Below, piece after piece: positions 1 through 64,000 of a stretch of DNA of 64,000 nt. A program made the position numbers and the translations under genes. Origin of the DNA: Verrucomicrobiia bacterium (GTDB taxonomy: Bacteria > Verrucomicrobiota > Verrucomicrobiia > JAWXBN01); assembly GCA_033764445.1 (NCBI GenBank), contig JANRIZ010000008.1, positions 13,634 to 77,633 of the forward strand, in the 5' to 3' direction. The notes below the pieces were generated by a model. The model was not told where the DNA came from, made no database searches, and was given only the letters and a program-made list of their open reading frames with translations. How positions within the stretch are numbered: position 1 is the stretch's first letter; the number at the start of each line of letters is the position of its first letter.

Positions 1-450
1 CAGTTGGGCGTCCATGATCATTCGTCCAGACCGACCGTTTCCGTCATTGAAGGGGTGAATGTGTTCAAAGCGTGCGTGGGTAAAGGCCACAACGGCCATT
101 TGTTCTTGCTGGGTCCGGGCCTCCCTAAGCATGAGGTGGGTTTGTTCCCGGAGGAGTTCGAGTTCTGGGAGTATCCGTGCGGAGTCCGCACCTAGTTTTC
201 CGCCAAACATGACCATGGATTGGGGTTTGCGAATTTGCCCGGCGTCCGGGCTAACCTGATGAAACATGATTTTATGGACATTGAGCCAGTCTGTCGGCTC
301 CGGGGTTGACACTGGATAAAACCCAAAAAAACCATACGCAGCATCTGTCGATTTTTTGACCTTGTTTTCATAATCTTGAAGGTCTTTGACAGAAGGGAGA
401 ACACCATTGCGGACAATGTTGTTCCATGAGTGTTGTTGATCGTTTGTCAT
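1..450 (-). CDS. Fic/Doc family protein (partial, C-terminus beyond window edge)
   Basis: Hand translation of minus strand from ATG at 450..448 runs open to position 1 and ends ...IHPFNDGNGRSGRMIMDAQL, matching the canonical Fic motif HPFx[DE]GNGR. Not in the ORF track because there is no stop inside the window. Confidence 0.8.
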   Translation of the reverse strand, partial: MTNDQQHSWNNIVRNGVLPSVKDLQDYENKVKKSTDAAYGFFGFYPVSTPEPTDWLNVHKIMFHQVSPDAGQIRKPQSMVMFGGKLGADSARILPELELLREQTHLMLREARTQQEQMAVVAFTHARFEHIHPFNDGNGRSGRMIMDAQL

Positions 451-483
451 TGAATTTATGGGGTTTAATGCTATAGTATCAAC

Positions 484-762
484 ATGGATTACCAAAAGCT
501 AGAAGCCCGGGCCATAGAACGGGGTTTGACCGAGTATCAAATTGCCAAACTCATACATACCACCAATAGCAACGCGATTGAGGGATATGATTCTCTGTCG
601 ATTGACCAGAACATTGACATCCTTTTGGAAGCAGAAAAAGAATTTGAGACAGGAGACACCTTCAAGCTTCTCGGTCTTCCGGTCCCTCCAGACCTCAAGG
701 AACGAATGGCCCATCTGAGGTCGGGCCTGCCCGCCTCCGTTGAGGTCCGCCCTGCTGCGTAA
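484..762 (+). CDS. hypothetical small protein, divergent from fic
   Basis: 92-aa ORF with no recognisable motif; sits divergently upstream of the Fic gene. Confidence 0.3.
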   Translation: MDYQKLEARAIERGLTEYQIAKLIHTTNSNAIEGYDSLSIDQNIDILLEAEKEFETGDTFKLLGLPVPPDLKERMAHLRSGLPASVEVRPAA

Positions 763-846
763 GGATCGCACAATAGAAAATTTCAATCCTCTGGCCAGAG
801 CCGGGGGATTTTTTTTGTGAATGCCTAGGCACGATTCCATAAAATT

Positions 847-1566
847 TCAGTATTTGGGCCAGAACCTGACGTTGAGGCCTTCCTGGGATGGAACGCCGTT
901 TTGGATTCTCTGGGTATTTTTGAAAACCAGATAGTAGCCGTCCCCATTCTCCGGTCGCCGGACTTCCAAGCGGACGCCCATGGTGGCCAGTTTTTGGAGA
1001 GTGGCCCGGTTTTCGACATTGAGAGTTTCAAGGGATGTGATTCGATCCTGGAACCGGGCATTGAGTTTGCCCTGGGCAAGAGCAATGACGGTCAAAGTCA
1101 CCGCCAAAGCGAGGGAACCGCAGACCATGAAAGCAGTCGCCCACGCACCCGGACTAGAATTTTGTTTCCCGGTAGTCTTATCGTTGGCCCCCGGCGCTGT
1201 CGGTCGCTGGGCCAGACTTTCGTTTAGTTCTTTGACAGTCCCTCGGATGGATTCCACAGATTCCCGGAACTGCCCCGAGTCCTGATTGAGGGCGGTCATC
1301 GTGTTGTTGAGGACTTTGATATTGAAAGCCAACGCCCGGATCACGTCCCGGATTTCGTCAATCTCCTCTTCGGGTTCCTCGTCAGGTTTATCAAGCTCTT
1401 CTGGATAGTCGGGTTCTACAGCTTTTTCTTCCTCGGGTTCCTCCAGGGCTGGAGCTGGTGGCTCAGCTTGAAAAGGAATGGTGGCTCCATGAGATTTAAG
1501 GACGTTGGCAAGTTTTGCCCTCCGTTCCTCATCGGACAAAGGGGAATCAATCGGAGTATCGTTCAT
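847..1566 (-). CDS. hypothetical protein with acidic N-terminal region, one TM segment and coiled coil
   Basis: 239-aa ORF co-oriented with the relaxase block; Glu/Pro-rich acidic stretch then a hydrophobic helix. Confidence 0.45.
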   Translation of the reverse strand: MNDTPIDSPLSDEERRAKLANVLKSHGATIPFQAEPPAPALEEPEEEKAVEPDYPEELDKPDEEPEEEIDEIRDVIRALAFNIKVLNNTMTALNQDSGQFRESVESIRGTVKELNESLAQRPTAPGANDKTTGKQNSSPGAWATAFMVCGSLALAVTLTVIALAQGKLNARFQDRITSLETLNVENRATLQKLATMGVRLEVRRPENGDGYYLVFKNTQRIQNGVPSQEGLNVRFWPKY

Positions 1567-1823
1567 TCGACCTCCGGGGCAACGTCTGGTTTGAGTAGGA
1601 CCAATTCGATATAATGGAAGACATTCATTTTTGGATCCGGAATCTCTTGGGAAAAGTGGTCCCAGAAAACCATGGTGGTCGGCATCGGATTGTTTTCAGA
1701 GGCGGGGACATGCAGACATCCTTTAATGGCTTCCTTCCGGACAATGAACCGCTCAGCGGAGAATTTGATATATTTTGAGTCAACGATTCGTTTCTGTTCT
1801 TCGGGACGTGTGCTTTGGATCAT
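1563..1823 (-). CDS. hypothetical protein
   Basis: 86-aa ORF; 4-nt ATGA overlap with the downstream gene and with the relaxase stop suggests translational coupling. Confidence 0.4.
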   Translation of the reverse strand: MIQSTRPEEQKRIVDSKYIKFSAERFIVRKEAIKGCLHVPASENNPMPTTMVFWDHFSQEIPDPKMNVFHYIELVLLKPDVAPEVE

Positions 1824-3061
1824 GGATTGATTCCTTTCTTAATCCCTTGTTTTGGGCCGGATGAAAACTTTGGGCCTATGGCCCCCGGCACAATGGGATT
1901 TTTGATTTTTTGAGATGGTGACTGATAAACTTTTGTCTTGAGCTTCTGGCTGGGGACGAGGGTTTCGGTTGGCTCGTCTCCTCCCGCAAAGAAAACCCGG
2001 CCAGTGGGTCGGAGCTGCTTCTTGCGTTTTTGGAGCCCGGCCACATAGAACTGACGCATTTCAACTCGTTTGGCCTGGAGAGCGCGGACCTTTGTCCATT
2101 TGATTTCCTTGAAGACCTCCTCCGTGAGACGAATCCAGACGTTCGATCTTATTCCCAGTAGCCGTTTGGCCATCCCGTCTGCGCGGGATTTTCTCATGGC
2201 CATCTTTTCCTCGGCAATCTGCTTGTCGAGTTTTGCTATCTGTTCCCGTTGGAACTTCAACATTTCCCATGAATGATCAAAAGCTTTGACCTTGGGGACG
2301 TCCATTTTTGGAGTAATCATAAACTCCTCACTCCGCAAATGTTCGCGGGCAAATTTGGCCACCGCCTCCGGATCGGCTGCCCGTTTGAGCCATTGATTGA
2401 TCTGAACATCCGCTGATTTTTTTACAAAACCGAGTTTGTCCTTTTGGCCGTTCCAGTTGTGTCTGTACCTAGCAAGTTGATTACTGAACCCCACACGTTC
2501 CCCGTCGCGGGTACGCGGATGAACGAAAACGTGAGCATGGAGGTTGTCCGTGTCGTGATGGAGTCCAAAGCAATAACCGAGTGGGTCCCCTGGGTGGAAG
2601 TTATCAGAATAATTGCGCATTGTTTTAACAACAATGGATTTCAAAACTTCGTCCGGGTTAAGCCCGGCAGCGGTCATCTTGTCCCGGAATTCATTGGAAA
2701 GAGAAAAGATCAACCTATGATGAGTTGTTTGAAGTTTTGGGTATCGGGCATCGTGGCTACGCCATTCTCTCAAGATTCGCTCTTTGAGTTGTTCCGGGGT
2801 CATGTCCTGCTGATGGGTAAATGTCCCATCGGGATTCAATCCGACCTTGGCGTAAAAGAACCCTTCCGCGATCACCAAACCAAGTTTGTCCTTGTCCAAA
2901 TATTCATAGGCTTGCCACGGTTTGGGCGTATAGGTTTTACCTTCCTTCATCGCGTGAATGGTATCCGCCTCAAACTTCAAATCAGAAAGTTCATCGAGGT
3001 AGTCGGGCGAAAACTCGTCCGTCCACGTCTTGGATTTTTTGATAAGAATGGGTTGCTTCAT
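1820..3061 (-). CDS. relaxase/mobilisation nuclease, MobA/VirD2-like (MOBP/Q type)
   Basis: 413 aa; contains GLHHDTDNLHAHVFVHP, the relaxase His-triad motif III (HxDxxHxH). Confidence 0.75.
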   Translation of the reverse strand: MKQPILIKKSKTWTDEFSPDYLDELSDLKFEADTIHAMKEGKTYTPKPWQAYEYLDKDKLGLVIAEGFFYAKVGLNPDGTFTHQQDMTPEQLKERILREWRSHDARYPKLQTTHHRLIFSLSNEFRDKMTAAGLNPDEVLKSIVVKTMRNYSDNFHPGDPLGYCFGLHHDTDNLHAHVFVHPRTRDGERVGFSNQLARYRHNWNGQKDKLGFVKKSADVQINQWLKRAADPEAVAKFAREHLRSEEFMITPKMDVPKVKAFDHSWEMLKFQREQIAKLDKQIAEEKMAMRKSRADGMAKRLLGIRSNVWIRLTEEVFKEIKWTKVRALQAKRVEMRQFYVAGLQKRKKQLRPTGRVFFAGGDEPTETLVPSQKLKTKVYQSPSQKIKNPIVPGAIGPKFSSGPKQGIKKGINP

Positions 3062-3291
3062 AGTTTATTCAAAAGTTCTTCGGTGTTGGACCGGACTACT
3101 TTGATTTCATCAGAAATCTTCCCCGCCTTCCCAAGAGTTGAGTCATCGAGACCGTCACAAGTCAAAACAGCCCGGAGGGCGGCTTGGTTAAGTTTACAGT
3201 TCCATCGGCCAGCAAGATTTTTTTGCGCCCGTTTGAAAGCCTTTATGGCATCAGGGGGCAAAATGATGGTGACCATTGAGCGTTTTGGCAT
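3058..3291 (-). CDS. MobC-like ribbon-helix-helix mobilisation accessory protein
   Basis: 77 aa, ATGA overlap with relaxase start; N-terminal beta-strand plus helix pattern (MVTIILPPDAIKAFKRAQ...NQAALRAVL) as in RHH relaxosome proteins. Confidence 0.45.
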   Translation of the reverse strand: MPKRSMVTIILPPDAIKAFKRAQKNLAGRWNCKLNQAALRAVLTCDGLDDSTLGKAGKISDEIKVVRSNTEELLNKL

Positions 3292-3363
3292 AGGTTATGA
3301 CCTTTCTTTCACGTAACAGAGTGGAGTGTTTTTGAGAGAATGACTTCCAGTCAGAATCGAAAA

Positions 3364-3394
3364 GTAAAAAAGTTCGACTTTTTTACATATCCTG
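3364..3394 (+). other. candidate oriT: 9-bp inverted repeat (gtaaaaaag/cttttttac, 5-bp spacer) followed by nic-like TATCCTG
   Basis: Seen in sequence 66-95 bp upstream of the mobC start. MOBP relaxases nick at YATCCTG|Y just 3' of an inverted repeat. Confidence 0.4.
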
Positions 3395-3701
3395 TTTCCC
3401 CGAGAAAATTCGACTTCCGTCGTTTTTTCGAGGGATTCGGACCGGCTAATTGCCGGGAGAAAAGGCGTTTTGACCGGGACAATTTCCCGGTGAAGGCAGG
3501 GGGCGTGACTGCCCCCAGACCCGGACTCTTCACGGCAAAGCCGGGATGTGTCCAGGGGCGGGTTGTTGCCTTTCCCCGCAAAAAATCGCCTTCCGGCGTG
3601 TTTTGGAGGGGTAGGGACCCGCAGTATCGGCGGGGACCAAGGCTGTTCATCCCGGATAAAGGCCGGGGAAAAAGCTGGGGCCAATTTTCCGTGGCAAGAG
3701 G

Positions 3702-4664
3702 TCATAGACTGAACCCTTTTGACCCCTGAGTTGAAAGGGCGACTGGTTTTTGGAATGAGGGTTTGACCGGCACGGCTACCGGGCCAGACTCAATGTCTGG
3801 GGTGAATTGCTCGTTGTTCTCCCATGAAATTCCTTGAATGAGATCGGTCGCCTTCTGTGCTTGTCCGGCAGCTTGTACCACCATAAGCGGATCATTTTCC
3901 AAAGCTACGATCCAATCTTGTATATAGCCCGCCGGGTGCTCGAAGGTGATTTTATCCATGATCCCCGCCTGATTGGACAGGAAGGAAGCCCCAATTTCAG
4001 CTATCAACTCCTCTTTGGCGTATTCTGGAGTGGAGCGTTTTGCCCCTAAAGTGGGTCGGGCTAACCGGGAGGAATGACCCGTTGCATGGGTCATTTCATG
4101 AAACAAAGTGTGATAAAATAACTCCTGCGAGCGAAACTGCGCCCGGGGAGGCATTAGAATTATATCATTTTTAAGATCGAATGCCGCCAATTTTGCCCCT
4201 TCTTGAATCGGACAAATTTTGGCTTGTTCGACGATTTCCTGGGCCTTGGCAAGGTCGCGGGCTGGGCTGGCGGGTGCGATAGACGGATGTTCAATCCCCT
4301 CGGTTTGCATCAGATTGAATGCATTATAGTAGCGTAGCATTGGAACTTGTTTGACTTTGCCGTCCTTTTCCAAGACAGGTTTTCCTGTCTCGTCGAGCTT
4401 GGGAAGGAACTTCCAAAAGACAATCAAAGTTGACTTGGACCCTTTTTTAATGGTTCCACCCAAGTCTTGGGCTTGCTTGAAAGTGAGCCAATAGGGCGAG
4501 CCATATCCTTTCATCATGGTCAATAGAACGTTGATCCCGCGGTACGGTTTCCGGGTGACAAGGTTTTGGGGAACACCATTTACCCATGGCATTTTCCACG
4601 GAATTTGCCCTTGCTTGAGTAATTCCAGCATCTTATCGGTGATGATTTGATAAACTTCATTCAC
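3702..4664 (-). CDS. ardC: ArdC-like antirestriction protein (N-terminal ssDNA-binding DUF1738 domain plus C-terminal HExxH zincin)
   Basis: N-terminus YQIITDKMLELLKQGQIPWKMPW...YRGINVLLL matches the ArdC_N consensus; HEMTHATGH metalloprotease motif. Confidence 0.8.
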   Translation of the reverse strand: MNEVYQIITDKMLELLKQGQIPWKMPWVNGVPQNLVTRKPYRGINVLLTMMKGYGSPYWLTFKQAQDLGGTIKKGSKSTLIVFWKFLPKLDETGKPVLEKDGKVKQVPMLRYYNAFNLMQTEGIEHPSIAPASPARDLAKAQEIVEQAKICPIQEGAKLAAFDLKNDIILMPPRAQFRSQELFYHTLFHEMTHATGHSSRLARPTLGAKRSTPEYAKEELIAEIGASFLSNQAGIMDKITFEHPAGYIQDWIVALENDPLMVVQAAGQAQKATDLIQGISWENNEQFTPDIESGPVAVPVKPSFQKPVALSTQGSKGFSL

Positions 4665-4876
4665 AGCTTGACCTCCTCATAAGCGGCTTGCAGGAGCCGG
4701 GCGGCTTCGCCCTGGGGAATGCCTCCGGCGAGCATCAGAGCCGGACAAAGATTATCTTCCCCGGCAATGTGCCGGAATAGGGGAGTGTCCTGGGGGGGAA
4801 TACCCTTGTCCAAGTATTCAAAGAAATAGATTTCTTTGATGTGTTCAAAGAGTTGATCAGATGTCAGGGATGTCAT
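4661..4876 (-). CDS. hypothetical small protein
   Basis: 71-aa ORF, 4-nt overlap with the ardC start. Confidence 0.35.
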   Translation of the reverse strand: MTSLTSDQLFEHIKEIYFFEYLDKGIPPQDTPLFRHIAGEDNLCPALMLAGGIPQGEAARLLQAAYEEVKL

Positions 4877-5052
4877 AGAGCTCCTGGATTAGGCTGATTT
4901 TGATTGGGTGGAAGGGCTGGGATTGGAGGTTAAAACCCTGACCTGGTGAATGTCCCGCAGCCGGGATAAAACCCGGTTAGCAGTCACCAGATCGAGAGAT
5001 GAAAAGAATTTCTCGAATCTTCTGGCACGGAGAGGAACCTGTTGGTGGGGTT

Positions 5053-5862
5053 TCATGGTGAGAACCCCTTCCGCGGTTGGCTGGGTTCCCGCCGTTGAAA
5101 GACAGGTTCGCGGAGTTTTTCGACCAAGCTGCCGATTTCAGTTTGGCTCGCCTGGCTGACGCGCTGCTGGGAATAAAGAAGGGGGCTTTGCGGGTCCTTC
5201 AAGAGGTGGTCGGGTGGGGTATTGACAAGTTGGGTTTGATCTGGCAGGGTATTCCCAGAGTCAACCTGATATGTCTGACCAACCCCCTGGGCAATTATAG
5301 CCTGGGAAGATGCAGACCAGCGTTGGCTCTTTTTTGTGTCTTGATACCGGCAAAGGCCCTGTTGCCACCAATTCAGAAAGTGGGTTTCACTTTCGCGGGG
5401 GTGAATACTTTTGATCTCGTTGACTTGCTGAACGCCGTGAGATTGATTGGGGTGAAGGGCGGCCACACAGGTTTTGCCGTTGTGTTGCAGGTCGGTCATG
5501 ACCACCAAGCCCTCGGTGGTGGACTGGAAGATCATGACCGGACGGTGCAGGGCAGCGGGGACCTGTTTGATCATTTCGTAGGGCAGGTGGTGTTTGTCGT
5601 GGATGATTTTGTCGAGGGTCCGGGGCAAAAGAACCACCCCAACGGCGGGCACTCCAGCCAGCCGAAGCGCCTCCGAAGCTGCTCCGAGCCGGATCGGAGC
5701 CCGGCGCGGCCATTTCCCTGCTTGGTGTCCGGCCAGTGCATCGTCAAATTCCCTCTTTGACCTGGCAAACCGCCCAAAAAAATCCACCGCCATTTTCAGC
5801 CGTCCGAACTGGTCGGGTGGCAGGAATGGGAACTGTTCAGGGTGGATTGAAGGGTGCTTCAT
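5053..5862 (-). CDS. hypothetical protein
   Basis: 269-aa ORF co-oriented in the plasmid-like block; no motif recognised. Confidence 0.4.
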   Translation of the reverse strand: MKHPSIHPEQFPFLPPDQFGRLKMAVDFFGRFARSKREFDDALAGHQAGKWPRRAPIRLGAASEALRLAGVPAVGVVLLPRTLDKIIHDKHHLPYEMIKQVPAALHRPVMIFQSTTEGLVVMTDLQHNGKTCVAALHPNQSHGVQQVNEIKSIHPRESETHFLNWWQQGLCRYQDTKKSQRWSASSQAIIAQGVGQTYQVDSGNTLPDQTQLVNTPPDHLLKDPQSPLLYSQQRVSQASQTEIGSLVEKLREPVFQRREPSQPRKGFSP

Positions 5863-5863
5863 C

Positions 5864-6829
5864 TCAAAGTTTTATCCCTTTGATTGGGCTTTTTTTTTGA
5901 CGGGGCACAAAACGAGGGCGAGTCACGGCGCACAACTCCTCATTCCAGTCCTTGGCGTACGGGATCGCCGGACGTTCAATGAGCGGATTGTTCATTGCCT
6001 GGAGACGTCGGATTTCCTCCCGTCCAGCAGTGTCGTTGTCAAAAGCCGGTGTGATTTTGATTTGTTTTTGCTGGCAGAATTGCAAGAGGGCATCCGGAGT
6101 GTGACACCCGGCCAGACTGACCACGGCCACCGTCGGAAGAGGATTGTCCTTGTCGATTGTCCTGGCATGCCAGGACAAAGCATCTATTGGACTTTCAACA
6201 AGGACAACTGAATCAGCCTTGTGGAGGGGGCAGTGGAAAGTAAACCAAGCCTCGGTCTTGTTCCCCAGACAGGGCCGGAAACCGGATTGGTGTACGGTAT
6301 CCCGGAGGGTGGCACCCTGTACGGTCCCGTTTGCATCCGTATGCAAGAACACCAGACTAGGGTTAGGTCTATGGTCATTGGCATAGATTTTTCCGGAAGC
6401 AAAGGCTTCATCGACCAGTGGGGCGGGGAGGCATCGGGTTTCTACGAGGTAGTGCCGGGCTAGTGGCCAAAGGGTATCGTCCCTTTTGCCATAGGTTTTC
6501 ATCAGTTCCGCAAATGGTTTTCTCTCGGGAGCCGGTCGCTGCTCGGGTAGGGGGGAAACATTGGTAACCCCCCGGAAATCGGCCAATGATAGCACTGCCT
6601 CCTTGTAGGGGCATTGTTCCATGTACATTACCAAGTCAATGGCTCCGCCTCCGCCAATACCGGATTTATGGTCGTACCATTTAGAGCCAGTCACATTAAT
6701 GGCGTGCGCATCGGAGGTGTATTTGGTGGAGATGCCTTCCTTGGATTCGTGGTACCCCTTCGATTTGAGGATGTAGCCAAGGTCGATATTTCTGACTTCA
6801 TCAGCCAAAGTTTTGAGGTTGGATTTCAT
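5864..6829 (-). CDS. Toprim domain protein, plasmid primase-like (TraC/DUF3991-type)
   Basis: N-terminal Zn-ribbon-like region (CxxC...), then VVLVESPIDALSW and CHTPDALL resembling a Toprim acidic core. Confidence 0.55.
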   Translation of the reverse strand: MKSNLKTLADEVRNIDLGYILKSKGYHESKEGISTKYTSDAHAINVTGSKWYDHKSGIGGGGAIDLVMYMEQCPYKEAVLSLADFRGVTNVSPLPEQRPAPERKPFAELMKTYGKRDDTLWPLARHYLVETRCLPAPLVDEAFASGKIYANDHRPNPSLVFLHTDANGTVQGATLRDTVHQSGFRPCLGNKTEAWFTFHCPLHKADSVVLVESPIDALSWHARTIDKDNPLPTVAVVSLAGCHTPDALLQFCQQKQIKITPAFDNDTAGREEIRRLQAMNNPLIERPAIPYAKDWNEELCAVTRPRFVPRQKKSPIKGIKL

Positions 6830-7209
6830 TTTTCCTCCTTGCCGGTGATTTTTTCGAGTTCTACCTGCTTGATCCGGACCGTTTCCTCTCGGACAAATTT
6901 AAAAACAAAAACGGAGGTAAGTAATATGATGCAAACGCTGATTGAATATGCTGGAAAAATAAAAGGCCTCATCGAGGCGTTATGGTTCTCAACTGAATTT
7001 AGGGACTGGTTGCTGGTGTGGCTGACCTGGCGTTCATGCCAAAGCAGCGACAAATCTGGGAGGGTAGGAGGAAGGCTCCAGAGGATTCCCAACAGAATCG
7101 TAAGTTTGACAAAGCGCATGAAATATTTCAGGACAGGATCACTTTTGAAGAGTGTCAAAAATCTGTTCTCCGGATTTATCTCCGGGGACTGGTCTAAATG
7201 GTTGTTCAT
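6826..7209 (-). CDS. hypothetical membrane protein (N-terminus weakly resembles the TrbJ N-terminus)
   Basis: 127 aa with two hydrophobic segments; part of duplicated module 1. Confidence 0.35.
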   Translation of the reverse strand: MNNHLDQSPEINPENRFLTLFKSDPVLKYFMRFVKLTILLGILWSLPPTLPDLSLLWHERQVSHTSNQSLNSVENHNASMRPFIFPAYSISVCIILLTSVFVFKFVREETVRIKQVELEKITGKEEK

Positions 7210-7610
7210 GATTGCACCTCGTCTTTAGAAGCGGAGGCTTCATTTTGAACTTCCTGAGAAGATTTTTTACGGGTATCAACGGTCCATAACCAAACTGCGG
7301 TGGTAAAAATGATGATTTCGAGCGTGATAACGTGGATGCACAATACAATGGATTTGATCGCTGACTGGATTTGGGGTCCGGACACACCGTTTATGGTCAA
7401 GGTTGTGTCCGTGCTTGTGCTATTGGAATGGTTTGGGTTGAAGAAACGGAGCGTGTCGTTCATGGAATGCATGATCAGCCACATCATAAGAATTCCAGCG
7501 ATGGCAGGAAAACTGATACGTCGGAGCATCGCGAAGACCGCCCACTTTTTCTCCGGGGACTGGTTTGACATGATTTTCCGGTTGATGATTGGTTCGTATT
7601 TATTCGGCAT
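7206..7610 (-). CDS. small membrane protein, duplicated family (paralog of 15962..16351)
   Basis: C-terminal 45 aa (IVLCIHVITLEIIIFTTAVWLW...QEVQNEASASKDEVQS) is similar to the 15962..16351 product; ATGA overlap with the downstream ORF. Confidence 0.35.
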   Translation of the reverse strand: MPNKYEPIINRKIMSNQSPEKKWAVFAMLRRISFPAIAGILMMWLIMHSMNDTLRFFNPNHSNSTSTDTTLTINGVSGPQIQSAIKSIVLCIHVITLEIIIFTTAVWLWTVDTRKKSSQEVQNEASASKDEVQS

Positions 7611-7785
7611 ATTTTTAAAAGTGTTTGAGGCGTTTTATATGGACGGTCCAATCAATGGATATGGGATCGCTGCACTTTTCGTTGGGTACGGATCGGTTCT
7701 GGTGATGATATTCCTGTGGTGGAGGTTTGAGCGGGTTTCCTGGTTGACCAGGCAAAGCTCACCGCAGTTGGAATTTCCGCTGTGA
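7300..7785 (+). CDS. polytopic membrane protein, duplicated family (paralog of 16074..16526); antisense-overlapping 7206..7610
   Basis: 161 aa, ~4 TM helices. Conserved start (MMISSV/MMIWMV), internal KTAH motif and C-terminal Q[LM][ED]FPL shared with 16074..16526. Confidence 0.4.
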   Translation: MVKMMISSVITWMHNTMDLIADWIWGPDTPFMVKVVSVLVLLEWFGLKKRSVSFMECMISHIIRIPAMAGKLIRRSIAKTAHFFSGDWFDMIFRLMIGSYLFGIFLKVFEAFYMDGPINGYGIAALFVGYGSVLVMIFLWWRFERVSWLTRQSSPQLEFPL

Positions 7786-7839
7786 GTCCTCTCCAATTCC
7801 CGGCTTGTTTTCAACGAGTCATTGAGGTAGTTTGACTCC

Positions 7840-8064
7840 ATGAGTGTGACAGACATCAACAAGGCTCTGGATGGTTTGGCGGCCGCCGAAAGAATGGAAG
7901 TTGCCGCGCATCTGAACGCACTGCTTTTCAACTGGATGGATGATGATTGGGACCAGCAAATGATTGCCAATGATGCCCCTCTTCGGGCCATGCGTGAAAA
8001 GTCAGAAGCAGCTTTCAAGTCCGGACGGGCTACGCCCCTCGAAGAGGGTTTGGACAAGCCATGA
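7840..8064 (+). CDS. putative antitoxin partner of the RelE/ParE toxin
   Basis: 74-aa ORF whose stop overlaps the toxin ATG (ATGA); no antitoxin fold recognised. Confidence 0.4.
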   Translation: MSVTDINKALDGLAAAERMEVAAHLNALLFNWMDDDWDQQMIANDAPLRAMREKSEAAFKSGRATPLEEGLDKP

Positions 8065-8321
8065 CGTCTTTGGGGACGCCTGATTTTTGGGACTGTTACC
8101 ATAGCCTTCCTCTTCCGGTCCGCACTTTGGCCCGGAAGAATTTCCGGTTGTGGATTCAAAACCCGTCCCATCCCTCGCTTCGCTTCAAACCCCTGCGCCC
8201 TGGAGAATTCTGGTCCACACGGGTGGGGGACCATTACCGTGCGCTCGGTTATTTTCGAGACAACAACACCTTTGTGTGGACATGGATCGGAACCCATGAA
8301 CAATACAACAGGCTGCATTGA
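8061..8321 (+). CDS. RelE/ParE-family type II toxin
   Basis: 86 aa; ...RVGDHYRALGYFRDNNTFVWTWIGTHEQY matches the RelE/ParE C-terminal consensus (RvGdYRiiY...v.IlrigHRkdvY). Confidence 0.6.
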   Translation: MTSLGTPDFWDCYHSLPLPVRTLARKNFRLWIQNPSHPSLRFKPLRPGEFWSTRVGDHYRALGYFRDNNTFVWTWIGTHEQYNRLH

Positions 8322-8393
8322 AACGATCATTTGAATTGTGGAGTTCATGATTTGGACCCTACCCCGGCATTAGCCGGGGTGGGGGATATGAGG

Positions 8394-9059
8394 CTACGAC
8401 AGTTTGAGCCCATGTTTTTTGATGATTTTGGGTGCTTTTTCCTTCCACATGACCCGCTCCGCAAACTTCGGATCGGTCAGGTGTTCGACACTCTGGAGCA
8501 GTTCGGTAAGGTACTTGGCGTTTTCGGGCCGGTTGTAGAACCGGCGCATGGCAATGAGTTGCGGGTCATACCCGTGTTTTTTCATCTCTCCCAGGGCAAG
8601 GGCATTTTCCAGCCGTTCGCGGGTCATGGTCTTGGCCCGCTCGTTGAGAGAGGGATTATCCTCCCGGAAGTTGGCCACGTCCTGGGCAATGTTGGCATTG
8701 AGGTCCGGCTGATATTTTTCCTTCCGCATGACATTGAGAATGTAACGGTTCTCAAGTTCGTCGCGGTCCGCCGACTTCAACTGCTTGTCGAGTTCCGGGT
8801 GCCGCTTTCTGAACCCGGCAATATCCGCCTCAATGCCTTCATTGACCTTGAAGGCGAATGCCTGGGCCTTTTTTTCCACGGAGGTTTTGGGCCTGTCCTG
8901 AAGCATTTTTTTGTCTGTTTCCAGAAACTCTTTCATGGCTTCTTTCTGTTTCTTGCCTTTGAGTTTCTCAATCTCCTCAAAGAATCGGTCTCTGGCGCCC
9001 GCAAACCATTTGGCTGCGGTCATCTTTTCAGGTGGTTGCTGTTGTTCTTCAGTTGTCAT
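8394..9059 (-). CDS. hypothetical charged/coiled-coil protein
   Basis: ORF 8394..9242 trimmed to the Met at 9059 (MTTEEQQQ) so it does not overlap the upstream 9166..9432 ORF. Confidence 0.4.
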   Translation of the reverse strand: MTTEEQQQPPEKMTAAKWFAGARDRFFEEIEKLKGKKQKEAMKEFLETDKKMLQDRPKTSVEKKAQAFAFKVNEGIEADIAGFRKRHPELDKQLKSADRDELENRYILNVMRKEKYQPDLNANIAQDVANFREDNPSLNERAKTMTRERLENALALGEMKKHGYDPQLIAMRRFYNRPENAKYLTELLQSVEHLTDPKFAERVMWKEKAPKIIKKHGLKLS

Positions 9060-9165
9060 TTTTATGGTCCCTTTCAGGGTTTCCGTTGGGATGTTGTTTT
9101 GCGAGCCCATCCCAACCACGGCATGGTGTCCGATTTGCAGGCTCGTTGCCCGGAATGGGCAAAGT

Positions 9166-9432
9166 TTAGGATTTGGGTTCGGCTCCCTTTTTGCGGCGAC
9201 TCTTGAGCGCCTCGCGCTGCTCCATGAGCAGCTTGTCCACATGCAGGAGTGTGTTATTGATCAAGTCCTCGTAGTCCTCTGTGCTGAGAACCTGGGCAAT
9301 TAGTGTGCGCGGTTCAAAAGTCATGATCCGCTGGACATGATTCAGTTCGGCCACGGCGTCCTCGAATTTTTTGTACACGTCAGGGGCCAGTTGGATTTCG
9401 ATGCGCTTGGGTTTTTCAGGGTTTTCGCTCAT
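9166..9432 (-). CDS. hypothetical small protein
   Basis: 88-aa ORF co-oriented in the block. Confidence 0.35.
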   Translation of the reverse strand: MSENPEKPKRIEIQLAPDVYKKFEDAVAELNHVQRIMTFEPRTLIAQVLSTEDYEDLINNTLLHVDKLLMEQREALKSRRKKGAEPKS

Positions 9433-9470
9433 AGAATGTTAGAGTATTATGTTAATATGATATTATGATA

Positions 9471-9788
9471 TTACGGTTGGGTTTGTTTCCGGCTGGCCAC
9501 AATGTCCTCCACCCGGTCGGCGAGGATTGAGGTATGGAAAATGCCCGTGGATTCGTCCTTGTGGATGTCCAGCCGTCCGGTGACAGTGAACTTGCTGCCC
9601 AGGGCAATCTCTTTGAAGGCGGGAATCACGGCCTCCCCGAATTTGACGGCCAGTGCAAAGCTGGCCTGGCTGTTTTCAATGTTATGAATGGCCCAGACAT
9701 CACCGAAGACCGGTTCATTCTTGTCATCGGTTTTCAGGACACGGGGAGCCTTGCCCGCCCGGACTTCCAGTGTGATTGAATTTCTCAT
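9471..9788 (-). CDS. SSB-like OB-fold single-stranded DNA-binding protein (short, no acidic tail)
   Basis: Pattern ITLEV...FALAVKFGEAVIPAFKEIALGSKFTVTGRLDIHKDE...ILADRVE resembles the SSB OB-fold consensus. Confidence 0.45.
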   Translation of the reverse strand: MRNSITLEVRAGKAPRVLKTDDKNEPVFGDVWAIHNIENSQASFALAVKFGEAVIPAFKEIALGSKFTVTGRLDIHKDESTGIFHTSILADRVEDIVASRKQTQP

Positions 9789-10567
9789 TGTATGTTTTCC
9801 TTGGTTTTGTTTTTGGAACTAAAAAAGCTGCCGAACCATTCCTTCCATGTCCTTTCCGCCTTGGGCTGGGGCGGATTTTTAAGTTCTGCTATCTGGCGTC
9901 TGAGGGTTTCCAATTCCCCCTTGATCTGCTGTTTTTCCTCGGCCTCCACCTTCGCCTGTTTGAGCAGTTCGTTGGTGATCTCCATTTTCTGGGCCATGGC
10001 CTCCAACTGCTCCCCCTGGGCGGCGGCATAGGCCTTTTGGCGTTCCAGTTGCTGCTCAAACTCGGCAGTCATGGGATTTTCGGCCACGGTCGAATCCGGG
10101 GCCTTTTCCTGCGGACCTTGAGCGGTCATCTGGGGCGTGTTCGGTCGGAGATTCCAAGTGGGAGATTTTTCGACTACCTGAATGTCATGGGCATCATGAC
10201 GGACGTTCGGGTTCTGGGGATCGACATAAGGACCGGCTGAATATTCCCCCACCGTTTCATTGTTGCGGACAGCAGTCCTATCCGACCCCTGCAGCTCCGT
10301 GCCGGTCGTATGGACTACCCGCATCGGCACGGCGGCGGTCTGGATCATATTGTTTCCCGCACACCCGGAGAGAAGGATCGCTACTGGGAGGAAAAACGCG
10401 GGGTGTAATTGTGCTATTCCTCGCCCCGACCGACCAGCTCGGCTCCGGCCCGCCGGCACGGCAAGGCAAAGTGAATTTTGTTTTGTGTTTTCAATGTAAT
10501 TATGAGGATTTTTCATATTGTGAATACGGTTTAATTTTTGAAGGTCTCTGGATGAAATAATGCTCAT
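9785..10567 (-). CDS. lipoprotein with C-terminal coiled coil (T4SS-associated, TrbH-like position)
   Basis: Lipobox-like LLSGC after a hydrophobic segment; the C-terminal 90 aa are heptad-rich; located directly downstream of trbI. Confidence 0.45.
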   Translation of the reverse strand: MSIISSRDLQKLNRIHNMKNPHNYIENTKQNSLCLAVPAGRSRAGRSGRGIAQLHPAFFLPVAILLSGCAGNNMIQTAAVPMRVVHTTGTELQGSDRTAVRNNETVGEYSAGPYVDPQNPNVRHDAHDIQVVEKSPTWNLRPNTPQMTAQGPQEKAPDSTVAENPMTAEFEQQLERQKAYAAAQGEQLEAMAQKMEITNELLKQAKVEAEEKQQIKGELETLRRQIAELKNPPQPKAERTWKEWFGSFFSSKNKTKENIQ

Positions 10568-10818
10568 TGTGCGTCGGTCTGTTGCCCGTTGAGTTTTTGA
10601 TCTCGTTCGTTTAGAAAGTATTCAATGATGAAACCGTTTGAGATTTGTATCGTCATTACACTGGTCGCCAATGCGGTGGTAATGATTTCCCGTGAAATAA
10701 GGCACTGGGTGTTTTCCAAAAAAAGCACAACGGCCACAGCACCTATTGTCAGTGCCCAAGTAAAAAGTCGAAGACCAAGGAAAAACCAGAACTGGTCTGT
10801 TGCTGCTTCAGTTTTCAT
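10564..10818 (-). CDS. small membrane protein
   Basis: 84 aa with two hydrophobic helices; coupled to the downstream lipoprotein ORF. Confidence 0.35.
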   Translation of the reverse strand: MKTEAATDQFWFFLGLRLFTWALTIGAVAVVLFLENTQCLISREIITTALATSVMTIQISNGFIIEYFLNERDQKLNGQQTDAQ

Positions 10819-10938
10819 GATTGTTGTCTCTTTTAGTTGTATTTTTCATGTCATGGTTGCCGAGGGACCTTTGACCAATTTTAATGCAGTCCTTCTCCTG
10901 CTCGGATTTTTTTCTCTGTTGAAATGGACAGATTAAAT

Positions 10939-11955
10939 TCATTGCTGGCCTCCCTGAAGCTTGCTGCGGAGTGAGGCCCCCACCGCCGCCTGGCTGGCAT
11001 CGAGGGGCTGGGTGATATAAACGTAGAAGGGCTTGCCCCCGGCCACGCGGACAAAGACGGCTTCGGATTGGATACGGGCGGCGATTTTCTGGGCTTCCTG
11101 CTGCATGGATGCGGCCACGGCTGAGGCCAGGGCGTCTTTGAGTCCGCCGCTTGAGCTGACAGTGGTCGCCCCTCCACCGCTGAAAATGGTTTGCTGGGAG
11201 CGGAATCCCTGGGCGGCGGCTGAGAGGAAGGTTGAAAAGAAAAGCTGCGCGTCGGCGGACCCATCGTAACCTTTGACATCCCCCCTCATCCCGGCGGAGG
11301 CATCGGTGATTTGCCAGCCATTGCCATCCGGATCAGGGGCGGCATCGAGGAGGATGCCAGTAAAGGGCAATTCCACTTCTTTCCCGTCCTCCTCCCTTTT
11401 AAAGACCAGAATCCAGTTGTTTTGACCGCCAATCCGGTCCCGTACCCGGTCGTTTTGACCAAAGCCATGGATCAAGGCCCCGGCAGGAATGACCAGTTCC
11501 TGGGAATCGGACCAGACATCCCGTAGGACAATGCCGATGATTGGGGTGGTCAATTTGGAGGAATCGACAGTATTGATCAAAATGCATTCAATGGGCGTTC
11601 CATAGGACACGCTCCGGCTGCTGATGGTGGGCTTTGAGCTGATAAAAAGAAAAATAGGAGGTTCCGGGGTTCTGGAAGTCCCCACTTCAACCTCCTCCCT
11701 ACGAGGAGGGGGAGGGGCCTGGGGTTGGGCTTCCAACACGGGTATTCCCGTATCCAAAGTCTGAACCGTGGTGGCAATTTCCTGGCCTTTGTCTGTTTTA
11801 TCCTCCTGCTTGGCCAGTGTGGGACCTTTTTTGAGTTTGAAATAAGCACCATAGAAAACGGCAACGATTGTAATCAGGACGATCAGCCAGATGATCCGTC
11901 CATCCTTGGTTTTCCATGAATCAACAAATGTTTTTTGTAGCCAACCCGTACTCAT
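10939..11955 (-). CDS. trbI: TrbI/VirB10-like T4SS protein
   Basis: N-terminal TM helix, Pro-rich linker (QPQAPPPPRREE) and ~200-aa C-terminal domain; position after the trbG-like gene. Confidence 0.6.
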   Translation of the reverse strand: MSTGWLQKTFVDSWKTKDGRIIWLIVLITIVAVFYGAYFKLKKGPTLAKQEDKTDKGQEIATTVQTLDTGIPVLEAQPQAPPPPRREEVEVGTSRTPEPPIFLFISSKPTISSRSVSYGTPIECILINTVDSSKLTTPIIGIVLRDVWSDSQELVIPAGALIHGFGQNDRVRDRIGGQNNWILVFKREEDGKEVELPFTGILLDAAPDPDGNGWQITDASAGMRGDVKGYDGSADAQLFFSTFLSAAAQGFRSQQTIFSGGGATTVSSSGGLKDALASAVAASMQQEAQKIAARIQSEAVFVRVAGGKPFYVYITQPLDASQAAVGASLRSKLQGGQQ

Positions 11956-12944
11956 TTTGCCTCCTCCTTGTTCGCGTCCGCTGGCATTTTTGGCAGCGGC
12001 TCCTCCTCGGTTTTTTCTTCCTCAATCCGGCTTTGGATTTCGGGCTGCACCCGGACCACAAGAATGTTCCATGCATTTTGCCCTGGCAGCAGGTTGTTGC
12101 GCCCGCCGTCAGGTGTCCCGGTGATGGCAAAAAAGACTTTGCTCAAGCCTGGCACAATGTCCCGGTCCGTCAGGGATTCACCTTTGGAGAGTTTTTCCAG
12201 CCCGGAGGCTGACGGACTTCCGGGGGGGATGGTCCCCGATGCCTGGCTTAAGGACTGGTTGTAAATCCGATCCCCGACCCGGACCGCAAAATCATTGCGT
12301 TTGTAGGAAATGGGCTCCAGCGTGTCATTTTGGAGGGTGATGTTGAAAACCAGCGTGTCCTCCTTGTCGAACCGAAACACCTCCTCAATGAGAACCTTGA
12401 AGCCATTGTAAAACATGATCCGCGCCGGTCGGGCGTAGCCCACCCCGGCAACGGCCTCGGGCTGATGCCGGGAAAGGACCGAATAGGCCTTTGCCGTATT
12501 GAGCAGATTGGCCACGACGGCGGGGGAAACGCCGCCGCCGGATGCACCGGGTGCGGGCAGGCTGTAAAAGTACACGGCAAAATCCGGGGCTTTGTCCACT
12601 GCCTCCAGTTCAACGATATAGGCTTTGTTGTTGAAAAAGATGGTCAGGACATCCGAAGCCTTGGGGTGTTTGGCCCGGACTGTCAGGAAAGTCCCGCCGT
12701 CCTTGTACCCCACCACAAAATCCCTCGCGGCACCCGCATCCAAGGCACTCCGTTTCCCGGCCGCCACTCCTTCCAAGGCTCCCGGGAACATCAGTGTGGT
12801 AGTTCCCTTGTCTCCTGGGACTTTGACCTTGTACACCATCCTCTCGTCGAGGCCGTATTGTTTGATGGCCCGCCCGGAGGCTTGCCCCCAGAGGGCTGCT
12901 GGGAAAAGAATGACGATGAAAACCATGAATGACAGTTGCTTCAT
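11952..12944 (-). CDS. trbG: TrbG/VirB9-like T4SS protein
   Basis: Signal peptide and 330 aa secreted protein; overlapping stop/starts within the operon order L-F-G-I. Confidence 0.5.
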   Translation of the reverse strand: MKQLSFMVFIVILFPAALWGQASGRAIKQYGLDERMVYKVKVPGDKGTTTLMFPGALEGVAAGKRSALDAGAARDFVVGYKDGGTFLTVRAKHPKASDVLTIFFNNKAYIVELEAVDKAPDFAVYFYSLPAPGASGGGVSPAVVANLLNTAKAYSVLSRHQPEAVAGVGYARPARIMFYNGFKVLIEEVFRFDKEDTLVFNITLQNDTLEPISYKRNDFAVRVGDRIYNQSLSQASGTIPPGSPSASGLEKLSKGESLTDRDIVPGLSKVFFAITGTPDGGRNNLLPGQNAWNILVVRVQPEIQSRIEEEKTEEEPLPKMPADANKEEAK

Positions 12945-13621
12945 TTGACCCTCCCGAATTGAGCCACCACCAGCGGAAAAAACCCGTTGTTGGCCACGTC
13001 ATCGTTTTTCATGAATATGATGTCGTATTCCTCAATGGGCCGTTCATCCAGAGGCAGGCCCTGGATGGTGCCGGTGCGGAAAAACTGGGCCTTGACGCGG
13101 ACGGAATAGAATTCCTGGCCGTCCTGGGCCACCTTCTTGGGGACGGAGATTTGGAGGACATTGACAAATTGCGAGAAGTTGCGGATGTCCTTGCTCCGGA
13201 CCTCACCAAGGAATTTTTCGCTTTCGCTCCGAGCCTCGTCGCGAGTGGTCTTCACAAAGAGCCGTCGCAACAGTTCCGGGTTGCTCAACCCGGATGGGTT
13301 CATTTCAAACCGCGCCCGCATGACCTGGCGGCACATGTAATCAAAGTGATACTTCTCCTTGAGGAAGTCATCGAGCGGGGTGTAGATGACCGTTCCGTCC
13401 TTGCTGAAAAAGAAAGCCTTCTCCTTTGTTCGCATGGTCCAGACAGTGAATTGCACAAAAATAAAACCCGCAAAACAGGCGGCCAAAAACATGACAAACC
13501 AGAACCGGGCCGCCCATGAGGCGTTGACAATGGCCATGATGGCCGGATGTCCTGGGGAAGGCTCCGGTGCCGGTTTGACGATGGGCGTTTCGTCAATCAA
13601 TGATGAATCAGCTTTATTCAT
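12941..13621 (-). CDS. trbF: TrbF/VirB8-like T4SS protein
   Basis: 226 aa, single N-terminal TM helix then globular domain; operon position. Confidence 0.5.
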   Translation of the reverse strand: MNKADSSLIDETPIVKPAPEPSPGHPAIMAIVNASWAARFWFVMFLAACFAGFIFVQFTVWTMRTKEKAFFFSKDGTVIYTPLDDFLKEKYHFDYMCRQVMRARFEMNPSGLSNPELLRRLFVKTTRDEARSESEKFLGEVRSKDIRNFSQFVNVLQISVPKKVAQDGQEFYSVRVKAQFFRTGTIQGLPLDERPIEEYDIIFMKNDDVANNGFFPLVVAQFGRVK

Positions 13622-13643
13622 AAGTTATTAAGTTATAATGATA

Positions 13644-14927
13644 TTAAGATTTCTTGTAGTAGCGGTCCATGTCGTCGAGTTGCATTTTGATGCGTTTGCG
13701 GGCCTCGGCTCCGTCATCCATCGGAGCGGAGGGCGTGGGGCTGCCACCGCCAGAGTTCTCAATCGAAGCAACTGAGGGGGAGCCAGAAGTGGCCGGGGAG
13801 GGCGTGCCTGTACCACCTGCAGACGCTGTGGGGCTGCCTGAGGAAGATTTTGCTCCGGATGCTTGGCCTCCACCACCACCTCCCTGTGTTTGGGCGGATG
13901 ATCCGCCGCCACTCTGAGGGGAGTCGATGGGTGGGGGAGGGGGGCCACTGGAGGGGGCTTTGTTGGTGAGAGCCTGTGCGCCTTGTGCCGCCCCACCAAG
14001 TCCCTGGACCGCTCCTGCGGCTCCACCCACGGCGGCAGCCCCGCCCAGACTCTTGGCTGCCATAGCCAATCCAATGGCCGCCCCGAGTCCCTGGACACCG
14101 GCTTGTAATGCAGTGGTGGCCGGACCAGCTCCGCGCATGATTGCGGCCACCACAAAAGGCACGGAAAGGTACATGGCATTAACAATGATCGCCCCCAGAA
14201 GGAGTCCGGCGGCAATCAATGCCCATCCAACGGTGGCAACCTGGATGACCGTGTTGGCGGTCCCTAAATTTACCGCCCCTGTCAATCCGCAAGCCTGTAA
14301 TATATCTGCCGTCAACTTGTAAATGATCACATCTACCACGGCCACGCCCAAGGCCCACAGGGCCACCCCGACAGAGGTGAGAATGAAGTTAATCCCGATT
14401 TGCTTCGTCCACGGCAATGCCAAAAATCCAAGGCCCAGAGGGGAGACCACAATCAGCCCGGCCATGGCGAAGTCCTGGAGCCATCCAATAGCTTTGACTC
14501 CAAAAGAACCAATCGCCTGAAAACAGGCTGAAAAGCAATAGCAAAGGTAATCTGCAATATTGAATGCACTCGGTTTTTCGCTGAATTCTGCTCTGAACAA
14601 ACTATGAAAACTTGCCGAATTTTTTTGCGCCACTTCCTCGCGCAGTTCCCAGAAGGCGTCTCGTGTGGCGATCATCGCCTCCCGGTAGCCGGTGATAAGG
14701 ATGACAATGACCAGCCCCACGATCAACGGTTTGAGCATCTTTTCGGGGGTGCGCTCGGCCTGTAGCGCGCCGTAAGCCATGCCCGCCATGGCCATGAGGT
14801 AAGGGATACCCAAGAGTGCCACGCGGAGATTCTCCACCGCCTGGTCCTCGAAAGCGCGTGAACCCCCGGTTCCGCTTGAAACCTGGGCCAAAAAGGGTAT
14901 CATTATACTCATGAAAATTGTCATCAT
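13644..14927 (-). CDS. trbL: TrbL/VirB6-like polytopic T4SS protein
   Basis: 427 aa with multiple TM helices and a Gly/Ser/Pro-rich C-terminal tail, typical of TrbL. Confidence 0.6.
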   Translation of the reverse strand: MMTIFMSIMIPFLAQVSSGTGGSRAFEDQAVENLRVALLGIPYLMAMAGMAYGALQAERTPEKMLKPLIVGLVIVILITGYREAMIATRDAFWELREEVAQKNSASFHSLFRAEFSEKPSAFNIADYLCYCFSACFQAIGSFGVKAIGWLQDFAMAGLIVVSPLGLGFLALPWTKQIGINFILTSVGVALWALGVAVVDVIIYKLTADILQACGLTGAVNLGTANTVIQVATVGWALIAAGLLLGAIIVNAMYLSVPFVVAAIMRGAGPATTALQAGVQGLGAAIGLAMAAKSLGGAAAVGGAAGAVQGLGGAAQGAQALTNKAPSSGPPPPPIDSPQSGGGSSAQTQGGGGGGQASGAKSSSGSPTASAGGTGTPSPATSGSPSVASIENSGGGSPTPSAPMDDGAEARKRIKMQLDDMDRYYKKS

Positions 14928-15126
14928 TTCTCTCCTTGCTGTGGTAGCCGCTTCCCTTCTGACGATCTCGGGACTGATGATCCGTGACCGTCAGGAAAAG
15001 GATCAGGCCCGGCGGGAATACGAAGCTTTTCTCCGGCAGGAGGCCGAAAAAAAGAAAATCCAAGACGAGTATGCCGCCCGTGCCGCCCGAGAACGGGCAG
15101 AGTCTTTTCGCCGCGCTGGCTATTAG
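14911..15126 (+). CDS. small membrane-anchored protein with TrbJ-like C-terminal tail (convergent with trbJ)
   Basis: 71 aa; N-terminal TM helix, then ...ARAARERAESFRRAGY*, while TrbJ ends ...KAKAQRAESFKKNGY*; the two stops are 3 nt apart. Confidence 0.35.
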   Translation: MKIVIISLLAVVAASLLTISGLMIRDRQEKDQARREYEAFLRQEAEKKKIQDEYAARAARERAESFRRAGY

Positions 15127-15128
15127 TT

Positions 15129-15965
15129 TCAGTACCCATTTTTTTTAAATGACTCCGCTCTTTGTGCTTTTGCCTTTTTATCCGCCCGTTTCTCCACTTC
15201 GATCCTGGCTTCCTCCTCGGCTTTGCGCTGTTTTTCGGCATCGTTGTCATTGGCCTCTTTTCGGGCCTGACGCTGATTGTTGGCGGCGGTTTCCTCGGCA
15301 TTGAGCGCGGCGAGTTGGGCCGTCAGTGCCCCGATGCGGACGGACACCGCCCGCTGTTCGGCTTCGGTCTTGGTCTGGACGTTATTGAGCTTTTCGAGTT
15401 CGGACATGATGGTTTTGCGTTTGTCTCGGACCTCTTCGAGAACTTTTTCATGATTGCCCTTCTCGTCCTCGTAGGCGGCGAATTTTTTGTAGAGGTCCAT
15501 ATTGCGGGTGAAAGATGACCCATCCGGTAGAGTGTTCGGGATAGACGCATATAGACCTTGCCCGGTTCCCTGGAGACTCTTGGCCGTGTCCATCGTTTCA
15601 CCGAGGGCATTGGCCAGTTTAAAGGTGGAGGAAAATGCAGAATTGGTGCCGAGATTGCCCATACTCCCCAACATCGAAAGAGCCTGGGACGGATCACCGG
15701 CGATAGTTAAGGCCTTCTGAGCGATTTCAACGTGTTCCTGAATCTTGGCGAATTCCTTATTGAAATTCTCCACGTCCTTGGCCCACTGACCGAGAATGTC
15801 AGTGTGTTGTACGGCTCTCTGTGTCTGTGCCCCGGCGTCATTGACGGCCATTTGTCCCCAGAGGGCTACCGGGGAAAAAAGACAGAGGGTGAGGGTATAC
15901 CAAGAAAGCCGCCGCAAACGGCTTTCCTGACGGTGGAGGGTGTTCTGCTTTGGGGTATGGATCAT
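15129..15965 (-). CDS. trbJ: TrbJ/VirB5-like T4SS protein
   Basis: Signal peptide, 278 aa, coiled-coil rich; operon position before trbL. Confidence 0.5.
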   Translation of the reverse strand: MIHTPKQNTLHRQESRLRRLSWYTLTLCLFSPVALWGQMAVNDAGAQTQRAVQHTDILGQWAKDVENFNKEFAKIQEHVEIAQKALTIAGDPSQALSMLGSMGNLGTNSAFSSTFKLANALGETMDTAKSLQGTGQGLYASIPNTLPDGSSFTRNMDLYKKFAAYEDEKGNHEKVLEEVRDKRKTIMSELEKLNNVQTKTEAEQRAVSVRIGALTAQLAALNAEETAANNQRQARKEANDNDAEKQRKAEEEARIEVEKRADKKAKAQRAESFKKNGY

Positions 15966-16351
15966 AGTTGTTCCTCTTTTTTGGAAGCGGCAGCTTCATT
16001 ATGAACTTCCTGAAAGTGGTTCTTTTGGGTATCCCGTTCTATCGGGTGATTTAACCAATAAACGGAGGTCAAGATGATGATTTGGATGGTAATAATGTGG
16101 ACGCAAAATGACATTGCTCTCATGAAGTCAATCTTTTCATTGCTCGTAATGGTGAGCGGATTTGTTGCGTCTGTTTTGTACATTTGCGATTTTTTGGGGA
16201 GGAGAGAAAAGGTTGTTGAAATCATTGAAAGAGTGACCGCTGAAATCAGCAAAACAGCGCATAATTTCGGCAGGCTCATTTCCGATTTTTTCACAGGGGA
16301 TAGTCTTGATCTGCTGGTCAGGTCAGTGGTCTGTGGATCGTTGTTTTGCAT
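15962..16351 (-). CDS. small membrane protein, duplicated family (paralog of 7206..7610)
   Basis: C-terminal FCVHIITIQIIILTSVYW...QEVHNEAAASKKEEQL matches the 7206..7610 product; ATGA overlap with trbJ. Confidence 0.35.
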   Translation of the reverse strand: MQNNDPQTTDLTSRSRLSPVKKSEMSLPKLCAVLLISAVTLSMISTTFSLLPKKSQMYKTDATNPLTITSNEKIDFMRAMSFCVHIITIQIIILTSVYWLNHPIERDTQKNHFQEVHNEAAASKKEEQL

Positions 16352-16526
16352 GATGATGTTGGTTTTTGAGGTGCGTTACCTGGTCATTCCCTGGAATGGA
16401 GTACTGGTAGGGTATGTACTGACTGCGGCAGGGTTTGTCCTCGCCCTGGTGGTGTGCTGGCTGAAATTCGAGCAGGAGGCCCTCCGGCCTTGTCTCGCCC
16501 CAGGGCAAATGGATTTTCCGCTCTGA
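16074..16526 (+). CDS. polytopic membrane protein, duplicated family (paralog of 7300..7785); antisense-overlapping 15962..16351
   Basis: 150 aa; shares the start, KTAH motif and C-terminal QMDFPL with 7300..7785. Confidence 0.4.
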   Translation: MMIWMVIMWTQNDIALMKSIFSLLVMVSGFVASVLYICDFLGRREKVVEIIERVTAEISKTAHNFGRLISDFFTGDSLDLLVRSVVCGSLFCMMMLVFEVRYLVIPWNGVLVGYVLTAAGFVLALVVCWLKFEQEALRPCLAPGQMDFPL

Positions 16527-16762
16527 TTCCAGTTTCATTCCCAGTAGCCCATTGTTTCCTTGTACAGGCGTGAGCCTGTCTAAATTCCTTCCTAAGCGAC
16601 GAGACCGACCGGAGGGAGGGCGAGTGACTAGTCAGGCCCGGAGCGAAGCGGAGGGCCATCCAGTGCTTACTGAGGGCGAGAGCCCGAAGGTCGATTGACA
16701 GGATGGGGGTCTGGGGGAAGGGGCCGGGAAAAATTTTTCGCGAAAATCCGTTTCCCCATCTA

Positions 16763-16780
16763 TGGATAAGATGGATAAGA
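16763..16780 (-). promoter_or_regulatory. two tandem DnaA-box-like sites (cTTATCCATcTTATCCAT on the minus strand)
   Basis: TTATCCAT x2 matches the DnaA box consensus TTATNCACA in 7 of 9 positions; adjacent to an AT-rich stretch and the iterons. Confidence 0.5.
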
Positions 16781-16851
16781 AAAGGGATAGTAAAAAATAT
16801 TGACAATGAATTTTGTTGGATTGAAAGCATCTTATGAAGAATTAAAGCCTT

Positions 16852-17085
16852 CATATCGCATTGAATTCCCCCCAAAAACAGGGGTATAACGCATCGAAAT
16901 CCCCCTAGTGATATATTTTTATTGCCATATCGCACTGTATTCCCCCTATCAAAACGGCATAACGCATCGAAATCCCCCCAAACAGTGGGTATAACGCATT
17001 GAATTCCCCCTATCAAAACGGCATAACGCATCGAAATCCCCCCAGTTTCCCATCTGGAAAAGTCATATCGCATCGAATTCCCCCT
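16852..17085. repeat. iteron array: seven ~22-bp direct repeats (YATAWCGCAYYGWAWTCCCCCY) at 32/42-bp spacing; candidate plasmid oriV
   Basis: Copies start at approximately 16852, 16885, 16926, 16957, 16990, 17022 and 17064; the array abuts the rep stop codon at 17087. Confidence 0.75.
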
Positions 17086-17086
17086 A

Positions 17087-18124
17087 TTAAGCAGCATGAC
17101 TTTTACCCTCCTTTTGGGAGGCTTTGACCTCCAGCATGTAGGTGTTGCCTTTGGCAATTTCGTCAGCAAAAGCTCGGGACACATAGAGCGTCCAGACCGC
17201 CCCAGACAGTTTGGGCCGTTTCCCCGTTTCGATGTAACGCAAGTCCTCTTTGTATGCCTGGATCGGGTGCAGATAGCCGCTGTCCTGGAGTTCCTTGAGA
17301 GCTTTTTGGACCGTGACAAGATAATTCCTAAATTGCTTTAGAGGCGCAACCGGTGCTTCTCGAATGATGGTTTCGAGGGAAATATGAAAGCCGGTTTGCT
17401 TGAAATGGTCGTGGCCAGTTGCCTGTCTGTAATTGTGGTTGATGCGTGTAGCCAGCCAGCGAGCCAGAGGCATCTTGAGGCTGCAGAGTTTTGTATGATT
17501 GATAGGGAAGTAGGCTTGATTCTTGATGGCCTCGCCAATCAGGCTGTGGAAGGACACCCTCACGGTACTGCTCTTTCCGGAATCATCCCCATTTTGATAA
17601 TTATAGGCGAGGTTGATGTAGGTCTGGTGGTGACCAATCCGGTTGTATTTGCCTTCTGCCAGCAATTCCAGCGAGGCAAGGGAAAGGATGTAAAGAGCCT
17701 CCTTGATTTCGGCGATTTTGTAGCCGTGTCCGACGGCGACAAGTTCCTTACGAATTCGGTAGAGAGTGGTATTGACGCAGACAAAGTAGCTTTGTGTTTC
17801 GGCCCCGACATTTAATGATGACTGTTCAACCGCGAGTTTTCGCAAGACTCGCTCAACGAGTTCTTCACGCGCCCCTGGTAAACGATAGACACCCTTGGCA
17901 ATCTCGGCACACCGGACCACAGCCCGGAGGGATCGGTTTTTAAACTTGAATTCAGTGACCTGCATTTCATGCGGTTTTCCTTCAAAAAAACGGGTTGCCG
18001 CATCGTAAATATCCACCGTCCTGGATTCATCGTTTTTTCCAAACCACCCTTGAAAAAAGTCAGTCTGCCGGGCCTCTGAGGCCGGAACCATGACTTCCTT
18101 CTGTGGTTTTTCTTTGTCGTTCAT
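17087..18124 (-). CDS. plasmid replication initiator (Rep) protein
   Basis: 345-aa ORF whose 3' end abuts the iteron array; winged-helix-like basic protein. Called from context plus general RepA-like features. Confidence 0.55.
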   Translation of the reverse strand: MNDKEKPQKEVMVPASEARQTDFFQGWFGKNDESRTVDIYDAATRFFEGKPHEMQVTEFKFKNRSLRAVVRCAEIAKGVYRLPGAREELVERVLRKLAVEQSSLNVGAETQSYFVCVNTTLYRIRKELVAVGHGYKIAEIKEALYILSLASLELLAEGKYNRIGHHQTYINLAYNYQNGDDSGKSSTVRVSFHSLIGEAIKNQAYFPINHTKLCSLKMPLARWLATRINHNYRQATGHDHFKQTGFHISLETIIREAPVAPLKQFRNYLVTVQKALKELQDSGYLHPIQAYKEDLRYIETGKRPKLSGAVWTLYVSRAFADEIAKGNTYMLEVKASQKEGKSHAA

Positions 18125-18128
18125 TGTA

Positions 18129-18539
18129 TTATCCCTGAAAATTCGTTGGCTCTACGTGATTCAAAGTTGTGTCGTCGCTTGCGATTTGCTGACAGACCTC
18201 TTCCGGGAGATTTGGATTCAACAGGTGAAGCTCATAGCGCGAGTTCCGATAAAAGAGCCGGATGACGGGAATCCGGAGGTAATAGATGGAAATCCAAGGA
18301 AAAGAGTCATCCGTAGTATCGCGGTTAAACACGACAGCCCCATTATTTTTGAGATCGGCAAAATCGGGATCAAGGTTGTAGTGAGTTTCGAGAAAGAATG
18401 CCAAAGCCAGCGTGAGATAATGTTTGCGCCGGTGCCCAATTTCAAAAGTCCCTGCCGGGAAATAAGCCTCATCATAGATGAGGTAATTTCCACAACATCT
18501 AATCTTTTCAGGATGAGGCATTTTCTCGTGTTCGTTCAT
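18129..18539 (-). CDS. hypothetical protein
   Basis: 136 aa; its stop lies 5 nt upstream of the rep start, co-oriented. Confidence 0.4.
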   Translation of the reverse strand: MNEHEKMPHPEKIRCCGNYLIYDEAYFPAGTFEIGHRRKHYLTLALAFFLETHYNLDPDFADLKNNGAVVFNRDTTDDSFPWISIYYLRIPVIRLFYRNSRYELHLLNPNLPEEVCQQIASDDTTLNHVEPTNFQG

Positions 18540-18570
18540 AACTTTATAAGTTAATATGATATGAAGTTTA

Positions 18571-18849
18571 TTATTTTTGGGTTTCGACGACCGGGACTGA
18601 TTGGTCTTGAATGAGCAACCGGCAAAGCCGATACAATTCGATGATGGAAAAAATATTGATCATTGCGGCAATTATGCTGATAGCAGTCGGCAAATTTTTG
18701 GAGTCCACAGGGAATTTTGTGGAGAAAATCAGGGCCAAGGAAAGAGTCCCAAAAAGTGACATCCCAAATGTCAAAAGCCGGTACAACCGCCGCAGGTGCC
18801 TTTCCTGCTGTGTGAGTGCCATTTGTTTGTTCATTTCGCTTTCCTGCAT
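18571..18849 (-). CDS. small membrane protein
   Basis: 92 aa with two TM helices. Confidence 0.35.
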   Translation of the reverse strand: MQESEMNKQMALTQQERHLRRLYRLLTFGMSLFGTLSLALIFSTKFPVDSKNLPTAISIIAAMINIFSIIELYRLCRLLIQDQSVPVVETQK

Positions 18850-18954
18850 TTGTTACCTGCTTTCTCGTTCTGGAGTGCCTTTGACCGGCTTTGACGGTGT
18901 GGTGGTCATTGTGGGGCTGGTGTATTTGATGTTATTTTTGAATCGTTAAATCTG

Positions 18955-19398
18955 TCACTTGCCCTGGGTTTCAACGACCGGGACGGCCACAGTGGAATTG
19001 GTCAGATATATGGTGCCCTGGGGCGTCTGGACAGTCGTAGGCGTGGGAACTTCGTAGTAGTTGTATCGAAGCTGGCCCTTGGTAGTGGTGGACGGCTCTT
19101 TCGCTCTCAACTGTGCCCAATAGAGACGCTTGGCAGCATCAGAGCCGCCCCGGTCATAACCGCGGTTGTATTCATTGCGTTTGGCGTTGCTGACAGAGGC
19201 TTGGATGCCTTCGGAAATCAGGACCCCACCGGCTGCGCCTCCGATGGTGGCAATCGGATCGCCTCCGGAAGCCATGTAACCGACCCCCGCCCCGGCTGCT
19301 CCGGCTCCCGCATCGTAGAGGCCGCGGTTGCTGGCACATCCGGTCAGAAAAATGGCTACCGGGAAAACAAAAATCAAAAGAGTGGAATGAATTTTCAT
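18955..19398 (-). CDS. glycine-zipper lipoprotein (17-kDa surface antigen/Pcp-like; VirB7/TrbH-like candidate)
   Basis: Lipobox FLTGC; GAGAAGAGVGYMASGG...GGAAGGVLISEG glycine-zipper motif. Confidence 0.5.
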   Translation of the reverse strand: MKIHSTLLIFVFPVAIFLTGCASNRGLYDAGAGAAGAGVGYMASGGDPIATIGGAAGGVLISEGIQASVSNAKRNEYNRGYDRGGSDAAKRLYWAQLRAKEPSTTTKGQLRYNYYEVPTPTTVQTPQGTIYLTNSTVAVPVVETQGK

Positions 19399-19727
19399 GG
19401 GGTGATTCGTGTGATTGGTTTGATGGTTTGAAGTGGGATATTTTCGGGCCGGGTGTTCTGGGGTGTGAGTTGGGCATTGAGTTCCTGGATAAACCCCTGT
19501 CGGAGTTTGTCAGCGGAGTGGGGGAAGGTGTCGGCCACGGCCAGAACGTCCTCATGGATTTTGAGGATGTTCCGGCGTGTGGTCATTCGGAATGATCCCG
19601 CCTGACGGACATCAAACCCCTCCTGGGCAGAGAACTCATTGGTGGCCTTGAGTACGTCCGCCCCCAGAGTCAGAAGGTCGTCTTTCATCTGGCGGTAATG
19701 TTCGAGGTAGTAGAGGGGCTTTTTCAT
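19395..19727 (-). CDS. hypothetical protein
   Basis: ORF 19395..19955 trimmed to the Met at 19727 (MKKPLYY), directly after the upstream stop. Confidence 0.4.
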   Translation of the reverse strand: MKKPLYYLEHYRQMKDDLLTLGADVLKATNEFSAQEGFDVRQAGSFRMTTRRNILKIHEDVLAVADTFPHSADKLRQGFIQELNAQLTPQNTRPENIPLQTIKPITRITP

Positions 19728-19728
19728 G

Positions 19729-20595
19729 TTATCTGTCGTAGTAACCGGGCCTCGCCTCGGCATCGGGGACAGTGGCCCCGTTGCCTCCGCCAAAGGGAGA
19801 GCGGCCGTTGTTGAGGAAGGTGTTGCCCGTGTTAAAAATCCCCATCCCCATTCCGCCGAAGGAAATGACATCGTTCCAGAGATTCCCGCCCAAGAGGCCA
19901 CTGGTCCTATTTGAGAACTTGGTGTTCTGGGCGTTGAGCTGGGCTTGCAGGTCATTGACCTGGGACTGGGTGGCCAGACCCGTGGGAATGTTGGCCAGTT
20001 GGTTGGAGAGGGTGGTGTATTGACCTTGGAGAGTCGCCAACTGGTTACTGAGGGAGGTAATGTTTGCGGTATTGGTCGTCACTTGTCCCTGTGTGGCCGC
20101 CAGAGAATTGCTGAGAGAATTAATCTGCCCTTGGAGATTGGTTACAAAGGCATTGAGTTGGGCAAGAATCCGCAAATCCGTTTCCCCGTCCTCGTTTTCA
20201 AGAATGATCAGCGTCGAGGCGGTTTTGGTGGTCAGTCCGGCCCCTGCGGATCGGACCAATGAAGTGGTCAATGATCCGGGCGGAAGATTTGTAAATTTCT
20301 GAACCGCCGCCCCACCACTGACCCAATCACCCCCATTATCTTTGTTTGCTTCCCGGTAGGTGATGATATTGACGCCGTTGGTTTGGAGGGTAAAGGCCTC
20401 GGCTGAGGATGAATCTCCGACGGTATTGACAACCGTGTAATAAGAAACCGACCCCGTCCTGGTGAGGGTAAAGTCAAATGACTGGAAAGTGGCTCCAACA
20501 GCGATATTTTGGGCTGTATTGGTATAGACTATCTTCTGAGCCTGGAGAACAGACGTGAGACAAAGCAGGGTGAGGAGAGTGAGAATTTTTTTCAT
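19729..20595 (-). CDS. secreted repeat-containing protein (possible pilus-tip/adhesin-like T4SS accessory)
   Basis: Signal peptide MKKILTLLTLLCLTSVLQA; internal repeats LSNQLATLQGQYTTLSNQLANIPTG / LQGQINSLSNSLAATQGQVTT. Confidence 0.45.
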   Translation of the reverse strand: MKKILTLLTLLCLTSVLQAQKIVYTNTAQNIAVGATFQSFDFTLTRTGSVSYYTVVNTVGDSSSAEAFTLQTNGVNIITYREANKDNGGDWVSGGAAVQKFTNLPPGSLTTSLVRSAGAGLTTKTASTLIILENEDGETDLRILAQLNAFVTNLQGQINSLSNSLAATQGQVTTNTANITSLSNQLATLQGQYTTLSNQLANIPTGLATQSQVNDLQAQLNAQNTKFSNRTSGLLGGNLWNDVISFGGMGMGIFNTGNTFLNNGRSPFGGGNGATVPDAEARPGYYDR

Positions 20596-20634
20596 AATAT
20601 GATAATATGATATTGGGTTTTGGGGTGGGGGAGA

Positions 20635-23304
20635 TTAGGCGGCTTCGCGGCCCATCAAGTCCTCGGGCCGGATGTTGGTCTTTTCCTGTTTGGTCCAGTA
20701 ATCCTTGACGATTTTGCGGGTGGCCTCGGAAACCACATTGATCATGGTGCCGCAGATGGGCCGTTGGGCGTCGAGGTGGTAGTAGGTGAATTTTGAATAG
20801 GCGTAGTCGATGTGCTCGGGAAGATCGTATTCCATGATCTCGTTTTTGGTCGCCTCCGGCAGGCCAAAGACCTGGCTGATGTCCTCAAGGTCATCCCGGT
20901 CGTTCTGTTTCTGGAGCAGGAGCATTTTGGCGTTACCGAAGACAATGGGCCGGATACGGCTTTGTTTGAACTGGGCGTACTGCTGGACGATTGAGCAGAC
21001 CCAAGCGCGGAATTTGCGCATTTGCGCGTAGGTTTCCTTGACAAATTCCTCTCCCCCTGGGATGTCGAGCAAGCGGGCCACTTCCTCAAAAATCACCGCC
21101 TTCCGGAGACTCCTGGGAAGGGAAATGATGTGTTGCCTGACAAACATGGCTATGAGGAAACCGGCCAAGTCCTTCAGCTCGGAATTGGCGCGGAGATCAC
21201 CCAGTTCAAAGTGGGTGAGGGCCTGAGTGAGTTTGATATTTGTCACCCCGTCGAAAAGTTTTCCGTTTGATCCACGGTCCGCCGTCCACGTTTCCAAGAC
21301 CGTGGCAATGTCCCGGACAAACCGGGCATCGTGGTTTGACATCGGAGTCATTTTCATGGCTTCGACAAGGGTTGAGTGCCTGGGCATTTCTTCAGGCGTC
21401 AAAAAGGCATAGGCCAGATTCCTCACCAGAATCTGGGTGGTGGGAGTTTTGTAGAATCTTGCGACATCCTCGCCACTGTATGATTCAATGACTTTGTGAA
21501 GTTCCAGACTCGCCTCGTTTTCGCGGGCATAAGCAAAAGCCTCGACAAAGGTGGTCGTGGCATCATCCTTCTTGAGAATGCGCTGGATACGACTGATGGC
21601 CATGGTCATCCGGGCAAAGTAATCCGCCTTGTCGGGCCGGTACTTGACCCAGTTCTGGAAGGTTCGGGTGTAAAGCCGTGTAATATAGGAGGTGATGAGG
21701 GATTTCTTGAGATACTGCTTATCCTCGTCGGATACATGGCCAGCCATGCGTGCCGCAATGGCCGAGGCCGTTTCAATGTGGCTGAAATTGAGTGGCAACC
21801 CGTGCGTGTCCAGATAATTGATGGTCAATTCCCCATCGGCCTGGAGAAAGATGGTCTGACCCATGCAGGCTTTGACCAGAGGGCCGTAGGAATTTCCCTC
21901 CTCGATGATGGCCGTGTAGTGGAGAAACGGAAGAATCTGACTGAGAAGGTCAAACATGAGCATGGATTTCCCCGCCCCTGACATGCCCAGCAGAACGGCA
22001 TGTTGAGGCTGACCATTGATGTCGGTCCTGATTCCGGCTAATGCGTTGTGGTTTGAGTCGTAGAATGCCTCCGCCTGGTCAAGATGCCCTGAAAAGGACG
22101 AACTCAAGGGCATGATCCGGGCCAACACCTTGTCCTCACTGTATTTTTTATGATCGGTGTATGTCCCGTAAATCCAGCCTGGCCAGCTTTGGAAAAAGAG
22201 CTTCCGGCTCGTGGCAAAAGTCAGCGGCCTGTGATACCTGGCTCCTGGAATACGTTCAATGATGTCTTCGAGGCGGGCCGTGTTCCTGGCCAATTCATCG
22301 GGGGAGGCTGCCCAGAGCCTGAAAATGTAATCAATCTCATGGGGAGTGGTCACCCCCAGGGAAATATTTTCGAGCCGTTGTTTGCGCATGTTGAATTCGG
22401 TAAGCAAATCCTCGTCCTGTTTGGAAGCGTAGGAAGTCTTGAGGTCATTCATGATGGCCTGTTCCTTGCGCTTGGCCTTGCGGATGTCCATCGGATAGAC
22501 GTTGACAGTGATGTTGTAGTCCAGAAGGTCCGTGTGCGTGTATTGCAGGGCGGAAGTCTCCTCGGTGACATCCGGCAGGCGGGATAGAACGAGAATGTTC
22601 TGGTAGAACCCATCCCACGCAAACCCAAAGGCGGGCCGGTGCCTCAACCCCCCCTGCATCTCGCTGTTGAGACAATTCCGGCAGATGGATTCCCCTGGCT
22701 GAAACTGGTTGCTGATGTCGAGATTAAAGCGTGTATGAAGCGAGGGCCGGAGGAAATAGCTCAAATGCTTGAAATGATCAATATCATCCATGGGAAGAAG
22801 ACTGGAACCCGTGGGGCGGAAACGGTTCATCAGGGAGCTTTGGAGCAACTCAAATTCGGAGTGAAGCTCGTCAATAATGTCCTCCCAGAACTTGCGGATG
22901 TCATTTTTGGAAAGACCCGCCGGTGGGCTGTTTTTGATTGGCCGTGAAAAGTAAACCCTCATCACTTCGCGCCGGTGCTTCCGGTTCCGGACATTGTTCC
23001 AGGCTCGGGCGGCCCTTTCCTCCCGGTTTTTTTTGGGCCATCCGTCGGGCATGGCCTTGGTCTGGACATTGTAGGCCAGAATCTCCTTCCGATAATCGCT
23101 ATCCGGCATGAATTGCCCTTGGATGCGCCATTTGACAGACAGGGAATTGAGTTGGTTGCACACCGCCCGCTCGAATTTGGCCAAACCGGCATCACCGGCA
23201 TTGGACCGGTCCGGGCCTTCAAAAAGAAAGCCACGGGAAACCCACTGGGGCGGGTCGCCCCATACGAGCATATCTTTGATAAAATAGCCGTCCGGGCAGT
23301 TCAT
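20635..23304 (-). CDS. trbE: VirB4/TrbE/CagE-family T4SS ATPase
   Basis: 889 aa; Walker A motif GMSGAGKS; size and architecture of VirB4. Confidence 0.85.
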   Translation of the reverse strand: MNCPDGYFIKDMLVWGDPPQWVSRGFLFEGPDRSNAGDAGLAKFERAVCNQLNSLSVKWRIQGQFMPDSDYRKEILAYNVQTKAMPDGWPKKNREERAARAWNNVRNRKHRREVMRVYFSRPIKNSPPAGLSKNDIRKFWEDIIDELHSEFELLQSSLMNRFRPTGSSLLPMDDIDHFKHLSYFLRPSLHTRFNLDISNQFQPGESICRNCLNSEMQGGLRHRPAFGFAWDGFYQNILVLSRLPDVTEETSALQYTHTDLLDYNITVNVYPMDIRKAKRKEQAIMNDLKTSYASKQDEDLLTEFNMRKQRLENISLGVTTPHEIDYIFRLWAASPDELARNTARLEDIIERIPGARYHRPLTFATSRKLFFQSWPGWIYGTYTDHKKYSEDKVLARIMPLSSSFSGHLDQAEAFYDSNHNALAGIRTDINGQPQHAVLLGMSGAGKSMLMFDLLSQILPFLHYTAIIEEGNSYGPLVKACMGQTIFLQADGELTINYLDTHGLPLNFSHIETASAIAARMAGHVSDEDKQYLKKSLITSYITRLYTRTFQNWVKYRPDKADYFARMTMAISRIQRILKKDDATTTFVEAFAYARENEASLELHKVIESYSGEDVARFYKTPTTQILVRNLAYAFLTPEEMPRHSTLVEAMKMTPMSNHDARFVRDIATVLETWTADRGSNGKLFDGVTNIKLTQALTHFELGDLRANSELKDLAGFLIAMFVRQHIISLPRSLRKAVIFEEVARLLDIPGGEEFVKETYAQMRKFRAWVCSIVQQYAQFKQSRIRPIVFGNAKMLLLQKQNDRDDLEDISQVFGLPEATKNEIMEYDLPEHIDYAYSKFTYYHLDAQRPICGTMINVVSEATRKIVKDYWTKQEKTNIRPEDLMGREAA

Positions 23305-23672
23305 GATATTGCTTCCCAGGAGTCTGAGTTTTCATCAGGAAAGGCGAGGGGATGGCGGATGGATTTTGCAAGGTCTGGCTTCCACGATTTTTCAAGGTTG
23401 AAAACATCATGGAAATAATCCTTGTCGTAGGCCGGAGGTTTACCCTGCCTGAAACCGAATATCCAAACGCTCGCCAGAATCACAGGTACGGCCGCCAGCC
23501 CAAACTTGATCGCATAGTGCAAGTTCCAAGTCTTGAGCTGATAGAGGCACCCCATGGCAAGCATGACTCCCCCGATGAATATGAAGGCGTTTTCATTGCC
23601 TTCAAAGATCAGGAACTTGCCCTTGCTTTCGTCGGCTCCGAGTGTGCGATAGACGGTAGGCATATGGGTCAA
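23301..23672 (-). CDS. VirB3/TrbD-like small membrane protein
   Basis: ~120 aa with a hydrophobic hairpin, immediately upstream of and overlapping virB4 (TTG/ATG start at 23672/23663). Confidence 0.45.
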   Translation of the reverse strand: MTHMPTVYRTLGADESKGKFLIFEGNENAFIFIGGVMLAMGCLYQLKTWNLHYAIKFGLAAVPVILASVWIFGFRQGKPPAYDKDYFHDVFNLEKSWKPDLAKSIRHPLAFPDENSDSWEAIS

Positions 23673-23818
23673 TTTCCCAGGATGAGCCAGTCAAAGAGGT
23701 AGATGCCAATGGCTGCGGCGGCCAAGGCCACGCCCGTCCAGTTGCGTTTGCCTTCCTCTGTCTTGAAGTAGAAGAAGTAGCCGGAGGCCATGAGAAGGAT
23801 GATGGTGAGGATTTTCAT
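23669..23818 (-). CDS. unannotated 49-aa two-TM ORF (MKILTIILLMASGYFFYFKTEEGKRNWTGVALAAAAIGIYLFDWLILGN)
   Basis: Hand translation; ATG at 23818, TGA overlapping the downstream start; not in the ORF track (<60 aa). Confidence 0.3.
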   Translation of the reverse strand: MKILTIILLMASGYFFYFKTEEGKRNWTGVALAAAAIGIYLFDWLILGN

Positions 23819-23848
23819 ATGATATTATGATGATGTTTTGTTTGAGGA

Positions 23849-24148
23849 TTATTCGATTTTGACTTTTGAGCCTGATAGCCCGCCGATATCGTAGTAGGCT
23901 TCCATGATGGCCGGTGCGGCCGCCACCATGAGCCCGATCAAAAGCCCAAACTTGGCTTTTTCGCGGTCGGAACTCATGTAGAACCCGGACCCGGCGACGG
24001 CAATGGCTCCGAGAAGGAAAAGAATTTTGAAGACAATGTTTCCGCCCTTGGAAAGCAACTGATCAAGATTAGCGGCGGCAAAAATGAAGGCTGGGGAGAA
24101 TAGGATTTGATTTCCTATGATACTAAGGTGGATGATAAACATCTGCAT
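23849..24148 (-). CDS. VirB2/TrbC pilin-like protein
   Basis: 99 aa with two hydrophobic helices separated by a short charged loop; first gene of the T4SS operon. Confidence 0.45.
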   Translation of the reverse strand: MQMFIIHLSIIGNQILFSPAFIFAAANLDQLLSKGGNIVFKILFLLGAIAVAGSGFYMSSDREKAKFGLLIGLMVAAAPAIMEAYYDIGGLSGSKVKIE

Positions 24149-24384
24149 GATGGTTGGTTCCTTCGTTCACATTCAAAAAAACATTGACGCCTGACCTTGA
24201 ATCAAGGGTTGTCAGTGTTTTTAAGAAATGTGCGTTTTGTTTGGTTTTTTGGGTTCTATTCATCGCTTTTCCATTATGAACTGGCATAATTAACTATGCA
24301 CAATTTATGTATTGTAAAGTAAATGAAAAAATGTGGCTATGATGAAAGCGAAAGCACCTGAGGAGCTTGGACAATCAGCCTGCA

Positions 24385-24687
24385 TCAGGCCGCAAGTTTG
24401 CGTTTGCGGACTGGCAGCGAGAGCTTCTGAGTCTTCGACAGCCACCTAACCGAAAGGTCCTCGTCGATTTCGGGCCAGTGGACACCGAAAGCGGAGAGTT
24501 CGATGATGCTCCTTTGTCGGACGGATGCCCTTTTCAGGCGTTCGGTTACATCGATGGGAAACTCAATCTTTGATTGATTGTTGAGGTAGAGCGTGAATGA
24601 TTTCTTCCCAGGGATACAGGCAATGGGTTCGGGTTCAAAACCCGAATGTTCTTTGCCATTTTTCGATGATTTGACTTTGGTGTTCAT
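24385..24687 (-). CDS. DUF2442-domain protein
   Basis: C-terminal ...IELSAFGVHWPEIDEDLSVRWLSK matches the DUF2442 signature (GihWpdlDEDisv). Confidence 0.5.
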   Translation of the reverse strand: MNTKVKSSKNGKEHSGFEPEPIACIPGKKSFTLYLNNQSKIEFPIDVTERLKRASVRQRSIIELSAFGVHWPEIDEDLSVRWLSKTQKLSLPVRKRKLAA

Positions 24688-25135
24688 GGATCAGCTCCTC
24701 TGCTTTTGTGATGTCTTTAGGTGACATGTTCCTTGAGGCTTCGAGCCTCACTGGCTGTAACCAAAATTTAGCTTCACTGCCGTCTTACCTGACGTGTACG
24801 TGAATGGGTTCGTTTCCCTCGTTTGAATACAAAAAGAAGATGAACCCGTTTTTTCTGAAAATCTCCGGCATAAAATGAACCTCATTTTATTTTTAAAAAG
24901 ATCAAGTTGAATTTTCGATCTCCACCCGCTTTTCAGCTCCACAGGCATTTACCGTGCGCGACGAGTGAGCTTTCACAAGGTCCTTCCCATGCGGTGTTGA
25001 TGATGTTTCCATCATTGTCTTCCATGGATAGCGGTGCGTAATATTTTCCAAAACTGACCGAAGGGACAACACGCATCCATCATGCGGAACGACTGGCCGC
25101 CGTCACCGAAGGGAAAGGAAGGAAACGGAATAAAA

Positions 25136-26863
25136 TCAAAGGTTGCATTCAAAAACATCAAAACCCCCGTCCTCGGAGCGGTAAACGACCTGCAAACTCC
25201 CCTCCTCGACCATCCCTCTCAAGGATCGGCGCATGGCCGGGGACAAGGTGGGATCCATTTGAATGAAGAGCCGTGCCCCGGGGGGTTGTTGACTGGCAAG
25301 TTTTTGAAGGCGTTGGCGCAGGTCGCGGAGGCACGCCGGGGAATATCCCTCCCGGTGAAGCTTTAACACGCGCCCCAAAAAGCAGCGCGATTCCATCAGC
25401 GCTTCGACCCAGGCCCCTTGAACCCCGAATTCACGGGCCTTGCCCAGAGTAATCAGTCCGCCCAACAGAATGTCCCCCCGGACCCCCTTGAGATTTTTTT
25501 TCAACCAGTCCTGCTGACCCATGAAGGAACGGACGACCCTGGCCTCCTTCGACTGGTCATGGCTTTCGGGCAGGGGGTCGGCGGTCTGCTCCCCTGCCCG
25601 TTCAAGAACCAACAGACCGTTCAACACGAGGGATCCCGACAAAATGCCCGCCAGGAGCATGTGGGCGATCCGTTTTCCACCGAGACATCGAGACACGAGT
25701 CCCATCAAAATCAGGGGAAGCAGGGGAACCCAGAATCGTCCCGCAAATGGCCAGGTCCAAACCAGAAGCAGGAGAAAATTTGAGAGGATCATCACGATCA
25801 ATGCCCGCCCATGGCGCAATTTGAGGAAACCCTGGGTGGAGAGGATCAGTACGGTCACGGCAACGATCACCAGCAATCCGGATTGGGTCCCGCTCAGAAC
25901 GGGTTTTTCGGTGATGAAATTCCCCATGAACTGAACCGGGATGAGCAGGTTTCCAAAACTTTCCAACCCGGTCAAAAAATTATGTGCAATCACCTGGAAA
26001 AGGGTTCCCACACACCTCCCGATCCCCTCCTCTTTCAGGAGGCTGACATAAAATCCCGTGTGATACCCATACCCCTGATAATAATCCATCAGCCCGGTCT
26101 CCGACGGATTTCCCCGGGCGGGGTGCCACCGGCTCCACAGACCGATCAGAAATTGCAGAATCACTGCCAGAACCATCCCGACTCCCAGTCCGGACGCAAT
26201 CAACCGGTTGTTTTTCCACCAGTACCAAAAAGTCAGAACCAGGACCAGGATCAGACCGACCGAGCGGGTCAGGCACAGGGCCGACGCCAGAAGCAAAACC
26301 CATATCCAGTTCCACCGGGCCGGTTCCTTTTTTGAATCCCCCTCCCCTAGAATGCGGTCGATCAGGGCGAGCATCAGGAGGGTCATCAGTCCCTCGCTCA
26401 AAAGGCACAGGGTGGAGCTGAGAACCAGAAAATTCCCCGCATACAGGAGCCAAACGAGGAGCCGACCCAGGGGGCTCAATCCCCAGGCGGGACCGAGTCT
26501 GTTGACGATCAGAAAGACGATGCCGGCAAAAATCAGGCTCTGAAACAGAAACAAAATCCAGACGCCCGTCGCCGTGCCCGCAGTCCCGGTCACCCCGAGG
26601 GGGACGGCCATGAGGCATGGAAACAGGGGGGGATATTTTGTCACCACGGGTTCATGGATCAGACTGGGGACGGACATTCCCCCACCCTGTGCAAGGCTTT
26701 CCGCCAGCTCCAGATAGATGATGTCATCCTCCCAGACTCCCAGATGGGAGGGATCACACAAACTGCATGCCAGCATGAGGGAGAGGATCGGGGCCCCCCA
26801 CCTCAAGGTCGGCTCAAACAGGGCCCGGAGATTTCTATTTTTCAGTGAAAACATGGGTTCCAT
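25136..26863 (-). CDS. glycosyltransferase family 39 (ArnT/PMT-like) polytopic membrane protein
   Basis: N-terminal DDIIYLELAESLAQGG motif (DE-x-x-Y-x-E-x-A) and >10 TM helices; ~190-aa soluble C-terminal domain. Confidence 0.65.
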   Translation of the reverse strand: MEPMFSLKNRNLRALFEPTLRWGAPILSLMLACSLCDPSHLGVWEDDIIYLELAESLAQGGGMSVPSLIHEPVVTKYPPLFPCLMAVPLGVTGTAGTATGVWILFLFQSLIFAGIVFLIVNRLGPAWGLSPLGRLLVWLLYAGNFLVLSSTLCLLSEGLMTLLMLALIDRILGEGDSKKEPARWNWIWVLLLASALCLTRSVGLILVLVLTFWYWWKNNRLIASGLGVGMVLAVILQFLIGLWSRWHPARGNPSETGLMDYYQGYGYHTGFYVSLLKEEGIGRCVGTLFQVIAHNFLTGLESFGNLLIPVQFMGNFITEKPVLSGTQSGLLVIVAVTVLILSTQGFLKLRHGRALIVMILSNFLLLLVWTWPFAGRFWVPLLPLILMGLVSRCLGGKRIAHMLLAGILSGSLVLNGLLVLERAGEQTADPLPESHDQSKEARVVRSFMGQQDWLKKNLKGVRGDILLGGLITLGKAREFGVQGAWVEALMESRCFLGRVLKLHREGYSPACLRDLRQRLQKLASQQPPGARLFIQMDPTLSPAMRRSLRGMVEEGSLQVVYRSEDGGFDVFECNL

Positions 26864-29042
26864 CCCAACCGGAATCCGGCGGGTTCAGAATGAATTGCCG
26901 ACATCTCCCGGCCAGCCGTTGCGAGGGGGGATCCCCGGTCAATGTCTGGCAACGGGTCAGGCACCCTTGAAAATCCCCCGCCAGATAAAGTTCAAAGGCC
27001 TCCTCGTAGGACTGACAGATATCCCGGGTGGAGGGCGTGAGGGTGCCGGTTTCACCCAAAAGCTCAAAGATCCTGACCGGTCGGGTTTTTCCTTTGACCG
27101 TCACACAATCCAAAAGCCTGAATTCAAACCTCTGCCCGACCCTTTCCACGACGGATTCACTGACGATCATCTCGGTTCCATAAACCTTGTTGATGCTTTC
27201 GAGACGGGCGGCCAGATTGACGCCGTCCCCCAGGGCGGTGTAATTCAACCGGTCCGGCGATCCAAAATGTCCCACCAGGACCGTGCCACAGTGAAGCCCA
27301 AACCGGGTCTGAAATGCGGGGGCACCGGTCCGGGCCCACTCCGGGCTCCCGAAAAGCTCCCTGCACACCCTCCGGCATTCCAGCATGGCCTGACAGGCCC
27401 GGGCCGGATGGTCGGCCAGCGGAGAAGGAACGTTCCACAGGGCCATGACGGCATCGCCAATGTATTTGTCGATGACGCCTCCGCACTGTTTTTGGATCAC
27501 CCGTTCCATCACCTCCAGATAAAGGCCCAGGGCTTCGGCGAGTTTTTGCGGTGAGAGGGTTTCCGAGTAACTTGTAAAATCCCGGATATCCGTAAAAAGG
27601 ATGGAAACCTCGTTGGGGTCCCCGCCCGGGACGGGATCCTGCTGTCGCAGATACAGCTCTTTGACCAGGGCCAGCGGCGCGTACTTTCCCAGGGACCTCA
27701 TGGCCGCCTTGGCGCGTTCGAGGCTTTCAAGAACCTCACGGACATCATGAAAAGGGGACTGGATGGGCGAGGGTTCAAAATGGAAACTGTTCATCCTTCC
27801 GGCCTCATGACAAAGACTCGACCCCGTTTTTCCCAGATGGTGCAGGATCATCAGGCCGATGAAAAAAATCGAGACAATCAGCACACCCAGAAGCAGGAGC
27901 AGGTTGTTGCGGATGCGTTGCAATTCGCCAAAGTAATAGCTTTCAGGCACCAGGATGCCCAGGACCCAATCCTGGTTTTTTTCGAGGTACCGGTAGGTGA
28001 CCATGTATTTCCTGCCGTTTTCCGAGTATCCCTCAAAAACAACCGGGTTGGATTCGGAAACCTCCCGGAGGACGCGCAGCTGGAGAGCCCGACGGACCGG
28101 ACCGGTCAGTCGATCGGGGTTGACACGAAGATCATCCCCCATCTCCTCAAGCCGGTCCTGATGTGTCATCCGCGAAATCATCCGTCCCTGCGTATCGCAG
28201 AGGAAAATCTCGTGGGAAGTCCGGTCCTTTTCCTCGTGGTTGATGAGGGCCTCGATGCGGTCGGTCAGCAGTCCGGCCCGAAAGACCCCCACAAACCGGC
28301 CCTCCCTGTCCGCGATGGCCTTTTGGGTGGTGACAATCACCCGCCGCCTTTGCGGGGGCAGATGTTCGTCCATTTCCATCCAATGCCAGTCACTCCACAA
28401 TATTTTTCCCGAAAAATCCCGGTGGGAGGGTGTCAGGAAGGTCATGTGGAGAGTGGGGTCCCGGGGGGCGGGGTAACGGATTGTCTGGGTGGCCCCCGAC
28501 AGGAATCCCCCGTGGCCCGTTTCATCGCGGATGCGTGAGACAAATCCCCCTTTTTCGAGGGTCAGAATCCGGGTGACAAAAAGGCGGTCATTCCCCCCGG
28601 GTTCAAGGCCCGGGGCCTGTGCGGGTGCGGGGAGTCGGTAGACGGCCACCTGAGATTTTCCCTCCTCGGCCAGGCGGATGGCCCCCTCGGGGGTTTCACC
28701 GATTTTTTTTCCTTCCGTGAGGGTCAGTTCCGTCAGGGCATCATCGGCCAGGAGGAGTGCAAAGAGGGAATGCTCGACGGATGGCACGTTTCCCGGACGG
28801 ACCACCCCCTGCTGGATCTGTTCCTCAAAGGCGTGGATGACCCGTTCGGCACTCGAAAGGTAGGCCCGCACGTTTTCGGCGATTTCACCGCTGTCCTCGG
28901 CCTGAAGCCTCCGGGAACTCTCCAGGACGGATTTCCGGGACTCCTCAAAAACCGCGGCAAACAGGATGCCCAGCAGGATCAGCAATCCGATAAACGAGCC
29001 GAGGACGGCCCGGGCCAGCGTCAGATGTTTCGACAGGATCAT
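26835..29042 (-). CDS. class III adenylate/guanylate cyclase with N-terminal extracytoplasmic sensor domain and two TM helices
   Basis: C-terminal ILFTDIRDFT...GLHCGTVLVGHFGSPDRLNYTALGDGVNLAARLES cyclase motifs; TM-flanked periplasmic region. Confidence 0.75.
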   Translation of the reverse strand: MILSKHLTLARAVLGSFIGLLILLGILFAAVFEESRKSVLESSRRLQAEDSGEIAENVRAYLSSAERVIHAFEEQIQQGVVRPGNVPSVEHSLFALLLADDALTELTLTEGKKIGETPEGAIRLAEEGKSQVAVYRLPAPAQAPGLEPGGNDRLFVTRILTLEKGGFVSRIRDETGHGGFLSGATQTIRYPAPRDPTLHMTFLTPSHRDFSGKILWSDWHWMEMDEHLPPQRRRVIVTTQKAIADREGRFVGVFRAGLLTDRIEALINHEEKDRTSHEIFLCDTQGRMISRMTHQDRLEEMGDDLRVNPDRLTGPVRRALQLRVLREVSESNPVVFEGYSENGRKYMVTYRYLEKNQDWVLGILVPESYYFGELQRIRNNLLLLLGVLIVSIFFIGLMILHHLGKTGSSLCHEAGRMNSFHFEPSPIQSPFHDVREVLESLERAKAAMRSLGKYAPLALVKELYLRQQDPVPGGDPNEVSILFTDIRDFTSYSETLSPQKLAEALGLYLEVMERVIQKQCGGVIDKYIGDAVMALWNVPSPLADHPARACQAMLECRRVCRELFGSPEWARTGAPAFQTRFGLHCGTVLVGHFGSPDRLNYTALGDGVNLAARLESINKVYGTEMIVSESVVERVGQRFEFRLLDCVTVKGKTRPVRIFELLGETGTLTPSTRDICQSYEEAFELYLAGDFQGCLTRCQTLTGDPPSQRLAGRCRQFILNPPDSGWDGTHVFTEK

Positions 29043-29045
29043 CGG

Positions 29046-29834
29046 TCAGAGGGTCGGCACGGCCGCCAGCAATTTGCGGGTGTATTCATGTCGGGGGGAC
29101 TGGTAAATCTCCTCGGCGGTCGCCTGTTCGACGATTTTCCCGTGATGCATGACCATCACCTCGTGGCTGATGTGTTCCACGACGGCCAGATCGTGCGAAA
29201 TGAAAAGGTAGGTGAGGTTCAGCTGTTCCTGGAGGTCCTGGAGCAGATTGATGATGGAGGCCTGCACGGAGACGTCCAACGCGCTCACACACTCATCACA
29301 GACAATGAACTTCGGATCGACGGCCAGGGCCCGGGCAATGCCGATGCGCTGACGCTGACCGCCGCTGAATTCGTGGGGGTACCGGGAGACATGGTCGCGT
29401 TTGAGCCCCACCTTTTCCATGAGGTCGGCCACCCGGTCCTCGCGGTCGGCCCGGGTGAGTCGGGGAAAATGGATTTCGTAGGCCTCGCCGATGATCTGGA
29501 GGACGGTCATGCGCGGATTGAGTGACCCATACGGGTCCTGAAAGATCATCTGCATGTGGCGGCGCCGGGCTCGAAGGTCCGATTCGGGGAGGGAAAGGAA
29601 ATCGGTCCCTTCCATGGTGACCTTTCCGGAGGTCACGGGGGTAAGCCTCAGAATGGCCCGGCCCAGAGTGGTCTTGCCACTGCCGCTCTCTCCCACAAGC
29701 CCCATGGTTTTCCCGGTGGGAATGGTGAAAGTGACATCATCCACGGCCCTGACCTCCGCCACCTTTTTGCGGAGGACACCCCCGTAGATGGGAAAATACA
29801 CCCGGAGGTTCTGCACGTGGATCAGGGCTGTCAT
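29046..29834 (-). CDS. oppF: oligopeptide/dipeptide ABC transporter ATPase (OppF-like)
   Basis: Walker [18 protein letters not shown] signature. Confidence 0.8.
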
Positions 29835-29835
29835 A

Positions 29836-30675
29836 TCAGGCGATGGCCTCGTGGTCGATGGTCTGCAGACGGCGCTGACGGGCCCCCATTTTTGGAATGC
29901 AGGCGATCAGGGCCTTTGTGTAGGGATGCTGCGGGTGACGGATCACCTCTGCCGCCGGACCGAACTCGACGATTTTGCCGCGGTACATCACCGCCACCTT
30001 CTCGGCGATGCCGCTGATGATGGAAAAATTGTGGGTGATGAGGAGGATTCCCATCCCCATCCGTGATTTCAGGTCCCGGAGCAGTGCGAGTATCTGGGCC
30101 TGGATGGTGACATCCAGCGCGGTGGTGGGTTCATCCGCCACGAGAATGTCCGGCTGGCAGGCGAGGGCCATGGCGATCATCACCCGTTGCTGCATCCCCC
30201 CGGAGAGCTGGTGTGGATAGTCGTCCAGCCGCAGGGCCGGGTCCTTGATCCCCACCAGATCCAGAAGACGGATGATTTCCGTCCTGTGATCCCGGATTTC
30301 CGGACGGTGCAGACGCAGGACTTCGGCGATCTGCGACCTGATTTTGAAAACCGGATTCAGTGACGAGGCGGGTTCCTGGAAAATGTAGGAGATGCGGGCC
30401 CCGCGGATGGCCCGCAATTCCGCCGGTGCCATGCTCAGCGTGTCGCGTCCCCGGAAAAGGATTTGTCCTCCCTGATACCGTGCCGGCGGTTCCGGAAGCA
30501 ACCGGGTCAAGGCCATGGCGGTCACACTCTTTCCGCTGCCACTTTCACCGACGACGGCCAGGGTCTCCCCGCGTTTCATCGTGAAGGAAATGTCGTCCAC
30601 GGCCCGGACCTCCACCCCGCGGTCCCAAAAGGAGACCCGCAGATTGCGCACGTCGAGTATGGTTTCTTCGCTCAT
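29836..30675 (-). CDS. oppD: oligopeptide/dipeptide ABC transporter ATPase (OppD-like)
   Basis: Walker [17 protein letters not shown] signature. Confidence 0.8.
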
Positions 30676-31796
30676 CGGTTGTCCTTCATTTTCGGATCCA
30701 GGGCGTCACGCAACCCGTCACCCAGGAAGTTGAACGCCAGGACGACGGCAAAGATGGCAAAACCCGGTGATAAAATCCACCAAAAGGACACCAGCACGCG
30801 GTGACTCTGCGCCTGGGCCAGCATCAGTCCCCAACTGGTGTCCGGGTCCTGGATGCCCAGGCCCAGAAAACTGAGGGCGGCCTCCCCAAGGATGTATCCG
30901 GGAATGCTCATGGTGGCGGCCACAATGCAATAGCCGAAGGTGCTGGGCAAAATGTGCCGGAGGATGGTCCTGAAGTGCCCCTGCCCCAGACCCCGGGCGG
31001 CCAGCACGTAGGGCTTTTCCCGCTCGGCAAGGACCATCCCGCGAATGACCCGGCACAGTCCGGCCCATCCGATGAAGCTGAAGATGACCGTGATCATCAG
31101 AAAAACCTGTGTGGACGACAGGCTTGTCGGGAAGGAGGAACGAAGCGACAGGATCAGATAGAGTCCGGGAATGGACATGATGATCTCGGAAACGCGCATG
31201 ATGCCCGTATCCACCCACCCCGAATGGTATCCGGCGATCCCCCCGACAAGCAGGGCCATGGGAAACACGATCAGTATCCCCACAAGACCGATGGTCAATG
31301 AAACCTGCGACCCGATGACCAGTCTTGAAAACACGTCCCGGCCAAACTGGTCCGACCCGAGCAGAAAAATGCGTCCGGGGGCTTCCACCCCAAAGAGGTG
31401 CCGGTTGCACGGGATCAACCCCAGGAGTCTGTACGGATCCCCCCGGGGAAAGAGTTTCAGCGGATACACCGTTCCGGGGACCGTTTCATACTTTGTATTC
31501 GCCCGGTCTGTCAGGGTGGTACCCTTCACCGATGGCCAGAGCGAAAACCCTCCCCGGGCATCCGCAAAATGAAGCGGTGTGGGCGGGTGGAAGGATTGCT
31601 CCAGATTGTTGACCGTGGCCCCATAGGGTGCGATGAAGGGGGCCAGCGGGGCACAGACGTACAAAAAGACCAAAAAGCCCAGGCACACGACAGCCACCCG
31701 GTTGGAGACAAATCGTCCCCAGGCCAGACGTCCCGGAGAGACCTCACGGGTTTGGACGGAGGATTCATTTTTCATAACGGATTCTCGGGTCCACAA
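30672..31796 (-). CDS. oppC: ABC transporter permease (OppC-like)
   Basis: Polytopic membrane protein with the binding-protein-dependent transport (EAA-loop) region; operon context. Confidence 0.7.
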   Translation of the reverse strand: MWTRESVMKNESSVQTREVSPGRLAWGRFVSNRVAVVCLGFLVFLYVCAPLAPFIAPYGATVNNLEQSFHPPTPLHFADARGGFSLWPSVKGTTLTDRANTKYETVPGTVYPLKLFPRGDPYRLLGLIPCNRHLFGVEAPGRIFLLGSDQFGRDVFSRLVIGSQVSLTIGLVGILIVFPMALLVGGIAGYHSGWVDTGIMRVSEIIMSIPGLYLILSLRSSFPTSLSSTQVFLMITVIFSFIGWAGLCRVIRGMVLAEREKPYVLAARGLGQGHFRTILRHILPSTFGYCIVAATMSIPGYILGEAALSFLGLGIQDPDTSWGLMLAQAQSHRVLVSFWWILSPGFAIFAVVLAFNFLGDGLRDALDPKMKDNR

Positions 31797-32733
31797 AGGC
31801 GAGCATCAGATCGGCAAACAGATTGCCCAGGATCAGGAGAACCGAGGCCATGACCACGGAGGCCATGACCAGATAGACGTCCTTGGCGAAAAAAGCCTCC
31901 ACGGTCAACCGGCCCAGTCCGGGCAGGCCCATCACGTTTTCAACCAGAAAGGCCCCGCTGAGCAGACCCGCCAGGGAATAGCCGAAGAGGGTCACCAGCG
32001 GATTGATCGCATTGCGAAGGACGTGTTTGAAGTAGATCCGTCTTTCATCCAGGCCCTTGGCCCGGGCGGTGGTGACGTATTCGGCCCTCATGACCTCGAG
32101 GAAATTGCCGCGCATCAGCCGCATCAACGAGGCGATGCCGCCGATTCCCAGCACCAACGTGGGCAGGACCAGGTGATGCGCCAGATCGGCCACCTTGCCC
32201 AGGGGACTCAGAAAATCATAGTCCACACTGTAGAGCCCCCCCACCGGGAACCAGCCGCTGACCAGGGCAAACCACAGGGCCAGAAGCGCCAGAAAAAACT
32301 CGGGGATGGAAATGGCGGCAAAGGCGAAAAATCCCGACAGCCTGTCGAAGAATGAACCGCGTTTGATGGCGGCGATCACACCCAGCGGGATGGCGATGGT
32401 CCACGCAAACACCATGGCCGCCAGGGCGACAATGAAGGTGTTGAAGAGGCGGGCGGAGATCAGGTCCCATACGGGAATTTTATACTGGAAGGAATATCCG
32501 AAGTTCAGGCAGACCGCATTTTTGAGCCACAAAAAATAGCGCCAGTACCAGGGTTGATCGAGACCGAACTGGCGTTTCATCTCCTCGATCCGTTCGGCGG
32601 AGATCTGCGGATTGAGCCTGAGTGTGTCCAGGTAGTCCCCCGGGGCCAGTGACATCAGCAGGAACGACAGGAACGTGATTCCCAGAAGCAGCGGCACCAT
32701 TTGCAGGAGCCTTCGGAGAATGTACGTTTTCAT
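31765..32733 (-). CDS. oppB: ABC transporter permease (OppB-like)
   Basis: 322 aa, six TM helices, typical OppB/DppB N-terminus MKTYILRRLLQMVPLLLGITFLSF. Confidence 0.75.
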   Translation of the reverse strand: MKTYILRRLLQMVPLLLGITFLSFLLMSLAPGDYLDTLRLNPQISAERIEEMKRQFGLDQPWYWRYFLWLKNAVCLNFGYSFQYKIPVWDLISARLFNTFIVALAAMVFAWTIAIPLGVIAAIKRGSFFDRLSGFFAFAAISIPEFFLALLALWFALVSGWFPVGGLYSVDYDFLSPLGKVADLAHHLVLPTLVLGIGGIASLMRLMRGNFLEVMRAEYVTTARAKGLDERRIYFKHVLRNAINPLVTLFGYSLAGLLSGAFLVENVMGLPGLGRLTVEAFFAKDVYLVMASVVMASVLLILGNLFADLMLAFVDPRIRYEK

Positions 32734-32793
32734 CGCGGTCCATTAACCGTCAATCCGTCCCTTCCGCCAAGCAAGAAAGTCCCCCCCTCCCCG

Positions 32794-34545
32794 CTATTGA
32801 AGGTACAGTTCATCAAAATTCCAGAGCACACTGCCCTGTTTGGGGATGTCGAGATTTTTGATTTTGTGGCTCACCGCCACAAAGGACTGCGGAGTGACCA
32901 GGTAAATGTAGGGGACCTGCTCGCTCATGATCATCTGGACCTCGTCGAAATATTTCCGCCGTTCGGACTCATTGAGGGTCTTGAGCTGTTTCTGCATCAG
33001 TTCATCAATCCGGGCCTCCCACGGGGTCGCGGGTTTGGGCTGACGCGGATACCACTGGTGCATGCGTCCGCTGCTCATGAAGACACTCATGCCCGCCGCC
33101 GGGTCGGGCGCCCCACCCCCCAGGCCGAGCATGATGGCGTCGTAATCGTAGGTGTCGGTGATCTTATTGACCAGGGCGTTAAAATCCACCATCCGCAGGG
33201 TCACCTCCATCCCGAGTTTCTTGAAATCCTCCACCAGGATATTGGCCACCTGCTCGCGCTGATTGTTGCCCTGGTTGGTGTTGAAGGTCCAGGTCACCGG
33301 ATGGCCTTTGGCATCGGTCAGTTTTCCGGCGGAATCCCATTTGAAACCGGCCTCACGCAGCAATTGCCTTGATTTTTCCAGGTCGTAGGGATATTGGCGG
33401 ACCTGGGGATTGAACCACTTGTCGGACTCGGTTTCCGGACCCCACAATGGCGAGGCCAATCCCAGCATGATGGAATTGATGATCCCCTCCTTGTTGATCG
33501 AGTGGGCAATGGCCTGGCGGAATTTCTGATTTTTGAACCATTCCAATTTGACCGGGTCCACATAGGGTTTGCCCGTTTTGGGGCTTTTCCCGGGATTCAT
33601 ATTAAACCACATGAAGTTTGAGGCGGTTGAGGGGCCGCGATCATAAAGCGAAAACTTTCCTTTGGTCTCGTCCTTGCGGAGGGTGGCCACGTCCTCCGGA
33701 CGCACCCCGAGGTCGTAGGATTCGCCGGCCAGAAACCGCAGAAGCAGGGCGTTCTGGTCGGGGACCACGTTCAAAACCACCTCGTCGATGTATGGCAGAC
33801 GTTGTCTTTTGGAATCCGCACGCCAGTAGTAGGGATTGCGGGACAGAACCGTCCGCTGGCCGGGGATGAAACTTTTGATCACATAGGGTCCGTTGCCGAC
33901 AATGTCCCTGGGATCGGTATTGATGCCCCAGGCGGACTCAAAGGTGCCCTCCGCAACGGCTTTCTGCAATTTGTGCCGGGGCAGGATTTCCGTGCCGATA
34001 AAAATCAAAAAAGGCGCGTATATTTCCGGGGTGGTGATGCGGACGGTCAGCGCATCGACCTTCTCCACCTTGAAATACTTCCCGTCGACACTCAGAAAAT
34101 CACGGTTGCGGTTGACGATTTTTGGGTTGTAGATGATGTCGTTGAATGTGAAGACGACGTCGTCGGCTGTCAGCGGGGTCCCGTCACTCCACTGCAAGCC
34201 TCTTCGCAGGTGGAAGGTCCAGGTTTTGTTGTCGGGCGAGACCTCCCAGGACTTGGCAAGCCCCGGCTCCGGGGACTGGGTCTTGCTGTTGTAGCGGGTC
34301 AGTCCGCCAAAGACATATCCCAATACCTCGGTCGAGGAACTTTCCTCGGCCATGACCGGGTTGAAGGTTTTCGGGTCGCCAATGGTGCTGGAAAGATACC
34401 GTCCGCCATATTTCCCCGGGGGGCATTGGGCAATCTCCACATCCTCGGGGAGCGGATGTTTGTCCACAAAGGCCTCCTGTTCGCGCCGTCCGCAGGAGGT
34501 CAGAAAAAGTGTCAAAAGGAGAAGGGGGATGAAAAATCGGATCAT
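32794..34545 (-). CDS. oppA: ABC transporter substrate-binding lipoprotein, family 5 (OppA/DppA-like)
   Basis: ORF trimmed to the Met at 34545 (MIRFFIPLLLLTLFLTSCG lipoprotein signal); SBP_bac_5-like body. Confidence 0.75.
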   Translation of the reverse strand: MIRFFIPLLLLTLFLTSCGRREQEAFVDKHPLPEDVEIAQCPPGKYGGRYLSSTIGDPKTFNPVMAEESSSTEVLGYVFGGLTRYNSKTQSPEPGLAKSWEVSPDNKTWTFHLRRGLQWSDGTPLTADDVVFTFNDIIYNPKIVNRNRDFLSVDGKYFKVEKVDALTVRITTPEIYAPFLIFIGTEILPRHKLQKAVAEGTFESAWGINTDPRDIVGNGPYVIKSFIPGQRTVLSRNPYYWRADSKRQRLPYIDEVVLNVVPDQNALLLRFLAGESYDLGVRPEDVATLRKDETKGKFSLYDRGPSTASNFMWFNMNPGKSPKTGKPYVDPVKLEWFKNQKFRQAIAHSINKEGIINSIMLGLASPLWGPETESDKWFNPQVRQYPYDLEKSRQLLREAGFKWDSAGKLTDAKGHPVTWTFNTNQGNNQREQVANILVEDFKKLGMEVTLRMVDFNALVNKITDTYDYDAIMLGLGGGAPDPAAGMSVFMSSGRMHQWYPRQPKPATPWEARIDELMQKQLKTLNESERRKYFDEVQMIMSEQVPYIYLVTPQSFVAVSHKIKNLDIPKQGSVLWNFDELYLQ

Positions 34546-34619
34546 GCCGCCATTAACAGGCTTCCCCCGCCCCGCGCCAAGCAAGAAAGCGGGGGAAAAT
34601 GGGCCTGCCGGAAACGGGC

Positions 34620-36008
34620 CTACCGTTTGACTCCCTTGTCGAGCATCGGGATTTTGTCCTTCATCATCTGTTCCACAAAATGTGTCGAATAACGGCCGCG
34701 CCGGAAATTGGGGTCCCCCATGATGATCTGCTGGAGGGGAATGATGGTTTTGACGTCCTTGATGATCATCTCCCCCAGGGCCCGTTGCATCATGTCCAGA
34801 GTCGTCTTGCGGTCGGGTCCATGGGCGATGATTTTGCCGATCATCGAATCGTAATAAGGGGGAATCATGTAGCCGCCATAGGCATGTGAATCCACCCGGA
34901 TCCCCTTGCCGCCGGGGGCGTAGTACAGGCCGATGCGTCCGGGACTGGGCATGAAGTTGTTGAAGGGGTCCTCGGCATTGATCCGGCACTCGATGGCGTG
35001 ACCGCGGGGAATGATGTCGGATTGCGAATAGGGCAGGGATTCGCCCATGGCAATGCGGATCTGTTCCTTGATCAGATCGATCCCATACACTTCCTCGGTG
35101 ACCGGATGCTCAACCTGGATGCGGGTGTTCATTTCCATGAAATAAAAATTGTAGTCGTCGTCCACAAGAAATTCCAGGGTGCCCGCACTCTCGTACTTGA
35201 CCGCCTCGGCCAGCTTCACCGCCGCCTTGCCCATTTTGTCCCGGAGCTTGAGTCCCTCGCGGGTCTCCATCATCGGCGAAGGGCTTTCCTCGATGATCTT
35301 CTGGTTCCGCCGTTGCATGGAGCAATCCCGCTCTCCCAGATGCAGAACCTTGCCTTTTTTATCGGCCAGAATCTGAATCTCAATGTGATGCGGGTTTTCA
35401 ATGAGTTTTTCAATGTAGACCGACCCGTTTCCAAAGGCTTTTTCCGCTTCCTGACGGGCCGTGTGGAAGGACTTGACCAGACTCACGTCGTTGTGTGCCG
35501 GACGCATCCCCCGGCCCCCTCCCCCGGCCACGGCTTTGATCATGACGGGGTAACCGATGGTTTTGGCGATTTTCAACGCTTCCTGCTCGGTTTCAACAAT
35601 GCCATCACTCCCGGGGGTGGTCGGAACCCCCGCTTTCTTGGCCGTTTCCCGGGCGACGGCTTTGTCGCCCATCGACCGGATCGACGATGCCTTGGGTCCG
35701 ATAAACTTGATGTTGCAGCTTTCGCAGACCTCCGCAAAATGGGCATTTTCACTCAGAAAACCATACCCGGGATGGATCGCATCCACATCGGAAATTTCTG
35801 CCGCACTGATGATCCGGTCGATTTTGAGGTAACTTTCGTTGCTCGGGGGTTTACCGATACAGATGGCCTCGTCCGCCATTTGCACATGCAGGGAATCAAC
35901 ATCAGCCTCGGAATAAACGGCAACAGACCGTATCCCCATTTCTTTACAGGCCCGAATGATGCGCAGGGCGATTTCCCCACGATTGGCGATCAGAATTTTT
36001 TCAAACAT
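34620..36008 (-). CDS. accC: acetyl-CoA carboxylase biotin carboxylase subunit
   Basis: [26 protein letters not shown]... is a canonical AccC N-terminus; ATP-grasp motifs throughout. Confidence 0.95.
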
Positions 36009-36029
36009 GGATGATGATGGCCGGAAAAA

Positions 36030-36527
36030 TTAAACTTTAACCTTGAAGAGCGGCTTCCCAAACTCAATGGACTTGCCGTTTTCAACCAATACTTCGGTGA
36101 TTGTCCCGCGAATTTCCGCCTTGATTTCATTCATGACTTTCATCGCTTCGATGATACAAACAACCGTATCCTCGGTCACCTGCTGGCCTACCTCCACGTA
36201 GTTGCCGGAATCGGGCGAGGGAGCGCGGTAGAATGTTCCAACCATGGGGGAGACAATGTCTTTTGTATTGGACGCGGACTCGGTTGGAGCCGGGGCCGAT
36301 GCCGGAAGGATCGCAGGGACGAGACTGACCGGGGCCACATGGGGCACCGGGGGCTGGATGGCGGGATGGGCCGCCGCCGCAACCGAGTGTATGATGGCAC
36401 TCCCCTCTTTCTTTAGGTGAATCTTGAATCCATCCTTTTCCAAAGTAAATTCAGCCAGGGAGTTTTTCGACATCAGGTCGATGATCTGCTTGATCTCTTT
36501 AAGGTCCACGGTTTTTGACTCCTCCAA
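36030..36527 (-). CDS. accB: acetyl-CoA carboxylase biotin carboxyl carrier protein
   Basis: C-terminal biotinylation motif EAMKVMNEI; Ala/Pro-rich linker. Confidence 0.9.
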   Translation of the reverse strand: MEESKTVDLKEIKQIIDLMSKNSLAEFTLEKDGFKIHLKKEGSAIIHSVAAAAHPAIQPPVPHVAPVSLVPAILPASAPAPTESASNTKDIVSPMVGTFYRAPSPDSGNYVEVGQQVTEDTVVCIIEAMKVMNEIKAEIRGTITEVLVENGKSIEFGKPLFKVKV

Positions 36528-36808
36528 ATTTGTTAAATTCCAATAGATTGATGATTTTGATTCAAATGGTCAATAGTAGAATGCATTTTTAGCTTTAACG
36601 ATATTCAAATGATAAAAATTTGCGATTATTAAAAGCCTGCAATCAAATAATCTGGCTTTTGAAACCAGAGTTTTTAACCCAAAATAATCACTCGTTCCCA
36701 GAATTTTAAAAAACATACCCCCCCATTTTTTAAAATGGCAGGGTCATAAAATTAAAATCGCCCAATACTGATTCTTGTAAATCCACTCCGTTCTGTTATC
36801 CCTCACCC

Positions 36809-37189
36809 ATGACCAAAACCATCATTGCCACTGACCTCGCCCCCAAAGCGGTGGGGCCCTATTCACAAGCCGTTCGTACCGGAGACCTTCTTTTTATGGC
36901 CGGTCAAATTCCTTTGGACCCCCAAACGGGGGAAGTGGTGGGAACTGATATCAAAACCCAGACCACACGGGTTCTCGAAAACATCAGGGGGGTTCTTTCT
37001 TCCCAGGGGCTCACCACCCAGAATGTCGTCAAATGTACGGTTTTTCTGACCGATTTGGGTCACTTCGCGGCCATGAATGAAGTGTATGCCTCCTATTTCA
37101 ACTCGAATCCCCCCGCCCGGACCACGATCCAGATCAGCAAATTGCCCAAGGCTGCCCTGATTGAAATCGAGGCTATCGCCCATTATTGA
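36809..37189 (+). CDS. ridA: RidA/YjgF-family reactive intermediate deaminase
   Basis: APKAVGPYSQAV...GQIPLDP signature. Confidence 0.85.
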   Translation: MTKTIIATDLAPKAVGPYSQAVRTGDLLFMAGQIPLDPQTGEVVGTDIKTQTTRVLENIRGVLSSQGLTTQNVVKCTVFLTDLGHFAAMNEVYASYFNSNPPARTTIQISKLPKAALIEIEAIAHY

Positions 37190-37229
37190 CCCGGTTGTTC
37201 CGGTCATTTGATCCCCCGTCTTCCCTTCC

Positions 37230-38348
37230 ATGAATCTCGGCCTCCATTTTGTCGTCGGATTGCCCAAGGCGGACCTTGATTTTGAAACCCGCCGATGGCT
37301 GCGGGCGATCCGTCCCTCGGGTGTGATCCTTTTTGCCCGCAACATTCCCTCTCCGGAGCAGGCGGCGGATCTGACCCGGGAATTGCGTGCACTGCTGGGT
37401 GAGGACCTGCTCCTGTGTATCGACCACGAGGGAGGCCGGGTCAACCGGCTCAGGGACCATCTGGGTGTCATCCCCAGCGCCCAGCAGCTCGGGATTCTGG
37501 GGTCCGCACCGTTGGCCCGACGCCACGGGGTTCTTGCGGGTCGATTGCTCCGGCTCCTGGGTCTGAATTGGAACCTCGCCCCGGTTCTGGACCTGGCGCT
37601 CAAACGTGAGGTGGATAACGCGATTTCCGACCGCACCTTTTCCGCCGACCCCGCCGAGGTCACCCGCCTTTCCGCCGCATTTTGCGCGGGGTTGCTCTCC
37701 CAGGGGGTCATTCCCTGCGGCAAACATTTTCCCGGTTATGGCGCGGCCAACAAGGACCCGCACAAATCCCTGCCGGTCATTGACCGGACCCTCAAACAGC
37801 TCCGGGAGGAGGACCTGGTTCCCTACAAAAACCTGCTCCAGGCACGGCCCTCCCCGCTGCCCAGTCTCATGACCGCGCACGGACACTTTCCGGCGGTGCA
37901 TCCGGACCCCCGGCCCGCCTCTGTTTCGGGTCCGATCATGAACGGGTGGCTCCGGCGCCGGTTGCGCTACAAAGGCATTGTCATCACCGATGACCTGGAA
38001 ATGGGTGGGATCACCCAGGTGATGTCCGTCGGGGAGGCCTGTGTGCAGACGCTCCGGGCCGGGATCGATTTCAACCTCATCTGCCATACCCCCGATCTGA
38101 TGCTGCACTCGCTCGAGGCGGTGGAGAAGGCCCTCCGGGACGGCACATTGAAAACCAGGCTCCTGGAGCCGTCGGCCCGGCGCATCGCGCGGTTCAAAAA
38201 ACGGGTTCCCAAACCGCTTCCCTATTCCCCCGCACAATTTGCCCGACTGCGGGAACAGACCGCCCGCTTCACGGGGTCCGTCCTTGAAAAACTCCCCGCC
38301 GCCCGGCGAAAACTCGACTCTGGTCTGGCCGCTGTGGGCGAAAAATAG
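37230..38348 (+). CDS. nagZ: beta-N-acetylhexosaminidase (GH3, NagZ-like)
   Basis: GH3 motifs ...CIDHEGGRV..., KHFPGYG. Confidence 0.75.
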   Translation: MNLGLHFVVGLPKADLDFETRRWLRAIRPSGVILFARNIPSPEQAADLTRELRALLGEDLLLCIDHEGGRVNRLRDHLGVIPSAQQLGILGSAPLARRHGVLAGRLLRLLGLNWNLAPVLDLALKREVDNAISDRTFSADPAEVTRLSAAFCAGLLSQGVIPCGKHFPGYGAANKDPHKSLPVIDRTLKQLREEDLVPYKNLLQARPSPLPSLMTAHGHFPAVHPDPRPASVSGPIMNGWLRRRLRYKGIVITDDLEMGGITQVMSVGEACVQTLRAGIDFNLICHTPDLMLHSLEAVEKALRDGTLKTRLLEPSARRIARFKKRVPKPLPYSPAQFARLREQTARFTGSVLEKLPAARRKLDSGLAAVGEK

Positions 38349-38414
38349 GGGGACGTTGAGAACCGGGCACTGCCCGTTTGACCGGACGGGGGGCTGTTCA
38401 AACAACCCAATGCG

Positions 38415-38915
38415 TCACGACGCGTTGGGCCGGGGTTCCATGAAAAGTTTCAGGTCCCGGATCAGGGGTTGGAAGGCGGCCTCGACAAAGACCTGGTCCA
38501 GCAGACGGGACTTCATCCGGCGCAAAAAATCCACCCGTCCGCGTGACCAATGGCTCGAAACCTGCACCTGTGTCCCCAAAACGGTTTCCCCGACATTCAA
38601 CTGGATGGTCAGTCCGCGCAAAGCCCCGGGCGACAGCGGGGTCATTTCAATGGTGCGTTTCTGTTCGGATCGTTTCATGACCGCGATGAAATAATGCGGA
38701 TGCACCAGGACAGAATCCGTCACCAGGGCCAGTCGGAAATCCTGGATCTGCTGCCAGGGATTTGATTCCAGGCAGTCAAACGCCCGCCAGCGGTGGGAAA
38801 AATTCGGCCATCCGGACGGACGGGAGATCAGGCCCCAGACATCCTCAAGGGGACACTGGATGATCAGTTGATATATCGGTTTCATCTCCATCAACACAGG
38901 CCGAGAATGACGCAA
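38415..38915 (-). CDS. SRPBCC (polyketide cyclase/dehydrase-like) family protein
   Basis: N-terminal pattern IYQLIIQCPLEDVWGLISRPSGWPNF resembles Polyketide_cyc2. Confidence 0.4.
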   Translation of the reverse strand: MRHSRPVLMEMKPIYQLIIQCPLEDVWGLISRPSGWPNFSHRWRAFDCLESNPWQQIQDFRLALVTDSVLVHPHYFIAVMKRSEQKRTIEMTPLSPGALRGLTIQLNVGETVLGTQVQVSSHWSRGRVDFLRRMKSRLLDQVFVEAAFQPLIRDLKLFMEPRPNAS

Positions 38916-38949
38916 ATCGGCACAGGTTTGAAATAAAAAACGGATTTTT

Positions 38950-39603
38950 TCAGGCCTTGAGCATCAACACCGCAAACAGCCGCCCGGTCCGACCCTGCTC
39001 CATGCGGTACGAATAATACCGGTCCGGATGACACGCCGTGCAGATCCCTGAGTCGGCCACCTGCCCGATCCCCCGCTGCCGGCATTGATCCTGAATCATC
39101 GGGGCAATGTCGGTTTCATAGTGGCAGGCGTGGATGCACGGCCCGATAAACACCCGGTAATCGGACGGACCCGAGCCAAACCGCCCCATCATCCGGTCGA
39201 GTGTCTTTCCCACAATATCCGCCTCCGTCCCCTTCCTGCCGGAATGGATCAACGCGATGGCGGGGGTCCTGGCGTCATACACATAAACCGGAGCGCAGTC
39301 GGCGACATGAATTCCCAACGCCACACCGGGCCGGTCCGTAAAGAGTCCGTCCACCACGGGCACGGGGGAAAGGGTGTTGCCATCCACATACACACTCCCG
39401 TCCCCATGGGTCTGCTCACATCGGATCACCCGGTCAAAGTCCACTCCCTGCTGTCCGGAAATCCGACGATGGAACTCCTCCAACCGTGGCACGACAACGG
39501 CTTTTTCACCCTTCACATCGACCTTGGGTACTCTGACCGTGAAAAAATGTGCCACCGGCCAGCCAAGCACCGGCGCAAATTGCTCAAAGGGTTCGGGGGC
39601 CAT
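38950..39603 (-). CDS. pgeF: YfiH/PgeF-family purine nucleoside phosphorylase (laccase-domain protein)
   Basis: Family His/Cys residues, C-terminal ...CTACHPDRYYSYRMEQGRTGR. Confidence 0.75.
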   Translation of the reverse strand: MAPEPFEQFAPVLGWPVAHFFTVRVPKVDVKGEKAVVVPRLEEFHRRISGQQGVDFDRVIRCEQTHGDGSVYVDGNTLSPVPVVDGLFTDRPGVALGIHVADCAPVYVYDARTPAIALIHSGRKGTEADIVGKTLDRMMGRFGSGPSDYRVFIGPCIHACHYETDIAPMIQDQCRQRGIGQVADSGICTACHPDRYYSYRMEQGRTGRLFAVLMLKA

Positions 39604-39810
39604 GGGCTCGACTCAAGAGTATCTGCGGGGAGGTTTCAACCCGTATTATTCGGGGCGTCAGTTCTCCGGCAGAGGGCATTATCTGGTCACCCCACGGCAA
39701 ACTCCTGAAGAGGTTATTTTACACTACAAATAGCGTGAAAAACATCAAAAACCACAACTAATGGTGGTTTTTAACTTGCCCCCCACGGAACTTTTCCTAA
39801 TCTCATCGGG

Positions 39811-42800
39811 ATGTATTTGAAGACTCTCACGGCGGTTGGTTTCAAAAGTTTTGCGGACAAGGTTGAACTTCATTTCCCGCCGGGGGTCACGGCCATTGTC
39901 GGACCCAACGGCTGTGGAAAAAGCAACGTCTCGGATTCCATCCGTTGGGTTTTGGGCGAACAATCCGCCAAATCCCTGCGCGCCGGGGCGATGGCGGACG
40001 TGATTTTCAGCGGGACGGACAGCCGCAAACCGCTGAACATGTCCGAGGTGTCACTGACCTTTGCGGACTGCGAGTCCGTTTTGGGGGTTGAGTACAATGA
40101 GGTGACCATCACCCGCCGTCTTTTCCGGGACGGGCAGAGTGAGTACGAGATGAACAAAACCCCCTGCCGTCTCAAGGATATCCACCAGCTTTTCATGGAT
40201 ACCGGGATCGGACGCTCGGCGTATTCGATGATGGAGCAGGGCAAGATTGACAAGATTCTCTCGGCCAAACCCGAGGACCGGCGCGAGGTTTTCGAGGAGG
40301 CGGCGGGGATCACAAAGTACAAATCGCAGAAACGGGAGGCACTGCGCAAACTCGAATATACGGAGGCCAATCTCCTGCGTTTGACCGATATCATCAAGGA
40401 GGTCAAACGCCAGATCGGCTCCCTCCAGCGTCAGGCCGGAAAGGCGCGACGCTACAAGGAACTTTTGGAGCAGATGCGCTCCTCGGAAACACGGCTCTCG
40501 CGCCACAAATACGATGTGCTTTCCAGTGAGGTCAACCGGCTCCAATCCCAGGCGGATAATCTCCGCTTCGAGTTCGAGCAACTTTCCTTCACGCTCGAAA
40601 CCCAGGAAATCCAGATTTCCCAGCACCGGTCGGAGCTGGAACTGCTGGAAACCAAGGTTGCCGATGCGCGCCAGGACCACACCGGCATCCGCACCCGGGT
40701 GGAACGGGGTCAGAATCTCATCCGGGTCAACCATGAACGCATTGCGGAGGGCGAAAGCCTCATTTCCCAGTATCGCGCGGAGGTTTCGGCGGCGGAGGAA
40801 AAGATCAAAATCCAGCAGGAACAACTCGGTTCCATCCGCTCGATGATTGAGGAAAACATGAGCGGGATGAATCTTGCCCAGGAAACGCTTTTGCAGAAAC
40901 AATCCGCGCTCGCCCACATCACCGGGGAACTGCACACCAAGGACGGCCAGATCGATGCCGCCCAGCGTGAGGCGCAGACTGTTGAAAGAAAAATCAGCCA
41001 GCTTCGCATGCAGATTGAGCAGATTGAGGGAACAATCCAGACCCAGGGAATCCGTCGGGAAAAACTTTCGGATGATCAGGCCCAGCTCACCGGACAGGAA
41101 TCCGCCCTGAAAGCCCGGCTGACGTCCCTGGAGGTCTCCACCACACAGGCCCGTGAAAAAACCGCCGCACTCACCTCCTCCATCACGCGGGAGGAAACCG
41201 CCCTCCACGAGGCGGAGGCCCATTGGCGCTCCAGTCTGGAATCCATTTCCCTTCAGCAAAATGAGCTGGCGGCGGCCCGTTCCAAGCTCGAAGTCCTGTC
41301 GCAAATGGCGGCGGAAGGGGGCAGTGCCGGCACGGGAGCCCAGGCCATTCTCTCCGGAGAGCTGGCTCCGGAACTCTCCGCGAAGGTGATGGGCACACTT
41401 TCCAGTCTCATTGAGGTCAAATCCGAATACGTCACGGCCATTGAGGCCGCCCTGGGCAGCGCTTTGGAGGCGGTCGTCGTGGATACCCCGGAAACGGCCC
41501 TGTCCCTGCTCCAGGTACTTTCCACCAGGGAAAAAGGCACGGCCACGCTCATCCCCGTCGACATGATCCGCAACATGCGGCAGGAATTCCCGGGGAATCT
41601 TCCCCCGGAGGCGATCGGATGGGCCTACCAGCAGGTGACCGCCCCGGAATCCGTGGGCACCTATGTGTACAAATTGCTCCAGGGATATGTGCTGACCCGG
41701 ACTCTGGAGGAGGCTGTCGCCCTCCACAAAATGTTCCCCTGCCTCTCCGCAGTGACTCTCGCCGGGGAAACGGTGGTTTCCCCCGGGCTGATGAAGGGCG
41801 GACGCGACAGGGCGGGGACGAGTTCCCTCCTCAATCGCAAGGCCCACCTGGCTGAAATCCAAGTCTCGATCCAGGCATTGACCGCTGAATTGGAGAGACG
41901 CCAGGAAGCCGGTCAATCGGCGGAGGCTGCCAAAAAGGCCCTTGAGGAAAGGCTCAGGGAATTGCGCGCCCTTCTGCGCACCGAGGAAAATGAGCTGGCC
42001 ACAAAAACCTCGGAGCTCCGCCAGGCCCAGCGCGAAATTTCCGATTTCAAAGCGCGCAGCGAACAGATGGTCCGCGAGGTGGATGCCGCGGCGGCACAGG
42101 TGACCGAATCCGCGGCGCGTCAGAACCAGTTGCAGGAACAGCTTCAATCCCTGCTGGAGGAGGAGGCCCGCGGACGTGAGACGTTGGCCACGTTGCAGGC
42201 GGAGTTCGACGCGATCACTCCCCGGGAACAGGCCGCACAGGCGGAGTTCCTCGATGCCAAGGTGGCGGCGGCCACGGAAAAACAGAAGATCGAGGCCATG
42301 CAGTCCCAGTGTGACCCCATTGCCGCCCGTCTGCGGGAGCTGGCGGAAATGATCAGTCAGCGCGAGACGGATATTCTCCGGTACAATGAAAAAATCGATT
42401 CCCTGCGGTCCGAAATCGCCCGGACAGAGGAGTCGCTGGCCGGGTCCGATGAAGCACTGGCCCGGGCCCAGTCCAAAATTGACGAGCTGACCGCCTACCG
42501 CAAGGACATCCATGCCAAGGTCGAGGAAGCCGACCGCGAGGTCCGCAGTCGGCGGGTCCACCAGCAGGAACTCAACAACCAGCGCAGTTCGGTGGATGTG
42601 CAGCTGGCCCAACGCCGCATTTTCATCGACAACCTCCGCGAACACATCCAGAAACGGTATCAGGTCAATCTCGAGGAGATTGTCCTGGAGGTGCAGGTCG
42701 AGGGGGAATCCATCGAACCCAACTGGGAGGAACTGGAAAAACAGGTCCGGGAAATGCAGGAACGTCTTGATGAGATGGGCCCGATCAACATCGAGGCCAT

Positions 42801-43479
42801 CACGGAGTATGATGACCTGGAAACACGCCACACCTTCCTCAACAACGAGTACGAGGACCTGGTCAAGGCCAAGGAAAACATCCTGGAGGCCATCAACCAG
42901 ATCAACAAGACCACCCATGTGCTTTTTGCCGAAACATTCGAGCAGATCCGGGTCAACTTCCAGCAGGTGTACGTGGAACTCTTCGGCGGTGGCAAGGCCA
43001 ATTTGATTCTTCAGGATGAAAATGATCCGCTCGAATGCGGCATCGAAATTGTTGCCAAACCTCCGGGGAAACAACTCCAAAGCATCCAGCTTCTTTCCGG
43101 CGGAGAAAAAACCATGACGGCGGTGGCCCTCCTTTTCGCCATGTACATGGTCAAACCCAGTCCCTTCTGCGTGCTGGACGAAATGGACGCGCCCCTGGAC
43201 GAATCCAACATCAATCGGTTTCTGAAAATCCTGACCCGTTTCAAGGATCAGTCTCAGTTTGTACTGATTACTCACAATAAGCGCACGATTGGCTTTTCCG
43301 ATGTGTTGTACGGGGTGACGATGCAGGAAAGTGGCGTTTCCAAGGTCGTCTCTGTGAAATTCAACCACAATGATCCTCTTACCGGGGGCCATGCAAAAAC
43401 TCTCGAAGGCGAGGTGCCGAGCATCTCCGAAAGCATGGGCAAACCGCTGGATGTTCCGGAACCGGCCACACAGATGTGA
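39811..43479 (+). CDS. smc: chromosome segregation protein SMC
   Basis: 1222 aa; N-terminal Walker A GPNGCGKSN, long coiled coils, hinge, C-terminal LSGGEKT signature and Walker B. Confidence 0.95.
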   Translation: MYLKTLTAVGFKSFADKVELHFPPGVTAIVGPNGCGKSNVSDSIRWVLGEQSAKSLRAGAMADVIFSGTDSRKPLNMSEVSLTFADCESVLGVEYNEVTITRRLFRDGQSEYEMNKTPCRLKDIHQLFMDTGIGRSAYSMMEQGKIDKILSAKPEDRREVFEEAAGITKYKSQKREALRKLEYTEANLLRLTDIIKEVKRQIGSLQRQAGKARRYKELLEQMRSSETRLSRHKYDVLSSEVNRLQSQADNLRFEFEQLSFTLETQEIQISQHRSELELLETKVADARQDHTGIRTRVERGQNLIRVNHERIAEGESLISQYRAEVSAAEEKIKIQQEQLGSIRSMIEENMSGMNLAQETLLQKQSALAHITGELHTKDGQIDAAQREAQTVERKISQLRMQIEQIEGTIQTQGIRREKLSDDQAQLTGQESALKARLTSLEVSTTQAREKTAALTSSITREETALHEAEAHWRSSLESISLQQNELAAARSKLEVLSQMAAEGGSAGTGAQAILSGELAPELSAKVMGTLSSLIEVKSEYVTAIEAALGSALEAVVVDTPETALSLLQVLSTREKGTATLIPVDMIRNMRQEFPGNLPPEAIGWAYQQVTAPESVGTYVYKLLQGYVLTRTLEEAVALHKMFPCLSAVTLAGETVVSPGLMKGGRDRAGTSSLLNRKAHLAEIQVSIQALTAELERRQEAGQSAEAAKKALEERLRELRALLRTEENELATKTSELRQAQREISDFKARSEQMVREVDAAAAQVTESAARQNQLQEQLQSLLEEEARGRETLATLQAEFDAITPREQAAQAEFLDAKVAAATEKQKIEAMQSQCDPIAARLRELAEMISQRETDILRYNEKIDSLRSEIARTEESLAGSDEALARAQSKIDELTAYRKDIHAKVEEADREVRSRRVHQQELNNQRSSVDVQLAQRRIFIDNLREHIQKRYQVNLEEIVLEVQVEGESIEPNWEELEKQVREMQERLDEMGPINIEAITEYDDLETRHTFLNNEYEDLVKAKENILEAINQINKTTHVLFAETFEQIRVNFQQVYVELFGGGKANLILQDENDPLECGIEIVAKPPGKQLQSIQLLSGGEKTMTAVALLFAMYMVKPSPFCVLDEMDAPLDESNINRFLKILTRFKDQSQFVLITHNKRTIGFSDVLYGVTMQESGVSKVVSVKFNHNDPLTGGHAKTLEGEVPSISESMGKPLDVPEPATQM

Positions 43480-43731
43480 CGGATTTGTCTTCCAACCTTT
43501 AATGACGATTGGTTTTTCACTTCGGCCTGGAGGGAAGGGTGAATAATTTGGATCGGGCCGTTTTTACCATTGAACGGCAAAAATACTCATTTGGCGGAAA
43601 GATCATTATTTCAAAATGGCAATTATTATATTTTTAATAATTTATATAATTCATAAAACATTAAACAGCATATACTTAATATGATTTGATTTTTAACTGA
43701 CAACATATATAGTATTTAAAAGTATTCAGCT

Positions 43732-43920
43732 ATGTCGAAACCTGATCCCCAATTATCCCCTCAGGAAAATTCCTCCTCAAACTCAGGAGATGAAAAAAAT
43801 GTCTTGCTGGACGATTCCGTAGAAAAAAATCAGTCGGAGAAAACGCCCGAATTTACGGTCTCATTGTCTGATTCCGGTACATACAAAATCTCGGCAATTT
43901 CCTCCCAGTTCGGAAAATAA
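43732..43920 (+). CDS. small protein, paralog family A (C-terminal motif TYKISAISSQFGK)
   Basis: 62-aa ORF in a ~28% GC islet; C-terminus P[ED]F...G[TS][YF]K[IL]SA[IT]S..[FY]GK shared with 44212..44427. Confidence 0.4.
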   Translation: MSKPDPQLSPQENSSSNSGDEKNVLLDDSVEKNQSEKTPEFTVSLSDSGTYKISAISSQFGK

Positions 43921-44211
43921 ATTTTAAAATATCTGCTTTTCCCTTTTTTGTCTTATTCAGTTGGATTTTTTTAATTTCCAATATTTTTTCATAAAATTAT
44001 TGTTTTTTCAATTCTGACTGTATTTCAGTCTCCGGACAGTCGTTTTGTCGATTTTTACGTACCGTTCATAATTTTATATTTATCTATATTGTGTCAAATA
44101 TTATATTTTTTATAATTTTATCTATCTGTAAAGTGTTGAATAAAAGTAACTTAAAAATATTTGATTAAAAATAAAAATGCTTTACTCTTACCTCAACAAC
44201 GAGGAGAAAAT

Positions 44212-44427
44212 ATGATCAAAAAGATTCTTAATTTTGACTTCAAATTAAATCGTCCTGAAAAAACAAATTCAATACCCACCTCCAAATGCGATACCAAAGT
44301 CATTATTCTCCCCATCGCAGGGAAGAGGCAACCCGAACCGCTTCCTGACTTCATTTTTGCCCCCACCAAGACAGGCAGCTTCAAACTTTCAGCCACCTCC
44401 AAGTATTTCGGGAAAAAAAAGATATGA
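44212..44427 (+). CDS. small protein, paralog family A (C-terminal motif SFKLSATSKYFGKK)
   Basis: Start moved to ATG 44212, preceded by gaggag; its stop overlaps the ATG of the downstream receiver-like gene (ATGA). Confidence 0.4.
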   Translation: MIKKILNFDFKLNRPEKTNSIPTSKCDTKVIILPIAGKRQPEPLPDFIFAPTKTGSFKLSATSKYFGKKKI

Positions 44428-44903
44428 ATGGCATCCTCCTCTACGAATCGAACCCCGCCCTTTCATCCTACTTCTCCCGCCTGTTCAACGATTTTGCCAA
44501 GGAGGACACTTTCATCCTGACGACGGAGTCCCTTTCCGAAACCACCCGGATTCTGGAGGACATCCATATCCAGCTTTTTGTATTTCATGAGGATGTTCCC
44601 AGCCTGGGCAGCGTGGAGCTGCTCCATCTCATCCGCAACCGGTTTCCGCTGACCCGGACCATGGTATTGACAGAAAGTGTCAATCCGGACCAGAAGGCGC
44701 TCTATCTCGAAAATGGGGCCATCGCAGTCACCACATTTCCGGATTCCCCGGAATCCGCCTCGCGTCTGCGGGAATCCATCCGGTCCATCATCAATTCCCG
44801 TCGCATGCCGGCCCTGCCGCGGTACCTGAACCGGTTGAGCGAGTCGATGGGCCTGGGTCTGGAGCAGCGGTCCCCCATGGATCAGGATATGGAACTGGCC
44901 TGA
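44424..44903 (+). CDS. degenerate receiver (REC)-like single-domain protein (phospho-acceptor Asp position occupied by His; Lys missing)
   Basis: ILLYES...IQLFVFHEDVPSLGSVELLHLIRNRFPLTRTMVLTES follows the CheY-like beta1/beta3/beta4 pattern but lacks the DD pair and the conserved D and K. Confidence 0.4.
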   Translation: MNGILLYESNPALSSYFSRLFNDFAKEDTFILTTESLSETTRILEDIHIQLFVFHEDVPSLGSVELLHLIRNRFPLTRTMVLTESVNPDQKALYLENGAIAVTTFPDSPESASRLRESIRSIINSRRMPALPRYLNRLSESMGLGLEQRSPMDQDMELA

Positions 44904-44993
44904 TCTGTCGGGTGGTCCGAAAGATGGGGTTCCCAGGCACCCCGTCTTTTTAGATTGCGCGATTGATCAATTCCCGCCAGAAAAGGGCATCCT

Positions 44994-45575
44994 ATGAAAT
45001 ACAAGACGTTCCTTCTGTTTGGCGCCCCCGGCAGTGGCAAGGGCACTCAGGGAATGATTCTGGGCCGGGTTCCCGGATATTTTCACTGTGCCTGCGGGGA
45101 TGTGTTCCGCTCGGTGGACCTGACCAGTCCCATCGGGAAAGCCTTTCTGGAATATTCCTCGCGCGGTCAGCTTGTGCCCGACGACGTGACCATCGACCTT
45201 TGGAAAAACTCCCTCGACGGGGCGGTCCACACCAAAAGGTTCAAACCGGAGACAGACTACCTGGTTCTCGATGGCATTCCCCGCAATGTCGAACAGTCCA
45301 AAATTCTGGAGGCTCACCTGGATGTCATCCGCGTGTTCCATCTGACCTGTGCGGACCGCTCCAAGGTCATCGAACGTCTCAAACGCCGTGCCATCAAGGA
45401 TAACCGCCAGGATGACGCCAATGACGAGGTCATCCGCAAACGTCTCGAAGTCTACGATCACGAATCCAAACCGGTACTGGAGTTTTATGGGACCTCCAAG
45501 CTCATCCATATCAATGCCGAACAACGCCCGGATCAGGTGCTTCGGGACATTCTGGATGTGACGGCGGTGCTCTGA
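44994..45575 (+). CDS. adk: adenylate kinase
   Basis: P-loop GAPGSGKGTQ; LID region. Confidence 0.9.
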   Translation: MKYKTFLLFGAPGSGKGTQGMILGRVPGYFHCACGDVFRSVDLTSPIGKAFLEYSSRGQLVPDDVTIDLWKNSLDGAVHTKRFKPETDYLVLDGIPRNVEQSKILEAHLDVIRVFHLTCADRSKVIERLKRRAIKDNRQDDANDEVIRKRLEVYDHESKPVLEFYGTSKLIHINAEQRPDQVLRDILDVTAVL

Positions 45576-45645
45576 TTTGCATTGATCTGCCCCTCCCATC
45601 GGCCCGACCAGGGCCACGCCCCCAATCCCTCTCCCCCCACTCTGA

Positions 45646-46593
45646 ATGCTTCGAATCGTCTTTATCGGCTCCGCTTCCCTGGCCTCCCCCTCACTGGATA
45701 TGCTCTGTTCCCGGCCTGAATTCACGGTCGTGGGGGTGGTGACACAGCCCGACCGTCCGGCCGGACGCAGGATGGAACTGACCCCCTGTCCTCTCAAGGA
45801 AACGGCCCTCCAGCATCACCTGCCGGTTTTTCAGCCGGCCAAAATCAGATCCCCGGATGCCATCGCACAAATTGCCTATCTGAAACCGGATGCCATTGTC
45901 GTGGCCGCCTATGGACAGATTCTCCCCAAGTCAATCCTGGACCTGCCGCCTCTGGGGACTTTCAACGTCCATGCCTCCCTCCTGCCTGCCTACCGGGGGG
46001 CCGCACCGATCCAGTGGGCGTTACTGGACGGGAAAAGTGTTTCCGGGGTCACCATCATGAAGGTCGATGAGGGTCTCGATACGGGGGATATCCTCCTCCA
46101 GGAAAAAGTCCATATCCGGCGTTCCGAAAATGCCCAGACCCTCCACGACCGACTCGCGGCCTCCGGTGCAAAACTTCTCGTGGAGGCCCTGCTGAAGGCG
46201 CAGGCCGGAAAGCTTGTTCCTGTCGCCCAGCCGGCGGATTCAACGACCGACTACGCCCGGAAACTGACCCGTGAGGATACGCATCTGGATTGGACACGTC
46301 CCCCGCTCGAGCTATGGTTCAAAATCCGCGCCTTTGCACCCCGGCCCGGAGCCTATGCGATGATGGTCAGCGGCATGGATCGGAAAAGTCTCAAGGTTTT
46401 TGAGGTGATCATCTCCCGCCGTGCCACGGGCAAGCCGGGGGAAATCCTGCGTCTGGACAAACACGGCATTCTGGTGGCGGCCTCGAAGGGTGGATTGCTC
46501 CTGCGTGAAGTGCAGATCGAGGGTAAAAAGCGGATGCCGGCGGCGGAACTGATCAATGGCAACCTCCTCAAGGTCGGCGATATTCTGCAGTAG
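45646..46593 (+). CDS. fmt: methionyl-tRNA formyltransferase
   Basis: RIVFIGS...NVHASLLPAYRGAAPIQWALLDG formyl-transferase core plus C-terminal domain. Confidence 0.9.
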   Translation: MLRIVFIGSASLASPSLDMLCSRPEFTVVGVVTQPDRPAGRRMELTPCPLKETALQHHLPVFQPAKIRSPDAIAQIAYLKPDAIVVAAYGQILPKSILDLPPLGTFNVHASLLPAYRGAAPIQWALLDGKSVSGVTIMKVDEGLDTGDILLQEKVHIRRSENAQTLHDRLAASGAKLLVEALLKAQAGKLVPVAQPADSTTDYARKLTREDTHLDWTRPPLELWFKIRAFAPRPGAYAMMVSGMDRKSLKVFEVIISRRATGKPGEILRLDKHGILVAASKGGLLLREVQIEGKKRMPAAELINGNLLKVGDILQ

Positions 46594-46678
46594 GGTCGGT
46601 GGCGGTTTTCCCGGGCGACCCTCCCCGCCGTTTATTCTTTGAAAATCCCCCGGATTCAGCCTTCAATTCCCCATCCGA

Positions 46679-47434
46679 ATGAAATTTCTCTGGAATGACA
46701 TATGGCCCCTGCTGGATCAGTCCTGGCGTATCCTCAAAAAGATCAGTCGTCCCACGGTTGTGTGGATCAATCTGGGGATCCTCCTCCTCTTTCTCCTTCT
46801 CCTGCTGCTTTTCCCCTACGACATCCCCCTGCAAAATGCGGTGGAACTCCCGGCACATTCCTCTCTCCACGCCCTGGCCCGGCAACTGAGTTTCTGGGGC
46901 GATTACCCCACGGGTACGCTCATCCTCTGCGGCCTGATCTATGGGGCTGGATGTCTTTGGAAAAAACAGCAGTGGAAATCCGCCGCACTGGCGGCGCTGC
47001 TGGCGGCTTCGGTGTTTGGACTGACCGCGAACATTTTCCGATGCACGCTTGGGCGCCCCCGGCCCCACGCGCAGGAGCATGCGGGGATCAGGGACTGGTT
47101 CTATGGTCCCCTGGCGATCACGGAATTCCACCGCTTTAAGAACCCTTCCGGCTGGGGTTACCTCCACGAGTTTGCCAACACCATGAACAGCTACCAGAGT
47201 TTTCCCAGCGGACACGCGGCCACGGCATTTGCCACGGCCACGGCACTGGCCATCACCCTGCCGCCCGTGGGCCTCCCGGTGCTGATCGCCGCCGGGGGGG
47301 TCGCCTGGTCCCGCATGGCCCTCAGCCGCCATTATCCCACCGATATTCTGGCAGGAGCCCTCATCGGCATCCTCGGCGGGCTGCTTTTTGGGACGGCGGC
47401 ACGACGACTGCGCTCCGCTTCCTCCCCCGCCTGA
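46679..47434 (+). CDS. PAP2-family membrane phosphatase
   Basis: PAP2 motifs ...RPRP..., SFPSGHA, and C-terminal His; six TM helices. Confidence 0.7.
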   Translation: MKFLWNDIWPLLDQSWRILKKISRPTVVWINLGILLLFLLLLLLFPYDIPLQNAVELPAHSSLHALARQLSFWGDYPTGTLILCGLIYGAGCLWKKQQWKSAALAALLAASVFGLTANIFRCTLGRPRPHAQEHAGIRDWFYGPLAITEFHRFKNPSGWGYLHEFANTMNSYQSFPSGHAATAFATATALAITLPPVGLPVLIAAGGVAWSRMALSRHYPTDILAGALIGILGGLLFGTAARRLRSASSPA

Positions 47435-47441
47435 CCAACCC

Positions 47442-48329
47442 ATGAAATCCAAACCCTGCATCGGCATCACCCTCGGCGACGTGGCGGGCATTGGCCCGGA
47501 GGTCATTGCCAAGGCGCTGCAGAGTGGAAAACTCGACGGACGTTTTGAGTACCGGGTCTTATTCGGAAATCTCGCCCCGGCGATTGCCCCCGGACGGGTT
47601 TCCCGCCGCGCGGCGCATTTTGCGCTGGAATGTCTGGAACGGGGGGTGGCACTGGCGCTCCAAGGCTCCCTGGCCGCCCTGGTCACCGGACCGGTCAACA
47701 AATCGGGCCTGAAAATGACCGGATTCAGTTTCCCGGGTCAGACGGAATTCCTGGCGCATCTGACACGGACCAAAAAATTCGCCATGATGCTGGTGGGGGG
47801 GAAACTCCGTGTGAGCCTGGTCACCACCCATGTGCCGCTCCGGGAGGTACCCTCGAGGCTGACCCAGGCCGGAATTGCCGACACGATCCTCCTGACCTCC
47901 CATTATTGCAGGCAGGCGGGGATTCAAAAACCGCGCATCGCGGTGGCGGGTCTCAACCCCCATGCGGGTGAAATCGGCACGGAGGAAAAATCCCTCATCC
48001 TCCCGGCTCTCCAAAAGGCCCGCCGTCGGCTCCGGTCCCTGCCGTCGGTTTTGAGTGGTCCCCACAGCCCGGATACGGTCTTTTACCAGGCACTGCAGGG
48101 CGCTTATGACGCGGTCGTCTGCATGTACCACGATCAGGGTCTGATCCCGCTCAAAATGCTCTCCTTCGACACGGGGGTCAATGTCACCCTCGGCCTGCCC
48201 ATCATCCGAACCTCTCCGGACCACGGCACGGCGTACGACATTGCGGGCAAAAACCGTGCGAATCCCGAAAGTATGATCGCCGCCCTGAATCTGGCCGCAC
48301 AATTGGCGGGGTCAAAACCTCACAACTGA
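47442..48329 (+). CDS. pdxA: 4-hydroxythreonine-4-phosphate dehydrogenase
   Basis: Trimmed to MKSKPCIGITLGDVAGIGPEV; PdxA signature. Confidence 0.85.
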   Translation: MKSKPCIGITLGDVAGIGPEVIAKALQSGKLDGRFEYRVLFGNLAPAIAPGRVSRRAAHFALECLERGVALALQGSLAALVTGPVNKSGLKMTGFSFPGQTEFLAHLTRTKKFAMMLVGGKLRVSLVTTHVPLREVPSRLTQAGIADTILLTSHYCRQAGIQKPRIAVAGLNPHAGEIGTEEKSLILPALQKARRRLRSLPSVLSGPHSPDTVFYQALQGAYDAVVCMYHDQGLIPLKMLSFDTGVNVTLGLPIIRTSPDHGTAYDIAGKNRANPESMIAALNLAAQLAGSKPHN

Positions 48330-49606
48330 TGCTGTGTGGAGGGATGGCCCGCGCTGCCGTTGACGGGAGCGAATGGTTCCTCAAGGGTCTTGCGGTTCTG
48401 TTCGATCTTCTGGAGAAAAATGCCGATCTGGCCCGCGGTCACCTGCACCTGATCGACAAACTGGGTGACGGCCTGACGGACCCTGGTTTCATCCTCGGTC
48501 ATCACACGTTCCATCGGGGCGTTTGATCCAGTCGGGGGCGTGGCGGCCGTGGCGGGTGCGGTCAGTGTCCCTTTTTGCAGGGGCGCCACCGGAACCTCCA
48601 GGAGGTCATCCAGCTTCATTTCCACCATCCGGGTCTGACGGGGCTTGACGGGCGCAGGGGCACTTTCCACGGTGACGGCAACGGTCATGGGCCGGGAAAT
48701 GGGAGGAGTCTGACGGGCCTCAGGGGAGGCCGATGGGACTGTGGCCACACGGATTTTTGCCACGGGGGTGTCCGTGGGGGACGCGACACGGTCGGTTTTT
48801 TGATCGGTTCCCGCCGGCAACCCGGAATTATTGATGAAGGGTTCCAACTCGGCACGGACCTCGGTCTGTTGGCCGCTCTCAGCTCTCCTCAAGAGGGCGG
48901 CAGTCTGGGCGGGTTTTGGTGAATCGACGGATATCCGGGACTGGGCCAGGACCATTGTCTTTTCCACCGGGACAGGGCGTTTGTCCGCCAGCGCCAACGT
49001 CGGTGAGCCGGGGGGACGCCGTTGGCTGATGAATGCAAAGGGACTGGTGACAAGGACGCTGCGGTTTTTCTGGAACACATTGCCGACCTGCAGACCGGAC
49101 TTTTTTCTCATCTCAAAATGCAGATGCGCCACATATTGCCCGTCGGCGTCCCCGATTTTGCCAATCATATCGCCGCGCCGGACAATCTGGCCGCGACGGA
49201 CGGTGATCCGGGAAAGGTGACTGTACATGGATTCGACTTCCCGGATTTTTCCGTTTTCCCGGAAGCGGTGGGTGATAAAAACCGTTTTCCCGTACCCCAT
49301 TCGGATGTCCCGCGCCTCGGTCACAATCCCATGGCCCACGGCAAAAACAGGGTCGCCAAAATCAGTATCCCCCATCCCGGTCCCATTCCAATCCTCCCCA
49401 TCATGGGATCCGGTGACGCCGCGGTGGATGTAATAACCTTTGCCGTCCTTTTTTCCGACTGGCAGATCAAATCCGTCCGCCAACGGAATGACCCGTTTTG
49501 AGGATGTTTCCGCTTGGAGTGTGATCCCCAAGAGGATTGAGAGGGAAAGGCTTATGGCGATAATGTGATTTTTTACCATAAAATACGTAAATACAATTAG
49601 AGGCAT
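48320..49606 (-). CDS. M23-family peptidase (LytM-like) with Pro/Thr-rich N-terminal region
   Basis: C-terminal GDPVFAVGHG...GYGKTVFITH...GDMIGKIGDADGQYVAHLHFE M23 motifs (HxxxD, HxH). Confidence 0.8.
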   Translation of the reverse strand: MPLIVFTYFMVKNHIIAISLSLSILLGITLQAETSSKRVIPLADGFDLPVGKKDGKGYYIHRGVTGSHDGEDWNGTGMGDTDFGDPVFAVGHGIVTEARDIRMGYGKTVFITHRFRENGKIREVESMYSHLSRITVRRGQIVRRGDMIGKIGDADGQYVAHLHFEMRKKSGLQVGNVFQKNRSVLVTSPFAFISQRRPPGSPTLALADKRPVPVEKTMVLAQSRISVDSPKPAQTAALLRRAESGQQTEVRAELEPFINNSGLPAGTDQKTDRVASPTDTPVAKIRVATVPSASPEARQTPPISRPMTVAVTVESAPAPVKPRQTRMVEMKLDDLLEVPVAPLQKGTLTAPATAATPPTGSNAPMERVMTEDETRVRQAVTQFVDQVQVTAGQIGIFLQKIEQNRKTLEEPFAPVNGSAGHPSTQHQL

Positions 49607-49711
49607 TTAAATGCGGAAGCAAGTATTATTTGAGTCCGTCTTTTTATGACGGAAACCAAAACCGTTTTCTTCAAGAAGAGTTAATGGGTCGGCAGACGAA
49701 TGATCAATTGA

Positions 49712-50620
49712 TCAGCGCAGCAATCCCGACCGACGGCGGCGCAGGCAAACACCCAGCATCAGGGTGGCACCTGCCAGCATCAGGGCGTAGGTCGATGGCT
49801 CCGGAATGGCCATCAAGGAGTAGTTGTCAAACTGCATGGTCTGGTTGGCGGTGGTCCCGTAATTCCACAACACCCCCAGATGAGTCAGGCTGCTGGAGGT
49901 GTAGTCGGTATTGATCGATCCACTGGCCAGCAGGGTGGTCACTCCGGCAATGGGATCGGCAAAGGCCGCCGTCCCGTCATCGCGCCCATACACAAGCCAC
50001 GAGCTGTCCAGAGGATTGTAGGTCACCCGGAAGCTGTAGTGATTGGTCAGGACGCCTCCGGTCTGCGGATCACTGAAGGGGGCGGTGGTGGCGGAGACGA
50101 CATTGGTCAGCTGGGAATTCAAATCAAGCCCGCTTGTAAATGTCACCAGCCGGAAGGGATCGGGCGTCCCGGAATTTCCGAAAACCAGGGCATAACCGTT
50201 GGCAGTCATGAAGTCCGACGATGTCGCCCCCAGCACCACGGCCATGCCATAGTTGCCAGAATTAAATCCGGAAGGCTCAGTCGTGCGGTCATACTTGACG
50301 TTGAATGTCCACTGCAGCGTGCTGGGATTGGCGTTGAGCTGCGTGTTGAATCCACTGGAAAATCCGCTCGCTGGGGTGGAGAAGAAAACCCGTCCGTTTG
50401 CGTTGGCCGCTCCGGATCCGTCGTTGGAGAGGGTGACCTTCGTGCCGTCGAGACTGACCGCACCGTCGCCTGCGGAGGCGTTGGTTGTGTACGTATAGGT
50501 ACCCCCATTGATCGTGGCCCGGTTAAAATCATCCGAATAAAAATTCGTCTGCGCCTGGGTCACCCCGGACACGGCTATGATCAAACCGAAGGCAAACAAT
50601 ACGTGGAGCCGATTTTTCAT
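49712..50620 (-). CDS. PEP-CTERM sorting-domain secreted protein
   Basis: Trimmed to the MKNRLHVLFAFGLIIAVSGVTQA signal peptide; C-terminus ...IPEPSTYALMLAGATLMLGVCLRRRRS (PEP motif, TM helix, Arg cluster). Confidence 0.8.
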   Translation of the reverse strand: MKNRLHVLFAFGLIIAVSGVTQAQTNFYSDDFNRATINGGTYTYTTNASAGDGAVSLDGTKVTLSNDGSGAANANGRVFFSTPASGFSSGFNTQLNANPSTLQWTFNVKYDRTTEPSGFNSGNYGMAVVLGATSSDFMTANGYALVFGNSGTPDPFRLVTFTSGLDLNSQLTNVVSATTAPFSDPQTGGVLTNHYSFRVTYNPLDSSWLVYGRDDGTAAFADPIAGVTTLLASGSINTDYTSSSLTHLGVLWNYGTTANQTMQFDNYSLMAIPEPSTYALMLAGATLMLGVCLRRRRSGLLR

Positions 50621-50709
50621 ATAAAACATCAAGGGCACTGTAATTATTAATTGTAACAAAATGATTTCCATTGCGTGACAATTACGCTTCATCAATTTCA
50701 CCCCTGATC

Positions 50710-50861
50710 GCCGCATTTTGGCCGCCCCGATCAATCCGGGGTAAACTTCAAGGCTCAAAACACGCAAAAGGCGGATTCTTTCTGAACGGCCCGAGGAGCG
50801 CACGCGCCCTTGCGTGCATCAGGAGGCGCCCCCGCCTCCGCGCTGGGAGGCCCAACGGGCC
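50710..50861 (+). repeat. ~155-bp repeated extragenic element, copy A
   Basis: ~90% identical to 58517..58669; contains the ccccgatcaatccgggg and gcacgc...gcgtgc hairpins and a terminal cccaacgggccg. Confidence 0.8.
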
Positions 50862-50994
50862 GATGTATGTGAAGCCTGGGGCAACGCCACAGGAAAATGG
50901 GATTTTATGAAAAAGCCGTGTAAGGGCGTTGCAATCAATGCAATTTCATCTCAATACAACTTGTCCTGGGGATCATAATGTGTTCAATGAGGGC

Positions 50995-51465
50995 ATGAAA
51001 TTGATCCCTCTGCTCATGGTGTTTTCTCTGTGCAATCTTCTGCCCCTTCACGCGGGGGATCACTCGGTCTCCAAGGGGTTTGTCCTGGTCCCTGTGGCGC
51101 CAAACGCAGCGGAGGGGGTCCGGGTCAAATTCAACCACAAACATTACCGTGTCTCGCCCACCCCGATCATCACTGGCGCCGATATCCGTCAGGCGACTCT
51201 GGACCTGGACGAAACCGGCAAGGGCATCGTCCGGTCCATTGATCTGGGACTGACCCCCGAGGGGGCCGGCAAAATGGCCGACTGGATTTCAAACGCCAAA
51301 AGCAGAGAAGTGGCGGCAATCATCGAGGGGAAAGTCATCAGCATCTTCACGGTCACAGGTCCCGACAGCAGCGGCGGACTGGCCATTACGGGCAACCTCT
51401 CACGCCACGACGCCCACAAATACGTCAAAAAAATCAACCGCCACGCGGCGGGGGAAAAAAAATAG
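50995..51465 (+). CDS. secreted protein with SecD/SecF P1-head-like periplasmic domain
   Basis: Signal peptide MKLIPLLMVFSLCNLLPLHA; ...EVAAIIEGKVISIFTVTGPDSSGGLAITGNLS resembles the SecD P1 consensus (lAivlDgkvisaPvI..G..ItGnf). Confidence 0.35.
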   Translation: MKLIPLLMVFSLCNLLPLHAGDHSVSKGFVLVPVAPNAAEGVRVKFNHKHYRVSPTPIITGADIRQATLDLDETGKGIVRSIDLGLTPEGAGKMADWISNAKSREVAAIIEGKVISIFTVTGPDSSGGLAITGNLSRHDAHKYVKKINRHAAGEKK

Positions 51466-51576
51466 CACGGCCCGTTCCATTCCCTCGCCTCATCCCAGAT
51501 CAGCACCCCTCCTGAACGGTCTCCCACCACGGCATCAGGATAACAGACTTGCCAGCCATTCAAGAATGCCTTTCCT

Positions 51577-53454
51577 TTACTGGCCCTCGAAAAGCTCTTC
51601 CCAACGGCTGACGTCGTAGTAAAGGACCTTATCCTTGTCCTCATTCATGCTTTCATCGTAATGAATGACAAAGTTACCGACCGATCTGATTGTGCTCCCC
51701 GTAACAGCCCCATAAATATCGGCAGTGCCATGAATGGTCACTTCGGCACTGGGTGCATAAATTCCCGCATAAAGAGCCGAAGTTCCACCAATTCCAACAT
51801 TGGTCACGGTGGGTAGTCCATAAATTGACAGCCATCCGGGCCTGCCCGAGGAATTGACGATTCCATTGCCCCCGAGGTCAATTTCGGGTCCATATACATA
51901 AATCTCGACTTTCGGCGGACCGTTTGTGATCGAAACCGTGTTTGTGGTGGTGGTCACATTTGTAACCGTGGAAACCGTGGGAGTGACGTTGGTTGTGTAG
52001 GAGGCCGCCAGCATGTTCGTCATATATTGATTGGTGGTGGTGGTAAAAACAGTGGTGACATTCGGCCCCGATTGCACATTGACGGTATGGCTGTCATAAA
52101 TTGTATAATCCCCTCCGTACGGGAAGCTCGCCTGAACGGTAGCGGTATTGTAGGGGGCGGTGCCGGTACTGGTTCCACTTTTTGTTTTTGAAGCAGAGGC
52201 GTTTTTTCTCCATGTCACCACATAGGCGTAGGTATAGTTAGTGACATTATTGGTTCCAAATGTCAGGTCATTGTAGAGCAAGGTCTGGTAGATATTCGTG
52301 GCAACAATGTTCGTCGAGTAATTGGTCGATGTTGTAACACTCCCCCCTGCAGTAACAATATTTGTCGTGTAGATCACCGGATTGATATTGATATAATCGC
52401 CACCCGCCATATTGATACTGTTGGATACATAGACACGCACGGTATTATTGCTGAAACCAGTGATGGTGAGTTTGTCGATTTCGCTGGTGGTCCGGAAGTC
52501 TGACACCGTACCGGAGGCATTGGAACTTCCAATGCTTCCCCCATTGGCAAACGTGCCGGGAGTGGCGCTGAAATTGGCCGGCAGGGCGGCATCCGGTATG
52601 TCCCGCTGCAAACCGTCGCTGATGCTGTTGGTCGTTCCATTGGGGTCGCTGAGCATGTTGAAATTGGCGCCTGTTTTGACCGTACCGCCATCGCCCGTCT
52701 GCATGGAGCCGTAAATATCCAGGTGCCCGGCATCAATGATGAAAATATTGGTCCCGTTCGATCCCACATTCCCATTGAAGGTCCGGTTGGAAACGGCATT
52801 GTAGGGACCATCTCCGGAATTGTAGGAATCAATGACTGAAGAATTTCCACCAATCTCGATTCCTCCCTTTGCAAACAAGGCCCAATGATCATTGGGGCGG
52901 ATAGGTGCAAGAATCATTCGGATACGACGGACCGACTCCTGATTTCCCCCGGTGCCCGTCACACTTGGAATCTCCATATTTCCGTAGGCAACAACAGTAA
53001 AGTTATTTGTAAATATTGCATTATTCGTGGATGTGGCGGCATCATAAATGGAAGTCCCCTCTTTTGCGGCGGGAACGGTACTGACGACGACCGAATAAGA
53101 GGAACTCTGTTCATTTCCGGAAATGGGTGAGAGTGTCGTCTCGGCAAGCGTCCAGACGGAGGACACTCCGGTCCATGTGTACGTCCATCCGTCGGCGGTC
53201 GGAAACCAGTTACTGGTCGAACCGCCGGGATTCATGTTCATGGTGTTTTTATTGATTTCGTTAAAGGCAACCTCCCCTCCGGCCTCGGCGGAGAACATGG
53301 CTTGGGACCATGAAACAGACCGTTTGCTCAACCGGTACTCATTCCCGGCCATGGACAAAATGCTGACACACAGGATTGACATGGCGGCAATCATTCCAAT
53401 GACCAGCAGGAGTGAGGAGCCCGTTTGCGTGGCTTGTGGCGATGGATTTTTCAT
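51577..53454 (-). CDS. PilX-like large minor pilin (PilX_N domain) of a type IV pilus/pseudopilus
   Basis: N-terminus GSSLLLVIGMIAAMSILCVSILSMAGNEYRLSKR...AMFSAEAGGEVAFNEI matches PilX_N; the remainder is Thr/Asn/Gly-rich. Confidence 0.6.
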   Translation of the reverse strand: MKNPSPQATQTGSSLLLVIGMIAAMSILCVSILSMAGNEYRLSKRSVSWSQAMFSAEAGGEVAFNEINKNTMNMNPGGSTSNWFPTADGWTYTWTGVSSVWTLAETTLSPISGNEQSSSYSVVVSTVPAAKEGTSIYDAATSTNNAIFTNNFTVVAYGNMEIPSVTGTGGNQESVRRIRMILAPIRPNDHWALFAKGGIEIGGNSSVIDSYNSGDGPYNAVSNRTFNGNVGSNGTNIFIIDAGHLDIYGSMQTGDGGTVKTGANFNMLSDPNGTTNSISDGLQRDIPDAALPANFSATPGTFANGGSIGSSNASGTVSDFRTTSEIDKLTITGFSNNTVRVYVSNSINMAGGDYININPVIYTTNIVTAGGSVTTSTNYSTNIVATNIYQTLLYNDLTFGTNNVTNYTYAYVVTWRKNASASKTKSGTSTGTAPYNTATVQASFPYGGDYTIYDSHTVNVQSGPNVTTVFTTTTNQYMTNMLAASYTTNVTPTVSTVTNVTTTTNTVSITNGPPKVEIYVYGPEIDLGGNGIVNSSGRPGWLSIYGLPTVTNVGIGGTSALYAGIYAPSAEVTIHGTADIYGAVTGSTIRSVGNFVIHYDESMNEDKDKVLYYDVSRWEELFEGQ

Positions 53455-53469
53455 GGATTCACCTCTCTT

Positions 53470-54096
53470 TTATTTGTTACGAAGTTGCACCCGCACTTGG
53501 ATACGATCGGTCGTGATGTTGGCCAAAATCTGGTTTTCAAGCTCCATGTAACAACGCACCTCGGCTGCAAGGGGAAAATCGCTGGCAATACAGGGTTGTC
53601 CTGGTTTTTTGTAGAGGGAAAAGAATTCGTCCTTGGTCCGCACCGAATGATTGGAAAGGGTCAGCTGGATCGTTGAAACAGGATTTGATGCCAGATTCAC
53701 AACACCGGCGGAGGTTCCCCACCATTCCTTTCGCACCAGCATATTATTGGTACGGTCAATATAAAAAACCGGGGTCAGCGCATACTGGACGACACGATTT
53801 CGGGAAACGGAGGGAGTGGTCTGGTTGGTCCCCTGAATAAAAAGGCAAAGATTTGTGGCAGAAAAAGGGACCCCCCCGGGTCCGTTGGTCACCACCGTGG
53901 CAAAACGGGCATCCCGGTTGATCAATGCCAGGCTCCGGCGCACATCGGCATGCATGTTGCGGTAGCCCTTTTCCATGATGTACTTTTTGTACAAATCCAC
54001 CCCTCCGGTCATCGCCATGGCCATGACAACGGCAATGACAGTCATGGAAATCATGACCTCAAGAAGGGTCATGGCTTGATTGTATTTTGGGTGCAT
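53470..54096 (-). CDS. prepilin-type minor pilin (PilW-like)
   Basis: N-terminal methylation/cleavage motif AMTLLEVMISMTVIAV. Confidence 0.6.
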   Translation of the reverse strand: MHPKYNQAMTLLEVMISMTVIAVVMAMAMTGGVDLYKKYIMEKGYRNMHADVRRSLALINRDARFATVVTNGPGGVPFSATNLCLFIQGTNQTTPSVSRNRVVQYALTPVFYIDRTNNMLVRKEWWGTSAGVVNLASNPVSTIQLTLSNHSVRTKDEFFSLYKKPGQPCIASDFPLAAEVRCYMELENQILANITTDRIQVRVQLRNK

Positions 54097-54107
54097 CGTT
54101 ATTCTCC

Positions 54108-54683
54108 TTAAATGTCGGTGGCGGTCATTCCGCCCTTTGTCAGGATGGTGGTCATGCTGTTGGTCAGCCAGGTATTCCCCACCTTCCAGGACGTCGTGAC
54201 GGTGGCTTTGATCATGGAGTGACTCGTATCTCCAGAGACAACCGCACTGCCATCAGGCCAAAACACCATATGGATATTGCGTCGGGGCGGCTGGTCCTTG
54301 TCACCGGTCAGAAAGATGTGCTCAGGATCCGAGGGATCCAATTCCACATAGTTCACAATCAATCCGTTGGTCAGGGACATGGATTCAATCATGTTTGTTG
54401 AAATTCTCAGGGCACTGGTGGTGGCTATGTTTGACCATGCCAACAGTTCGTCCCAGTTCCGCGTCCGAAGATACTCAATATTCGCGAGGGTCACGTCCTC
54501 GGCACGGGACATCTGACGCAAACCATCCAACTGCCGGATGGCCTGATAATGGGCCATGTACAGGGCACCAAAGGCGATCATGAAAATCATCGAAGACACC
54601 AACACCTCCACCAATGTAAATCCCCCCCGGGAGTCAGAACAAACGGCTTTTTCAGTCGTGGAGGCGGTATTAAGTGTACTCAT
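54108..54683 (-). CDS. prepilin-type minor pilin (PilV-like)
   Basis: N-terminal GGFTLVEVLVSSMIFMIAFGAL. Confidence 0.6.
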   Translation of the reverse strand: MSTLNTASTTEKAVCSDSRGGFTLVEVLVSSMIFMIAFGALYMAHYQAIRQLDGLRQMSRAEDVTLANIEYLRTRNWDELLAWSNIATTSALRISTNMIESMSLTNGLIVNYVELDPSDPEHIFLTGDKDQPPRRNIHMVFWPDGSAVVSGDTSHSMIKATVTTSWKVGNTWLTNSMTTILTKGGMTATDI

Positions 54684-54812
54684 AGTGTTGAAACCTTAAA
54701 CCTTCTTTTTGTTTTGCGCCATGGTACCAATTGACTATTGTAAACAATTATAAACACCATGATAATTCGCCAAGTCCCTGAATAAAACCAGCCTCTGAAT
54801 ATTCCCCTCCCC

Positions 54813-54913
54813 ATCCATCTTATCCCCTCCCATCGATCATGCAAAACCCACCCGGAACATTGCTGGATCAGTTGAATCATCCATCTTATCCCCTCCCATC
54901 GATCATGCAAAAC
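54813..54913 (+). repeat. perfect 35-bp direct repeat (atccatcttatcccctcccatcgatcatgcaaaac) x2, period 66 bp, each copy containing an in-frame ATG
   Basis: Copies at 54813..54847 and 54879..54913, seen directly in the sequence. Confidence 0.85.
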
Positions 54914-55543
54914 ATACGTACCGTTGTCATTGAGGACATTACACTTCTGCGGGAACTGATCATCAACTCCCTGAAGTCCGATCCCCAGTTTGAAATCGTC
55001 GGCCAGGCGGCAGACGGGCATCAGGCCTTGGAACTGATCCGCAGCCGCCTGCCCGACATGCTCATTCTCGATCTCATGCTGCCCGGCCTGGCGGGGGTGG
55101 AGGTTCTCAAACGCTTTTTCAAACTCAATCCCAAAGGCCGGGTGCTGGTTGTCACCGGCTACGAAAACCCCGCCTTGGTCCGGGAGGTTCTGGAAGCGGG
55201 GGCCCAGGGTTTCATCGAAAAAAGCGCCTCACTCGAGGACATGGTGTTGGCGATCAAAAAAGTGGCCCATGGCGAAAGTTACCTGGGCAATTCCGTGGCC
55301 CAGATGCTGCGGGACGCGGCCTTCTCCAAAAACAACGACCCGGTCCCGCTCACCAGCCGGGAACGCGAGGCGCTCCAAATGATTGCCGAGGGCAAAAGCA
55401 CCAAGGAAATCGCCGACATCATGAAAATCAGCGTCAATACCGCCCGCAACCACCGCGCCAACCTCATGGCCAAGCTCAATATCCACGACATTTCCTCCCT
55501 GACCCGTTACGCCATCAAGATGGGCATCGCCACCGCCCGCTGA
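54839..55543 (+). CDS. NarL/FixJ-family response regulator (REC plus LuxR-type HTH)
   Basis: REC motifs VVIEDI...LILDLMLPG...VVTGY; C-terminal LTSREREALQMIAEGKSTKEIA. The true start may be the second ATG at 54905. Confidence 0.85.
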   Translation: MQNPPGTLLDQLNHPSYPLPSIMQNIRTVVIEDITLLRELIINSLKSDPQFEIVGQAADGHQALELIRSRLPDMLILDLMLPGLAGVEVLKRFFKLNPKGRVLVVTGYENPALVREVLEAGAQGFIEKSASLEDMVLAIKKVAHGESYLGNSVAQMLRDAAFSKNNDPVPLTSREREALQMIAEGKSTKEIADIMKISVNTARNHRANLMAKLNIHDISSLTRYAIKMGIATAR

Positions 55544-55766
55544 GGCGAGCCCGTTCGCAGGGACGCATGAACAAGGTCAGTCTTCCAAAGTAGCAGGAGC
55601 ATCTTGCTCCCATGAGCGTTGAGTGTTCAGGGTTGAGCGGAGTGGGTTCTCTGTTCCCGGTTCCCGGATGTCGGCCTGAGGACGAAGCGGGCGAAGGTCT
55701 GTCATGAGACATGAGTCATCTGGAATGAGACATTATTCCCATTGTGAATTTTTGTGCATGGGAGTC

Positions 55767-55790
55767 TACCCCGGATTGATCGGGGCGGCC
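55767..55790 (-). repeat. short inverted-orientation fragment of the repeated extragenic element (copy C)
   Basis: taccccggattgatcggggcggcc is the reverse complement of the element core in copies A and B. Confidence 0.6.
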
Positions 55791-55878
55791 ATCATCTGCG
55801 GGTTTCCCCACCGGTAATGTCTCTGATTCTCCGTGCATTTCTCCCCTTCTGAGATAAAATGCATCCGCTTCACCATAG

Positions 55879-58476
55879 ATGAATATCAAACAGAAATCGG
55901 TCCTGATCATGCTCTCCATCTGGGGGCTGTTGGGGATTCTGCTGCTGGTTTTTGTCTTCGGCTATCTGCTGCCGGCCTTTGAAAAACTTGAGCTGGATAA
56001 TGCCAGCAAAACCACCCTCCGCCTGCGTGCCTCGGTTCTGGAGGCGCAGGAAAAATTCGCCCTGGAAATGGTCGAATGGGCCGGACGCAACAACCTCCCC
56101 GATCCTCCCGGCAGGCAAAGGGGGCCCGAATCCTTGTCCCCCCCGGTCACCCCCCTCTTCGCGGTGGCCTCTCTCGGCCAGGACGGGAAAATCCTGTCGC
56201 TGCTGCCGGTTCCCGGATCAAATGCCAAGGCCGGGACCGAGCTCGATTCCTATCTCAAAAAAAATGCCGCAGGACTTGCAAAACGGCAGGGTTCCAATCC
56301 TTTGAACGGTCTTTTGAAAATCCAGAACAAACCTCTGCTGGCCACTTTTCTGCCTCTGCAAACGGGAACCGATCCGAAATCCCCCGCAAAATTTCTCCTC
56401 GCCCTCAGGGAGGTGGACGCCAGCACCCTGCAACAATGGGAGGACCGTGTCCAGTCTCCGATCCGTCTCATGCACGCGGGTCTTTTCAGCGCTCTGCCCC
56501 CGGGCCGGGGCGGGCGGAACAATCCCTCCTCCCCCGAAATGAATATCCTGGTCAAGGATGGTTCCTTCATTGAGGGGATGATCAGCATTCCGGACCCCTT
56601 TGGTGACCCTGTGTTTACGGGGTCGGTCACGATGGCACGGGATTTCCGGATGAAAATGATCGAAATCATTGTCTTCTTCCTGATCAACCTCGGGCTGACC
56701 GGGGCGGGGCTGTGGATTCTGGGCCATCTGCTTCTGAATTATTTTGTGATCGAACGCGTTCAAAGGCTCCGTGCGGCGGTCTCCTCCATCAATGCCCCGG
56801 CCATCCAATCCCACGCCCCGCTCCCGGAATTGCCTGGGGACGAAATCGGTCAGTTGGGCGCCCAAATCAACCGGCTGCTGGGCGACCTCCAAAAGGCGGA
56901 TGAGGAAATCCGTCTCAACCGCGAACAATTGCTCGAACTGGCGGCCCTGGTCGAGGAATCCTCCATCGCCATTCTCATCTGTGGCGCCGACCGCCATATC
57001 CAATACGCCAACCGCGAGGCGGAAATCCTCTTTTCGCAGACGGGCAGCAGTCCCCTGCGTTGTACGCTCGATTCCCTCCACCTCAATCCGGATCAGGGTC
57101 AGCCCCCGCTCGAAGCGGTCTGGCAGGAGGCCATCGACGAGGGTTTCTGGTCGGGGCACCTGATCGTTCAGAATCGGGAGGCCCATCTGTGCAATCTCAA
57201 GACAAGTATCTGCGCCATTTCCGGAACATCCGGGGGACGGGACCGCTACGCGCTCTTCTGTCTGGATGTCACCAATGAAATCCGTCTGCAAAACCAGCTC
57301 CGCCAGTCGCAAAAAATGGAGGCGGTGGGCAAACTCGCGGGGGGCATCGCCCACGACTACAACAATCTTCTGTTCATCATCCGTGGACATGCCCAAATGG
57401 CCCTCGAGGCCTCCACCCCGGGCAGTCCTTCGGCCTCCTATCTGCTGAATATTCTGGAGGCCTCCGACAAGGCGGGGGCGATCACCCAGCAGCTCCTGTC
57501 CTTCAGCCGCAAAACCCCGGCCTCCCGCCATGTCCTGGATATCGCCGCCGCCGCCGCCAATCTCTCCAATATGGTCTCCCGCATCGCAGGGCCCGGCGTC
57601 AGAATCCAGTTTCTTCCGCCACCCTCCGTCCTGGCGGTCCGGGCGGACCGGGTCCAGATCGACCAGTTGCTCATGAATCTCCTGCTCAATGCCCGCGATG
57701 CGATCGGTGACCATGAGGGTCTCATCCGGGTCGGGGTCTCCTCCCGCTCGATTGATGAAATGCCGCCCGATCCGGAAAAACCCTACTCCTCCCCCCGCTA
57801 CGTCCTCCTCTCGGTCAACGACGACGGCTGTGGCATGGATCAGAACCAGATCGAACATCTTTTCGAGCCCTTCTACACAACAAAGGCCAAGGGCAAGGGG
57901 ACGGGGCTGGGCCTGGCCACGGTCTATGGCATTGTGACCAATCACGAGGGTCTGATCCGGGTCAGCAGCAAACCGGGTCAGGGCTCGACCTTTGAGGTTT
58001 TTCTCCCCCAATCCGATGATCCGGTCGAACCGGTCGAACCGCCCCCCCCGGTCCTCAGGGACAAGATCCCCGGCACCCTGCTGCTCTTTGAGGATGAAAC
58101 CATGAGCCGGATCCTGCTGCAGGGCTTTTTTGAACAGTCCGGCTTGAAGGTCTTCGCCGCAGGCAGCGGGGAGGAGGGGATCGATCTCTTCAACGGACAT
58201 CGTGAGGAAATCGATCTGGTCCTCATGGACGTGATTCTTCCGGGGAAAAACGGTTTTGAAACGGCGGAGATACTCCTGCAATCCCGTCCGACGCTGCCGC
58301 TGATTTTTATGAGTGGTCATACGGGGGAGAACTTTCCCCCGGCCTTCCGCCGTTTTACGCTGGTCAAGAAGCCCTTCGACCTGAACTTCCTGCTGGAAAA
58401 AATCCGGGGTCTCCTGACCGAACTCCGCGCCCAGACCCAGACCATCGAGCAAGGCCCAACGGGCTGCCACAGGTGA
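55879..58476 (+). CDS. hybrid sensor histidine kinase (two TM helices, periplasmic domain, HAMP, PAS, HisKA, HATPase and C-terminal REC)
   Basis: H-box GGIAHDYNNLL; G-boxes ...GTGLGLATV...; C-terminal REC DLVLMDVILPGKNG. Confidence 0.85.
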   Translation: MNIKQKSVLIMLSIWGLLGILLLVFVFGYLLPAFEKLELDNASKTTLRLRASVLEAQEKFALEMVEWAGRNNLPDPPGRQRGPESLSPPVTPLFAVASLGQDGKILSLLPVPGSNAKAGTELDSYLKKNAAGLAKRQGSNPLNGLLKIQNKPLLATFLPLQTGTDPKSPAKFLLALREVDASTLQQWEDRVQSPIRLMHAGLFSALPPGRGGRNNPSSPEMNILVKDGSFIEGMISIPDPFGDPVFTGSVTMARDFRMKMIEIIVFFLINLGLTGAGLWILGHLLLNYFVIERVQRLRAAVSSINAPAIQSHAPLPELPGDEIGQLGAQINRLLGDLQKADEEIRLNREQLLELAALVEESSIAILICGADRHIQYANREAEILFSQTGSSPLRCTLDSLHLNPDQGQPPLEAVWQEAIDEGFWSGHLIVQNREAHLCNLKTSICAISGTSGGRDRYALFCLDVTNEIRLQNQLRQSQKMEAVGKLAGGIAHDYNNLLFIIRGHAQMALEASTPGSPSASYLLNILEASDKAGAITQQLLSFSRKTPASRHVLDIAAAAANLSNMVSRIAGPGVRIQFLPPPSVLAVRADRVQIDQLLMNLLLNARDAIGDHEGLIRVGVSSRSIDEMPPDPEKPYSSPRYVLLSVNDDGCGMDQNQIEHLFEPFYTTKAKGKGTGLGLATVYGIVTNHEGLIRVSSKPGQGSTFEVFLPQSDDPVEPVEPPPPVLRDKIPGTLLLFEDETMSRILLQGFFEQSGLKVFAAGSGEEGIDLFNGHREEIDLVLMDVILPGKNGFETAEILLQSRPTLPLIFMSGHTGENFPPAFRRFTLVKKPFDLNFLLEKIRGLLTELRAQTQTIEQGPTGCHR

Positions 58477-58516
58477 ATCCGGTGGCAGCACCCCCCTCAC
58501 GAAACCCAACGGGCCG

Positions 58517-58669
58517 CCGCATTCTGGCCGCCCCGATCAATCCAGGGTAAACTTCAAGGCGCAAAACACACAAAAGGGGGATTTTTTCAGAACTGACCGG
58601 GGAGCGCACGCGCCCCCGCGTGCATCAGGAGGCGCCCCCGCCTCCGCTCTGGGCGGCCCAACGGGCCGC
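58517..58669 (+). repeat. ~155-bp repeated extragenic element, copy B
   Basis: ~90% identical to 50710..50861, same orientation; an extra cccaacgggc motif lies at 58456 and 58505. Confidence 0.8.
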
Positions 58670-58769
58670 GGGGCTTCCCGAAATGCCTCCTGCCCCGGGC
58701 TTCTCTTAAGGGGACCTTTCTGTCCCTGTGCGGATCGTCCCCATGCACCAACACGTTGTTTGAAATGCC

Positions 58770-59387
58770 CTAATTCATCTGTTTCAAGGCCAGACGGACG
58801 AGGTCCTCGACCCCGGCCTTCGCATTTTTCGGATCGGATATCAGGGTGCGCACACATTGGTGGGATTCCAAGGGTTTGTACCCAAGCGCCCCCAAAGCCA
58901 GAACGGCGTCATTGAGGCGCGCCTCGCCCAAATCCACGGCAGCGGTTCCGGAGGACACGGGAGAAGAAGCCCCCGTGGGGAGATCACCCAACTTGTCCCG
59001 GAGCTCAACCACGATCCGTTCGGCGGTCTTCTTGCCCACCCCGGGTATGGCCGAAAGCAGCTTCACATCTCCTGCAGAAACAGCCTGTGCGAATGTCCCC
59101 GCATTCATCCCGCTCAAAACAGCCATGGCGGTCTTGGGTCCAATGCCGGAGACCTTTTCAATGAGCATCCGGAACAGCGACCGCTCCTGTAATGTCGCAA
59201 ATCCAAAAAGCAGATGGGCATCCTCCCGGATGACCAGCTCCGTATGCAAAAAAACCTCGGTCTCGGGCGCGGGCAATTTGCCGAAGGAAGACAATGGAAT
59301 GGCGACCTGATAGCCCACACCCCCCACATCCACCACCGCATGGGTCGGATGGGCCTCCACCAGTTTGCCGCGAAGAAAGGTAATCAC
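58770..59387 (-). CDS. ruvA: Holliday junction DNA helicase RuvA
   Basis: Trimmed to the GTG at 59387 (VITFLRGKLVEAHPTHAVVDVGGVGYQV..., canonical RuvA N-terminus); ~206 aa. Confidence 0.85.
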   Translation of the reverse strand: MITFLRGKLVEAHPTHAVVDVGGVGYQVAIPLSSFGKLPAPETEVFLHTELVIREDAHLLFGFATLQERSLFRMLIEKVSGIGPKTAMAVLSGMNAGTFAQAVSAGDVKLLSAIPGVGKKTAERIVVELRDKLGDLPTGASSPVSSGTAAVDLGEARLNDAVLALGALGYKPLESHQCVRTLISDPKNAKAGVEDLVRLALKQMN

Positions 59388-59606
59388 GGAGGGAAGTGAA
59401 CAGTCAACAGTCAACAGTGAACAGCCTAAAATGCATTTGCCGGTCCGTTGGGCGTTGAGCGTGGGGAAACCGGTTGCCGGTTCTCGGTGTCTCAAAAATG
59501 AATCCGTGTGATCCGTGATATCCGCGGTTGAAAAATCCGCCCTGCTCTGCGACATCTGCGGAAATTTAAACTGTTCACTGTCGACTGTTCACTGTTCACT
59601 TCTTCC

Positions 59607-60104
59607 ATGGTCATCCTTGGCATCGACCCCTCTCTGCGCAGCACGGGTTTCGGCATCATTACCGGACAGGGCCAAAAGTGGTCCTGCCCGGCCTATGGCG
59701 TCATCAAAAATCCCGCCGCCCTCCGGCTCTCGGCCTGCCTGGCACGGATATCCGAAGCGATTGAAAGGGTGATTATCGAATTCAAACCGAATGTATTGGC
59801 GACCGAGGGGATTTTTTTTCTTCAAAACCAAAAAATCGCCATCACTCTCGGCCATGCCCGGGGAGCTGCCATTGCCGTCGCCGCCCGAACAGGGATGCCC
59901 ATATTTGAATATGCCCCGCGCCGGATCAAACAATCGGTGGTCGGTTTTGGCGGCGCGGGAAAAAACCAGGTGGCGGCCATGATCCGCCCTGTGCTGGGCC
60001 TGAAGGAACTCCCGCCACCCGACGCCGCCGACGCCCTGGCCATCGCCCTGACCCATGCCAATCAAATCCTGGGGATCCAAACCGGGAAATCCGCGGAAAT
60101 TTAG
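59607..60104 (+). CDS. ruvC: crossover junction endodeoxyribonuclease RuvC
   Basis: MVILGIDPSLRSTGFGII... with the RuvC catalytic Asp/Glu pattern; 165 aa. Confidence 0.9.
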   Translation: MVILGIDPSLRSTGFGIITGQGQKWSCPAYGVIKNPAALRLSACLARISEAIERVIIEFKPNVLATEGIFFLQNQKIAITLGHARGAAIAVAARTGMPIFEYAPRRIKQSVVGFGGAGKNQVAAMIRPVLGLKELPPPDAADALAIALTHANQILGIQTGKSAEI

Positions 60105-60141
60105 ACTGTTCACCGCCGACTCTTCCGGGTTCACTTCCCCC

Positions 60142-60603
60142 ATGCTTACCGCCAACGAGGAAATCATCCCCGATGCCAAGGGTCTTCGTTTTGCCATCAT
60201 CGCCAGTCTCTACAACCGACCCTACACGGATGGGCTCCTGTTCGCCGCGGAGGAGGTCTTTGTCAAAGCCCACGCACGCCACGTCAAAATCGTCCGTGTC
60301 CCGGGCAGTTTTGAAATCCCGGTGGCGGCGGCAAAATGCGCCCGGAGCGGAAAATTCGACGCCGTGATCAATCTGGGGGTCATCTTTGTGGGACAGACCC
60401 TGCACGCCGACCATATCGGTCTGGGCATTACCCTGGGTCTGACCCATCTTGCGGTGGAAACGGGCATCCCGCAGATTCACGAGGTGCTGATCGTCAAAAC
60501 CCCGGCCGAGGCCCGGAAACGCTGTCTGAATCCCAAATACAACAAGGGCACGGAGGCGGCCCTGGCGGCGGTGCAGATCGCCGGGACCCTGAAAAAAATC
60601 TAG
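60142..60603 (+). CDS. ribH: 6,7-dimethyl-8-ribityllumazine synthase
   Basis: Trimmed to MLTANEE...; ...RFAIIASLYNRPYTDGLL...VPGSFEIP... lumazine synthase signature. Confidence 0.85.
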   Translation: MLTANEEIIPDAKGLRFAIIASLYNRPYTDGLLFAAEEVFVKAHARHVKIVRVPGSFEIPVAAAKCARSGKFDAVINLGVIFVGQTLHADHIGLGITLGLTHLAVETGIPQIHEVLIVKTPAEARKRCLNPKYNKGTEAALAAVQIAGTLKKI

Positions 60604-60989
60604 GTTTGATTTCCGTGGGGCCGCGTGAGGGGCAGTTCCTTCTCCTTCCACTCCCGAAATCCACCGAGCAGGCTCAGGACATGGGCATATCCCATCTTTT
60701 GGAGGCTCTCACAGACCAGCGCCGAACGGTATCCCCCCCCGCAGTAACACACAATCAGCGTCTGCGGATCGGGAACCTTTCCCTCAATGTCCCGCTCCAT
60801 GACCCCCTTGCCGATATGGAGGGCCCCAGGCAGATGGCTGGCTTCCCATTCCCGGTCCTCCCGCACATCTATCAGCACATGCTCCCGGCCCACTTCCCGC
60901 ATCTGAAGGTAATCCTCAATGCTGATTTCCCGAATGTGTTTTCGGGCCTCCTCCACCATCTTTAGAAATCCGGGATGATGCTTCATCAC
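60600..60989 (-). CDS. single-domain rhodanese-like sulfurtransferase
   Basis: Active-site loop CYCGGGYRS. Confidence 0.75.
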   Translation of the reverse strand: MMKHHPGFLKMVEEARKHIREISIEDYLQMREVGREHVLIDVREDREWEASHLPGALHIGKGVMERDIEGKVPDPQTLIVCYCGGGYRSALVCESLQKMGYAHVLSLLGGFREWKEKELPLTRPHGNQT

Positions 60990-61083
60990 ACCCCCGATCC
61001 TACCACGGCAAACGCCGGTTCGTCACGACCGAAGACGCCCCGGCCACGCCACGCCGTCAGGGATCGGCTCCGGTTGAACCCGC

Positions 61084-61785
61084 TCATTTTTTCAGGTCGA
61101 CCCCCTTCTCGACGGCCTTCCTTTTCAAATCCGCCACGCGGGCGGTATCCTTGGAAAAAAGAATCAGTCCGTCAATGACCAGCAGGGTGGTGTCCCGTCG
61201 GGCAAGCACCTGTTCATCCTTCAGGTCCTTGAGAACCGCCGCAAAAACGGTGGCAGACTCGGCATCCTTCGGATGGTCCAATGCATAGGCCATGAGGCTG
61301 TTGGCAATGTCAATGTCCCGGTCCTTGTGGGCCAGCAATTCGGGCATCAACTTCCTGAAGCCGGCCTTGTCCCCGGTGGAAAACAGAACCACCCCCTTCA
61401 TCTTCAGCGAATCCAAATCACCCAGCTTCCAGCCAAGGGTATAGGCCTGCACGGCCCCTTCCACTTTCCCCAGGCTCATCTGCACGGCCCCATACCCCCG
61501 CATGGCCCGGGCATTGTCGGGTTTGACGGCGAGATATTTTTGAAAAAGCCTTTCAGACTCCTCCAGTCTGCCTGACATCGCATATGCAACGGCCACCGGC
61601 CACAACTCCGCATCCGGGACCCGACCCGGCGTTTTTTCGTACGTTTCAATCTGTTGCCCGACCAGGGTCTTGTCCTTGTTCAGCTGATCCACGATCTTCG
61701 CCTGCTGGGCCTCATCCAAGGCCCGCAGGGACAACCCGGGCAAAAGCAGCAGCAGTAGTAAGATCAGGCTTTTTTTCATGGTCAC
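61084..61785 (-). CDS. secreted TPR-like repeat protein
   Basis: Signal peptide MTMKKSLILLLLLLLPGLSLRA; helical repeats with A/G/Y periodicity. Confidence 0.5.
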   Translation of the reverse strand: MTMKKSLILLLLLLLPGLSLRALDEAQQAKIVDQLNKDKTLVGQQIETYEKTPGRVPDAELWPVAVAYAMSGRLEESERLFQKYLAVKPDNARAMRGYGAVQMSLGKVEGAVQAYTLGWKLGDLDSLKMKGVVLFSTGDKAGFRKLMPELLAHKDRDIDIANSLMAYALDHPKDAESATVFAAVLKDLKDEQVLARRDTTLLVIDGLILFSKDTARVADLKRKAVEKGVDLKK

Positions 61786-62549
61786 TCCCTCAATTCAATG
61801 GAAACGGGACAATGGTCGGAACCCTTCACCCCGGGATGAATCTCGCACGCCACGGTCCGCGGGGCGAGATCGGCACTGACGTTTGTATAGTCGATCCGCC
61901 ACCCGATGTTCCGCGCCCGGGCCCCGGCACGGAAGGTCCACCAGGTGTACTGGTGCGGTTTGTCCCCGTGCAGATGGCGGAACGCATCCACATACCCTCC
62001 CTCAAGAAACCCCGTGTACCAGGCCCGTTCCTCAGGCAGATACCCGGCGTTCCGTTCATTTTCCCTGGGCCGCGCCAGATCGATTTCCCGGTGCGCAATG
62101 TTGTAATCCCCGCACAACATGATCTGGTTTCCCTTTTTTCTCAGGGCCGCACAGTACCGGTACAGGGCCTCGCAAAATCCGATCTTATAATCGAGCCTGG
62201 CCCCGCCCTCCTGGGAATTGGGAAAATAGGCCCCGATCAGCGCCAGTTTCCCGTAAAAGAGGGTGATCGACCGCCCCTCGGCATCATACTCCGCGACTCC
62301 CATGCCTTTCTGAATCTCATCGGGCTCCTTTTTGAAATAGGCGGCCACCGAACTGTACCCCTTCTTCTGGGCCGAAAACCATTCGCTCCCATACCCGGGC
62401 GGATGGGAAAGAGCCGGATCAAGCTGGTCGGGCTGGATTTTGGTCTCCTGCAGAAACACCACGTCCGCCCGGGACTCCCCCAGCCAGTCCAAAAATCCCT
62501 TCTCCCGGGCGGCCCGGATTCCGTTCACGTTCCATGTGTATATTTTCAT
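61782..62549 (-). CDS. xth: exodeoxyribonuclease III
   Basis: Trimmed to MKIYTWNVNGIRAA...; EEP-family motifs ...DVVFLQETK..., ...GSDHCPV. Confidence 0.85.
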   Translation of the reverse strand: MKIYTWNVNGIRAAREKGFLDWLGESRADVVFLQETKIQPDQLDPALSHPPGYGSEWFSAQKKGYSSVAAYFKKEPDEIQKGMGVAEYDAEGRSITLFYGKLALIGAYFPNSQEGGARLDYKIGFCEALYRYCAALRKKGNQIMLCGDYNIAHREIDLARPRENERNAGYLPEERAWYTGFLEGGYVDAFRHLHGDKPHQYTWWTFRAGARARNIGWRIDYTNVSADLAPRTVACEIHPGVKGSDHCPVSIELRE

Positions 62550-62625
62550 CGTTTTTTTGCCTCGCGGAATCCCCCGATGGAATCGGCGACCCGCCACGAC
62601 TCCGCCACCAACGGACGGGGGAAAA

Positions 62626-63591
62626 TCACAACATCCTCCGGCCCTCGCCCGCATTGACGGTTTCGGAAATGATCACCCTCGGGCGGAACTTCGAATCGTC
62701 AAAGATGCGGCTGAGGTACTCACCGATGATTCCCAGAAAAATAAATGTCAGACTGTGCAAAAACAGCGTCAGGACCACCTGCGTGGTAAAACCGCGCACA
62801 TCCACCCCAAAAAAGAAGGCGGCAATGAGGTAATAAAATCCCAGCCCGGCGGTCAGGACGAAAAACAGCACGCCCAGCAAGCCGATCAGCCGGAGCGGAA
62901 ACTTTGAAAACGCGGTCACGGCATCGATGGCCAGCACGATGTAATGAAACAGACGGAATTTGCTCTTTCCGGCCAGACGCGGATTCCTGTCATAGGGAAG
63001 TCCGATCTGGCGGAACCCGACAAACGACACCAGCCCGCGAAGATACAGGTTCCGTTCGGGCAGTTCCCGGAGCACCTCCACCACCTTGCGGTCCAGCAAC
63101 CGGAAATCCCCGGCGTCATTGGGAATGGGCCGCTCCACCATGGAATTGAGGAAACGGTAAAAAATGTAGATGGGCAGCTTCAACAGGGGGGAGGTATGCC
63201 GTTTCCGGCGCACCCCGTACACCACCTCGTAGCCCGCCTCCCACTGCTTCACAAACTCCGGGATGACCTCCGGGGGATCCTCCAGGTCGGCATCCACTTC
63301 CACCACGGCATCCCCACCGGCCAGACACAAGCCCGCAAAGACCGAATTCTGGTATCCGAAATTGCGCGAAAAACGGAAGGCCCGGAGATGGGGCCGAGCC
63401 TCGGCCATCTGTTTGACGGTTTCCCACGTCTGGTCCGTCGAGGCATTGTCGGTCACAACCAGCTCCAGCGTGTAGCCGGGCAGCTTCTCCCGAAAAACCC
63501 GTTCAATGGTTTCCACGGCCATCCGAATGTTTTCCGATTCGTTGTAGACGGGAATGCAGACGGATATATGTCTTGAAGTCACAGCGGGCAT
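62626..63591 (-). CDS. GT2 polyprenyl-phosphate glycosyltransferase (DPM1/ArnC-like) with C-terminal TM helices
   Basis: Trimmed to MPAVTSRHISVCIPVYNE; DxD-type motif DADLED; two C-terminal TM helices. Confidence 0.75.
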   Translation of the reverse strand: MPAVTSRHISVCIPVYNESENIRMAVETIERVFREKLPGYTLELVVTDNASTDQTWETVKQMAEARPHLRAFRFSRNFGYQNSVFAGLCLAGGDAVVEVDADLEDPPEVIPEFVKQWEAGYEVVYGVRRKRHTSPLLKLPIYIFYRFLNSMVERPIPNDAGDFRLLDRKVVEVLRELPERNLYLRGLVSFVGFRQIGLPYDRNPRLAGKSKFRLFHYIVLAIDAVTAFSKFPLRLIGLLGVLFFVLTAGLGFYYLIAAFFFGVDVRGFTTQVVLTLFLHSLTFIFLGIIGEYLSRIFDDSKFRPRVIISETVNAGEGRRML

Positions 63592-63663
63592 TGTCTTTAA
63601 ATGCACAAAGATTTCAACCACATAAAAAAGTGACCGGTCCTTTTTTCCAAACTCTCCTCCCAC

Positions 63664-64000
63664 GATGATCAAAAATCCCCGCCTCCTTTTTGCCGTTGTT
63701 TTGATCCTGGCGGCCCTCTGGTTCTACCTCCCCACGCTCCGGCCCGGCCACCTGATTCTCGGCGATGACACAATCTCCGGCTATTATTTCGTGGCCAAAA
63801 ACTTCCGGGATTCCGGCGCCCGCTGGACTCCGGAAATTCTCGCGGGATTCGATGCCCTGACCTTTTTCCCCACCCACTACCCGGCCTCGGTCCTTTTCAA
63901 AATCGCCCCGCCCGAAACGGCCCTGGCCCTGACGATTGTCCTCCACTTTTTTCTCGCCGCCATCGGCATGTATCTGCTTGTCCGCAGACTGGGGCTTTCC
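63664..64000 (+). CDS. integral membrane protein, partial (continues beyond window); possibly a GT-C/YfhO-like partner of the GT2
   Basis: Hand translation from ATG 63664: MIKNPRLLFAVVLILAALWFYLPTLRPGHLILGDDTISGYYF...; open to the window end with several hydrophobic helices. Confidence 0.45.

What the first reader, a model, noticed from the sequence alone, without database searches (positions are those of the whole stretch)
43480..44903. AT-rich islet (~28% GC) encoding two paralogous small proteins translationally coupled to a degenerate receiver domain
Between smc and adk lies ~0.9 kb of very AT-rich DNA. It contains two small ORFs (62 and 71 aa) whose C-termini share P[ED]F...G[TS][YF]K[IL]SA[IT]S..[FY]GK. 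The second ORF has a clear gaggag RBS, and its stop overlaps (ATGA) the start of a 159-aa receiver-like protein. In that protein the phospho-acceptor Asp position is His and the conserved Lys is absent (pseudo-receiver). Sharp composition contrast, paralogous peptides and a coupled degenerate signalling domain are the signature of an uncharacterised small-protein system, for example secreted or precursor peptides plus a regulator or chaperone-like partner.
Basis: seen in the sequence. Interest (0 to 1): 0.65.

Follow-up and report, generated by a model that had tools for sequence, protein, structure and literature searches.

The report
Duplicated small proteins with pseudo-receiver partner
An AT-rich stretch between smc and adk in an uncultured Verrucomicrobia genome carries two real, duplicated small-protein genes, the second translationally coupled to a phosphorylation-dead receiver domain; the module has no detectable relative in public data, so its function can only be inferred.

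Summary
Bases 43480-44423 are the most AT-rich ~0.9 kb of the window (GC 0.33 against 0.55). They contain ORF1 (62 aa) and ORF2 (71 aa, GAGGAG ribosome-binding site). The ORF2 stop overlaps (ATGA) the start of a 159-aa protein.

The two ORFs are true paralogues and true coding sequences. Nucleotide identity by codon position is 29/32/13 of 52, and 11 of 17 conserved residues use different codons.

Their upstream DNA was duplicated with them. An 80-nt block, with two boxes exactly 50 nt apart in both copies, is 65% identical, although silent sites are saturated. It is probably a shared promoter/operator.

The 159-aa protein is a divergent receiver domain: hhalign 97%, an AF2 (βα)5 model, and only receivers among the top Foldseek hits. 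It has His55 in place of the phospho-Asp and Ser108 in place of Lys, so it is a pseudo-receiver. Its base composition is native; only the small genes are AT-rich.

Nothing supports secreted or RiPP peptides. None of the three genes has a homologue in about 15 billion proteins, but the nearest sequenced relative is only 73% identical in Adk.

Best guess, inferred only: the basic ORF2 protein binds the acidic pseudo-receiver, and the acidic ORF1 paralogue competes with it. Interest is moderate.

The parts
43480..43731 (+). Unit 1 upstream region, AT-rich non-coding DNA (GC 0.30). It is homologous to 43962-44211.
   Evidence: Global alignment score 106 against 71.5 +/- 7.9 for shuffles, maximum 93. 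GC.
43508..43529 (+). Box C, copy 1 (ATTGGTTTTTCACTTCGGCCTG).
   Evidence: Direct repeat D3, 82% identical to 43999-44020.
43624..43643 (+). Box A, copy 1 (TATTATATTTTTAATAATTT). It contains the near-palindrome ATTATA-N5-AATAAT and is a putative operator or upstream promoter element.
   Evidence: Two matches in the window against 0.00 expected. It lies 108 nt upstream of the ORF1 ATG.
43674..43691 (+). Box B, copy 1 (ACTTAATATGATTTGATT). It ends in a -35-like TTGATT that pairs with TATAGT at 43708-43713.
   Evidence: Promoter-like site TTGATT-16-TATAGT. Box coordinates. The box A to box B distance is exactly 50 nt in both units.
43732..43920 (+). ORF1: small acidic protein, 62 aa, pI 4.5. The N-terminal half is hydrophilic and variable. 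The C-terminus carries PEF...GTYKISAIS..FGK.
   Evidence: It was called as a gene in two Logan assemblies. Strain variants change 4 residues, all in the N-terminal half, and leave the frame intact.
43921..44211 (+). Unit 2 upstream region, AT-rich non-coding DNA (GC 0.23).
43999..44020 (+). Box C, copy 2 (ATTGTTTTTTCAATTCTGACTG).
44099..44118 (+). Box A, copy 2 (TATTATATTTTTTATAATTT). It contains the perfect palindrome ATTATA-N5-TATAAT.
   Evidence: It lies 113 nt upstream of the ORF2 ATG.
44149..44166 (+). Box B, copy 2 (ACTTAAAAATATTTGATT).
   Evidence: The offset from copy 1 is 475 nt, the same as for box A.
44201..44206 (+). Shine-Dalgarno GAGGAG for ORF2, 5 nt before the ATG.
   Evidence: The neighbouring genes (smc, adk, fmt, ORF1) lack such a site.
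44212..44427 (+). ORF2: small basic protein, 71 aa, pI 10.1, net charge about +10. The C-terminus carries PDF...GSFKLSATS..FGK followed by KKI. NCBI tag SFY92_00855.
   Evidence: It was called as a gene in every assembly that carries it.
44415..44421 (+). A_AAA_AAG heptamer inside an A8 run, in phase with ORF2. The -1 frame is the receiver frame and is open.
   Evidence: A -1 shift, or one extra A, would give a 230-aa fusion. No downstream hairpin was found (z = -0.8).
44424..44903 (+). Stand-alone pseudo-receiver, 159 aa, pI 4.95. Key residues: E8, S9, H55, T83, F105, S108, P109. It forms (beta-alpha)5 plus an extra helix at 131-141 and a disordered tail. NCBI tag SFY92_00860.
44919..44952 (+). 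Terminator-like hairpin (A-tract, GC stem, U-tract) that closes the ORF2/pseudo-receiver unit before adk.
   Evidence: The fold of 44895-44995 gives -44.7 kcal/mol, z = -4.3, and 0 of 200 shuffles fold as well. Coordinates.

Best explanation
This is a lineage-restricted regulatory module with three genes.

Shown:
- A unit of about 475 bp was duplicated in tandem. The unit is an AT-rich control region plus a small-protein gene.
- Both gene copies stayed under protein-level selection.
- Both kept an 80-nt upstream block with two boxes in exact 50-nt register.
- The downstream copy (ORF2) has the only strong Shine-Dalgarno site in the neighbourhood.
- ORF2's stop overlaps the start of a stand-alone receiver-fold protein. 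That protein cannot be phosphorylated at the canonical site (His55 for Asp, Ser108 for Lys, Ser9 for the second metal-binding Asp). It keeps Thr83 and Phe105, the residues of the 'Y-T' conformational couple.
- A terminator-like hairpin closes this two-gene unit before adk.

Inferred:
- The basic ORF2 protein (+10) is made in step with the acidic pseudo-receiver (pI 4.95) and binds it through the conserved C-terminal segment, F-x-[VF]-x4-5-G-[ST]-[YF]-K-[IL]-S-A-[IT]-S-x2-[FY]-G-K. I read that segment as a beta-hairpin from its alternating residue pattern only; no structure of the small proteins was predicted. The bound protein would stand in for phosphorylation as the switch that sets the receiver's conformation or partner choice.
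- The acidic ORF1 paralogue is separately transcribed and carries the same C-terminal motif. It would compete for the same site, or titrate ORF2.
- The shared upstream boxes (palindrome ATTATA-N5-TATAAT, centred about 50 nt upstream of a -35-like TTGATT) put both small genes under one DNA-binding regulator.
- The output of the pseudo-receiver is unknown. It has no effector domain, so it must act through protein-protein contacts.
For: Small ORFs are coding and paralogous:
- BLASTP E = 5e-9.
- Identical nucleotides by codon position are 29/32/13 of 52 (chi-square p = 3e-4).
- 11 of 17 conserved residues use different codons. The other two frames give 4 and 8 identities and contain stops.

Upstream DNA is under constraint:
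- The 20-nt box occurs twice against 0 expected.
- An ungapped 80-nt block is 52/80 identical, against 29.5 +/- 4.0 for shuffles. It is the best of all offsets tested, while third codon positions are only 25% identical.
- There is no consensus RNA structure in that block, which favours a DNA-level role.

Coupling:
- The ATGA overlap and GAGGAG site are in the sequence.
- A terminator-like hairpin follows the receiver gene.

Receiver fold:
- Pfam Response_reg, E = 0.024.
- PDB HupR receiver domain, E = 3e-4.
- HMMER over 1.84e9 representatives gave five alignable hits at E <= 1e-3, all bona fide Response_reg proteins.
- hhalign probability 97.3%, E = 2.7e-11.
- AF2 with a 6-sequence alignment: pLDDT 77, pTM 0.71, (beta-alpha)5.
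- The top 50 Foldseek PDB hits are all receiver domains or response regulators.
- Key residues.

Charge complementarity: pI 10.1 for ORF2 against 4.95 for the receiver.

Precedent:
- Small proteins that bind receiver domains exist. The IraD-RssB complex 6od1 is among the fold hits, and anti-adaptors are described in PMC3877760 and PMC4428439.
- Regulation of pseudo-receivers through protein-protein contacts is discussed in PMC12632262.
Against: - No binding test was possible.
- Translational coupling shows co-expression, not interaction.
- None of the three genes has a homologue anywhere. There is therefore no co-occurrence statistic and no covariation.
- The composition mismatch inside one operon (ORF2 GC3 0.49, receiver GC3 0.74) suggests the small genes and the receiver gene have different histories. 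The pairing may be recent or incidental.
- ORF1 accumulates amino-acid changes between near-identical strains: 4 replacements, and 5 of the 9 SNPs found in 8 kb. This could mean relaxed constraint.
- The promoter assignment is weak. Only unit 1 has a recognisable -10 after box B.
Confidence: 0.4

Rival explanations
1. The small proteins work on their own, for example as nucleic-acid-binding or stress proteins. The ATGA overlap with the pseudo-receiver serves only to co-express two otherwise unrelated genes.
For: - ORF2 protein is very basic (pI 10.1), as many small nucleic-acid binders are.
- ORF1 has no receiver gene behind it, yet it kept the motif and the control region.
- The small genes and the receiver gene have different compositional histories.
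Against: - ORF1 protein is acidic (pI 4.5) and keeps the same motif. The conserved part is therefore not a charge-based nucleic-acid binder.
- No family match of any kind was found.
Confidence: 0.2
2. A horizontally acquired selfish cassette, such as a toxin-antitoxin-like pair (a small upstream protein overlapping a roughly 160-aa partner), that landed at a rearrangement junction.
For: - The gene layout (71 aa, then 159 aa, with a 4-nt overlap) is typical of type II TA pairs (my own knowledge).
- The composition is AT-rich and foreign-like: GC1, GC2 and GC3 of the small ORFs are all low.
- The site is a synteny break. Relatives have a radical-SAM or methyltransferase gene upstream of adk, not smc.
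- A conjugation-type ATPase lies 20 kb away.
Against: - The larger gene has native composition (GC3 0.74) and is a receiver fold, not a known toxin fold.
- There are no PADLOC, PHROG, plasmid or phage matches.
- No Pfam, NCBIfam or PDB match of any kind, DNA-binding or other, was found in ORF2.
- No integrase, repeats or tRNA flank the region.
Confidence: 0.12
3. ORF2 and the receiver are two halves of one protein. Either a programmed -1 frameshift or transcriptional slippage at A_AAA_AAG in the A8 run makes a 230-aa fusion, or a formerly fused gene was split by a 1-nt change.
For: - The in-phase heptamer A_AAA_AAG lies at 44415-44421, the last three sense codons but one of ORF2.
- The -1 frame is exactly the receiver frame and is open from 44349.
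- One extra A also gives the fusion.
Against: - No stimulatory hairpin follows the site (z = -0.8), and I saw no SD-like element 10-14 nt upstream in the printed sequence.
- The receiver ORF has its own ATG two residues before strand beta-1, as stand-alone receivers do.
- The ORF1 paralogue ends naturally at FGK*, so the small protein is complete without the receiver.
- The A8 run is identical in the five assemblies that cover it.
Confidence: 0.1
4. The small ORFs are chance reading frames in an AT-rich promoter spacer, and only the pseudo-receiver is a gene.
For: - No homologue exists in any database.
- ORF1 has no SD site. I found no NCBI protein record for it, and the consecutive locus tags SFY92_00855 and SFY92_00860 belong to ORF2 and the receiver gene.
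- AT-rich intergenic DNA is normal in this genome, for example 36530-36800.
Against: - The codon-position asymmetry is 29/32/13 (p = 3e-4), and 11 of 17 conserved residues are encoded by different codons.
- Only this frame is conserved and free of stops.
- GC rises to 0.41-0.42 inside both ORFs, against 0.20-0.30 around them.
- ORF2 has a strong SD site and stop-start coupling.
Confidence: 0.06
5. Secreted peptides or RiPP precursors with a regulator or chaperone partner.
For: The products are small and paralogous, share a conserved motif and lie next to a signalling-type domain.
Against: - There is no signal peptide or membrane segment.
- Cys is nearly absent (0 and 1 residues).
- The conserved part is C-terminal and the variable part N-terminal.
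- No modifying enzyme, protease or exporter lies within 5 kb on either side.
Confidence: 0.04

Closest known systems
Bacterial pseudo-receivers / aspartate-less receiver (ALR) domains (reviewed in PMC12632262; PMC4395418)
   Same: - It has the (beta-alpha)5 receiver fold and is recognisably homologous to PF00072 members.
- It lacks the phospho-acceptor Asp, the Lys and the second metal-binding Asp.
- It is a stand-alone domain, a common ALR architecture according to PMC4395418.
   Different: - The sequence falls below Pfam's gathering score (15.2 against 30.2 bits).
- It has no relative closer than 26-28% identity among 1.84e9 representatives.
- It has His at the D position.
- It is translationally coupled to a dedicated small protein. 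I did not find this arrangement described in the sections of these two papers that I read.
Small-protein binders of receiver domains: the anti-adaptors IraD, IraM and IraP acting on RssB (PMC3877760, PMC4428439; PDB 6od1)
   Same: It works like this in the proposed model. Small, lineage-restricted, mutually unrelated proteins bind a receiver domain and change its output without phosphotransfer. Several such proteins can compete for one receiver.
   Different: - There is no sequence similarity.
- From my own knowledge, the Ira genes are not translationally coupled to rssB.
- RssB keeps its Asp and has a PP2C-like output domain.
- Binding here is inferred, not shown.
Type II toxin-antitoxin operons
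   Same: A small upstream gene overlaps a gene of about 160 aa by 4 nt. The module is lineage-restricted, AT-rich and sits at a synteny break.
   Different: The larger protein is a receiver fold with native composition. Neither protein matches any toxin, antitoxin or defence model.
dnaX-type programmed -1 frameshift (A_AAA_AAG)
   Same: It has the identical slippery heptamer in the correct phase, and the -1 frame is open into a downstream domain.
   Different: There is no downstream stem-loop and no correctly spaced upstream SD-like stimulator. The downstream ORF has its own start codon.

Membership tests
Receiver domain (CheY-like, Pfam PF00072) | (beta-alpha)5 flavodoxin-like fold | tested here: met
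   The AF2 model built from a 6-sequence alignment has pLDDT 77.4 and pTM 0.71, with the order E2-7 H11-25 E29-34 H37-46 E51-55 H63-73 E78-83 H88-96 E99-103 H109-124. The top 50 Foldseek PDB hits are all receiver domains or response regulators, with target-normalised TM-score up to 0.86. Caveat: the alignment rows were themselves receivers. The single-sequence model was uninformative (pLDDT 39).
Receiver domain (CheY-like, Pfam PF00072) | Sequence reaches the family's curated score | tested here: not met
   Response_reg scores 15.2 bits against a cut-off of 30.2, E = 0.024. Homology is nevertheless supported by hhalign (97.3%, E = 2.7e-11), by PDB HupR (E = 3e-4) and by library-wide HMMER hits to true receivers.
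Receiver domain (CheY-like, Pfam PF00072) | Phospho-acceptor Asp at the end of beta-3 | tested here: not met
   His55 aligns with CheY D57 and with the HupR Asp.
Receiver domain (CheY-like, Pfam PF00072) | Acidic pair (DD) after beta-1 that binds Mg2+ | tested here: not met
   The pair is Glu8-Ser9. The first position is acidic and the second, metal-ligating position is Ser.
Receiver domain (CheY-like, Pfam PF00072) | Thr/Ser at the end of beta-4 and an aromatic residue at K-3 (Y-T coupling) | tested here: met
   Thr83 is an invariant column in alignment A3, and Phe105 occupies K-3.
Receiver domain (CheY-like, Pfam PF00072) | Lys at the end of beta-5, followed by cis-Pro | tested here: not met
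   Ser108 replaces Lys. Pro109 is kept.
Pseudo-receiver (PsR) as defined in PMC12632262 | Computationally recognisable as a receiver but lacking residues needed for phosphotransfer | tested here: met
   See the rows above. Three of the five active-site residues are replaced (DD2, D and K).
Pseudo-receiver (PsR) as defined in PMC12632262 | Not phosphorylated in vivo or in vitro | not testable with these tools
   This needs biochemistry, for example acetyl-phosphate or kinase assays.
RiPP precursor or secreted peptide | Signal or leader peptide, and adjacent modifying enzyme, protease or exporter | tested here: not met
   The maximum 15-residue hydropathy is 0.34 and 0.79, so there is no signal peptide. 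The neighbours are smc, adk, fmt, PAP2, pdxA and an M23 peptidase. The conservation is C-terminal.
Type II toxin-antitoxin or defence system | Match of either protein to a known toxin, antitoxin or defence family | tested here: not met
   Pfam, NCBIfam and PADLOC give no match for the small proteins. PADLOC gives none for the 159-aa protein.
Receiver-binding connector or anti-adaptor proteins (Ira, PmrD type) | Direct binding to a receiver domain that changes its output | not testable with these tools
   The only evidence is gene coupling and charge complementarity. There is no sequence similarity to known connectors.
dnaX-type programmed -1 frameshift | In-phase slippery heptamer with an open -1 frame | tested here: met
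   A_AAA_AAG lies at 44415-44421. The -1 frame is the receiver frame and is open from 44349.
dnaX-type programmed -1 frameshift | Downstream stimulatory stem-loop | tested here: not met
   The best fold of the 45-80 nt downstream is -5.1 to -7.9 kcal/mol, with z from -0.8 to +0.6.

The most novel reading that the evidence does not exclude
The two small proteins would be the founding members of a new class of dedicated pseudo-receiver ligands. A basic 'on' partner would be made stoichiometrically with the receiver, and an acidic, fast-evolving paralogue would act as its competitor. Both would sit under one operator. Protein binding would then replace Asp phosphorylation as the input to a receiver fold that still keeps its Thr/Phe conformational couple. 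A low-level -1 frameshift at A_AAA_AAG might additionally tether partner and receiver in one chain.
Probability: 0.2. Interest if true: 0.55.

Novelty: new variant of a known kind. Interest (0 to 1): 0.35.

Why it matters
Pseudo-receivers make up several percent of bacterial receiver domains, and how they are switched is largely unknown (PMC12632262). A stand-alone pseudo-receiver with a translationally coupled small partner and a competing paralogue would be a compact, synthesisable test case for control of the receiver fold by protein binding.

The locus also shows a useful method. When a lineage has no sequenced relatives, comparing paralogues inside one genome can still prove that orphan small ORFs are coding and that their upstream DNA is under constraint.

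The limits are plain. There is a single species, the organism is uncultured, no homologues exist, and function is inferred from layout alone.

Tried and rejected
Homologue searches that found nothing beyond the same species:
- The 159-aa protein and the two-paralogue profile against 5.8e9 protein clusters.
- Full HMMER search of the 159-aa protein over 1.84e9 representatives, which returned only weak generic receiver hits.
- Pattern plus tblastn scans of metagenome contigs and viral contigs.
- tblastn and blastn against plasmids and phages.
- Pfam, NCBIfam, PADLOC, PHROGs and the PDB for the small proteins.

Synteny approach:
- Adk-anchored loci from 17 Verrucomicrobiota genomes (which also returned one Flavobacteriales locus at 32% identity) and from the three closest protein hits.
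- adk-fmt is conserved in most of them. None shows smc, a homologue of the receiver-like gene or a small-ORF match upstream.
- The closest Adk anywhere is 73% identical, so absence of homologues says little.

Other negative checks:
- The best distant receiver hit of similar length (P0007) has no similar small ORF in the 198 nt upstream of it on its 1-kb contig.
- RNA explanations: no Rfam family, no tRNA or tmRNA, and no consensus structure in the conserved upstream block.
- Stem-loops just after smc and after ORF1 are not significant or not conserved (z = -0.9 and -2.5). I dropped the idea that the duplicated unit starts with a terminator.
- I looked by eye for sigma-54, sigma-28 and ECF-type promoter motifs in the boxes and did not find any conserved in both units.
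- The single-sequence AF2 model of the receiver was useless (pLDDT 39).
Full report
**1. What is in the sequence**

The gene positions are as follows:
- smc (1222 aa; Pfam SMC_N and SMC_hinge on the identical Logan gene) ends at 43479.
- adk starts at 44994.
- ORF1 is 43732-43920 (62 aa).
- ORF2 is 44212-44427 (71 aa). GAGGAG at 44201-44206 sits five bases before its ATG.
- A 159-aa ORF is 44424-44903. Its ATG overlaps the ORF2 stop as ATGA.

The stretch 43480-44423 has GC 0.328, and it is the lowest-GC 944-bp stretch of the window (median 0.553). The non-coding parts are 0.20-0.30 and the two small ORFs 0.41-0.42.

A second AT-rich spot at 36530-36800 is an ordinary divergent intergenic region between a biotin-carboxyl-carrier gene and a RidA-family (Ribonuc_L-PSP) gene. 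AT-rich spacers as such are therefore normal in this genome. The length of this one and its gene content are what stand out.

**2. The small ORFs are real, paralogous genes**

- BLASTP aligns 52 residues without gaps, with 17 identities and E = 5e-9.
- tblastn of either protein against the whole window finds only the other one (E about 4e-6), with no third copy.
- Over those 52 codons, the nucleotides are identical at 29, 32 and 13 sites for codon positions 1, 2 and 3 (chi-square p = 3e-4).
- 11 of the 17 conserved amino acids are written with different codons.
- The same nucleotide alignment read in the other two frames gives 4 and 8 identities and contains stops.

Silent sites are thus saturated while the protein sequence is held. 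That is the signature of two genes kept by selection since an old duplication.

**3. The duplication included the control region**

- The upstream regions align better than any of 200 shuffles (score 106 against 71.5 +/- 7.9, maximum 93).
- At a fixed offset of 475 nt, with no indel, 43612-43691 and 44087-44166 are 52/80 identical. Shuffles give 29.5 +/- 4.0, and this is the best of 190 offsets tested.
- Box A is TATTATATTTTT[A/T]ATAATTT at 43624 and 44099, with 0.00 matches expected by chance. It contains ATTATA-N5-TATAAT, perfect in unit 2.
- Box B is ACTTAA.A..ATTTGATT at 43674 and 44149.
- The distance from box A to box B is exactly 50 nt in both units.
- A third box (ATTG.TTTTTCA.TTC.G.CTG) lies at 43508 and 43999.
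- In unit 1, the TTGATT of box B pairs with TATAGT at 16-nt spacing as a sigma-70-like promoter. Unit 2 has no clear -10 at that place.
- RNAalifold finds no shared structure in the block, and Rfam finds nothing.

I therefore read the block as DNA-level control: a promoter plus an upstream operator shared by both small genes. That reading is an inference. The conservation and the fixed spacing are shown.

**4. The 159-aa protein is a pseudo-receiver**

Sequence evidence:
- Pfam Response_reg matches only weakly (15.2 bits, cut-off 30.2, E = 0.024).
- phmmer against PDB finds the HupR receiver domain (E = 3e-4) over 120 residues.
- Full HMMER over 1.84 billion representatives finds seven proteins besides itself at E <= 1e-3. 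The five alignable ones are all strong Response_reg proteins. The other two were a low-complexity protein and a 6589-aa repeat protein that I did not examine further.
- hhalign against a small profile of those receivers plus CheY gives 97.3% probability, E = 2.7e-11, over 124 columns.

Structure evidence:
- AF2 without an alignment failed (pLDDT 39).
- With a six-row alignment, AF2 gave pLDDT 77.4 and pTM 0.71. The model has the canonical beta1-alpha1...beta5-alpha5 order, an extra helix at 131-141 and a disordered tail.
- The first 50 Foldseek hits in the PDB are all receiver domains or response regulators, including HupR, NtrC1, RR468, DivK and Spo0F.
- Caveat: the alignment rows fed to AF2 were receivers, so the model is not independent of the sequence evidence.

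Key residues, with the CheY equivalent first:

| CheY position | This protein |
|---|---|
| D12 / D13 | Glu8 / Ser9 |
| D57 | His55 |
| D+4 Pro | Pro59, kept |
| T87 | Thr83, kept |
| Y106 (K-3) | Phe105, kept |
| K109 | Ser108 |
| K+1 Pro | Pro109, kept |

Three of the five catalytic residues are gone, so canonical phosphotransfer is excluded on established grounds. The Thr and aromatic pair that couples the active site to the alpha4-beta5-alpha5 face is retained. By the definition in PMC12632262 this is a pseudo-receiver. That review puts such domains at about 6% of bacterial receivers and calls their switching mechanisms largely unknown.

**5. Composition and history**

The receiver gene has native composition (GC 0.57, GC3 0.74, like smc at 0.73 and adk at 0.69). 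ORF1 and ORF2 have GC3 of 0.47 and 0.49, and low GC at positions 1 and 2 as well. The 'islet' is therefore the two small genes and their control DNA, not the receiver.

Either the small-gene array arrived from elsewhere and became coupled to a resident gene, or AT-richness is itself maintained there. I cannot tell which.

The site is a synteny break:
- adk-fmt is conserved in 15 of the 17 Verrucomicrobiota loci recovered (the other two are truncated or lack fmt).
- None of them has smc, a receiver-like gene or a small-ORF match upstream.
- The four closest relatives (Adk identity 71-73%) have a radical-SAM (CofH_C-type) gene or a methyltransferase gene there.

**6. Orphan status, and what it is worth**

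No homologue of the small proteins or of the receiver was found in:
- 5.8e9 protein clusters;
- 1.84e9 representatives searched by full HMMER;
- metagenome or viral contigs scanned at the DNA level;
- plasmids or phages.

The same genes occur at 99.9% nucleotide identity in five Logan assemblies of one run series, DRR729080-85. NCBI holds them as MAG 'Verrucomicrobiae bacterium', SFY92_00855 and SFY92_00860.

The best Adk match in the whole protein collection is only 73% identical. This lineage has no close sequenced relative, so fast-evolving small genes would be invisible anyway. Orphan status is therefore weak evidence for novelty and no evidence against function.

**7. Protein properties**

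- ORF1 protein: pI 4.5, GRAVY -1.0.
- ORF2 protein: pI 10.1 (15 K+R against 5 D+E).
- Receiver: pI 4.95.
- None has a hydrophobic stretch (maximum 15-residue Kyte-Doolittle mean 0.34, 0.79 and 0.85), and Cys is 0, 1 and 0.

So there is no signal peptide and no membrane anchor. With housekeeping neighbours only, the secreted-peptide and RiPP reading has nothing in its favour.

The conserved part is V-[LI]-[LI], then P-[ED]-F-x-[VF], a Gly turn, and [YF]-K-[IL]-S-A-[IT]-S-x2-[FY]-G-K. The pattern suggests strands around a turn, a small beta unit. This is my reading of the residue pattern, not a prediction from a tool.

**8. Mechanism**

Shown:
- two co-duplicated small genes under a shared control block;
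- stop-start coupling of the second to a pseudo-receiver;
- the only strong SD site in the neighbourhood;
- a terminator-like hairpin after the receiver gene (z = -4.3), which makes ORF2 plus receiver a unit of its own.

Inferred:
- ORF2 protein binds the receiver. Coupled synthesis and opposite charge point that way.
- That binding substitutes for phosphorylation as the input.
- ORF1 protein, with the same motif but opposite charge and its own transcript, competes.

The nearest functional analogy is the set of small anti-adaptors that bind the RssB receiver (PMC3877760, PMC4428439). The IraD-RssB complex 6od1 appears among the fold hits. This is a 'works like' statement only. There is no homology and no binding test. 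I give the whole statement 0.4.

**9. Rivals**

| Rival | Confidence |
|---|---|
| Small proteins act independently of the receiver | 0.2 |
| Acquired toxin-antitoxin-like cassette | 0.12 |
| Fusion protein through the A_AAA_AAG heptamer or A8 run | 0.1 |
| Chance ORFs | 0.06 |
| Secreted or RiPP peptides | 0.04 |

On the fusion rival, the heptamer is in phase at 44415-44421. The -1 frame is the receiver frame and is open. A -1 shift or one added A gives a 230-aa fusion. Three things argue against it being the main product:
- there is no downstream hairpin;
- the receiver has its own ATG two residues before beta-1;
- ORF1 ends naturally at FGK.

**10. Verdict**

It is a genuine uncharacterised small-protein plus pseudo-receiver module, but not a secreted-peptide system.
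- Novelty: a new variant of a known kind, namely a pseudo-receiver with an unusual dedicated partner arrangement.
- Interest is 0.35. A two-component-signalling specialist would find the layout neat rather than startling, and a single uncultured species with no homologues limits what can be built on it.

Noticed in passing
window 43756, 43798, 43820, 43834, 43836 (inside ORF1): Five of the nine SNPs between the window and near-identical Logan contigs (99.9% over 8 kb) fall inside ORF1 (binomial p about 9e-7). They give S9T, N23Y, V30A and S35P. All are replacements in the variable N-terminal half, and the frame and C-terminal motif are untouched. At least three haplotypes exist. ORF2 and the receiver gene are invariant. 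This could reflect relaxed constraint, diversifying selection or a recombination tract.
   Followed up: partly
window 44413-44421: An A8 run contains the dnaX-type slippery heptamer A_AAA_AAG in phase with ORF2. The -1 frame is the receiver frame and is open from 44349. A -1 shift or one extra A would fuse ORF2 to the receiver (230 aa). No stimulatory hairpin lies downstream.
   Followed up: partly
window 43612-43691 and 44087-44166: An 80-nt upstream block is conserved without any indel between the two units (65% identity against 25% at silent codon sites). Box A (palindrome ATTATA-N5-TATAAT) and box B (…ATTTGATT) are exactly 50 nt apart in both. It is probably a shared operator plus promoter. 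The regulator is unknown.
   Followed up: partly
window 44994-46593, compared with loci L004-L029: adk-fmt is conserved across Chthoniobacterales-like relatives, but the gene upstream of adk differs. It is a radical-SAM CofH_C-type gene in three of the four closest relatives, a methyltransferase gene in the fourth, and smc only here. The module therefore sits at a rearrangement junction.
   Followed up: yes
whole window (organism): The closest Adk in about 5.8e9 protein clusters is 73% identical. The lineage (NCBI 'MAG: Verrucomicrobiae bacterium', tags SFY92_*) has no close sequenced relative, which by itself explains much of the orphan status of its fast-evolving genes.
   Followed up: yes
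window 20635-24148, minus strand: An 889-aa ATPase with a TraG P-loop domain (conjugation / type IV secretion type) is followed by three small hydrophobic ORFs (23301-23672, 23669-23818, 23849-24148). Lower-GC DNA lies at 24.0-24.8 kb. This may be part of an integrated conjugative element about 20 kb from the islet.
   Followed up: partly
window 54839-58476, plus strand: A bona fide NarL/LuxR-type response regulator (234 aa, Response_reg + GerE) lies next to a hybrid histidine kinase (865 aa: HAMP-PAS-HisKA-HATPase-REC), 10 kb downstream of the pseudo-receiver. Nothing links them to it.
   Followed up: no
window 36530-36800: A second AT-rich spacer (GC about 0.30) lies between divergent genes for a biotin-carboxyl-carrier (Biotin_lipoyl) protein and a RidA-family (Ribonuc_L-PSP) protein. 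The register of the Logan contig L001 shifts at about 36671, which implies a strain-level indel there.
   Followed up: no
locus L028 6676-7340 and L029 2856-3520: In one relative, a 93-aa gene overlapping a PIN-domain gene (a typical TA pair) sits just downstream of adk-fmt. The flanks of this conserved gene pair seem to be insertion-prone in the group.
   Followed up: no

What the first reader, a model, noticed from the sequence alone, without database searches (positions are those of the whole stretch)
59388..59430. Conserved ~50-bp cassette with TGTTCAC heptamer repeats 7-8 nt upstream of the ruvA start codon
On the ruvA coding strand the sequence is ttttaggcTGTTCACTGTTGACTGTTGACTGTTCACttccctccGTG. 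It is nearly identical in layout to the sites upstream of ruvC and ribH: four TGTYSAC heptamers followed by a pyrimidine tract at constant distance from the start. Shared cis-elements on two Holliday-junction resolution genes suggest a common repressor operator (the GTTC/GAAC half-sites recall LexA-type boxes) or a portable promoter/5'UTR cassette.
Basis: seen in the sequence. Interest (0 to 1): 0.6.

Follow-up and report, generated by a model that had tools for sequence, protein, structure and literature searches.

The report
Duplicated heptamer-repeat leader before ruvA, ruvC, ribH
Three neighbouring genes in an uncultured Verrucomicrobiae bacterium start right after near-identical ~55-nt sequences containing four 7-base repeats; these are local copies of one junction (the tail of ruvC plus the spacer before ribH), not a shared DNA-damage operator, so the finding is real but fairly ordinary.

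Summary
Four tandem TGTYSAC heptamers plus a pyrimidine tract sit 8 nt before the ruvA GTG (array 59396-59423, minus strand) and 7 nt before the ruvC ATG (59572-59599). A degenerate copy sits 7 nt before the ribH ATG (60107-60134). This is far above chance.

The three copies are paralogues. The "AT box" 5' of the heptamers is the last codons plus stop of ruvC (…SAEI*, conserved in relatives). A pseudo-copy (…TSAEI*) lies upstream of ruvC itself. So the ruvC-tail/ribH-leader junction was duplicated directly in front of ruvC and in inverted orientation in front of ruvA.

The cassette is lineage-specific:
- The nearest relatives (60-66% identity) have different gene neighbours and no arrays.
- 79 kb of host sequence holds only these three clustered copies.
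- A metagenome scan for the cassette frame gave only chance-like hits.

A LexA or SOS operator is not supported. There is no dyad or N7 direct-repeat geometry, ribH is not a repair gene, and the site is not conserved in orthologues.

The tract resembles cyanobacterial STRR heptanucleotide repeats, and similar arrays occur in many phyla. The most likely role is a shared, unstructured, pyrimidine-rich 5' leader without a Shine-Dalgarno site. That role is inferred, not shown.

The parts
58770..59387 (-). ruvA coding sequence (205 aa, GTG start at 59387-59385)
   Evidence: Pfam RuvA_N, HHH_5 and RuvA_C. The exact 205-aa protein is NCBI MDX2225653.1. The 261-aa ORF from ATG 59555 that the Logan gene caller used runs through the cassette and is not in the protein collection.
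59388..59395 (-). Pyrimidine tract TTCCCTCC between the array and the ruvA start; no Shine-Dalgarno
59396..59423 (-). ruvA-proximal heptamer array: TGTTCAC TGTTGAC TGTTGAC TGTTCAC
   Evidence: Inverted repeat I1 with the ruvC array: 38 nt, 89% complementary.
59424..59444 (-). Remnant of the ruvC 3' end upstream of the ruvA array (ACCGGCAAAT--GC---ATTTTAGGC, compared with ACCGGGAAATCCGCGGAAATTTAGAC)
   Evidence: Local alignment of 70 nt with 5 nt of gaps. Inverted repeat I2 with the ribH copy: 40 nt, 78%. The gapped part is suggestive only.
59445..59550 (.). Central part of the ruvA-ruvC spacer. No homology to the cassette. Contains the palindrome AACCGGTTGCCGGTT (59468-59482) and a 9-nt ATCCGTG-type tandem (59502-59524).
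   Evidence: The palindrome is not above chance (16% of shuffles), there are no coding remnants, and the fold z-score is +0.4.
59551..59571 (+). Pseudo-copy of the ruvC 3' end (GACATCTGCGGAAATTTAAAC, reading ..TSAEI*) forming the 'AT box' of the ruvC-proximal cassette
   Evidence: Direct repeat D1: 59 nt, 81% identity, no gaps, spacing 535 nt.
59572..59599 (+). ruvC-proximal heptamer array: TGTTCAC TGTCGAC TGTTCAC TGTTCAC
59600..59606 (+). Pyrimidine tract TTCTTCC before the ruvC ATG
59607..60104 (+). ruvC coding sequence (165 aa). Its last codons ACC GGG AAA TCC GCG GAA ATT TAG (60081-60104) are the source of the cassette's AT box.
   Evidence: Pfam RuvC, 7e-42. The C-terminal E-I-stop is conserved in relatives at protein level and DNA level.
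60105..60141 (+). In-situ ruvC-ribH spacer: AC + degenerate array TGTTCAC CGCCGAC TCTTCCG GGTTCAC (60107-60134) + TTCCCCC (60135-60141)
60142..60603 (+). ribH (6,7-dimethyl-8-ribityllumazine synthase, 153 aa)
   Evidence: Pfam DMRL_synthase, 2.6e-32. Same coordinates in the Logan gene call.
59404..59432 (+). Sigma-70-like match on the strand opposite the ruvA cassette (TCAACA-17-TAAAAT, 9/12), pointing toward ruvC
   Evidence: Within chance expectation.
59563..59591 (-). Mirror-image sigma-70-like match opposite the ruvC cassette (TGAACA-17-TAAATT, 8/12), pointing toward ruvA
   Evidence: Within chance expectation.

Best explanation
The cassette is a lineage-specific segmental duplication, not an independently conserved operator.

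Origin. The original unit is the junction between ruvC and ribH: the last ~20-25 nt of ruvC (…T G K S A E I stop), then a 37-nt spacer made of an STRR-like heptanucleotide tract (ACTGT core plus two variable bases, four units) and a C/T tract, then the next gene's start codon. This unit was copied directly in front of ruvC. The direct repeat spacing of 535 nt equals the distance from the ruvC ATG to the ribH ATG, which is consistent with a tandem duplication of ruvC plus spacer followed by loss of the upstream copy. It was also copied in inverted orientation in front of ruvA.

Consequence. The tract ends 7-8 nt before each start codon, so it necessarily forms the ribosome-landing region of all three mRNAs wherever transcription starts.

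Inferred mechanism. It acts as a shared, unstructured, pyrimidine-rich leader without a Shine-Dalgarno site. Such a leader would support SD-independent initiation, presumably dependent on ribosomal protein S1, and would give ruvA, ruvC and ribH the same translation-initiation context.

What is shown: the paralogy, the ruvC-tail origin of the AT box, the position against the start codons, the absence of SD and of secondary structure, and the lineage specificity. What is inferred: the duplication route, and any sequence-specific role of the heptamers in translation.
For: - The three copies align over 51-70 nt with conserved length up to the start codon. The repeat finder independently reports D1 (59 nt, 81%, spacing 535) and I1/I2 (38-40 nt, 89% and 78%).
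- The AT box is the ruvC terminus. The window's ruvC ends …AAATCCGCGGAAATTTAG (KSAEI*). Relatives' ruvC genes end GA(A/G)ATTT(A/G)A, and the final Ile is at least 90% conserved. The sequence upstream of ruvC's own array is GACATCTGCGGAAATTTAA, which reads TSAEI*.
- Relatives lack both the synteny and the cassette.
- 79 kb of host sequence holds only the three clustered copies.
- The metagenome frame scan returned 6 chance-like hits.
- Starts are validated by Pfam N-terminal alignment and the NCBI annotation.
- The leaders have no SD, are 69-74% pyrimidine (background 50±10%; only 1% of 35-mers reach 74%), and other host genes have similar leaders. Only 4 of 17 host-like genes have an SD.
- The 35-nt tracts fold at only -1.6 to -3.3 kcal/mol.
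- There are weak signs of constraint or homogenisation. There are 0 changes in 40 TGT..AC core positions in the ruvA and ruvC copies, against 6 of 20 in the ribH copy (binomial p=0.03). All 3 differences between the ruvA and ruvC arrays fall on the two variable positions (p=0.02).
- In other phyla, 7 Pfam-validated genes start 9-29 nt after a sense-oriented array.
Against: - There are no transcript data, so the 5' ends are unknown.
- The leaders are not less structured than shuffled sequence (z +0.3 to +0.7), so 'unstructured' is a property, not evidence of selection.
- The two constraint tests are small-sample (p about 0.02-0.03) and could reflect gene conversion between the inverted copies or recent duplication.
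- The ribH copy has lost its middle heptamers, yet ribH is presumably still expressed, so perfect heptamers are not required for initiation.
- No close relative exists to measure conservation.
- The cross-phylum sense-orientation trend is not significant (7 vs 3; 4 vs 3).
Confidence: 0.55

Rival explanations
1. Neutral scar. The cassette is simply what a local rearrangement left behind: a duplicated junction carrying a microsatellite. The heptamer sequence has no sequence-specific function, and any spacer of similar composition would do.
For: - The paralogy fully explains the similarity.
- The ribH copy has decayed in its middle units without loss of the gene.
- Divergence between the ribH and ruvC copies is roughly uniform at about 20% across the tail, array and C/T tract.
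- The neighbourhood is repeat-rich, suggesting frequent rearrangement.
- No structure, Rfam family or significant promoter signal was found.
Against: - The core positions of 8 of 8 heptamers in the ruvA and ruvC copies are intact, while the ribH copy has lost 6 of 20 (p=0.03).
- Differences between the two good copies are confined to the two variable positions (p=0.02).
- All three copies end precisely at a start codon with no indels in the array.
Confidence: 0.2
2. DNA operator. The contiguous heptads are bound along the duplex by a repressor, which could be a LexA variant recognising direct repeats, a ribbon-helix-helix protein of the omega type, or a NarL/LuxR-type response regulator. Sitting between promoter and start codon, it would co-repress ruvA and ruvC, with ribH a decayed site.
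For: - LexA has repeatedly evolved direct-repeat recognition, for example GTTC-N7-GTTC (PMC8565304; PMC7739468).
- The heptads contain GTTC/TGTTC.
- ruvA is an SOS gene in E. coli (established knowledge).
- Contiguous heptads are a known operator format for omega of pSM19035 (recalled, not checked here).
- The heptad cores look constrained in the two Holliday-junction genes and decayed at ribH.
- A LuxR-family response regulator and a hybrid kinase lie just beyond ruvA.
Against: - The GTTC spacing is N3/N10/N17, not N7, and there is no dyad. TGTTC-N4-GAACA is not enriched (27 matches vs 30 expected) and is absent at the site.
- The site is absent upstream of ruvC and ribH orthologues.
- Similar arrays in other genomes precede unrelated genes.
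- The similarity needs no selective explanation.
- No regulator is linked to the site, and no other copy exists in 79 kb.
Confidence: 0.1
3. Crossed promoters. Read on the opposite strand, each cassette is a sigma-70 promoter, with the -35 supplied by a heptamer and the -10 by the AT box. The ruvA-proximal copy would then drive ruvC and the ruvC-proximal copy would drive ruvA, giving ~165-nt 5' UTRs that overlap in antisense.
For: - The only sigma-70-like candidates in the 219-nt spacer are TCAACA-17-TAAAAT (9/12, plus strand) and TGAACA-17-TAAATT (8/12, minus strand).
- They are mirror-symmetric, ending 174 and 175 nt from the opposite start codon.
- No sense-oriented candidate was found for any cassette.
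- The ribH copy, where an antisense promoter would fire into ruvC, has lost the -35 heptamer.
Against: - Two hits at 8/12 or better are within chance (1.2±1.2 in shuffles).
- The symmetry follows automatically from the inverted duplication.
- It does not explain why the cassettes abut the start codons.
- The promoter consensus of this lineage is unknown.
- The predicted long UTR has no unusual structure (z +0.4).
Confidence: 0.1
4. Contingency locus. The heptanucleotide tract is a slippage-prone simple-sequence repeat that tunes or switches expression by changing unit number, as in the 7-bp repeats upstream of the Haemophilus influenzae hmw adhesin genes.
For: Tandem 7-nt units lie between any possible promoter and the start codon. 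Array lengths vary widely (3-55 units) among genomes in other taxa.
Against: - There are only four units, of three sequence variants, which is poor substrate for slippage.
- Unit number is identical in all three paralogues and in three assemblies.
- The target genes are housekeeping genes.
Confidence: 0.03

Closest known systems
Cyanobacterial STRR (short tandemly repeated repetitive) heptanucleotide sequences
   Same: Both have a 7-bp unit repeated head-to-tail in intergenic and intercistronic spacers. PMC2670836 describes them as usually 7-bp repeats of unknown function, found for example between hupS and hupL, and proposed to affect transcript stability or translational coupling. TGTTGAC arrays are abundant in Microcoleus, Tychonema, Nostoc and Calothrix genomes. 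From memory, this unit is the complement of STRR3, CAACAGT. The original copy here is also intercistronic (ruvC-ribH).
   Different: The host is a Verrucomicrobiae MAG. There are only four units. The array abuts start codons. Only three clustered copies exist in 79 kb rather than a dispersed family. The copies carry a piece of the neighbouring gene, showing segmental duplication rather than independent array formation.
Duplicated or 'mobile' promoter-leader regions (homologous 5' regions in front of non-homologous genes; 'promoter propagation in prokaryotes', recalled from memory and not checked in the library)
   Same: One upstream segment is reused in front of three unrelated genes in one genome and ends at the start codon.
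   Different: This case is local (760 bp), with three copies only. No transposase or terminal repeats of a mobile element are present. Promoter activity is not shown, and no sense sigma-70 match was found.
LexA (SOS) boxes, including direct-repeat types (GTTC-N7-GTTC in Alphaproteobacteria; Verrucomicrobia motif recalled as TGTTC-N4-GAACA, Erill et al. 2016, paper not held)
   Same: GTTC/TGTTC words are present, and ruvA belongs to the E. coli SOS regulon.
   Different: The geometry is wrong (N3/N10/N17, no dyad). ribH is included. The site is not conserved in orthologues. The palindrome is not enriched.
Omega (ribbon-helix-helix) repressor operators of plasmid pSM19035: contiguous WATCACW heptads (recalled)
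   Same: Contiguous 7-bp units with a TCAC core. This is the best-known case of a protein reading DNA with heptad periodicity.
   Different: The heptad matches only 5 of 7 positions in the best register. No RHH gene was identified nearby. The array lies against the start codon rather than over a promoter.
7-bp simple-sequence repeats upstream of Haemophilus influenzae hmw1A/hmw2A (recalled)
   Same: A heptanucleotide tandem tract lies in the 5' region between promoter and start codon.
   Different: Here the units are imperfect, there are only four, no copy-number polymorphism is seen, and the genes are housekeeping genes.

Membership tests
LexA/SOS operator | Half-sites arranged as the clade's LexA motif (a dyad such as TGTTC-N4-GAACA or GAAC-N4-GTTC, or the direct repeat GTTC-N7-GTTC) | tested here: not met
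   The arrays give GTTC-N3/N10/N17-GTTC only, with no GAACA partner on the same strand. TGTTC-N4-GAACA with up to 2 mismatches gave 27 hits vs 30 expected, none at the cassette.
LexA/SOS operator | Same motif upstream of core SOS genes (lexA, recA, uvrA, translesion polymerases) in the same genome | not testable with these tools
   No such gene lies in the 79 kb of host sequence reachable. The rest of the MAG could not be fetched.
LexA/SOS operator | Site conserved upstream of orthologous genes in related species | tested here: not met
   ruvC loci of 4 relatives and ribH loci of 2 relatives have no heptamer array anywhere in about 115 kb. These relatives are distant (60-66% identity).
LexA/SOS operator | Target genes belong to DNA repair or damage tolerance | tested here: not met
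   One of the three targets is ribH, lumazine synthase. Arrays elsewhere precede an SDR, CbiM, DapB, an adenosine kinase, a cyclase, GH57 and AhpD-like genes.
STRR-type heptanucleotide tandem repeat | 7-bp unit repeated head-to-tail at least 3 times | tested here: met
   Four units at each of the ruvA and ruvC sites.
STRR-type heptanucleotide tandem repeat | Non-coding, intergenic or intercistronic location | tested here: met
   The arrays lie between validated gene ends and starts.
STRR-type heptanucleotide tandem repeat | Dispersed, many copies per genome | tested here: inconclusive
   Only three clustered copies in 79 kb. The whole genome was not available.
STRR-type heptanucleotide tandem repeat | Host is a (filamentous) cyanobacterium | tested here: not met
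   The host is annotated as a Verrucomicrobiae MAG. Similar arrays do occur in many other phyla.
Duplicated promoter/leader cassette | Homologous upstream segment in front of non-homologous genes in one genome | tested here: met
Duplicated promoter/leader cassette | Contains an active promoter | tested here: inconclusive
   No sense sigma-70-like match was found, and the antisense matches are within chance. A real test needs transcript mapping.
Simple-sequence contingency locus | Repeat-number polymorphism between cells or strains | tested here: not met
   Three assemblies are identical over the region. They come from a single study, so the test is weak.
Omega-type heptad operator | Cognate ribbon-helix-helix repressor encoded nearby | not tested
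   Small ORFs around the locus were not screened. The larger neighbours are a response regulator, a hybrid kinase, a rhodanese and a TPR protein.

The most novel reading that the evidence does not exclude
The ACTGT-core heptad tract may be a functional, sequence-specific cis-element rather than a passive microsatellite. It would be read with 7-nt periodicity by a conserved factor, on RNA (a ribosome-associated or cold-shock-type single-strand binder) or on DNA. It would be used in 5' leaders and intercistronic spacers across many bacterial phyla, with cyanobacterial STRR3 as the only described example. In this Verrucomicrobiae lineage it would have been co-opted by duplication to couple expression of the two Holliday-junction genes ruvA and ruvC. 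The evidence does not exclude this. Cores are intact in the ruvA and ruvC copies but decayed at ribH (p about 0.03). Arrays of the same unit family occur in at least 8 phyla. Seven Pfam-validated genes start 9-29 nt after a sense-oriented array, against three on the antisense side.
Probability: 0.12. Interest if true: 0.65.

Novelty: new member of a known kind. Interest (0 to 1): 0.3.

Why it matters
For this locus, the practical lesson is cautionary. A striking 'shared cis-element' on two functionally related genes turns out to be local paralogy, down to a copied stop codon, so it should not be used as evidence for an SOS regulon or seeded into motif discovery as independent sites.

It is also a clean small example of how rearrangement can hand one gene's translation-initiation region to its new neighbours. 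In the nearest relatives these genes sit in different neighbourhoods with unrelated upstream sequence.

The wider point is worth a systematic look. STRR-like heptanucleotide arrays of the TGTYSAC family are not confined to cyanobacteria, and they often lie directly against gene starts. Their function has been unknown for decades.

Tried and rejected
- **Genome-collection scan** for three tandem TGTYSAC units.
- **Metagenome scan** with the cassette frame TTTARRCTGTTCAC…GTTCACTTC. It gave 6 hits, all in low-GC contigs without arrays or adjacent starts, so they are chance.
- **Rfam** at gathering threshold over the window and at E≤1 over the locus: nothing. **tRNA scan**: nothing.
- **RNA folding** of leaders and of the putative long 5' UTR: no structure beyond shuffles.
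- **LexA palindrome search**: not enriched. Erill et al. 2016 on the Verrucomicrobia LexA motif is not held in the library, so that consensus remains recalled only.
- **Cross-phylum orientation bias.** A first pass suggested 11 vs 2. A symmetric but noisy ORF analysis gave 4 vs 3. Pfam validation gave 7 vs 3. I treat it as unproven.
- **L095 divergent pair.** I first read L095 as a second divergent-gene pair with inverted arrays. Reading the sequence showed two co-oriented genes with an intercistronic inverted-array hairpin, so this was rejected.
- **Relatives' ribH promoter.** I first called the relatives' ribH upstream TTGACA-17-TTTAAT a textbook promoter. The scanner rejects it because the -10 has no A at position 2, so I withdrew the claim.
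- **Decayed upstream ruvC copy.** tblastn of RuvC, RibH and RuvA against the spacer found nothing beyond SAEI.
- **Central palindrome** AACCGGTTGCCGGTT: not significant.
- **Cruciform autoregulation.** I considered a cruciform or Holliday-junction mimic bound by RuvA (38-nt inverted arms). I rejected it as unlikely because the arms are 134 nt apart and nothing supports extrusion.
- **Literature search** for the repeat strings: no bacterial paper.

Full report
**Observation.** The array occupies 59396-59423, the pyrimidine tract 59388-59395, and the GTG 59387-59385. A second array (TGTTCAC TGTCGAC TGTTCAC TGTTCAC ttcttcc ATG) lies at 59572-59599 on the plus strand, against the ruvC ATG at 59607. 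Two- and three-heptamer patterns occur 6 and 7 times, against 0.07 and 0.03 expected, and Tandem Repeats Finder reports both arrays. A position-weighted scan found a third, degenerate copy at 60107-60134 (TGTTCAC CGCCGAC TCTTCCG GGTTCAC ttccccc ATG) and nothing else in 64 kb. Pfam confirms RuvA, RuvC and lumazine synthase RibH. The GTG start is the one NCBI uses for the 205-aa RuvA (MDX2225653.1). The 261-aa ORF that a metagenome gene caller extended through the cassette is not in the protein collection. Three independent assemblies are identical across the region.

**Anatomy.** Each copy has the same order and length: an A/T-rich box (GCGGAAATTTAAAC, GCGGAAATTTAGAC or GCATTTTAGGC), 28 nt of heptamers, a 7-8-nt C/T tract, then the start codon. 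The repeat finder independently reports a 59-nt direct repeat at 81% identity (59551-59609 and 60086-60144, spacing 535 nt) and 38-40-nt inverted repeats linking the ruvA copy to the other two. The spacing of 535 nt is exactly the distance from the ruvC ATG to the ribH ATG.

**Origin.** The ribH copy's A/T box overlaps the ruvC stop codon. RuvC ends …T-G-K-S-A-E-I-stop (ACC GGG AAA TCC GCG GAA ATT TAG, 60081-60104). The terminal Glu-Ile is conserved in relatives at protein level (Ile at least 90%) and at DNA level (GA[A/G]ATTT[A/G]A in four relatives that have no heptamers). That sequence is therefore ancestral coding sequence. The segment upstream of ruvC's own array reads GACATCTGCGGAAATTTAA, which translates to …T-S-A-E-I-stop and forms part of an ungapped 59-nt alignment (48 identities) that ends at the ATG. 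The ruvA copy aligns over 70 nt with 5 nt of gaps, back to ACCGGCAAAT (compare ACCGGGAAAT, the Thr-Gly-Lys codons). The three sites are thus paralogues of one unit, the ruvC tail plus the spacer that precedes ribH. A tandem duplication of ruvC plus spacer followed by loss of the upstream copy would produce the direct repeat, and an inverted duplication would produce the ruvA copy. This route is inference. No further coding remnants are detectable in the spacer.

**Distribution.**
- The host is an uncultured Verrucomicrobiae MAG.
- Its nearest available relatives are only 60-66% identical in RuvC and RibH.
- In those relatives ruvC is divergent from grpE, ribH sits next to other genes, and about 115 kb of their sequence contains no heptamer array.
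- Using flanking assemblies I could read 79 kb of host sequence. A profile built from the three copies, and a heptamer scan, find only the three clustered copies.
- A scan of JGI metagenomes for the cassette frame gave six hits that look like chance.
- The cassette is therefore lineage-specific and, as far as can be seen, local.

**The LexA / DNA-damage idea.** LexA has evolved direct-repeat recognition more than once, for example GTTC-N7-GTTC (PMC8565304; PMC7739468). I recall a Verrucomicrobia motif TGTTC-N4-GAACA (Erill et al. 2016), but that paper is not held. Several results count against the idea:
- The arrays give GTTC spacings of N3, N10 and N17 and have no dyad partner.
- The palindrome is not enriched in the window (27 vs 30 expected) and is absent at the cassette.
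- One target is a riboflavin gene.
- Orthologues lack the site.
- Arrays elsewhere precede unrelated genes.
- The similarity that motivated the idea is fully explained by duplication.

No such gene lies in the reachable 79 kb.

**What it most likely does.** The tract ends 7-8 nt before validated start codons, so it lies in the region around each start codon that an initiating 30S subunit covers (established knowledge), wherever transcription begins. It has no Shine-Dalgarno sequence, is 69-74% pyrimidine (background 50±10%; 1% of 35-mers reach 74%), and is essentially unstructured (-1.6 to -3.3 kcal/mol over 35 nt). This fits the host. Only 4 of 17 host-like genes have an SD, and several have C/T-rich leaders (for example upstream of 54839, 45646 and 36809). 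Genes of the integrated conjugative element in the first 24 kb use an SD more often (8 of 19, several very strong). I therefore read the cassette as a shared SD-less leader and ribosome landing region. There are two weak hints that the heptad core matters. The ruvA and ruvC copies have 0 of 40 changes at TGT..AC positions against 6 of 20 in the ribH copy (p=0.03). All three differences between the ruvA and ruvC arrays fall on the two variable positions (p=0.02). Recent duplication or gene conversion between the inverted copies could give the same picture.

**Rivals.**
- *Neutral scar.* This is the main rival, and the ribH copy's decay favours it.
- *Crossed promoters.* On the opposite strand each good cassette reads as a sigma-70-like promoter: TCAACA-17-TAAAAT at 59404-59432 (+) and TGAACA-17-TAAATT at 59591-59563 (-). 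These end 174 and 175 nt from the opposite start codon and are the only candidates in the spacer. However, two hits are within chance (1.2±1.2), and the symmetry follows from the inverted duplication.
- *Contingency locus.* This is unlikely: the units are imperfect, there are four of them, and no polymorphism is seen.
- *RNA family or structure.* No Rfam family or unusual structure is present.

**Comparison with known systems.** The tract is closest to cyanobacterial STRR heptanucleotide repeats. These are described as usually 7-bp units of unknown function, found in intercistronic spacers such as hupS-hupL, with proposed roles in transcript stability or translational coupling (PMC2670836). 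The genome-collection scan shows TGTTGAC arrays in many Oscillatoriales and Nostocales. It also shows TGTTCAC, TGTCCAC and TGTCGAC arrays in Acidobacteriota, Chloroflexota, Planctomycetota, Bacteroidota, Nitrospirota, Cloacimonadota and other Verrucomicrobiota. Seven such arrays end 9-29 nt before Pfam-validated starts of unrelated genes in the sense orientation, against three in antisense. This trend did not reach significance and was not reproduced by a cruder analysis. The reuse of one upstream segment before non-homologous genes also resembles described 'propagated promoters' (recalled), but here it is local and includes a gene tail. No bacterial paper in the library mentions these repeat strings.

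**Verdict.** The feature is real and non-random. It is best described as a locally duplicated junction carrying an STRR-like heptamer tract that now serves as the common 5' leader of ruvA, ruvC and ribH. The operator/regulon reading is not supported. I file it as a new member of known kinds (STRR-like repeat; duplicated leader), with modest interest. The one open thread of wider interest is whether ACTGT-core heptad arrays form a functional cross-phylum leader or intercistronic element.

Noticed in passing
window 1-~24000; L139 11567-20720 (left of the window): The first ~24 kb is an integrative conjugative element, not host core genome. It encodes TrbI, a T4SS coupling protein, ArdC, Toprim/DUF3991, MuF_C, two Fic proteins, ParA and a tyrosine integrase next to host scpB. 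Its genes use a Shine-Dalgarno site more often than host genes (8 of 19 vs 4 of 17), several of them very strong.
   Followed up: partly
window 58515-58668 and 50709-50862; partial copy at 55767-55791: A 154-nt dispersed repeat (91% identity) with internal GC-rich inverted repeats. It lies just downstream of ruvA and upstream of a PEP-CTERM gene, and is probably a small non-autonomous repeat element.
   Followed up: partly
window 58453-58467, 58505-58521, 58655-58669; inverted at 59441-59453: A recurring GGCCCAACGGGC(C/T)GC motif (a GCCC-AAC-GGGC mini-hairpin). Two copies flank the 154-nt repeat and one lies inside the ruvA-ruvC spacer.
   Followed up: no
window 59468-59482 and 59502-59524: The centre of the ruvA-ruvC spacer holds a perfect 6-3-6 palindrome, AACCGGTTGCCGGTT, and a 9-nt ATCCGTG-type tandem (2.6 copies). 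The palindrome is not above chance (16% of shuffles), but it is a more conventional candidate operator than the heptamers.
   Followed up: partly
window 54839, 45646, 36809, 39811 (gene starts): Several host genes have strongly C/T-rich leaders without an SD (for example atcccctcccatcgatcATG and ccctctccccccactctgaATG). Only 4 of 17 host-like genes show an SD, suggesting largely SD-independent initiation in this lineage.
   Followed up: partly
L001-L120 (genome collection hits): Tandem TGTYSAC heptamer arrays (3-55 units) occur in at least 8 phyla besides cyanobacteria. Neighbouring arrays are sequence variants of the same family (TATTCAC, TGCCCAC, TGATCAC, TGTGCAC, CGTTCAC). In Acidobacteria and Chloroflexi several arrays run straight into the SD (TGTTCAC|tgaggaaccATG).
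   Followed up: partly
L095 6942-7053: In another Verrucomicrobiae MAG, a 112-nt spacer between two co-oriented phage-like genes consists of an antisense GTGAACA-type array, then aattttagag, then a sense CACTAAY array that abuts the ATG. Together they form a long imperfect intercistronic hairpin.
   Followed up: partly
L120 3160-3180, 4924-4951, 7581-7657: An Opitutales chromosome carries three arrays (3, 4 and 11 units) within 8 kb, all on one strand. One lies between convergent gene ends, so arrays are not confined to 5' leaders.
   Followed up: no
L046 and L116: In two unrelated genomes the array lies immediately upstream (antisense) of a 23S rRNA-intervening-sequence / bAvd-like four-helix-bundle gene (PF05635).
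   Followed up: no
L136 5940-6000; L138 3520-3577: ribH in two relatives is preceded by a conserved TTGACA-17-TTTAAT pair ending 9-13 nt before the ATG. The consensus scanner does not accept it as a promoter because the -10 has no A at position 2. If real, it would imply near-leaderless ribH mRNAs in those relatives.
   Followed up: partly
window 58770-59555 (minus strand): An automatic gene call in the Logan assemblies extends RuvA by 56 codons through the spacer and the cassette (261 aa). NCBI's 205-aa call from the GTG fits the RuvA_N profile.
   Followed up: yes
window 16951-17044: A 32-nt tandem repeat (2.9 copies, 70% matches) inside the conjugative element.
   Followed up: no
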